32,000 nucleotides of DNA from an uncultured archaeon (lineage in GTDB: Archaea > Asgardarchaeota > Thorarchaeia > Thorarchaeales > Thorarchaeaceae), in contig CAZYLT010000002.1 of NCBI GenBank assembly GCA_964648855.1, forward strand, positions 235,014 through 267,013, read 5' to 3'. The translations under genes and the position numbers were made by a program. Within the stretch, counting starts at the first letter, position 1. The number at the start of each line of letters is the position of its first letter. This document shows, piece by piece, positions 1 through 32,000 of the stretch. The notes beneath the pieces were generated by a model. The model was not told where the DNA came from and made no database searches. It saw nothing but the letters and a program-made list of their open reading frames with translations.

Positions 1-312
1 CATCATAATACATTTCGTGAATTCTATCAAATAACCAACGAACTCTTCGTGATAAGAAATACTAGTGATGCTCAATTATCATGACTCTTACGCCTACAAT
101 GAGCTCTTATTCTCTTACTATCCTGTCAAACTTACCAAGATTGCCTTTAGTGAATAGGACAAGAATGGTTGACTTAAAGCTAGAAACATATGGTGCGCGA
201 ATCAGCTCTTGCCGCCTCCATTTCATACCAATTGAGAAAGCACTAATTACTAGGGAATCACCTATAAGTCATGAGGCCAATTTTAGCTCAGGAAATCCGA
301 GGGGTTTGTACT

Positions 313-768
313 ATGCCTGAAAAGGGAAGTAAAGGTGGAACAATTGCAACTGTGATTTTTGGTTTCATCTGGACAGGAATGGCATTAACAATGGGAATGT
401 TCATGCTTGACTTCGCAGCTACATGGCCCACTGACTTTGGTCCCAGTCCCTACCTTTTCGCTTGGATTCCGTTTGCTTTTGCCGCACTCGGTATCATCTG
501 CATTGTTGGCTCAATCTGGGGATATGTAAAAGATGATGAATCTACACCAGAAGATATTCGGATCACTTCAGTTGCGGATTCTTCCTTTGATGAGTATACA
601 TCCACTAGAACATCGGGATATAGGCCTGTCCCTACAATTGATATACCTGAGAAATGTCCACACTGTGATTCAGAACTCAGTTACGAGCAATTGAATTGGG
701 TGGGTCCATTGACTTTCGAATGCCCCCATTGTGGGCACCATATGCGCGCGGAACGGAGAACATTCTGA
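313..768 (+). CDS. Two-TM membrane protein with C-terminal zinc ribbon
   Basis: ORF 271..768; ATG at 313 follows a GAGGGG SD-like motif. Two hydrophobic helices, then CPHC-x18-CPHC. Confidence 0.75.
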   Translation: MPEKGSKGGTIATVIFGFIWTGMALTMGMFMLDFAATWPTDFGPSPYLFAWIPFAFAALGIICIVGSIWGYVKDDESTPEDIRITSVADSSFDEYTSTRTSGYRPVPTIDIPEKCPHCDSELSYEQLNWVGPLTFECPHCGHHMRAERRTF

Positions 769-896
769 CCTGCGTTCTTTCAGCCTATTCCATATGCAAA
801 TATTGGCGCATTTAATCGCAGTTATATGAATCAATTTGTGAACCAATTTTACCCATATCAATAGAATGTGGAAATATTCGCCAAGAGCGTGCAGAT

Positions 897-2306
897 GTGC
901 CTCAAGAGATAACCCAAGATGCCCATGCATCAGAACTTAGCTGGTTTCAGTCTGTTCGAATGGTCACAAGAAATAGGAACTGGACTCTCTACCTCCTAAC
1001 AGTCTGGATATACAGTGCACTTAATGTCCTGTATCAGTACTTCAACCTCTTTTTTAGAGATATTGGAATCTCATACATTGCTATTGGTGTTCTGTTATCA
1101 GGCATGCTTGGTGTGAGACTCATAGGCAACTTCGTGTCTGGCTATCTCGCGGACAACTATGATAGAAGAAAGCTCTCCGTATTCACAATGGTTGCTAGCG
1201 CACTGGGCTACTTCACTCTGGTATTTGCAGAAGGGATTGTACTTGTTGCCATAGGGCTTCTGATTATGGGACTTGCGTCATTTACCGGAACCGCAGGTAT
1301 TGCATATCAGATGCAGCAAGTGGATCGAAGATTCGGAGGAGTGGCACAGAGTCTATTTCAATTAGGAACATCATTAGGGCTTCTCCCATTGTATATGATC
1401 AGTGTCCTTCTTGGTGCAGGCCTTGGATTTGTGTATGTAATGCGTCTTTTGCTTCTCTTAGCGGCAGTACTCTACTTCATTGCGGCAGGTATTCGGGCAT
1501 TTGCTCTGGAATCCATCCCTCAACCAAGGCTGGTGGATTCCGATGAAGGTTTCATACGTCACTTCTTCAAAGAAAACATCAGGGGTCTCAAGCTTCTTAT
1601 TCGAGTTTTCCCCGTCTTTGTGGGACTAATCTGCCTTGATGCATTGAGTGATAGCTTCTACCAGTTTGCTAATACATACTATCTGAATGAAACACTACAG
1701 TATGGGCTTGGTGACATAAACCTCATGTTTCTCATCACCCTCCTGATATCCATCCCTCTGACACTCTATCTCGGTCGCTTCTTCGACAAACATGGAGGTA
1801 GAAATCTTACCATCGCTGTCTATTCCGTCATGCCCGTGTCCATCAGCCTTCTCATAATCGCCCGCTTTTTCCCGTACTATACTCCTCCCGAGTGGCGATA
1901 TATTCTTGATTCGATTTATCCGGGACTTGGTGTATTGTTCACGCTAGCCTTCCTTGCAACCGCCATGAAATCAATCAATGACACCCTCTGGTGGTCAGTC
2001 CTTGGTACCTATATTCAGAAATCATTACCTCGGCAAGATCTCGGCAAACTCTTCAGCCTGACAAATGTCCTTGTCATCTCCTTTGTATCATTGGGCCCAA
2101 TTCCTGCTGGATTCATCTACACCAATTGGCAAGGACTGCCTCTTCTTCTCATCACCCTCATCATCAATATTGGAATTCTGATTGTTTTGGTAAAAATGGA
2201 TATTGAACCGCGTGTCAGCGTAGAGGAACTTGAAGAGGAACTGGGCAAAGAGAGTAAGATAGAAATTGTGCGTGCTGAAGATGAGATAACAGAAGATGTT
2301 GTCTAG
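897..2306 (+). CDS. MFS transporter
   Basis: 469 aa with ~12 hydrophobic segments; motif A GYLADNYDRR and its second-half copy GRFFDKHGGR. Confidence 0.9.
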   Translation: MPQEITQDAHASELSWFQSVRMVTRNRNWTLYLLTVWIYSALNVLYQYFNLFFRDIGISYIAIGVLLSGMLGVRLIGNFVSGYLADNYDRRKLSVFTMVASALGYFTLVFAEGIVLVAIGLLIMGLASFTGTAGIAYQMQQVDRRFGGVAQSLFQLGTSLGLLPLYMISVLLGAGLGFVYVMRLLLLLAAVLYFIAAGIRAFALESIPQPRLVDSDEGFIRHFFKENIRGLKLLIRVFPVFVGLICLDALSDSFYQFANTYYLNETLQYGLGDINLMFLITLLISIPLTLYLGRFFDKHGGRNLTIAVYSVMPVSISLLIIARFFPYYTPPEWRYILDSIYPGLGVLFTLAFLATAMKSINDTLWWSVLGTYIQKSLPRQDLGKLFSLTNVLVISFVSLGPIPAGFIYTNWQGLPLLLITLIINIGILIVLVKMDIEPRVSVEELEEELGKESKIEIVRAEDEITEDVV

Positions 2307-2323
2307 AAGAGGGCGGCGAGAAT

Positions 2324-3121
2324 ATGACCGAACCGCGAAGCAATTTCCATACTTGGGGCGGAATCTGGGACCTACTTGCATATAGACTTGTTTCTCTCAT
2401 GGGCATTACTACGGGTACAAGAGTTCTCGACATTGGAACTGGAGGTGGATCTACCCTTTTAGCTGCACTGCGCAGAATAGGTCCCACTGGAGAGGCAATT
2501 GGAATAGACGCAGACGAAACCTGGGTTACACATATTCGTGACGAAGCTGAGAGATGTGGGCTAACCAATGTTCGGGCTTTCGAGATGGATGCAAAAGAGC
2601 TAGGTTTTCAGGATGGATCCTTTGATTATGTGACAGCCGGGTTCTTGGGGTGGGACTACTGCTACGACTTCGCGGAAGGAGAGTTCATTGCCGCTGATTC
2701 CATCATGAAAGAGATTCATCGTCTTCTAAGACCTGGTGGCATGACGGGGATTAGCACATGGACATGGCAAGACGATACAGAATGGATGGAACGTTTTGTC
2801 GAATCCTTCGAATACTACCCGCAAAGAGTATACCCAAAGGAAACCATTGACGGGTGGGGAGAGATAATGGGAGAGTCAGAATTCAACAATCCACTTCTTC
2901 TTCCTGAGGTAGTTGAATACACATATCCCACAATTGAGAATTGGTGGCAAGAGATGCTTGCCTACGGGTGGGAATGCCATTTGGAAGAGTTGGCTAGGAA
3001 ACAAGATATTGAAATGCAACACCTACAAGAATCAGCCATTGATCGGGTGCAAGCCTATTCATCAAATGACGGAGTATCTTTCCAACGGGGAGTTCTCCAT
3101 GTCTTGGCTACAAAGGAATAG
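2324..3121 (+). CDS. Class I SAM-dependent methyltransferase (UbiE/Methyltransf_11-like)
   Basis: Motif I VLDIGTGGG, GID, DGSFDYV and HRLLRPGG. Confidence 0.88.
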   Translation: MTEPRSNFHTWGGIWDLLAYRLVSLMGITTGTRVLDIGTGGGSTLLAALRRIGPTGEAIGIDADETWVTHIRDEAERCGLTNVRAFEMDAKELGFQDGSFDYVTAGFLGWDYCYDFAEGEFIAADSIMKEIHRLLRPGGMTGISTWTWQDDTEWMERFVESFEYYPQRVYPKETIDGWGEIMGESEFNNPLLLPEVVEYTYPTIENWWQEMLAYGWECHLEELARKQDIEMQHLQESAIDRVQAYSSNDGVSFQRGVLHVLATKE

Positions 3122-3362
3122 GTACTTGCTTAAGCCTCCGAAAGTGAAGATACCCCTCAGGATGTCCACTACTCCTTTCTAGAAGAAAATAGGAAATGAT
3201 ACATCGATGAGATAGAATCGGGTGGAATCTATAACCATGATGCAAATTGATGAAACTTGAATCTCCAGTAATCAGCAGTAACAAACCATTACTCATGATG
3301 AGTACTCTTCTGCAGTTCTCCCTCATTGTCTTTAATCCGCGGATGATTTTACTAGAAACTTG

Positions 3363-4400
3363 CTAGTCCTCAATTTGTGAGAATGTATATCCAATATTAG
3401 CTCCGGTCTGAACAGCCTGCATGCTTCCGGGAGTGCCTAGAATATCTCCACAGGGATATGCCCAGATATATCCGTTCACAGGCATCTTCACTTTTTCAAC
3501 TACATCTCCATGGAGGTTGAAAATCTCGGCGTATACTTCACCTTTTCTGAGAAATTCACCAGGCTTTTTCAGGAATCGAATGAGACCGCCCTTGTTGGCA
3601 CGTACAATACCCTGGAACTTGCATTTTCCAGGAATGATTGGGAAGCCTTTCTGCGGTTCGATTTCGCCATCAAGCATGTCAAATGCTTTCATGATGTTCA
3701 GAACGCCCCTTACGCCAGCACTCGTGGATGGTTCAGAGATCCATCTGCCATCTATGAGTTCCATGAGCAAGACGGGTACTCCATTCTGATCAGCAAGATT
3801 TCCGAGAGTTGGCGGTGCATTGGGGTCGATAGGTGTATCATCAACAATAGTGGTGACTCCGAAGGCCTCTGCCATTTTCTCCAATGCAGGCTTTGTCTTC
3901 GGATTGCCTGTGAGAATCTCCTGAAATATGAGGTCATCTGGGCGGACGTTGCAGTGAATATTGATTACCATGTCTGCCTTGCTCCATGCCTCTTGCCAGA
4001 GCACATAAGCCAGTCTCTCTGTTGCAGTGCCATCAGGGTTGTCTGCAGTGAGAAGACTACCGCTTCCGCCACCACCTAAATCAAGATTATCTATCCATGA
4101 GAGATATTGATGATGCATGTAGGCAAGGGGATTCTCCACTGGGATTCCAATTATGGATCCTCGTAGATTGTCTGGATTCACTAATTTCCTCATGACTCTA
4201 TGTATAACCTCGATGCCCTGTATCTCGATTCCATGTTGCGTCGAAACCAGAAGTAGAACGGGGCCATCCTGTTTTCCATTCAGAACAAGCACTGGGATAT
4301 CTATCTTCGTACCGGTGTTTAATTCGACACCCGGGATTATTCCCTTTGCAAGTTCACCTCTATTTGCTGTCGCAGTCCCAACAGTAAGCTCATCGGACAT
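3363..4400 (-). CDS. Succinylglutamate desuccinylase/aspartoacylase (M14-like) family protein
   Basis: GPVLLLVSTQHGIE (HxxE), NIH and a C-terminal barrel-sandwich segment (ANKGG...VKMPVNG). Likely start is ATG 4400. Confidence 0.85.
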   Translation of the reverse strand: MSDELTVGTATANRGELAKGIIPGVELNTGTKIDIPVLVLNGKQDGPVLLLVSTQHGIEIQGIEVIHRVMRKLVNPDNLRGSIIGIPVENPLAYMHHQYLSWIDNLDLGGGGSGSLLTADNPDGTATERLAYVLWQEAWSKADMVINIHCNVRPDDLIFQEILTGNPKTKPALEKMAEAFGVTTIVDDTPIDPNAPPTLGNLADQNGVPVLLMELIDGRWISEPSTSAGVRGVLNIMKAFDMLDGEIEPQKGFPIIPGKCKFQGIVRANKGGLIRFLKKPGEFLRKGEVYAEIFNLHGDVVEKVKMPVNGYIWAYPCGDILGTPGSMQAVQTGANIGYTFSQIED

Positions 4401-4544
4401 GTGAATTACCGATTTGGAGAGCATAACATCAACAACATATTTCTTCTGGATGAACCATATACGGGATGGAAACTACAAGAACGTCCGAGAGTCGCTTGCC
4501 CTCCAGTAGTGTTTCCACGGAATAGCCTTCGCTTGTGTCTACTA

Positions 4545-5186
4545 TTAATTATCTCCAATAATCTGTGGTAGTTCGTCAAAGAGAGGGATATTGAACTGTG
4601 AATTGTGCATCACCTCAGAGTCGTCAAACCCTCCTGTTGCTTGAAGTCTTGCACGTATAGCATCAAAGTCAAAGCCATGAGTTTCGCAAAACTCACGTGT
4701 AAACCAGTAATCTTCATTGAACGACCGTTCTCCAGTCTTTTCCCAGTCGAACATCAGATTGAGGTAGTCAAAGAGATCTTGGTAGTATTTGGGATGCAGC
4801 CCATCTGCGTCTCTAGTTTGCAGTATGGCATGACAATCTTTGCAGAGGATGTTGGAGTCGGCCCCATTTGGAAGAAGCACCGGATAGAAACAGCCAGGGC
4901 AGTGTACCCAGTAGTTGCCACCAACAAGGCATGGAATCAAATGGACTGTGTAGTCATGCTCCACTAATGCATTCCAAGCATTGCCCTTCAGATAATTGAA
5001 GTACTGTAGAGTTTCTTCAAACTTATGCGTCATCTCGCCAATGTTCCTGCATTCCGCAAACATCTTGGAAGGATTGAAGAATTCACCCCGGCAGTCCAAG
5101 CAGTCGCACTCTGACTCGGGCAATAGACTTCCTGGACAGAGATTCTCCTCAAGGGCTCTCTTAACCTCTTTCTTTTCAGTCATCAA
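4545..5186 (-). CDS. Cys-rich hypothetical protein with C-terminal DUF2695-like domain
   Basis: C-terminal FTREFCETHGFD...LQATGGFDDSEVMHN resembles the DUF2695 GG.CDCE..N motif; internal CPGC and CKDC pairs. Confidence 0.55.
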   Translation of the reverse strand: MMTEKKEVKRALEENLCPGSLLPESECDCLDCRGEFFNPSKMFAECRNIGEMTHKFEETLQYFNYLKGNAWNALVEHDYTVHLIPCLVGGNYWVHCPGCFYPVLLPNGADSNILCKDCHAILQTRDADGLHPKYYQDLFDYLNLMFDWEKTGERSFNEDYWFTREFCETHGFDFDAIRARLQATGGFDDSEVMHNSQFNIPLFDELPQIIGDN

Positions 5187-5479
5187 TTACCAGCTCCTAG
5201 TGTAACATTTCTCCATTGGTTTCTGCCCGACCTTGAAAAGCCCCACTCTGTTTGAGATGTTCCGAACACAAGAATGCCCCCTCCTACAAAGAAAATGAAG
5301 CCGCAGGTCAGGATGGCTGACCCCATCCACTCTGGATGGACGATTCGTACTGCAGCCAGGAACCAAGAGACCCCCATCAACGGGAGAAATGTCACGATGA
5401 ACAGAGCCACAAGTTTGAAGGCAATGGCGACCCAATTAGTTCCCTTTTCTTCTACCATTAGTCCCCCCTCCTGCCGCAC
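5183..5479 (-). CDS. Small two-TM membrane protein
   Basis: Two hydrophobic helices; GGAGGGGGG SD before MVEEK; stop overlaps the next start. Confidence 0.65.
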   Translation of the reverse strand: MRQEGGLMVEEKGTNWVAIAFKLVALFIVTFLPLMGVSWFLAAVRIVHPEWMGSAILTCGFIFFVGGGILVFGTSQTEWGFSRSGRNQWRNVTLGAGN

Positions 5480-5821
5480 TTACTCTTCTCGAACCACGAG
5501 CATTCCATGAAACTAAGCATCAACATCCATCATCCCTCACGGTTAATCCAGAGAATCTTCTTGGGAAGACGGATGTACTCAGAATACTAAAGCTCTCTGT
5601 TAGTCGCTTATCGGAAATAAGGGCCTTTCTTTGCGCCAAATATTGGTTTAGAAATCAATTGACGAATTGAAGTAGCGCCCTTAACACTCATTTTTGATTC
5701 TAGCCCTCCCATAACGCCCAGTTTGCACTTCCATCATCGCAACCGGCACAACGACTTCCGACTTTTTGCCATTTTGGGGGGAATAAATTTGAGTGGTCTA
5801 AAACAGACTCAGAGTGAGTGG

Positions 5822-5929
5822 TGGCGGGCCCGGCCAGACTTGAACTGGCGAGTTCTACCTATCCCACAAGCCGGAGCAAGTCCGGCGAGATAGAAGGGTA
5901 GCGCCCTATCCGGGCTAGGCAACGGGCCC
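5822..5929 (-). tRNA. tRNA-Arg(UCU) with a 30-nt intron at 37/38 (5861..5890) and encoded CCA
   Basis: Reverse complement folds as acceptor GGGCCCG/CGGGCCC-G-CCA, D-arm GCCT...GGGC with A20, anticodon stem CTACC/GGTAG, loop CT-TCT-A|A and T-arm GCCAG-TTCAAGT-CTGGC. Confidence 0.9.
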
Positions 5930-5959
5930 GAGAGTCACTGGACTGCTCTGAAGTATCTG

Positions 5960-5975
5960 GACATAAACCTTTCCG
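5960..5975 (-). promoter_or_regulatory. BRE/TATA promoter of the tRNA
   Basis: CGGAAAGG-TTTATG about 33-38 nt upstream of the mature 5' end. Confidence 0.55.
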
Positions 5976-6008
5976 CATGACACGACGGGGGTTAGAGTTC
6001 TCAGTAGT

Positions 6009-6269
6009 TCAAATCACGACAAAAGCAGGTGGATACATAACGAAATATTGGACCACAATGGATAGCACAATACCACCAAATACCAGACCCTTTCCTCGTT
6101 TTGGATTTGTATCGGTGAACCAGATTATTGCACCTGCTAATACAATAATCACTCCAGAAACACGTCCTATGAAGATCAGGAACTCCCAAATTTCAGCAAA
6201 GTACACAGAAATCATCTGAGCGAAGTTGGAGAGAGGGCTAAGTAGAGTTAGGAACCTCATGGCATACAC
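6009..6269 (-). CDS. Small two-TM membrane protein (VirB2/TrbC pilin-like architecture)
   Basis: Two hydrophobic helices joined by a basic loop (DTNPKRGKG). Confidence 0.6.
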   Translation of the reverse strand: MYAMRFLTLLSPLSNFAQMISVYFAEIWEFLIFIGRVSGVIIVLAGAIIWFTDTNPKRGKGLVFGGIVLSIVVQYFVMYPPAFVVI

Positions 6270-6402
6270 TACTCATTATTCATGACGGAGTGATTTAAGC
6301 ACCTTAGAAACTCGGTGTTTCTATTCATGCCCAAACGCGGTAGGAGTACTCTGAGGATTTGGTAGAAACTAAATCTGTTTTGTCGGGTATCTACGAAAGG
6401 GC

Positions 6403-7185
6403 TTACTCCCCTCTTAGTCCATCACAGAAGGCAAGCACATTCTTACCAAGATCCTCGAAGTTGTATCCCCCTTCAAGCAGCCCGAAACGGCGCCCCTCGC
6501 AATTCTCTTCAGCAAACTCACGCATCATGGCTCCAATCCTCGCAAAAGCCTGAGTTGACAACTTTCCTCCCCAGTCGTCAATGTATTGGTCAAACCCTGC
6601 AGATGCAGCGATGATGTCTACTTCTGGTGATTTATCCAGCCCCTTTCTGACATTCTCGAGATATTCTTCTTCCCCAAATCCACTCGGGTTGTGAATCACA
6701 ATATCCGGGTCATCTCCAAGAATGTTGATATTTCCATCCCCAGTATGCAAATCAAAATCCAGAATGTAGGCAGATTGAATCAGACCCTGTGTCTTCAAGG
6801 CTAAGAGAGCTATTGCCATGTTATTGAAGTAACAGAATCCCCAATATGATGCATGTGCGGCATGGTGTCCTGGCGGACGTATAAGCCCAAATGCTGGCTC
6901 TCCCTCTGCTGCAATCTCTGCTGTCAAGAAAGCGCCTCCTGCTGCTAGCAATGCCATCTCATATAGACGCCCTCCTTGTCTGGATGCTCTCTCCTCCTTT
7001 ATCTTCTCAATATGTCCTTCCGCGTGAGCACGATAGACCTCTTCTTTAGTTGCCTGTCTTGCCTCAACAAAATCATAATCTGGGTGCCTACTGAGAATCT
7101 CAACTGCTGTGTCCAATCGTCTTGGAGCCCCAGCAGGAGTGTGGTCATAGCTCTTTCTCATTTGCGGATGGAAGACAATCTTCAT
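6403..7185 (-). CDS. Histone deacetylase/AcuC/AphA family protein
   Basis: RPPGHHA, GFCYFNN, DFDLHTGDG, SAGFD and LEGGY motifs. Confidence 0.93.
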   Translation of the reverse strand: MKIVFHPQMRKSYDHTPAGAPRRLDTAVEILSRHPDYDFVEARQATKEEVYRAHAEGHIEKIKEERASRQGGRLYEMALLAAGGAFLTAEIAAEGEPAFGLIRPPGHHAAHASYWGFCYFNNMAIALLALKTQGLIQSAYILDFDLHTGDGNINILGDDPDIVIHNPSGFGEEEYLENVRKGLDKSPEVDIIAASAGFDQYIDDWGGKLSTQAFARIGAMMREFAEENCEGRRFGLLEGGYNFEDLGKNVLAFCDGLRGE

Positions 7186-7571
7186 GCCTATACAGTGACC
7201 ATCAGGGAATATGATTCTGTGGGTTCCTTAACGTAAAAGACAAATGAGGTCAATGTTTAATTCCCTTTTTGGGTATTATAGGTAATATTAGGGAAGTAAC
7301 TAATGAAAAGATGAATGCTATTGCTTTATGCTTTTTCGCAGTTGCAACATTCGTTGTGTTGGTAGTTGTAATTCGAATATGTGGATCGTCCTAGGATATG
7401 TCTAAGTCCCAATTGATATGACATCTCACTAACTGATGTGCTCCTCATTTTTAACCCTGCAAATCAAGGTGCAATCAATGCTCAGTGTCCTCTCTATTGG
7501 ATTATTATTATGAGCTCGCACGTTTTCCGGAAATGAACCGGAAGATAATAATGTCATAAAAAGAACGTCAA

Positions 7572-7603
7572 TGGGCAAGCAGGCTTGCGGCCCGCTGACC
7601 CGT
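7572..7603 (-). terminator. GC-rich hairpin 3' of rpl12 (terminator or mRNA-stability element)
   Basis: Minus strand ACGGGTCAGCGGGCC-GCAA-GCCTGCTTGCCCA forms a stem-loop ~45 nt after the operon's last stop. Confidence 0.5.
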
Positions 7604-7648
7604 CTGAACTGAATTGAAGGCTAGGAGGCGAACGACAGAACTCTCGTT

Positions 7649-7954
7649 CTAACCGAACAGGCTTCCAAGTCCAGCAGTGAACTCTTCTTCCTCTTCTTCG
7701 TCTTCTTCCTCTTCCTTCTCTTCTTCTGCTGCGGCAGCCTCTCCACCAGCGGCTGCTGGTGCGGCGGCGGTCGGAACCGCTGCGGCCGATTTCAGGGCAT
7801 CTTCTATATCAACGCCCTCGAGTGCTGCAAGCATGGCCTTTACCCTGCCTTTGTCTGGCTTAACGCCTGCGGCGTTGAGAACAGACTCCATATTGGCATC
7901 GGTAAGGTCTTGGCCTGCTTTGTGGAGCAGAAGTGCTGTGTATACGTACTCCAT
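7649..7954 (-). CDS. rpl12: 50S ribosomal stalk protein P1 (archaeal L12)
   Basis: [11 protein letters not shown] start, Ala-rich hinge, acidic tail ending GLGSLFG. Confidence 0.97.
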
Positions 7955-7975
7955 TTTTTATTACCTCTTTATTGT

Positions 7976-8998
7976 TTAACCAAACAGGCCGCCTAGGCCT
8001 GCTACAGCTTCTTCCTCCTCATCTTCCTCTTCTTCAGGTTCTTCCTCCTCTTTGGGGCTATCCTCTGCTGAGGGCGCCTCCGGAGTTGCTGCAGCTGCAG
8101 CACGAATCTGATTTACAAGGTCTGAGGGTATTGCGTCTGGATCCTTCTCGGCTATCAAACCAGCCAGCATGGCTGCCTCTGAATTCGCCTTGGCTAAGAA
8201 CTCGTTCAAGAGATCCGGAGTAAAGAATCCGATAGTGAGTGCTAGGCTCTTTGCCTCCATGTTCGCCTTTGCGATAATCAGCGGTATTGTTTCCGAAGTT
8301 GGATATCCAGTATTTACTGACAGATTGATTGCATACTGATGACCGAGTAAGATATTACCAAACAAGGCTTCAAGATCAATCTCAAGGTCGTTAGTTGTGA
8401 GAACTGTGCCATCTGCGTAGGCAGCGACAAGCTTGAGCTGAAGCTCCATCGGCTCAATACCCAGTCTTGTGAGCATCTGAGCCAGTGCATTGGAAATCAC
8501 TTCTCCGGTCTCAACAGCCACAGTGTCCTCCGTTACATGGATGACTCCTCCCTTCACTCGGGATGGAATATCCAATGCAGCCAGTTCACTGATGAACGGT
8601 CCGGGAGCAACACCTGTGTTCATAGCAGGTACAGTGATGTCCTTGGGTGACACTTGACCTCCCTTTGCAGGTGCAGCCGCCTTGTTTTCGCTGAGAAACT
8701 TGCTCAGCAAGAAGGGGTCTTCATCACTGAAGATGAAGGAAACAGGCCCCTTCAGATGATTTGCGAGGGCTTCTATCCCTTCTTGTCCTGACTCATCGAT
8801 TGCTCGTTTCATCAGTGTGTTCCGGGCCATCTTGATTTTTGCAGAGCCTCTCAAACTATCCCTGATTCCTTGGAGCTGTTTGGCACCAACGCCCTCTACG
8901 TTGACCAGGCCGACCATCTTGCTATTCTTGATGGTTTCAGCTAGCTCATCAACCAAGTCAATTTTCCATTGAGGGATTTTCTTTTCATAAACGCTCAA
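7976..8998 (-). CDS. rplP0: 50S ribosomal protein L10/P0
   Basis: IPQWK, KMARNTL, MLTRLGIEP; acidic tail ending GLGGLFG. Confidence 0.97.
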   Translation of the reverse strand: MSVYEKKIPQWKIDLVDELAETIKNSKMVGLVNVEGVGAKQLQGIRDSLRGSAKIKMARNTLMKRAIDESGQEGIEALANHLKGPVSFIFSDEDPFLLSKFLSENKAAAPAKGGQVSPKDITVPAMNTGVAPGPFISELAALDIPSRVKGGVIHVTEDTVAVETGEVISNALAQMLTRLGIEPMELQLKLVAAYADGTVLTTNDLEIDLEALFGNILLGHQYAINLSVNTGYPTSETIPLIIAKANMEAKSLALTIGFFTPDLLNEFLAKANSEAAMLAGLIAEKDPDAIPSDLVNQIRAAAAATPEAPSAEDSPKEEEEPEEEEDEEEEAVAGLGGLFG

Positions 8999-9010
8999 TG
9001 TGATTCACCT

Positions 9011-9673
9011 TTAGTAGGGTACCTCCACTGGGGGTCCCATGGTAGTCTTGACGAGAACACTCCCAACCCGTTGAAAGAGCTCTTTTCGCTGAACGAAGTT
9101 GAGAATAGCTGCAATGTTCTCAGCAATCTCTCTATCACTCATCTTAACATGTCCCACTTTGGTGTGGAACGTTGGTGTGTTTCTCATTCTGATTCGAACT
9201 GTACGACGGTATTGCTCAACCACCGGTCCAAGATCTGCTTGTGGTGGGTAAGGTCTTGGCATCTTTCCTCTCGGACCAAGTACCTGACCTAGATACCTGC
9301 CCACTAGCGGCATTGCCTCTGTGACAGCAATGAAGAAGTCAAACTCTTTTGCAAGGGTCTTGCGAGCCTTCTTGTCATCAGCTATGGTGGCAATATCATC
9401 TTTTGAAACGATTCTATCAACACCAGCCTCCTCTGCATTTTCAGCAAACTCACCGTCACCAAATACACAAATCTTCGGTGGCGGAACAAGTGGGTTAGGC
9501 AAAACAACCTCTTGGTTAATCCTATTCTCTGAGTCCGAAACATCAAGCTCTTTGCTTCTGAAATTGACTGCGACATCAATGCTTTGCTCGAAATTGATGC
9601 CTCTTTCTTGTCCCTTCTCTCTTGCCTCGGCCACAGCTTTCTCCACTGCTTCCATATCATAGTCGTATGACAT
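9011..9673 (-). CDS. rpl1: 50S ribosomal protein L1
   Basis: NFEQSID, LGPRGKMP and VKTTMGP motifs. Confidence 0.97.
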   Translation of the reverse strand: MSYDYDMEAVEKAVAEAREKGQERGINFEQSIDVAVNFRSKELDVSDSENRINQEVVLPNPLVPPPKICVFGDGEFAENAEEAGVDRIVSKDDIATIADDKKARKTLAKEFDFFIAVTEAMPLVGRYLGQVLGPRGKMPRPYPPQADLGPVVEQYRRTVRIRMRNTPTFHTKVGHVKMSDREIAENIAAILNFVQRKELFQRVGSVLVKTTMGPPVEVPY

Positions 9674-9677
9674 CTTG

Positions 9678-10181
9678 CTAGTCCTCCTTCAAGGGTTCGT
9701 CCAACTGTTCATCCCATTTTCCTTCACGGACTTCCTGTTGGAACTCCTTCGGAGGCTTGCCCTCTATCGTGACACCCATTGAAACACAGGTGCCCGCGAC
9801 AATCATGGCAGCGGTCTTCATGGTCAGGGCTGTAAGGTCTGCTGCTTTGCCCTTGGCGACATTCTTCACTTGGTCAATTGTCATGTTTCCAATGATATTC
9901 TCATTTGGTTCTCCTGAACCCTTGGCTACTCCAATCTCCTTCAAGATGAGCGCGCTGGTTGGAGGCGTACCTACCTCGACTTCAAATTCCTTGGTTTGGG
10001 GATTTACAGTGATTGTGACTGGTACTTTCAATCCCGCAAAAGGTTCAGTAATCTCATTGATCTTTGTGACCACTTGGAAAATATTTACGCCAGTAGGGCC
10101 TAATGCCGGACCAATTGGTGGTCCTCCAGAGGCCTTGCCACCTTCGACCATGGCATCTACTGTAATTAGTTGTTCGCTCAA
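9678..10181 (-). CDS. rpl11: 50S ribosomal protein L11
   Basis: GGKASGGPPIGPALGP and GTCVSMG. Start is likely TTG 10181 (or GTG 10190) rather than 10244. Confidence 0.96.
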   Translation of the reverse strand: MSEQLITVDAMVEGGKASGGPPIGPALGPTGVNIFQVVTKINEITEPFAGLKVPVTITVNPQTKEFEVEVGTPPTSALILKEIGVAKGSGEPNENIIGNMTIDQVKNVAKGKAADLTALTMKTAAMIVAGTCVSMGVTIEGKPPKEFQQEVREGKWDEQLDEPLKED

Positions 10182-10423
10182 TTTATTCACGTCTCCTGAT
10201 GCAGTGGTTGGATACAAATCGATTAGTATCGTTAGAGTCGACATTAAGGATAAAACTAGAATAGAATCCTTTGCAGTCTACTGCATCTATTGTCACTTTT
10301 CATCACCCCAGACATGATATCGTGTACCATGTCAGATTAAGGAGGTACACATCGTCGCCTCAGTGATTTGTTAAAAACATTATGGACTAGCACAGTATTG
10401 GTAATGGAGTAGGTCGTTTCGAT

Positions 10424-11092
10424 TTACCCTCGGGACCAGAACGAATCCTCTTCTAACTCCTCTTCTTCCTCGGTTTCTTCTGCCTCTTCCTCTTCTTTCT
10501 TCGCCTTTTCCACTATTTTGGCAAAGTCAGCATGGGTTCGTAACGGAATAGTATGAGGGCTATCAAGAAGCTCAACAACTAGTTCCTCTTTTGCTGCATC
10601 AACACGAACGACTCTTGCTCGCTCTCCCTTGAATGGCCCCGAAGTGAGTTCCACAACATCGTCTGTTGAAATTCCTTCTGCGGCTGGCTTTGGCACCAGG
10701 AATTTGTCAATTTCTTCGAAGGTTACCTTGCCGCTTACCCTTCCTCTCACATGAGGAACGCCCGAAATAGCAATCTCAACATCTCTAAACTCGAGTGTTT
10801 CAAGAAATACGTAACCCCTCAGGGTTCCAGGAACAAGAATTGCCTTTACACGTCCCAGAAGCTGATTCTGTGATATTAACTTGGGCTCCTTATCGCTACC
10901 TTTTGCCTTGTCACAACTCTGCATATGAATTCGTGTTGCTTCCTTAGACGGAAACTCCTCTGAACAATAGGGACAACCCCATACATCGGTTTCTCCGATG
11001 ACTGCGGTAGTGATTAAATCGGTCACTCCCTTTTCCTGTCCAATAGTTGTTCTAACTGCGTATATACTAGTTCTTTGCTGCAAAAGATACAC
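10424..11092 (-). CDS. spt5: Transcription elongation factor Spt5 (NusG) with inserted zinc finger and acidic tail
   Basis: NGN motifs IYAVRTTIGQE and LRGYVFLE; KOW motif DVVELTSGPFKGERARV; lies between secE and rpl11. Confidence 0.95.
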   Translation of the reverse strand: MYLLQQRTSIYAVRTTIGQEKGVTDLITTAVIGETDVWGCPYCSEEFPSKEATRIHMQSCDKAKGSDKEPKLISQNQLLGRVKAILVPGTLRGYVFLETLEFRDVEIAISGVPHVRGRVSGKVTFEEIDKFLVPKPAAEGISTDDVVELTSGPFKGERARVVRVDAAKEELVVELLDSPHTIPLRTHADFAKIVEKAKKEEEEAEETEEEEELEEDSFWSRG

Positions 11093-11101
11093 CCCAACGG
11101 C

Positions 11102-11293
11102 CTAAGAACCCGGTGTTATGCCCCAGTTCGCTGTAAGCAGTGTCATCAAGACTTGAATAATGAAACTAAGCATCCCTACAAGTACCATTGCTAGCAGGCT
11201 GACTTTTGTACTAAGCCATATTTCTTCTCTCGATGGCTTCGTAGACAGCTTCAAGATTCTTCTGCTTTCGTTGATGAAATCACCGACACCCAT
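11102..11293 (-). CDS. secE: Protein translocase SecE/Sec61-gamma
   Basis: RRILKLSTKPSREE followed by one TM helix; conserved ftsZ-secE-spt5 order. Confidence 0.93.
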   Translation of the reverse strand: MGVGDFINESRRILKLSTKPSREEIWLSTKVSLLAMVLVGMLSFIIQVLMTLLTANWGITPGS

Positions 11294-11391
11294 TTTGTTC
11301 CACTTCCTTCATAGGACTGCATAGACAGCCACTGAAACCAGATGGAATCAAAGAAGGTACTCTTTTAACCCTTGCTGAGTAACCATCGATT

Positions 11392-12534
11392 TTATTCGAG
11401 TTTTTGTATCCCAAGATCAGATTTCAAGTCCTCTGCTAGGGGGGTAACTGGCTCAGAACCCGCATCGAACACATAAGGAGAACTGACACCTGAGGCTATT
11501 ATCGTAACACGAAGTCTGTCCTCCAACTCAGGCACAATGAGCGCGCCATAGATGACCTCCGCATCAGGATTTACCTGTTCAGTGACCAGTTCCACAACAC
11601 GTTTCGCTTCCATGAGCTGAAGGTCAGTACTTCCACTGACATTCACCAGTATGTTACGTGCATTCTCAATGGATACATCAATGAGTGGATTTTTGAGTGC
11701 ATTGTAGACCGCCTCCTCTGCTCTATCCTCCCCTTGTCCCTCTCCCAGAGCAATGATTGATACTCCACCGTTCCTCATTGTGGTTCGTACATCAGCAAAG
11801 TCCAGATTAACTAACCCTGGTTTCGAGATTAATTCTGCTATGCCTTTCACTGCACGGACTAAGACTTCGTCAGCAACCATGAAAGCCTCCGGTAGTGATA
11901 AATCGGGTGCAATCTCTAGTAGTTTTTCATTCGGTATCGCGATCAGTGTATCAACATGTTCCATTAGAGCATTTAGTCCCCGTCGTGCGTTCTTTCTCCG
12001 TGTGATTCCTTCCACTTCAAACGGGAGACAGACTATTGCAACTGTGAGAGCACCGTTTTCCTTAGCTGCCTTGGCGATATGAGGAGCCGCGCCAGTACCT
12101 GTCCCTCCACCCATACCTGCCGTGATAAAGACCAAATCTCCACGAATTACATCCTTAATCACATCATAGGTTTCGAGTGCCGCAGTTTCACCTAAGTCAG
12201 GATTATTTCCTGCCCCAAGACCTCCACAACACTCTTTTCCGAGAAGCAATTTATGATGTGAATTACAGAAATACAGGTCTTGGGCGTCAGTATTGACTGC
12301 CAGCGTTTCAGCTCCTTGAACACCCACCTCCATAAGGCGTGTAATAGCATTGTTTCCTGCTCCCCCTACTCCAGCCACCAGAATTCTGGCACTGACAGTT
12401 TCAAGGAGATCTGCTAATTCCTCATCGGTTGTTTCTCCGTTATTTACGCGAATATTGGTCTGGCCTGAACGAGAGTCCCGCGCGGTAGAGGGTCCATTCA
12501 AGACCTCTTCAAGAAGTGGATGTATTATTGGCAC
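11392..12534 (-). CDS. ftsZ: Cell division protein FtsZ (FtsZ1-type position)
   Basis: GVGGAGNN, NTDAQDL, GMGGGTGTG and T7 loop NLDFADV. Confidence 0.97.
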   Translation of the reverse strand: MPIIHPLLEEVLNGPSTARDSRSGQTNIRVNNGETTDEELADLLETVSARILVAGVGGAGNNAITRLMEVGVQGAETLAVNTDAQDLYFCNSHHKLLLGKECCGGLGAGNNPDLGETAALETYDVIKDVIRGDLVFITAGMGGGTGTGAAPHIAKAAKENGALTVAIVCLPFEVEGITRRKNARRGLNALMEHVDTLIAIPNEKLLEIAPDLSLPEAFMVADEVLVRAVKGIAELISKPGLVNLDFADVRTTMRNGGVSIIALGEGQGEDRAEEAVYNALKNPLIDVSIENARNILVNVSGSTDLQLMEAKRVVELVTEQVNPDAEVIYGALIVPELEDRLRVTIIASGVSSPYVFDAGSEPVTPLAEDLKSDLGIQKLE

Positions 12535-12600
12535 CTTCTCTGTACACTTGTCAACCCTGCAGTGTATTATACTAACAAAAACTGCAATACTACGTGGGTA

Positions 12601-13578
12601 TTACTTACGTGAACGACGCTTTCGGCCCTTTCTCCTGAAGGTGCGGAGGATATCATCAATGTATATGCCATAGTCCCGCAAGAATTCTGCTGTTTCATCC
12701 AGCGTTGGTTGCCCATTTTGAGCTCCGCCCTCCGCTATCGTCTGTGCAGCGACTGCATTCGCAAAATGAAGTGCCTGTTCTATATCCTCAGAACGAGTCC
12801 ACGCTGTAACGAAGCCTGCGGCAAAGGCGTCTCCAGCCCCCAATGTGTCAGCTACATTGACCTCAAAGATACGAGAGGTACAATATTGAAAACCATCAGT
12901 AGCAATTGCACCCTCCTCTCCCATTTTAGTAATGACAATACCCGGAAATGTCTTAGCAAATTTTCGGAGTTCTCTCTCCACTGGCTTGATACCAAAGTAA
13001 TCTTTCAATTCTTTGCGATTCAAGAAGAGCAAATCGGTTCTGCGAAGGACTGCTGGGAAATCAACATTTGATGCAGCCCTTCCCGGGTCAAAAGAGAAGA
13101 TCATTCCTTCTGTTGTTGCCAACTCTGCAACTCTATTGGTTATCATAGGAAATCCCCCGGCAACATGTATTGTCTTTGCCTGTGTCAGGTGGTCTTCATC
13201 CAGTACATGCTTCTCAAGTAGGCGATTTGCACCTTGATTGGCTATGATGATTTTCTGGTCATTCTCATCTTTAATGTTGCAGAAGATACCAGTTGGTTGG
13301 TTTTCGAGAATCAATACGCCGTGAGTGTCTACACCACTGTCAGATATGCTCTTGGTAGCTGCCTCTCCAAACATATCATCACCCACACATGCGTAGAGTG
13401 CCACATCGACACCAAGCTTGGCAAGTTGAGTGGAGAAGTTTGCTGCCGAACCGCCAAACGAAATGGAAGAATTCGTACTGAAGATATGGTCACCGGGTGA
13501 AGGCAATGACTCCACATTCATGGACAAATCGACATTTATCCTTCCTATGGCAGTGACCTCAATGGACAATATGACCAC
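12601..13578 (-). CDS. PfkB/ribokinase-family carbohydrate or nucleoside kinase
   Basis: GGSAAN, VGDDMFG and DTLGAGDAFAAGF signature. Confidence 0.92.
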   Translation of the reverse strand: MVILSIEVTAIGRINVDLSMNVESLPSPGDHIFSTNSSISFGGSAANFSTQLAKLGVDVALYACVGDDMFGEAATKSISDSGVDTHGVLILENQPTGIFCNIKDENDQKIIIANQGANRLLEKHVLDEDHLTQAKTIHVAGGFPMITNRVAELATTEGMIFSFDPGRAASNVDFPAVLRRTDLLFLNRKELKDYFGIKPVERELRKFAKTFPGIVITKMGEEGAIATDGFQYCTSRIFEVNVADTLGAGDAFAAGFVTAWTRSEDIEQALHFANAVAAQTIAEGGAQNGQPTLDETAEFLRDYGIYIDDILRTFRRKGRKRRSRK

Positions 13579-14502
13579 CTAGATGAGTAAGGCAAGAATC
13601 GCCTTCTGGGCATGCAATCTATTCTCTGCCTGGTCAAAGACGATTGAATGCGGGCCGTCCATGACTTCGGATGTCAATTCTTCGTTTCTATGTGCAGGAA
13701 GACAATGCATGACGCTCACATCCTTCTTTGCTGCTTGTAGCAGTGATTTATTGACCTGAAATGGCAACAATGCCTTCTCTTTTTCTTTGGACTTTTCTTG
13801 TCCCATGCTGAAGAAGGTGTCTGTATAGATAACATCTGCATCCTTGACCGCCTCCTTCGGGTCATTGACCACTTGGAGCGTAGTGTCGAATTTCTTGCTG
13901 AGAATATCTGCTCTCTTCATTATCTCTGAATCTGGCGTATACCCCTCTGGCGAACCGATTGTGACATCCATCCCCATTATGGTACAACCTTGCATTATTG
14001 AATTGCTGACGTTGTTCGAATCTCCAACATATGCGATTTTTGTCCCCTCAAGAATGCCCTTATGCTCCTCGATAGTCAGCATGTCCGCCATTATCTGGCA
14101 TGGATGTAGGAAATCCGATAGTCCATTTATGACTGGCACCTCAGCATATTCCGCAAGTTCTGTTATCTCACTATGAGCATACACACGTGCCATGATAGCA
14201 TCACAGTAACGACTCAGTACTTGGGCTGTATCCCCGATTGTTTCCCCTCTCCCAAGTTGCGTTCCGCTTGGTGAGAGATATAATGCATGCCCTCCCAACT
14301 GTGTCATTCCAACCTCAAATGAAACTCTTGTTCGAGTGGAGGACTTCATGAAAATCATTGCGAGTGACTTGCCCTTCAAGAGCTCATGAGGCTCTTCCAT
14401 CTTCTGTTTTCTCTTCAAGTCATGAGCCGTGTCTAAAATTTTACGCAATTCGAATCTTTCAAGTTCTGACAGGTCTATGAAACTTATACCCTTTAAAGTC
14501 AA
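13579..14502 (-). CDS. argF: Ornithine carbamoyltransferase
   Basis: STRTR, HPCQ, SMG, HCLP and QAENRLH motifs. Confidence 0.96.
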   Translation of the reverse strand: MTLKGISFIDLSELERFELRKILDTAHDLKRKQKMEEPHELLKGKSLAMIFMKSSTRTRVSFEVGMTQLGGHALYLSPSGTQLGRGETIGDTAQVLSRYCDAIMARVYAHSEITELAEYAEVPVINGLSDFLHPCQIMADMLTIEEHKGILEGTKIAYVGDSNNVSNSIMQGCTIMGMDVTIGSPEGYTPDSEIMKRADILSKKFDTTLQVVNDPKEAVKDADVIYTDTFFSMGQEKSKEKEKALLPFQVNKSLLQAAKKDVSVMHCLPAHRNEELTSEVMDGPHSIVFDQAENRLHAQKAILALLI

Positions 14503-14567
14503 TCAATTCACCTCTAGATTGATGTGTATTGAATCAGAAGTCAAGTCGTAATAAGACTGACGTTGAG

Positions 14568-15479
14568 TCATCTTCCCTTGATTAACCGCTCAGTGAACCA
14601 ATTGGGGTCGAATTTCCGTAGGTCTTCATATGATTGACCGACACCCACATACACAATAGGTCGTCCAGTGATATGCACAATCGACAATGCTGCTCCTCCA
14701 GAAGGATCTGCGTCCACTTTAGTCAGAATCGCACCATCTATGCCAATGGCCTCATGAAATTCCTTCGCCTGAGAGAGAGCATCATTACCAGCGAGTGCAT
14801 CGCCCACAAAGAGTGTTAAATCCGGTTCAGCAACTCGTGCAATCTTTTTCATCTCATTGATTAGATTCTTGTTGCTTTGCATTCTTCCTGCGGTGTCAAT
14901 CAACACTACGTCGACTTTTTTCGATCTTGCATGTGCAACGGCGTCATATGCGACAGCCGCAGCATCCGACCCATAGTCCTGCTTTATTACTCGAATTCCG
15001 AGGTTTTGAGCGTGTTTTTGCAATTGCTCAATACTTCCTGCTCTGAAGGTATCACCTGCTGCTGCTACGACACTGTGCCCTTCTTTTTTGAACAGATGCG
15101 CCATTTTTGCAAGAGTAGTCGTTTTTCCCGTACCGTTTACTCCCACAAAAAGGATTGATGTTGATTGTCCCCTTGCAGCATTATTCTTGACGTACTCCAA
15201 TGGGTCCAGTTCCTCCTCTGGAGTGAGCACTTCCAATATCGATTCATGAAGTGCCTCCTGAAAAAGTTCCTCCGTATTCTGAAGCCTACCTGTACGCGTT
15301 CCGAGCAGCTTCTCTTTGGTGAGTTTGCAGATGTGTTCCGCCACCTCTACCGCAACGTCATTCTGGATGAGAACAAGTTGCAATTCCCAAACGGCATCTG
15401 AAAGGTTCTGTTCGGTCAGCTCCTTAGTGGTAGCCTTGGTGACAGCTGTGTCAAGGGCTCCACGGAGCTTCTCGAACAA
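14568..15479 (-). CDS. ftsY: SRP receptor FtsY
   Basis: GVNGTGKTT, DTFRAG, DTAGR and TKVD. Real start is likely TTG 15479 (MFEKLR), just after the pfdA stop. Confidence 0.96.
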   Translation of the reverse strand: MFEKLRGALDTAVTKATTKELTEQNLSDAVWELQLVLIQNDVAVEVAEHICKLTKEKLLGTRTGRLQNTEELFQEALHESILEVLTPEEELDPLEYVKNNAARGQSTSILFVGVNGTGKTTTLAKMAHLFKKEGHSVVAAAGDTFRAGSIEQLQKHAQNLGIRVIKQDYGSDAAAVAYDAVAHARSKKVDVVLIDTAGRMQSNKNLINEMKKIARVAEPDLTLFVGDALAGNDALSQAKEFHEAIGIDGAILTKVDADPSGGAALSIVHITGRPIVYVGVGQSYEDLRKFDPNWFTERLIKGR

Positions 15480-15483
15480 GCAG

Positions 15484-15936
15484 TTATTCCTCCTGCTGTT
15501 GGGGTTGTTGCTGCATCTGAGCCTGAGCTGCAAGCTGCTGCATTTGATTATTGATGGCTTGAGCACGGACCAACGTGTCTTCGTAGTCATCACGAAGTTC
15601 AGACAGACGCTTTTCTAGGATTTCGACTCTATCGTTGATATGTTCCTTTGCTTCGCTTAGTGACTGCTCAATTCTGACACCACTTCCAATGCCTCTGGTG
15701 ACTTTGTCAATATTCACTAGTTTTGCTTCAACAAAAACGGCTCCACCAATATTGATCAGCATAACCTCATCCTCATCTCTCTTCTCGATTTCTTCTAGGA
15801 CCTCTAGACCAGTCCTATACGAGTTGAGAGATGATTGAACCAATTGGATGCTCTCTTGCATGACTTGAATATTCGATTCCAACATCTGTTGTTCGGCATA
15901 TAACCTCTGTAACAGTGCATTGGGATCCTGAGTCAT
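15484..15936 (-). CDS. pfdA: Prefoldin subunit alpha
   Basis: Coiled coils flanking LINIGGAVFV and GIGSGVRIE hairpins; Gln-rich tail; synteny. Confidence 0.93.
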   Translation of the reverse strand: MTQDPNALLQRLYAEQQMLESNIQVMQESIQLVQSSLNSYRTGLEVLEEIEKRDEDEVMLINIGGAVFVEAKLVNIDKVTRGIGSGVRIEQSLSEAKEHINDRVEILEKRLSELRDDYEDTLVRAQAINNQMQQLAAQAQMQQQPQQQEE

Positions 15937-16181
15937 TCAAACTCGCTCTCCAGACCAAGTATTTTCCTGAGCTCTAGATCTGTTACCTCTTCAGGCTTTA
16001 ACTCAACAATCTTATCAAAAGTTAGTTCCCTTCTCTTGACCTTGTGTCTGCTTCCTATTTCCGAATAAATCTTCTCTCGAACATGTTCTTCTTTGTCCGC
16101 CATCAGCTCCACATCGAAACTGAATGTACGTTTCTTCTTTCTAAATTCGCCAGTTGCTCTCCAGATTTTGTCACTCATCAT
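15933..16181 (-). CDS. rpl18a: 50S ribosomal protein L18Ae/LX (eL20)
   Basis: EKIYSEIGSRHKVKR motif; located between eIF6 and pfdA. Confidence 0.92.
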   Translation of the reverse strand: MMSDKIWRATGEFRKKKRTFSFDVELMADKEEHVREKIYSEIGSRHKVKRRELTFDKIVELKPEEVTDLELRKILGLESEFE

Positions 16182-16197
16182 AAACCACTCAATTATC

Positions 16198-16863
16198 TTA
16201 TACCAATCCTAGAACCTGTGAGATATGGGCCATTTCCACACCAGTTGTCTGTGAACCAGTAATCATGCCATCCGAATTGGCAATCACACCAAGGTGTGTA
16301 TATGGGCTTCCTCTGTTGACAGTCCCAACTTCCACATGTACTTTTAACAGCTCTGATAGTTCATCCATCTCTTGTGTTGTCGCTAAGGGATGGACCACTG
16401 CACCTCTATTAGTGACGATGGCGTTAGAACCAACAATAGGCAATCTTGCTATCGTTCCTGGGATTACCTCTACATCCAAGATATCTTCCATCTTTTGTCT
16501 TGCGTTCTTATCGAAGTCAGGATGACACATTGCTCCGCTGTCATTCGCCAATACGATGTTTCCAAGTGCTGTCATGTTGTTGTCTATCCAATCTATTGGC
16601 ACCTCGGACATTTTTCTAAGAGACTCAAGTTCCCCGTTTCTTATTGTATAGGGCAGTAGAATACCGTTTGAATTTGCCACTGTAACAAGTCCCACCGCAT
16701 CCATAGTCGCCACGGTTGACTGGATAAAGGGTAGATTGAATGCTCTCTCTATTATATTGAGGTCCTTTTCCGACACATTCGGGCTGACAAACACGAAACG
16801 GTCTGTCGCAACTCCGTAGGCTCCGACATTGGAATCGCCCTCAAAGTTCGTACGGGCGATCAT
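16198..16863 (-). CDS. eif6: Translation initiation factor 6 (aIF6)
   Basis: ANSNG, LGNIVLAND, GTVNRGS and TTGVE motifs. Confidence 0.96.
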   Translation of the reverse strand: MIARTNFEGDSNVGAYGVATDRFVFVSPNVSEKDLNIIERAFNLPFIQSTVATMDAVGLVTVANSNGILLPYTIRNGELESLRKMSEVPIDWIDNNMTALGNIVLANDSGAMCHPDFDKNARQKMEDILDVEVIPGTIARLPIVGSNAIVTNRGAVVHPLATTQEMDELSELLKVHVEVGTVNRGSPYTHLGVIANSDGMITGSQTTGVEMAHISQVLGLV

Positions 16864-16869
16864 GGTTTA

Positions 16870-17337
16870 CTAGCCCTCCGCCAGGTATACGCGCACGAGG
16901 TCTTCGTCATTCTTTGTTGCTCGTATCCTGATTCTTCGAGGAGGTTTCTGCATACCTCGAGACCAGATTCGTTCGTTGACTTCTGGCTGAATGACTAGAA
17001 ATTCAGGCTTCATGTGCCGTTTCACAAACTTCTGGAGCTCTCTCACTGCTCGTTTGGCTCTGCGAAGTCTATTTCCAGTCCAATAGACCTTCCTTAATGG
17101 CACTGTATAGATGCGCTCATCGATGATTTCTTCTTCAGGAAGCGCTTCTTCTACGAGTTCTTCTTCCTCAAGCTCCTCTTCTTCAACAAAATCTTCAAGG
17201 TCTCCTAACTCATCGATATCCTCGAGGCCAGGCTCCTCTACTACTTCGAGCTCCGGTTCTTCCTCAAGCTCCTCGAGTTCTTCTAACTCGGGTTCCTCCT
17301 CGGAATTCTCTTCTACTTGTTCCTTATCGAGCGGCAT
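16870..17337 (-). CDS. rpl31e: 50S ribosomal protein L31e with ~70-aa acidic N-terminal extension
   Basis: ERIYTVPLR...RAKRA...VNERIWSRG..KPP core. Confidence 0.95.
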   Translation of the reverse strand: MPLDKEQVEENSEEEPELEELEELEEEPELEVVEEPGLEDIDELGDLEDFVEEEELEEEELVEEALPEEEIIDERIYTVPLRKVYWTGNRLRRAKRAVRELQKFVKRHMKPEFLVIQPEVNERIWSRGMQKPPRRIRIRATKNDEDLVRVYLAEG

Positions 17338-17368
17338 CTTTCTCTACACCTAAACCATTTCTATCGTG

Positions 17369-17443
17369 CGGCTTCAGTTTGGTCTTTCGCCATTTGCGCT
17401 GCCTATAAATCCATCTTGCCATCCTCTTTGTCTTTAAAATCAC
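17369..17443 (-). pseudogene. Degenerate rpl39e 3' fragment (copy next to rpl31e)
   Basis: Translates VILKTKRMARWIYRQRKWRKTKLKP versus intact [25 protein letters not shown]: 14/25 identical, ungapped. Stop lost and 5' half not recognisable. Confidence 0.8.
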
Positions 17444-17954
17444 GGCATGGAGGAAGACGGCATTCCACATACAACGCCTTTAATCATGCTGGCTCGCAAT
17501 GATTACGATAAAAGCGTTGTCCTATGATAATTACTCGAATTCTGTGTGGCTTTCTCTTCTGAAGCTTGAAACACAGTCACAAGTTACCACAATATTGGAA
17601 CTTGCACAGCTTGACCGTTATGACATTAAGCGAAAATTCGGGATCTATGCTAATATCGTGCTGCCAATAGAGATACAAAAATCAAGGCATAACCCAGCCA
17701 GAAACATCGTTTGTCCCACCGACCATTTTCTGCCCTATGGAATCAAAACGTACATTCTTCCACAATATGAACTGGGCATAAACCTCGGTTGTAGTGATGA
17801 AAACTTGATTTCACATCAGATTACAGATCTAAATTAAACAGAATGAGAGAATGCCACAATGCAAACTTTCCGTATCATTACTTGTTCTTTCTTCGTAATT
17901 TCATTAGAAAAACTAAAAGCGATGGATTGAATCATACTAAATGGGTGTTAGTAA

Positions 17955-19027
17955 TTGGGTGATGTCAGGAAGGCAAAAATCGTATTTTGCCTCTCTCTGC
18001 TCCTCATTTTTGGTGGATTGGGCTTAATATGGTCATCTCGTTTCTACTTCTCTTGGCAAATGGAGAGTGGGTCTGACTGGCTTCCATATGAAACAAAGAC
18101 AGCTAACGTTTCCTTAAACTCAGCAATCCCCTCTGCAAATTATAGCATAAAGGAAGTGATGCTTAATGTTACCCATTTCAACGTTTCAGAGGGCCGGGTT
18201 TCTCTTCTGATTTATGATGAGAATGACTCGCTTCTTCTCAATCGGTCTGAAATCTCAGGCAACCTAACGGTTGGATATACAAGTCGTGAGGAAATTCCGG
18301 ACTCAAGCGCTGATCCAAAAAACTTCACCCTTCTCTTTCTTTGGGAGGGAACAAATACCACAGCAAGCTTTGCATACAAAACTTACAGGCTTATATCCTG
18401 GGATGGAGTGCCTTATGTGGTCACTAATCCTGGATATTACGAGTTTATCTTCATTGGCAGTGTCTTGATTCTATTAGGGACTATCCTCTTTGTTCGGGCT
18501 TTTTGGAGTTTGAGGGGGCTGGAGGGGAAAGAAGCAACTGGGTCAGAAATCCATAAAGTCAAGGAAGGAAACAATGATGCAGAAAGCTTACAGAACAGAA
18601 ACGGTTTTTCCCTCGGGCGACGGACATTTTCATCCCCACTAATCATGTTGGGATTTCTGCAGATTGCTCGTGCAGCACTGAGCTTTCTCTTACAGTACCG
18701 AATCTTCATGTGGGTCGCCCACACAGCTATCCCGGCGGGGAAGTATTCGCACCATTTTATCCTCTGGCCATCAACCCCCTCTATTTGGCTGTCGGTATCA
18801 TCGATACTTTGTTTATGAGCTTAGTCTTCTTGCTTGAAAGTCACAGGTTTGCACGCTATTTGTTGACTTTACTGGATGTTCTATTTGTCTTTTCGCCAAT
18901 TTGGTTTTGGATAAAACTTGGTTTTGGCTATGCGCTGTTTTTCGAACCCTCCAGCATTGGTATCAGTATTCTATCGCTAGCTCACCTTGGCATCCTATTC
19001 TCGGAGAAACTCAAGCCTGCAGCGTAG
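17955..19027 (+). pseudogene. Membrane protein with external beta-rich domain, apparently frameshifted near 18710-18740 (ORFs 17955..18818 and 18710..19027)
   Basis: N-terminal TM, an external domain with many N-x-S/T sequons, then TMs. The hydrophobic pattern continues in the overlapping second frame. Confidence 0.55.
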
Positions 19028-19120
19028 AGGGTAATAGATTTGCGATTTTGCAGGTCTTGGAAAAAGAAACATTATGTGAAATGCATGGGCCCATCATCGT
19101 AATTAGTGTCGTTCAGTTGG

Positions 19121-19180
19121 CTGTCACCAGTTTCGCCGTTTTGGATTCCACCAGAACTCGCCGTTAGTCTTTACGAATAC
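19121..19180 (-). pseudogene. Degenerate rpl39e 3' fragment (middle copy)
   Basis: Translates VFVKTNGEFWWNPKRRNW*Q versus intact [20 protein letters not shown]: 12/20 identical. TGA at the Arg position, indels afterwards. Confidence 0.8.
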
Positions 19181-19311
19181 TTGAAAGGTTCTCAGCGAAG
19201 ACAATACTGACTTTGTGACAGATACAACTCAATTTCATCCATAAATATCTATTCAGAAAACTCGCTAAGAGAAGAACCCTCCGCCTTGCTGAATTGTCAC
19301 TATGTATATGC

Positions 19312-19722
19312 CTACTCTACTATGATTAGCAGATTTTCAGCATCAATACCCGTCCCTTCTTCTATAGCTTTGACCAAATTATCAAGAGCTTTAGTAATCC
19401 CTTCTCCTTCAACATCTACTATCTCTCCATTTGATTTTGCTAGGTTCACATGTGGTGTGGGGTTGAGTTCGTATCTTGTTTCCCCTTTGAATGAGAAGCT
19501 ACGAACTGTGCCCAGCTCCTCGAAGGTGCTCAAATTCTTGAGGATTGTCGACTGGCTTACGCTTTGAAGGTTTTTCCTGACTTCCTCGTATATCTCAGAA
19601 AACGATGGATGGTACCCCCGTTTACTCTCAAGAACCTTCAGCAATTCAAGTCGCTGCGGTGTGCGCCGTAGTCTGTTTTTTCTTAGGAGTTCCATGGCAA
19701 GCACTCTCTGGGCGATGCCCAT
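19312..19722 (-). CDS. Fur/PerR-family transcriptional repressor
   Basis: LRRTPQRLELL, HPSFSEIY, VSQSTILKNL winged helix and RYELNPTPH. Start ATG 19722, divergent from dps. Confidence 0.9.
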   Translation of the reverse strand: MGIAQRVLAMELLRKNRLRRTPQRLELLKVLESKRGYHPSFSEIYEEVRKNLQSVSQSTILKNLSTFEELGTVRSFSFKGETRYELNPTPHVNLAKSNGEIVDVEGEGITKALDNLVKAIEEGTGIDAENLLIIVE

Positions 19723-19750
19723 AATAAGTTTATCCGAGGTAAATGTTAAA

Positions 19751-19765
19751 TAGAAGTAAGTACTA
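19751..19765. promoter_or_regulatory. Candidate Fur/PerR operator (imperfect 7-1-7 inverted repeat)
   Basis: TAGAAGT-A-AGTACTA (5/7 arm match) in the 67-bp AT-rich divergent spacer. Confidence 0.3.
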
Positions 19766-19789
19766 AGTAATATTAAGGTGATATAACTA

Positions 19790-20344
19790 ATGGCAAGAGT
19801 AGCAAGAGAAATGGTTGAGAAAGCTGGAGTTGATGTTGATAAGTTGCTTGAACTCCTAGTCAAGAATGCAGCCGCAGAGTTGACAACATATTACTACTAC
19901 ACGATTCTTCGTGCAAATCTTATTGGTCTTGAAGGCGAGGGAATCAAGGAGATAGCAGAGGCAGCTCGTATTGAGGATAGAAACCACTTTGAGGCGTTAG
20001 TCCCACGAATCTACGAGCTTGGCGGAGGGCTACCAGAAGACATGGTTGACTTCCATAACATCTCAGCGTGCCCCCCTGCTAAAATACCGGAAGATCCTAC
20101 AGATGTTCAGGCCATCCTCAAAGTGCTAGTAGGCGCCGAGAGGTGTGCAGTCAGAGGATACACTGAGATATGCAACATGACAGCAGGAAAGGACCACAGA
20201 ACCTATCTCCTGTCACAGGCTATTCTCAATGAAGAGACTGAACATGAATCTTGGTTCTCAGAGTTTCTGGGAGAGGGCCCCTCAGGACACTTCATGCGGA
20301 AAGGAGAAACTTCTCCCTTCGTTCGAAAATTCCTCCCCGAATAG
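19790..20344 (+). CDS. dps: Dps-like (DpsL/thioferritin) DNA-protection protein
   Basis: AAAELTTYYYYT, EDRNHFE, Cys pair SACPP/AERCA, EETEHE and EGPSGHF; AGGTGA SD. Confidence 0.95.
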   Translation: MARVAREMVEKAGVDVDKLLELLVKNAAAELTTYYYYTILRANLIGLEGEGIKEIAEAARIEDRNHFEALVPRIYELGGGLPEDMVDFHNISACPPAKIPEDPTDVQAILKVLVGAERCAVRGYTEICNMTAGKDHRTYLLSQAILNEETEHESWFSEFLGEGPSGHFMRKGETSPFVRKFLPE

Positions 20345-20371
20345 CATGAAAAACAAAAGGTAGGCCGACCA

Positions 20372-20404
20372 GAAAAGGGAGCTAGTAGCTCTCTTTCTTT
20401 TTTT
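20372..20404 (+). terminator. Hairpin plus T-tract terminator after dps
   Basis: GAAAAGGGAGCT-AGT-AGCTCTCTTTC followed by a T run. Confidence 0.65.
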
Positions 20405-20582
20405 CTACCGTTTTGTCAATCTGACTCATTATCGACTCTGTGCAAAACCGGTCTAATATGTAGATTTGTTAGAACATATGTTCTCAGTATCTTTGCCTTT
20501 AAATCCTAAAAGGAAATTGTAGAGGACTTCTTACTAAAGAAATCCTACTGAGCAAAAATCGATAGAGACATAACTCACGAAA

Positions 20583-20738
20583 CTATGGTTTGAGTTTGGT
20601 CTGCCGCCAGTTCCGTTGTTTTGGATTTCGACGGACCTTCCCCTTGGTCTTGACAACTACCCAGGTAGGTACGCTTGAGTTGCTCTTCATAGCCTTAGCC
20701 ATTCGAAGTTTCTTACCGAGTTTCTTGTTTCTTGCCAT
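20583..20738 (-). CDS. rpl39e: 50S ribosomal protein L39e (below the ORF-track cutoff)
   Basis: Hand translation [51 protein letters not shown], 51 aa; AGGTGA SD. Confidence 0.97.
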
Positions 20739-20758
20739 TGTGAGTCACCTGTAGTAGT

Positions 20759-21103
20759 TTATCTGAATCGTACCTTTGTTTCGCGTTCTTTGCCCTGAAG
20801 TTGCTTCAGGAGCGACTTGAGCTGTTCATCTGATATTCTGTTTCTTAATCTTCCGCTGCCGGCTAGTTGGATGAGTTGCATCTCAATCTGTTCTGCTAGC
20901 TGTGGTTTTACTAGTCTGATGTTCGTGAGTCTTGAGCGAGCCTCAGGAGTGAGGATTTGACGTAAGATAGCCTCCTTCTGTGCTTCGGCTTCCTTCTGAC
21001 GCTCCTCAGCCATCTCCTCTTGAGCCGCTTGCTGTTGAAGTTGAGCAAGCTTTTTCTTGCGGATGTCTTCAAGCTCATCTTCGTCGCTCAATTTGTTCAC
21101 CAC
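20759..21103 (-). CDS. PDCD5-like dsDNA-binding protein
   Basis: ELEDIRKKKL and LRQILTPEARSRL..IRLVKP; conserved position between rps19e and rpl39e. Confidence 0.94.
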   Translation of the reverse strand: MVNKLSDEDELEDIRKKKLAQLQQQAAQEEMAEERQKEAEAQKEAILRQILTPEARSRLTNIRLVKPQLAEQIEMQLIQLAGSGRLRNRISDEQLKSLLKQLQGKERETKVRFR

Positions 21104-21114
21104 ATTCTGGTTGA

Positions 21115-21570
21115 TTACGCGTATTTCTCAAGTTCTGGGATTGCCTTTTCAAGTTCTTGCTTCAATGAAGCTGACACCTTGTCGATATAGGATCTGCCTA
21201 CGGGGGTCATTACTCGCCCTCTCTTTTCGTCCTTCTCGACGAAGCCCGCACGTTCCAGTTGTTGCAGTGCGGTCCTGATAATGTTTCCACTACCTTTCTG
21301 AAACCTGTTCGGTTTTGTTCCGCGTCTCTTGCGCCCGCCATAGGCAATTCTAAGTTTCTCAGTACCGATGGGACCGCGCATGTAGACCTTTCTCATGATG
21401 CTGGCACAACGAGTGTACCACCAGTCAGGATCATCAGGAGCTCGTTCCCTGTGGGACCCGGTCTTAGAGTATTCTGCCCACTCTGGGGGTTCAATCTCCT
21501 TTCTATTCTTTAGGTCCTGTGCGAGACGTCGTATCAAGACGTTTGCTGGGATGTCGTACGCTGTAGGCAT
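21115..21570 (-). CDS. rps19e: 30S ribosomal protein S19e
   Basis: KTGSHRERAP, DWWYTRCAS and GSGNIIRTALQQLE. Confidence 0.97.
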   Translation of the reverse strand: MPTAYDIPANVLIRRLAQDLKNRKEIEPPEWAEYSKTGSHRERAPDDPDWWYTRCASIMRKVYMRGPIGTEKLRIAYGGRKRRGTKPNRFQKGSGNIIRTALQQLERAGFVEKDEKRGRVMTPVGRSYIDKVSASLKQELEKAIPELEKYA

Positions 21571-21659
21571 GTGTTGGTCACCGTACTCGTTGAGGTGGAC
21601 ATATCGTACACAGACTCGGCAGATTGCCTACCTCAGAAGGCTGTCAAAATCGGCAATAG

Positions 21660-21680
21660 AGCGCTTAAAAGATTGTCGTT
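21660..21680 (-). promoter_or_regulatory. TATA-like promoter upstream of rps19e
   Basis: CGACAATC-TTTTAAG about 95 nt upstream of the start codon. Confidence 0.4.
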
Positions 21681-21700
21681 AGAGCTTGGCGTTCTTTGTA

Positions 21701-21979
21701 CTATCGACGAAGCTTGTATAGCACTCCAGTATTTCCTCTGATTCCAGCGAGCTCTGCGCCAGTTTCTTTGCAGAGGGTTTCGAACATATCCTCTTTGGAA
21801 TCGCGGTCTGCACCTGTGCTTCTGAGGAGTCGGACCTTGATATACTCATGATTCTTCAATAGGCGTTTAGCCTCTTCGACTGTACCCTCCGAGATGCCAT
21901 TTTTCCCTATCTGCATCATGGTAGGGTCTTGCCAGACTATGGCAATACGTGTTTCATCTGGGTCCGATTTTCCACTCAT
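21701..21979 (-). CDS. YhbY/CRM-domain RNA-binding protein
   Basis: QIGKNG, HEYIKVRLL and GIRGNT..LYK. Confidence 0.9.
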   Translation of the reverse strand: MSGKSDPDETRIAIVWQDPTMMQIGKNGISEGTVEEAKRLLKNHEYIKVRLLRSTGADRDSKEDMFETLCKETGAELAGIRGNTGVLYKLRR

Positions 21980-22014
21980 TACGAATCAAGCTACTCAGCT
22001 TTTGGATACGCTAA

Positions 22015-22338
22015 TCAAGCTTTACCTCTGGCAGGGAACCGTTGAATCGCACCGCATTCAAGGCAGGTCACTGCAAGATGCCTCTCTCTGTTCTGCCGCA
22101 TTCTGACACGGCAATTCTTACCGGGTACAAGAAAAGTTCCACAGTTCTTGCACAAGTGACGTGACATATATCTTGGAAGCTTGATACGCGCTCTCTGGGC
22201 TACATTTCTGGCCTGCTGCATCCATCTCTTTGCTAATTCCGGTCTTTCTCCTGCGACCTCTCTTGACTTCTCCCAGAGTAACTGAATTCTCTCACGAGCA
22301 AGTGCCTTAACCTGCATTCTTCGTGATCGTCTTCCCAA
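22015..22338 (-). CDS. rnp4: Ribonuclease P protein subunit Rpp21
   Basis: ARERIQLL, CKNC..LVPG and TCLECG. Confidence 0.93.
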   Translation of the reverse strand: MGRRSRRMQVKALARERIQLLWEKSREVAGERPELAKRWMQQARNVAQRARIKLPRYMSRHLCKNCGTFLVPGKNCRVRMRQNRERHLAVTCLECGAIQRFPARGKA

Positions 22339-22417
22339 GAATAGTCACCTTCCCAGTTACATGACCAGTGTAGTACTGCTTAAAACGTTCGCTAGGCACT
22401 TATCACATGGGTCGATT

Positions 22418-23125
22418 ATGCTACACGTGATTCTCCTAGAGAGTGCTTTGGAGTTGGTTCCCTCTGAGATTTCCAGTCTCAAAGAAATTCAGAGCTATGC
22501 CCATAGCAAAGGGAAATCACCAACAAAAATTCTACTTGATCAATCCTACCACGGCCGTTCAATGACTCGCCTTCCGTATTCAGAGCGAAGAGGGCGACCT
22601 GATATTGTGTATCTGAGTCTCCTTACTCTGCTTGAAACACCGTTGTGCAAGGCTGGGAATTTAGGAATTCACATTCATCTGCAAGACGGGCGTATGATTG
22701 TTGTGAATCCAGAAGTGCGTTTACCTAGGAACTACGAGCGGTTTATTGGTCTCATGGAGCAATTGCTTATTCGCGGACAGGTGCCCCCAAAAGGAGATCC
22801 ATTACTATCGTTCTCTCCGTATGACTTAGAGGAAGTAATGAACAGGTTGGAAGGCAAGTCTTCTGAATCAGTTTCAATCCTGGCGCTTGAAGAGGGTGAC
22901 AAGAAGACCATCAAGGAGCTCACACGTCACTTTCCCCAGAACGCTCAGGTGCCTGTGGTCGTCGGAATTGGTGCCTTCCCTCATGGAGAATTCTCTAAGG
23001 AAGTGGAGCGACTCTTCGATGATAAAATTGCGCTTTCGTCTGACGTGATGATGGCATGGCACGTCTGTGCTGAGGTCTTGTGGGCTTATACATGGCTTAG
23101 AGAGCTGTCTTCAGACCAAGCTTAA
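22418..23125 (+). CDS. nep1: Nep1/Emg1 16S rRNA pseudouridine methyltransferase
   Basis: LESALE, RGRPDI, RLPRNYERFIGLMEQLL and GAFPHG. Start ATG 22418. Confidence 0.94.
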   Translation: MLHVILLESALELVPSEISSLKEIQSYAHSKGKSPTKILLDQSYHGRSMTRLPYSERRGRPDIVYLSLLTLLETPLCKAGNLGIHIHLQDGRMIVVNPEVRLPRNYERFIGLMEQLLIRGQVPPKGDPLLSFSPYDLEEVMNRLEGKSSESVSILALEEGDKKTIKELTRHFPQNAQVPVVVGIGAFPHGEFSKEVERLFDDKIALSSDVMMAWHVCAEVLWAYTWLRELSSDQA

Positions 23126-23143
23126 GCCAAGGCGAACGCCCCC

Positions 23144-24451
23144 TCACTTCTTCTTCCAAGCGTATGCTCCGATTACCACAATCCCCAAAATTGCTCCAAT
23201 CACAGTAAATGGTATAAGATAATCTACGGGCGCATCGGTTGGAATGGCATCGGGAGGCATATATGTTGGCTCCACGATTTGATAGATATTCCCATCGAAA
23301 GCAAGGATATAGAGAGATTGTTGTGCATCCGCCCCGAAGGATGCTATATTCAAATCTGTGTTGAAAAGTTGCGTATTATTTGTCGGGTTAACCTCATCAT
23401 ACTCTAGGGCCCATATTCGCCCCGAACCAAAGTCGGCATAGATGTACTTGCCTATCAATTGGGTTAGATTCTCTCCTCTGTAGACATATCCTCCTGTTAT
23501 CGAGTTTCCTACATCATGTGTATAGGTCCATACGGGGTCAATGAGTCCCTCATTAGAGCAGCCACTTGGCGGCTCATAGCACTGGTCGCCCTCTTTTATG
23601 TTCCAGCCGTAGTTTCCACCTTTTTCGATGATATCAATCTCTTCCACCTCGCTCTGTCCCACATCTGCAGCCCACATGGTTCCGTTAATTGAGTCAAAAC
23701 TGAATCTCCAAGGATTGCGCAAGCCATAGGCGAATATTTCATCTGCGCCCTCTGTACCCACAAACGGGTTGTCATCCGGAATCCCATAGTTCTTTCCTGA
23801 CTCAGGGTCGTCCACATCAATTCTGAGGATTGATCCCAAGAGAGTCGAGGTGTTCTGACCGTTTCCGAGAGGATCCCCTCCAGAACCCCCGTCTCCAAGA
23901 GCAATGTAGAGATAGCCGTCTGGGCCAAACCTGATCTGCCCTCCATTATGATTGCTATATGGCTGCTCAATCTCTAACAGAATTACTCCTGATGAGGAAT
24001 CTGCAACATTCGGGTCGTCATCACTCACAGTGTACCTTGATACAAGTGTCCTACGAGGTTCCGCGGCAGTATAGTCCACATAGAAGTAGCCAGTGTCATC
24101 ATAATCGGGATGGAAAGTCACGCCGAGAAGTCCCATCTCGTATCCACCATCATCCACCTTTTCCGAGATATCCAGAAACAGGTTTGAGGAATCCACTTCT
24201 CTATGATTATCAAACACATAGATTATGCCTGCTTTTGTCGCCACAAAGAGTCGATTAGTGCCATCCTCTGGTGTGGTCAAATCAACAGGTTGTTGGAAAG
24301 ATAGGTTTGGAAACGCATTATCTAGAGCCAAATCCGCCTCTTGTGCATCTACGAGATACACGTTCTCTGCAAGAAATGAAACTGATAGTAACAATGGGAG
24401 CATGAGAATCAATCGAAGCCTGATATCCGAGGTCATGATATTATCCACCAC
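23144..24451 (-). CDS. Secreted, C-terminally anchored PQQ-dependent glucose/sorbosone dehydrogenase-family beta-propeller
   Basis: Signal peptide, GLLGVTFHP, NHNGG, FGPDGYLYIALGDGG, GLRNPWR, GGNYGW, and C-terminal TM plus KKK. Confidence 0.92.
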   Translation of the reverse strand: MVDNIMTSDIRLRLILMLPLLLSVSFLAENVYLVDAQEADLALDNAFPNLSFQQPVDLTTPEDGTNRLFVATKAGIIYVFDNHREVDSSNLFLDISEKVDDGGYEMGLLGVTFHPDYDDTGYFYVDYTAAEPRRTLVSRYTVSDDDPNVADSSSGVILLEIEQPYSNHNGGQIRFGPDGYLYIALGDGGSGGDPLGNGQNTSTLLGSILRIDVDDPESGKNYGIPDDNPFVGTEGADEIFAYGLRNPWRFSFDSINGTMWAADVGQSEVEEIDIIEKGGNYGWNIKEGDQCYEPPSGCSNEGLIDPVWTYTHDVGNSITGGYVYRGENLTQLIGKYIYADFGSGRIWALEYDEVNPTNNTQLFNTDLNIASFGADAQQSLYILAFDGNIYQIVEPTYMPPDAIPTDAPVDYLIPFTVIGAILGIVVIGAYAWKKK

Positions 24452-24552
24452 CTACAATATTTACAACATCGTATAATATGCTATTGTTAAGACAAAGAGT
24501 TGGGCTGCGGTAACCTTATACTTTGTTTCGTCATTTCGCTACTGGGGATTTT

Positions 24553-24861
24553 ATGTCAAATGGAGATTCAATTGGGTGTATTTCCTGTGGTAACGCTCTT
24601 AGTCCATCAGGAAAAGCGAGACCAATGTGGGAGATTCAGGTCGACGGCAAAATTCGACCTCATTCTTCTTTATCCTACATGCAATGTTCAAAGTGCCTGG
24701 CTACACAGCTCTATGATTCTACCGAACAAACAACTAGCAGAGAAACATCTGGTAATGTAATGATGCCTCGTTACTGCAAACAATGCAGAGTATCGTATTT
24801 TGATCCAATAGGACGATGTCCTTTCTGCGGAAACATCCCTGGGGTGATCAATCGAAAATGA
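24553..24861 (+). CDS. Small double zinc-ribbon protein
   Basis: Four CxxC motifs (CISC, CSKC, CKQC, CPFC); ATG 24553 after GGGGA; stop overlaps the next ATG. Confidence 0.65.
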   Translation: MSNGDSIGCISCGNALSPSGKARPMWEIQVDGKIRPHSSLSYMQCSKCLATQLYDSTEQTTSRETSGNVMMPRYCKQCRVSYFDPIGRCPFCGNIPGVINRK

Positions 24862-25619
24862 GTCCTGTTCCTCTATCCGACGGCATTGCCAGAGACTTTG
24901 GACATAGACTAAGCGGGTCACTGGGTGACCTTGCTCTTTCTCCTGCAGGCGTGGAGACTCAAACCATGGGGGTTTCCGACCAGCGTCTTCGTTCCTCACA
25001 GAAATCTAGGCCATTCTTGGGCAAAAAGACATCTTTGGGAGTAGAAGCAATAGTGGTTGGGAAAGCCACAACTAAACCCAAATACATGTCCCCCTTGTAC
25101 GCAATGGCACTCATTGGTGTTGGATCGGGAATACTAACAGCAACTGCAGTTGAATTGGGTGTGATTGTTGATGTACAAACTCCATTTACCATACGAGTGG
25201 AGAAACAAGGCATCAAGGGTGATGGGCCTATTTCTGACCTTCTTGGTGTTGATGAGAGATTTCAGAGGCTCATTGACCTTCATGAAGAGAAAGTCAGTAT
25301 ATCTGGTGGTAGGACCGTTAAGGTGCGAATGAACTGGGAGGTTCCACTTCTAGGTCAGGTGATCCCCAAAGGAAACAAGACACTTATCACACTTCAATCA
25401 ATCCCCAAGCTGAGCCTTGAAATCACACATGTCAGAGGTGCCGCTCGAGCCTTTGTATATTGGATTCCAAGAACTGCGATAGAGCTGGCGGGCAGAATGG
25501 CGTATTATGTCAGATATGGGAGGGACATGTTCTCAGAACTGCCGGATGAATTGGAATCGGAAACCACATTGATGCAGCAATATCTAGTGTCCGCAGGTTA
25601 TCTCGAGGAGGGTGTATAG
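24858..25619 (+). CDS. Hypothetical protein with one hydrophobic segment
   Basis: ATGA overlap with the upstream gene and GGGGTGA SD; ~253-aa ORF. Confidence 0.7.
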   Translation: MSPVPLSDGIARDFGHRLSGSLGDLALSPAGVETQTMGVSDQRLRSSQKSRPFLGKKTSLGVEAIVVGKATTKPKYMSPLYAMALIGVGSGILTATAVELGVIVDVQTPFTIRVEKQGIKGDGPISDLLGVDERFQRLIDLHEEKVSISGGRTVKVRMNWEVPLLGQVIPKGNKTLITLQSIPKLSLEITHVRGAARAFVYWIPRTAIELAGRMAYYVRYGRDMFSELPDELESETTLMQQYLVSAGYLEEGV

Positions 25620-25621
25620 AG

Positions 25622-25906
25622 ATGTCGTACCCGGACGGTTTCAACAGACATGATCCCGACAACATGGTGTGCAAGTGCTTGATATTCATCGTAGGCATCG
25701 CAATTGCTATGTTTCCTATGTTGTTTCTCGGAACAGGCACTCTAGGCACAAGCATTGCACTGATAATTGGACTCATGACGATAATTCTGGCATGTATTGT
25801 ATTGCCTCGAATGGCAAGGAGTACTGAGAATGAGTTCAATGAGAAACATACACTGCAACTGCCAGAATATGTTCCTCCGAATCCAGTTAATGAGAAAGGT
25901 GATTGA
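25622..25906 (+). CDS. Small two-TM membrane protein
   Basis: Starts 2 nt after the upstream stop with a GAGGGTG SD; two hydrophobic helices. Confidence 0.7.
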   Translation: MSYPDGFNRHDPDNMVCKCLIFIVGIAIAMFPMLFLGTGTLGTSIALIIGLMTIILACIVLPRMARSTENEFNEKHTLQLPEYVPPNPVNEKGD

Positions 25907-25931
25907 AAGACCCCAAAATCCCTTCTCTATG

Positions 25932-28397
25932 CTAAATGTAGATAGCAGGCATCGTTAACGCAGAATGGACTATCTCATTCATCCCGTTCTTATTCAAAAT
26001 CATGTGGGCTAGGGGGCGACTGAAACCTATGACATGTACTATCATTTGATTTTGAGCACGCTTAAGCGTAATAATCGGTTGAGTTAGGAAACAAGTCAGA
26101 TGAGATATCGCGCCCGTCCGAGTACTAAGAGATTCGAATAATACCGTAGCTGAAGTGCTTTCGTCAGCATTACCGACCAATGCACAAACCCATTCAGGCA
26201 TGTCGGGACATTCTGGTGCGTCCACTACTCCCCACCATTCCTCATCAGTCATCCTCTCACTCATCGGTTTCGTAAACTCGTAGTATGAGTAGATGGCTCC
26301 TCTTGTCAGGTACACATTTCCTTCATGGTCAGGAACTGCAACAAAGACAACCATGGGATTTCCCGTTGCCTCTTCAAGCACAGATTCGGTATTGGTATCA
26401 GTGTGCACATCGGCTATGATGGCCGCCCTATCAACATCCTGTTCAGTTCCTACTCGCTCAAACCAGCGGAGTCGCCCGTAAATATATCTAACAACATCGA
26501 TATCAGTTTGATTCAATGGTTCCGATTTCAGTTCCTTTTCTGCAATTTCTTGTAGATGTAGAAGAAGATCGTGTAAAGAAGAGAGTTTGTCCTCAAGATT
26601 TACTGATATTAACGATCTGCTAGCAAGGCCATCAAGTAGCATCTTGCTTAGAGATGCCAGTCTCGCATAGACACGTGGCACTGGTTCTACATAGCCAGGA
26701 GTGGGCTCCATTATGCTATAGTATCCTGTTAGTGATTGTTTGGCATACAGTATTGTGTCGTGTCGGAGTTCAGTCCATGTTCCAAGTGAAGTCAGAAGAC
26801 GCTTGTCCTGCCATGCATCTGACCTCATGAAAGATGGTGCCTCCACATCAGGGATTTCTAGCATGGGTCTTATTGAATGAAGCCACAACCAATACAGATT
26901 CTGAATCCATTGCGCGTCCAATTGATTTGCAAATTCTTGTTTCAGCATCTCCATTTGTTTAGTGTAATTCTCATAGTGACTCTCGGGTGCAAGAAGTTCC
27001 TCCGCCCTCTCGGAGCCTAATACACACATGACGTGAAGTCATTTAGGGAGCAACCTCGGATATGTTAGATTGCCCACACTGGGAAAAACCAGTTGCCAAA
27101 ACATGTAGGAATCAGGCACGTATCGTTGCCCCATGACGGACATGCCTTTAATGACTACTTCCATCTCTTCGTAGCACCACATGAAGTCCGAGAGAATTCA
27201 GGGATTTCGTAATTCATCTGCAGCCCCACGGAATTCCTTTAGTTTCGTTTCATCCTCAAGGTCACTCAGGCTATATTCAGCGCCATAGACATCTTTCATG
27301 TACTCAAGGTAATCTAGTGGCTTCAAGTCATCGGACTCACCCGCGAAGAATGCAGTGGGAAGATAGATACCCCTCCAGAGCTGTATTCCATCACCAGCAG
27401 AGAGGACACTAGATGAGTCATTCAAGCCATGACAGATTAGAATTGTTTGGGCTGTTTCTTCTAGCCCCTTCTCATTGTTCTCACTCTCAGTTCTCCAATC
27501 ATCGTTTGGGTGTAGTCTAAAAGCCACTCTGCCGAGTAACATCATTGCCTTGAAGAATCGTGCTAATTCCTCACTTCTTGTGTAGTGCCCTCTTGGCTTG
27601 TACTGACTAAAGTCCTCACGTTGGTCCATGAACCAAGCTCTACTGAATCCCTGAACAGCTTCCATTAGATTAATGGTCTGGCTCACCCATTCAATAACGT
27701 CACTGGACGGAGTCCAACTAGGCGATAGACACTTCTTGATGACTGAGAAGAAGGCAACGTTCAGTGTCGCACAATCTATCCACCACTGCGACTCAAGTTC
27801 TTCTTGAAGATCAATCGAGTTTTCTAATAAATGGTCTATGAGAATCTCTAGATACACAGTCAGGTTATCGGCTTCCATTGTCCGTAGAGCATAGTCATAG
27901 AGGACATGAAAGATATGATACATGCTATCTGCGGTGACAAATGACGGGATATCTCTCCAATAGTTATCATCTTAGACCTCAGAGAACTGATAGTACGGAC
28001 GGAGAGGATCTGTGAAGCTGTAGTTACAGTTCTGAACGGCTGCGAAATAATTCTCAGCGATTAGACTCTCTACTTCTGTAGACCATCCCTCTAGTTCTCG
28101 AAAGCCATCAAGATTCCCTATATTAGAGAGGTCTGGATCCACCTCATATTGTGGTGCATCTATCTCGAAATCATCTTCATAATCGGTATAGAAAGAGAAG
28201 TTGTCCAGTTGAGAATAGGGGATGTCTACAAGCGGCTCCTCTGGTGGGGTTTCAGGGGGTTGTGTTGTGGTTGTAGTATCTGTATCATCCACTGGGACGT
28301 TTGCAATGCCAACTCCCCCGGCAGTAGTGATAAGCAGTATGACAATAGATGTCATTACCATTCTTCTTGTGTCCCAATCCGAAATCGTTTCTCTCAA
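25932..28397 (-). pseudogene. DUF3160-like surface protein with three in-frame stops
   Basis: ORFs 27972..28397, 27198..27923 and 25932..27029 share one frame, with stops TAA 27972, TGA 27198 and TGA 27039. Motifs DFSQYKPRGHYT, MGQRYVPD, WTELRHDTILYAKQ, GYVEP, ADVHT and SYYEF. Confidence 0.88.
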
Positions 28398-28557
28398 GGC
28401 TGACCCCCACCGTATCGCACAGTATCCTATTGGAGGTTGTACTGTTACTCAGTGAGCTATGAACATGCTCAGTCTTTAATCCTTATGTGCGCTTCAAAAT
28501 ACAACACACAACCTGTTCAGTGATTGGTTTTCGCCGAAACTTAGAGAATGACATACC

Positions 28558-28585
28558 TAAATTTAGAACACGTGTTCTAAATTTA
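28558..28585. repeat. Perfect 28-bp palindrome TAAATTTAGAACACGTGTTCTAAATTTA
   Basis: Read directly; the sequence equals its own reverse complement. Confidence 0.95.
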
Positions 28586-28664
28586 TCTTGTGCGTCGAAG
28601 ATGGATTTCCGGATTGAAAGATATGCGTCTTTCTGTAGGGGTTGCCCTTGTTGCCAAATCTCGA

Positions 28665-29399
28665 CTACATGAAGATAAGTTTCTCGACTATGATATTCTC
28701 TTCTTCGACACCGACGCTCTCAAGGGCCTTCTTCAGGTCCCTAACAAATCCATCTGGTCCGCAGATGTAGAAGTACTTGTTCGTGTCAATTCTATCTTTG
28801 AGGAAGTCCTTGTCGATTCTACCATGCTCATAGCCGGATTTCTCTTCCTCAGTGAGCCTGAGATTCAAATTGTCACCAAACATGTCTTTGAATTCTTTCT
28901 CAAGAATGACATCCTCTGCTCTCTTGTTGCTAAATATGAGGGAATTGCCTGCTAACTTGTCGTGTTCTCGGAGATGACGCGTGATTGCTATGAAGGGTGT
29001 GACACCTGCTCCGGCAGCCAGGAAATATCCTGGGCCCTGATAGACAATGGTTCCAAATGGCTCGTGGAGTATTATCTCATCTCCAGCTTTGAGATTATGT
29101 AGCCTATCTGTTACACCTTCATGTTCCGGATACCCTTTGATAGTAAACTCCAGCACAAGATCCTCGTTCAGAGACGTAAACGTAAACGGTCTAAGCTCAT
29201 CGCACCAGTCTTCTTTGTCCAACGCAACCAGGTTCGCCTGTCCTGGGATGAATTCATATCCCGTCGGTTTCTGTACAACAAATCGCTTAACGTCGTGCGT
29301 GACAAACTCGGTCATGAGAACTCTCGTCTTTTGTGGATTATCAGTCGTTGGTTCTACTCTGACCTGTGATTCAATATCGTTCATCTTGATCTGCTCCAA
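28665..29399 (-). CDS. FAD/NAD(P)-binding oxidoreductase (ferredoxin/flavodoxin reductase-like)
   Basis: FIPGQ, RPFT, AAGAGVTPF, GRID and YICGP motifs. Confidence 0.92.
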   Translation of the reverse strand: MEQIKMNDIESQVRVEPTTDNPQKTRVLMTEFVTHDVKRFVVQKPTGYEFIPGQANLVALDKEDWCDELRPFTFTSLNEDLVLEFTIKGYPEHEGVTDRLHNLKAGDEIILHEPFGTIVYQGPGYFLAAGAGVTPFIAITRHLREHDKLAGNSLIFSNKRAEDVILEKEFKDMFGDNLNLRLTEEEKSGYEHGRIDKDFLKDRIDTNKYFYICGPDGFVRDLKKALESVGVEEENIIVEKLIFM

Positions 29400-29732
29400 T
29401 TCTCTTCTACCCTAAGGGCGGTATGCAAAACAAATTCTAGGGTCAGTATTAACTATAGTTTTCCTATTTTTATGCTTTGGCTTATACGGGCTACGCAGAC
29501 CATTCCTCTCAGGCTCCTCATTACAACATCTATGACTGGTACCCCCCCTTCATCCCTCGGCTCGAAGCCATTCATGGGTTTTTTTGTTTTCAATGTGGGC
29601 GGCTATTGTGTTAAAGGGTATCTCTCCACAAAGGTAGAGTACAACAGTCTTAAATCTCACAGACTCTCTTCAACAGAGTGAAATGTGCTTGATCGGTGTT
29701 TGACTTAGTGAAGCACGAAGGATGAGCTACAT

Positions 29733-30686
29733 ATGACAGCCATTGAGGTTGACGCTCTAACCAAATACTATGATGGTTTCCTAGCCGTTGATAATATCTC
29801 ATTCGATGTGAAACAGGGCGAGGTCTTCGGCTTTCTTGGACCCAACGGTGCAGGGAAAACAACAACTATACGGATGCTTGTTGGGCTTTCAAGGCCGAGC
29901 TCCGGAACCGCTAAAGTAGCAGGCTATGACATAGATAATGAGATTGTTGATGTCAAACGCCATGTTGGTGTAGTGCCCGAAAAATCAAACCTGTATGACG
30001 AGCTATCAGTCTGGGATAATTTGGAGTTCATGTCCCAGCTGTACCATGTGCCACGACATGAACGTGCCAGCCGGATTGAAGATGCTCTTCATTCTCTTGA
30101 CCTGCTTCCTCGGAGAGAAATGAAGTTTGGTCAACTCTCAAAGGGCCTGAAACGCCGTGTTGTCATAGCTGCATCGCTCGTTCACGAGCCAGAAATCCTA
30201 TTCTTGGACGAACCCACTGTTGGGCTAGACGTCGAGAGTGCACGTTCCCTTAGAAGACACATCGAGCATCTTCGCACTCAAGATACAACCGTGTTTCTAA
30301 CCACACATTATATCGAGGAGGCGGACCGTCTCTGCGACCGGATAGCAATCCTAGTGAACGGACAGATTATTGTCTTAGACACGCCGAAGAACATCAAGAA
30401 GCATATACGGCATGGATGTATCATTCGGGCAGAGCTCTCAGCTGTGCCAAACGAATCACTACTTGCTGAGCTAGAAAATCTCGGGAAACTGGAACAGGAT
30501 GGGCAGTCAGTAACCCTGCAGGTTGAAGAGCTGGGTACATCTTTGAGCAGTCTGGTACATCTCGTATCTAACGCAGGTGTTTCTGTGGAAACCCTGGAAA
30601 CCGAGGAACCAACACTTGAAGATGCCCTGTTGGAACTGACAGATGTATCACCTGAACGGATGAGATTTGAGAAGGAGGCGTCTTGA
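29733..30686 (+). CDS. ABC-2 exporter ATP-binding subunit (DrrA/NodI-like)
   Basis: Walker A GPNGAGKTT, signature LSKG, Walker B LFLDEPT and TTH. Confidence 0.95.
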   Translation: MTAIEVDALTKYYDGFLAVDNISFDVKQGEVFGFLGPNGAGKTTTIRMLVGLSRPSSGTAKVAGYDIDNEIVDVKRHVGVVPEKSNLYDELSVWDNLEFMSQLYHVPRHERASRIEDALHSLDLLPRREMKFGQLSKGLKRRVVIAASLVHEPEILFLDEPTVGLDVESARSLRRHIEHLRTQDTTVFLTTHYIEEADRLCDRIAILVNGQIIVLDTPKNIKKHIRHGCIIRAELSAVPNESLLAELENLGKLEQDGQSVTLQVEELGTSLSSLVHLVSNAGVSVETLETEEPTLEDALLELTDVSPERMRFEKEAS

Positions 30687-31426
30687 AGGTGAGTTGGAAG
30701 GACGAGCTCAGTGGAATCTTCTATATTCTCTGGAAAGACCTTCGTGCGTATTATTTCAAACCCCCGAATATCAGCTGGGGAATATTCTTCCCCCTTGTAC
30801 TCACTCTCGCATTCACTCTGCGAGACCCCACAGGGATTATCGATCTCTCTCCCGGCTTGATTGCGATGGCAGCGGTCTTTGGCACCACAAGCATGGAGGC
30901 AATTGTCATAACCTTTGAAAGGCGCACAGGGGCACTTGAACGGTTGCTACTCGCACCAATATCAACAAGGGCCCTCTTACTCGGGAAGATCTTGGGAGGC
31001 ACCGTCTTTGGGGGAATGATATCTGGAGCGATGATTCTCATTTCTGTTTCTCTTCTCGGAATGGTGATTATTTATCCACTACTGTTCTTTGGCTCCCTCA
31101 TTCTGACCCTCGTAGCACTATCAGCACTAGGTGCTCTGGTGGCGGTGTCCGTCAAGGAAGTCTTTGAGGCCCAGACTCTCTCCAACTTCTTCCGGTTCCC
31201 CATGATATTCGTATGCGGGGTCTTCATCCCTGTTGAAACAATGCCGTTTGCACTTCAGGTGGTTGCCTATCTACTACCTCTCACCTATTCTGTATATGCG
31301 CTTAAGATGACAACATCTTCCCTCCAAGCTCCTACTGGACTGCTGGTAAACATGACCGCGCTTGTGCTATTCTTCCTCGTCTTTCTTGCTGCGTGTGAAT
31401 GGATTTTGAAACGTAGCATGAACTAA
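30683..31426 (+). CDS. ABC-2 type permease
   Basis: About six TMs, ERRTGALERLLLAP, CGVFIP and LPLTY; overlaps the ATPase stop. Confidence 0.93.
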   Translation: MKVSWKDELSGIFYILWKDLRAYYFKPPNISWGIFFPLVLTLAFTLRDPTGIIDLSPGLIAMAAVFGTTSMEAIVITFERRTGALERLLLAPISTRALLLGKILGGTVFGGMISGAMILISVSLLGMVIIYPLLFFGSLILTLVALSALGALVAVSVKEVFEAQTLSNFFRFPMIFVCGVFIPVETMPFALQVVAYLLPLTYSVYALKMTTSSLQAPTGLLVNMTALVLFFLVFLAACEWILKRSMN

Positions 31427-31931
31427 AAAATGACTTTCAAATAATCTATTCTTCAAGATTGGTGAAATTATCTGGAAGATGGATGAATCCCCAGACTCTC
31501 TGACTACAATGGACTTGACCTTTCTATTTACCCCGTGCATGAGATGGGCAATAGTCATAGAACGACATTGCCAATGCTGTCCCAATGTCACAAATACATA
31601 CGATGGATAAGCCCTCCGGATAAAACCACCCTACGCTTCGTTTCTTTGCTGAAATTTGAGTTTGGTCTTATTCAGAGTTTCTTTTTTCAGCTTAATTGCC
31701 CGTTATGATGTTGAATGCATAAGAAAAAAAATTCCTGCAAGAAACAGCGTTATTACTAACATTGCTTGGACACGGTTTAGTTCTCCATTTCACGCGTAGA
31801 CCTACGTTGAGTTGTCACAAACTCATGCCATATCAGTAGAATTGCTGAAATTAGAGCATAATCAGAAAGTGGGTGACTAGGGGCTCAACAAAGACCCCCA
31901 TTTTACTTCTAGGGCTTCTTTTTCGTTATGA

Positions 31932-32000
31932 TTATGATCGTACGGCTCCATCTGGAGGCGGGGTGGTGGTTCCCGTATCAGTTGTGGTATCAGTCGTTAT
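31932..32000 (-). CDS. 3' end of a probable surface protein (Thr/Pro-rich linker) entering from beyond the window
   Basis: Reads ...ITTDTTTDTGTTTPPPDGAVRS*. Confidence 0.6.
   Translation of the reverse strand: MTTDTTTDTGTTTPPPDGAVRS

Follow-up and report, generated by a model that had tools for sequence, protein, structure and literature searches.

How do accessory genes and broken pieces of a ribosomal protein gene come to lie between rpl39e and rpl31e in an Asgard archaeon? The window, the whole 32,000-nt stretch of DNA analysed here, belongs to a Thorarchaeota (Asgard) genome of 3.1 Mb that is 94.6% complete (G000). A first-pass annotation had taken adjacency of the two genes as the normal archaeal state, which agrees with most relatives, where rpl39e directly adjoins rpl31e. 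In the window, foreign DNA follows the intact rpl39e in place of the rpl31e ribosome-binding site. We read the region as the eroded island left by at least two insertions into the rpl39e coding sequence, each of which probably carried its own 3′ half; judged from the sequence comparisons presented below, the probability of this reading is about 0.9. The features concerned are as follows.

16870–17337, minus strand: rpl31e (PF01198), the usual downstream neighbour of rpl39e, adjacent to it in empty-site relatives
17369–17443, minus strand: rpl39e 3′ remnant 2, codons 27–51
17444–17530, minus strand: 87-nt arm before remnant 2, conserved with the congener G001
17531–19308, no strand assigned: variable block (128-nt arm, remnant 1 and membrane-protein ORFs), missing in G001 and in part of the metagenome run X4
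17955–18818, plus strand: 287-aa membrane-anchored ORF, cargo; its first ~190 aa form a patchy Thorarchaeota family
18710–19027, plus strand: 105-aa membrane ORF, cargo; assigned to no Pfam family, with a single weak paralog elsewhere in the genome
19107–19180, minus strand: rpl39e 3′ remnant 1, codons 27 to ~51 (gapless stretch 19121–19180)
19312–19695, minus strand: Fur/PerR-family regulator gene (PF01475, E = 2e-19), cargo, divergent from dpsL
19790–20344, plus strand: ferritin-like DpsL gene (PF00210, E = 1e-20), cargo
20583–20738, minus strand: intact rpl39e, 51 aa (PF00832, E = 1e-19)
20759–21103, minus strand: PDCD5-like dsDNA-binding protein gene (PF01984, E = 3e-32), the conserved upstream neighbour

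All three rpl39e copies are co-oriented, as the first-pass annotation had described, and the remnant matches stand out from background. Across the whole 3.1-Mb genome they are the top two extra rpl39e matches, with E-values of 6.5e-4 and 0.021 in tblastn and of 0.0024 and 0.17 in nhmmer. When 1.5 Mb of the genome plus strand was scanned with a profile built from 89 Thorarchaeota-type rpl39e genes, the remnant scores over codons 27–51 were reached nowhere, and over codons 27–37 alone the fraction of positions scoring at least as high was 9e-6 for remnant 1 and 4e-5 for remnant 2. In the same scan, the sequence where codons 1–26 would lie upstream of the remnants scored at background (50th–65th percentile). 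The best 5′ start is nt 79 (codon 27) for both remnants, a shared breakpoint, and both lack P24-T25-W26, of which P24 and W26 are invariant in 89 of 89 genes. Both thus keep the C-terminal part from codon 27, as proposed earlier, but remnant 1 has no intact TKLKP end. Remnant 1 is 72% identical to the intact gene over codons 27–46 and remnant 2 is 64% identical over codons 27–51, while the two are only 57% alike.

Both remnants are decayed. Remnant 1 is interrupted by an in-frame TGA at codon 45 and shows R-to-W changes and 1-nt deletions after codon 46; in remnant 2, a 5-nt insertion has removed the stop. G001 carries remnant 2 as well, differing at 4 of 75 nt; expression of remnant 2 as a variant protein (ORF 17324–17470) was considered and is ruled out by G001, which alters both the invariant W44 and the stop. 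Remnant 2 is probably the original host tail, still attached to the rpl31e start region, and by analogy with the sister loci described below, the intact gene from codon 27 onward would be the tail brought by the latest insertion.

If the rpl39e 3′ half had been duplicated in tandem at this locus and the copies had then decayed neutrally, with insertions of unrelated origin, this could account for the rare K32 that the intact tail shares with remnant 2 (5 of 89 genes). Differences by codon position in the window remnants (6/1/10 and 7/5/15) fit duplication and foreign tails alike and do not separate the two. However, the remnants share a start and carry no upstream sequence: codons 1–26 are missing, and no second PDCD5 copy precedes either remnant, the gene being single-copy in the locus. 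Different cargo separates each copy, and sister loci have a foreign working tail together with a host remnant. Duplication is therefore highly improbable; the first-pass annotation had named remnants spanning the full gene or PDCD5 as the mark of simple tandem duplication, and neither is seen.

Relatives identify rpl39e as a recurrent insertion site, since they carry differing inserts and since fresh cases pair a foreign working tail with a host tail before rpl31e. Different inserts occur in 5 of 86 family genomes (G000, G001, G022, G049 and G065) and on metagenome contigs (L142, L177, L181 and a JGI contig), so the site is reused with variable rather than identical fixed cargo; on L084 the order is tail, 340 nt, remnant and more cargo. 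In L177, 104 of the first 105 nt of the working gene agree with empty-site L045, and divergence sets in at nt 114–117; the L142 remnant fits the L045 host type from nt 113 on, and the next 20 nt match L045 at 20 of 20. The L035 remnant matches host relatives at 43 of 45 nt, whereas its working tail matches the same relatives at 34–36 of 51. As read from these alignments, a carried, recoded tail has been fused in frame and the host tail displaced in L177/L142 and L035, much as the first-pass annotation had envisaged; the window has no congener with an empty site, and tail displacement there is extrapolated from the sister loci. The break in fresh cases maps to 4 nt at codons 38/39, with an overlap of at most 4 nt. 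The crossover point is fixed, at nt 79 for the window remnants (codon 27) and at nt 113–116 in L035, L142 and L177; by codon, the breakpoint falls at 38–41 in L035, L142 and the G022/G049 pair. In four loci a 17-nt motif precedes the remnant by 60–120 nt, the 86 genomes containing no other exact match to it, and rpl31e is never seen as cargo in rpl39e inserts.

Two other candidates were rejected: a match to the rpl39e tail pattern on viral contig L168 arose by chance in a GC-rich phage gene read in a different frame, and the 8 kb that separate rpl39e from rpl31e in a Heimdall locus (L102) include no tail remnant. In other Asgard families, extra PF00832 matches are weak and on other contigs, except for a split gene in G036/G103. 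Literature searches, largely outside subscription journals, turned up no earlier description of insertions at rpl39e.

The successive insertions claimed by the first-pass annotation are strongly implied, at least two in number, but a simple serial order is not borne out, because variation falls in the middle block, the ends of this block lie off the remnant breakpoints, and dpsL-fur and remnant 2 are common to G001. In G001, 140 unrelated nt between fur and position 17530 take the place of the block. One X4 contig fuses 17530 to 19309 at a depth of 13.5, where the block itself has depths of 17.9/16.1 and the flank one of 30.3; contigs lose rare variants, so excised forms could escape detection in these data. 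These ends (17530/19309), those of the sole loss variant seen, do not coincide with the remnant breakpoints. A second rpl39e allele, differing at 13 positions over 160 nt, also occurs in X4. In runs X1 and X3, possibly the source samples themselves, Logan contigs contain 16000–22000 in a single piece with zero differences, and run X5, from a separate study, contains pieces of both blocks.

Cargo genes recur in other genomes of the family. Matches to dpsL and/or fur occur in 18 other family genomes at unrelated loci, while in G001 the pair occupies the same site, the Fur copies sharing 69% aa identity; the 287-aa ORF has matches in 16 of 85 other family genomes and none in G001. The 87-nt arm differs from G001 at 4 of 87 nt, against 25–30% at four-fold sites of most neighbouring core genes, and is possibly an element end or a replacement promoter for rpl31e-eif6-rpl18a-pfdA-ftsY. 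A sigma-70 promoter scan, with models that leave out archaeal promoters, gave chance-level results.

What drove the insertions? No integrase (tyrosine or serine recombinase) lies in the window, as the first-pass annotation had noted, and the same holds more widely: neither PF00589 nor PF00239 has a match in G000 or G001, and no integrase occurs among the ORFs of the rpl39e inserts L035 (fully spanned), L078, L111 and L142. Site-specific integration with rpl39e as attB, an option raised in that annotation, would have two elements enter in turn and decay to cis-mobilizable remnants that kept att and lost the integrase. Remnants so dissimilar yet starting at the same nucleotide fit this account, as do the short overlap at codons 38/39, which suits a serine recombinase, the conserved element-end motif at rpl39e and the 91-nt inverted repeats of an element at rpoA′ (see below). 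Integration at the 3′ end of ribosomal protein genes with accretion of decayed elements is, moreover, documented in streptococci (PMC5704250). Besides the missing integrases, integration is opposed by a block-less variant that is not the product of remnant-to-remnant excision, by rps12 relics in the same genome that start at differing codons (~63–124), and by an orphan protein of sister elements that, if a recombinase, resembles no solved recombinase in moderate-confidence models. We consider integration doubtful, and related elements suggest endonuclease and repair in its place.

Known systems sharpen the comparison. In E. coli, e14 and phage 21 integrate in icd and leave a displaced icdC behind; as at rpl39e, a divergent 3′ segment of an essential gene is supplied and the old one becomes a pseudogene fragment, but the agent there is one prophage that has its integrase and can excise in a regular cycle, and no cassette stack is involved. 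Streptococcal IMEs and ICEs integrate in the 3′ end of rplL, rpmE, rpmG or rpsI (PMC5704250), and ICESt1-type CIME accretion is reported by Pavlovic et al. (2004) as cited in PMC5704250. They resemble rpl39e in that the element restores a ribosomal gene end and tandem decayed units lack an integrase. Unlike rpl39e islands, they require tyrosine integrases and near-identical short att repeats, whereas at rpl39e the repeat is a 33–75-nt recoded tail, no integrase is found and the variable block is not bounded by repeats. An integron cassette array differs in that the separators in the window are rpl39e tails, and a PF00589 search of G000 found no IntI tyrosine recombinase.

The sister rpl39e islands end in an orphan gene for a protein of ~1,230 aa (the P0002 family), which in every full copy seen at the site ends within ~15 nt of the new rpl39e stop. 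The first 68 aa of P0002 match P0011 (53%, E = 8e-12), a member of a LAGLIDADG homing endonuclease family (PF14528), and the ORF upstream of P0002 matches the ATPase of the rpl2 elements (57%; PF01935, HerA/VirB4-like). These elements appear to combine a membrane protein, a HerA/VirB4-like ATPase and a terminal gene that is specific to the target but has an N-terminal leader in common with the others. Beside rpl2 and sec61beta this last gene is of the LAGLIDADG type, one instance is HNH-like, and at rpl39e and rpoA′ it encodes the orphan protein. At rpoA′, a 25%-identical P0002 subfamily adjoins a replacement 5′ end, the host's first 44 codons are left behind, and the inverted repeats are internal to the element.

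P0002 itself has no match in Pfam, PHROG, PDB sequences or Atlas and no relatives in viral contigs. Models of its two halves (pLDDT 67 and 60) yielded no Foldseek match at E ≤ 0.001, and the best VIA Z values, 3.4 and 7.7, fall on helical parts of these moderate-confidence models; this outcome points neither to a new fold nor away from a known one, and P0002 may yet have an unrecognised recombinase fold. A conserved D...DxxSK pattern on a predicted β-hairpin is the only nuclease hint. The domain also occurs inside Thorarchaeota proteins of ~10,000 aa, a likeness to the giant proteins of Asgard aloposons (PMC8813620). Aloposons, HeimM2, for which a homing endonuclease has been proposed (PMC8813620), and the Atabeyarchaeia integrated elements, which have tyrosine integrases (PMC11529989), are likewise site-specific islands in Asgard genomes; they differ from rpl39e islands in lying at tRNA/rRNA genes or short att motifs, and the passages searched name no ribosomal protein gene among the targets.

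We hypothesize, at roughly even odds, that a homing-like process, endonuclease cut-and-repair with a carried gene tail, drove the insertions. A site-specific endonuclease of the element would cut uninterrupted rpl39e, and the break would be repaired from element-bearing DNA. The host 5′ half would fuse in frame to the carried tail, leaving L39e intact; the previous tail would be pushed downstream and decay, and the recoded tail and split site would protect the new allele. The elements would belong to, or resemble, the Thorarchaeota membrane protein/ATPase/terminal-gene family. In the window, the element genes would be gone, leaving cargo and scars, and island content may now change by ordinary homologous replacement between conserved flanks. 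We favour this route over integrase accretion because no integrase was found and because the sister terminal gene shares its leader and ATPase with LAGLIDADG/HNH-type genes. The second X4 allele also fits, as allele replacement would give such a variant.

Free-standing homing endonuclease insertions with a carried C-terminus are known from fungal mitochondria (Allomyces macrogynus atp6, Ophiostoma novo-ulmi rps3, Phlebia radiata atp6/cox2; PMC4019555). As at rpl39e, an essential gene (in O. novo-ulmi a ribosomal protein gene) is hit inside, a divergent tail is fused in frame, the old tail is displaced, tails are repeated and there is no integrase. The rpl39e islands differ in lying on an archaeal chromosome with kilobases of accessory cargo, the sister elements in their DNA-transfer-like ATPase module and a terminal protein that is no recognised endonuclease, and the window in retaining no nuclease.

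Several observations weaken the homing-like hypothesis. The window lacks a nuclease, an ATPase and any P0002 homolog, and its rpl39e remnants break at codon 27, unlike those of P0002 elements (codons 38–41); because it keeps just scars and cargo, we infer its tie to endonuclease elements. G000 as a whole has no P0002, leader or element-type LAGLIDADG homolog, and its three other PF14528 matches lie on other contigs, with no link seen to the rpl39e site. P0002 has no recognised nuclease domain, and an ATPase followed by proteins that have a leader in common but vary in their C-terminal bodies also fits a secretion or polymorphic-toxin design in which these genes are cargo. The LAGLIDADG sites checked yielded no displaced piece of sec61beta, and the rpl2 remnant comprises only ~4 codons, read by eye. 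A serine integrase would equally give a fixed breakpoint with a very short overlap, and homing alone does not account for the first carried-tail allele.

The scars are not special to rpl39e, since G000 also has four rps12 and two EF-1alpha tail relics; this census is a lower bound because rpl39e itself escaped it. Tail relics of so many housekeeping genes would also suit gene capture by homology with no dedicated enzyme, in which related archaeal DNA recombines at conserved rpl39e, joins illegitimately on the other side and leaves old tails. Cargo of ordinary Thorarchaeota accessory DNA, a window that carries no enzyme gene, and a divergent rpl39e allele found together with a block-replaced haplotype in X4 are consistent with it. 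Yet breakpoints are fixed per group (codon 27 twice, codons 38–41 in L035, L142 and the G022/G049 pair), a normal rpl39e donor would bring rpl31e downstream, and one orphan gene family adjoins the new tail in all fresh cases. Capture of this kind seems quite unlikely.

Returning to the homing-like hypothesis, we tentatively suggest, at somewhat less than even odds, that Thorarchaeota harbor undescribed integrase-free mobile elements that combine a membrane/ATPase DNA-transfer module with exchangeable target-specific endonucleases (LAGLIDADG, HNH-like and the orphan ~1,230-aa family). Such elements would home into the essential genes rpl39e, rpoA′, rpoA″ and rpl2 and supply a replacement gene end, and their repeated action and decay would build accessory-gene arrays, like that of the window, behind the tails of housekeeping genes. 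By itself the window contains only old scars and ordinary cargo. It nonetheless shows accessory genes landing repeatedly in a ribosomal operon that is essential to an Asgard archaeon, and integrase-free gene-tail scars appear to be common in Thorarchaeota. The fresh rpl39e elements link these scars to an ATPase and terminal-gene module whose sister versions are homing endonucleases, and the orphan 1,230-aa protein is a candidate new site-specific nuclease or recombinase and a lead to the missing enzyme.

The intact rpl39e of the window, whose nearest relatives are in Candidatus Thorarchaeota, belongs to a genome (G000) of 62 contigs and 3.1 Mb that is 94.6% complete. The arrangement around it is as follows.

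Minus strand, in transcription order: rps19e, pdcd5, rpl39e, 3.2 kb of other DNA, rpl31e, eif6, rpl18a, pfdA, ftsY
19121-19180, minus strand: partial copy of rpl39e (remnant 1)
17369-17443, minus strand: partial copy of rpl39e (remnant 2)

The two partial copies proposed in the first-pass annotation held up, being the top extra rpl39e matches genome-wide in both protein and DNA searches. Against a profile of 89 Thorarchaeota-type rpl39e genes, codons 27-37 alone are significant (equalled or exceeded at 9e-6 and 4e-5 of genome positions), with codons 1-26 no better than background. Both copies start at nt 79, codon 27, which supplies the common 5' breakpoint that the annotation had suggested looking for; plain duplication of the gene is very improbable as an account of them. 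Identity to the intact gene is 72% for remnant 1 and 64% for remnant 2; the remnants share 57% with each other, and decay is visible in both. Unbroken contigs from two sequencing runs, which may be the source of the assembled region, cover it, and a run from another study contains parts of both cargo blocks. At position 6 the intact L39e (20583-20738) carries K instead of the P found in 81 of 89 relatives, and its rare K32 recurs in remnant 2.

In most Thorarchaeota rpl31e directly follows rpl39e, as had been assumed, and 83 of 89 distinct alleles (five of them missed by the filter and added separately) are empty, the other 6 being filled. Among 86 family genomes, an insert with a displaced tail (the 3' part of rpl39e) occurs in G000, its congener G001, G022, G049 and G065. 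Further filled cases are L142, L177, L181 and a JGI contig, the last two located via an orphan protein and left out of any frequency. Cargo varies from one filled site to another, again as anticipated, and at one locus (L084) the tail is followed by 340 nt, a remnant and then more cargo. An 8-kb insert also separates rpl39e from rpl31e in a Heimdallarchaeota genome (L102:4370-12300), where a tail remnant is absent and the ORFs look by eye FkbH-like, LAGLIDADG-like and TnpB-like.

Sister loci reveal which tail is old. The working gene of L177 follows the empty-site locus L045 for its first 105 nt (104 identical) before switching, and the L142 remnant agrees with the L045 host type from nt 113 on, continuing into the host rpl31e leader. 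At L035 the host tail survives as the remnant (43/45), with a foreign tail on the working gene. The overlap at these loci does not exceed 4 nt, at codons 38/39. In L035, L084, L111 and L142 a 17-nt motif lies ahead of the remnant; it has no exact match elsewhere in the 86 genomes. Codon 27 in the window is a second breakpoint within rpl39e; because there is no empty-site congener, tail polarity there is deduced from the place of remnant 2, which still runs into rpl31e. Repeated insertions at rpl39e replaced its tail in frame, with fixed breakpoints and variable cargo.

Comparison with relatives does not establish the strict serial order of insertion envisaged in the first-pass annotation. In G001, the ferritin-like and Fur/PerR regulator genes (dpsL-fur) are followed by 140 unrelated nt and then by an 87-nt arm and remnant 2 as in the window, and both remnant 1 and the membrane-protein block are missing. 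Four-fold-site divergence between G000 and G001 is core-like for dpsL (0.32; core genes 0.11-0.30) and above core genes for fur (0.6). A contig from sequencing run X4 fuses 17530 with 19309 at a depth of 13.5 (block 16-18, flank 30), and its block-less right junction is identical to that of G001; whether or not on the same haplotype, X4 also holds another rpl39e allele, differing at 13 positions and present at depth 13. Since G001 and part of X4 lack it, the middle block (17531-19308) is polymorphic and the remnants are not its boundaries. It was either lost from a three-tail ancestor by a replacement that later spread or arrived as part of some other island.

Streptococcal elements that insert into the ends of ribosomal protein genes and accrete with decayed elements (PMC5704250) are alike in outline, but no recognised integrase of the kind they use was found for the rpl39e array. 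PF00589 and PF00239 had no match in G000, nor was a recombinase found in the fully spanned L035 insert; accretion by integrase is a possible explanation, less likely than endonuclease-driven homing. The search for tyrosine recombinases (PF00589) found none at all, XerA included, in G000 (94.6% complete), G001 or G077. Fresh rpl39e inserts instead have as their last gene an orphan (P0001-P0004, at most 1,233 aa) that is convergent with rpl39e and lies about 15 nt or less from its new stop. Anchored capture without any enzyme appears improbable. What the window retains is an old leftover devoid of enzyme genes.

The orphan domain is restricted to this family among 400 Asgard genomes searched, and fold searches on P0002 gave no assignable fold. 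The P0002 domain is also embedded in giant Thorarchaeota proteins of up to ~10,000 aa (L198:2-15076, G094:C25, G095:C93, G042:C436); one in G023 starts with a signal-peptide-like stretch. The first 68 residues of P0002 match P0011 at 53% (E=8e-12), a protein with two LAGLIDADG motifs whose family is annotated as homing endonucleases. The ORF upstream of the orphan gene is a 57% match to a HerA/VirB4-like ATPase. This ATPase is likewise encoded ahead of an HNH-like gene and, next to rpl2, ahead of a gene with LAGLIDADG motifs, and L142 holds another fragment of it. The rpl39e elements of other genera are kin of endonuclease-bearing elements.

We consider endonuclease-driven homing the driving mechanism with a probability of about 0.5. 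The terminal proteins would cut the target gene, repair would then copy the element in, the ATPase module would move element DNA, and the scars in the window would derive from elements of this type. Alternatively, the shared N-terminal leader might direct the secretion of cargo that resembles toxins, a reading that would remove the main support for homing. Homing has a counterpart in fungal mitochondrial atp6, cox2 and rps3, whose C-termini are carried by endonucleases (PMC4019555); by analogy the way of working would be the same, with class membership unproven here.

Related elements or similar relics occur at other housekeeping genes. A P0002-related subfamily (25% identical) precedes a replacement rpoA' 5' end, the host's first 44 codons remaining after rpoB. 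At rpl2 a new start appears to be supplied and, read by eye, the host's first ~4 codons to be left behind; no displaced piece was seen at sec61beta. In rpoA'' (G000:C2:9018-15745, L271) an element interrupts after TQMTLRT, with a ~30-nt insert containing a stop and an orphan 1,418-aa ORF between the host and replacement 5' parts; the leader profile did not detect this ORF, which by eye has a similar-looking start to the orphan family. The stretches 16705-36271 and 40767-45560 of G000 contig C2 also hold four rps12 tail relics, which begin at different codons and have cargo between them, and a pair of EF-1alpha tail relics with 97-100% aa identity across the final 30 residues. Behind a TFB-like and an ornithine carbamoyltransferase-like gene lie weaker candidates. 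Free-standing Thorarchaeota LAGLIDADG-type genes (L272:758-5831, L275:5495-7735, L273:7897-9747, L276-L279) form one group before rpl2 and another between mazG and sec61beta (53 homologs); L279 has a displaced SHMT 5' piece too.

Intron-like inserts also occur in rpl39e and rpoA'. In another Asgard family, rpl39e of G036 carries a ~50-nt stop-containing insert after W26-I27 (G036:C1:242795-242996; L217:about 1550-1605), and that of G103 is split likewise. The G036 insert, at the window's breakpoint codon, forms a canonical bulge-helix-bulge by eye and its removal restores W-I-V-V-K, so that from sequence it is a probable mRNA intron. After GYPID, a hairpin insert of 30-31 nt that begins with a stop is present in the rpoA' alleles adjoining the P0002-related element:

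L195:7970-8045: rpoA' hairpin insert
L196:4160-4235: rpoA' hairpin insert
L199:5925-6000: rpoA' hairpin insert

This insert, missing from 55 alleles matched without it, folds like a bulge-helix-bulge, and canonical cutting would leave the frame unrestored; it may be an intron or a splitting of RpoA'.

The passages searched of two Asgard mobile-element papers give only tRNA, rRNA and short motifs as targets. The rpl39e array is a real feature that represents a novel form of gene-end-replacing insertion among Asgard archaea, with rpl39e as a new target gene. The worth of the finding lies in its tie to an undescribed element family and the orphan protein of that family.
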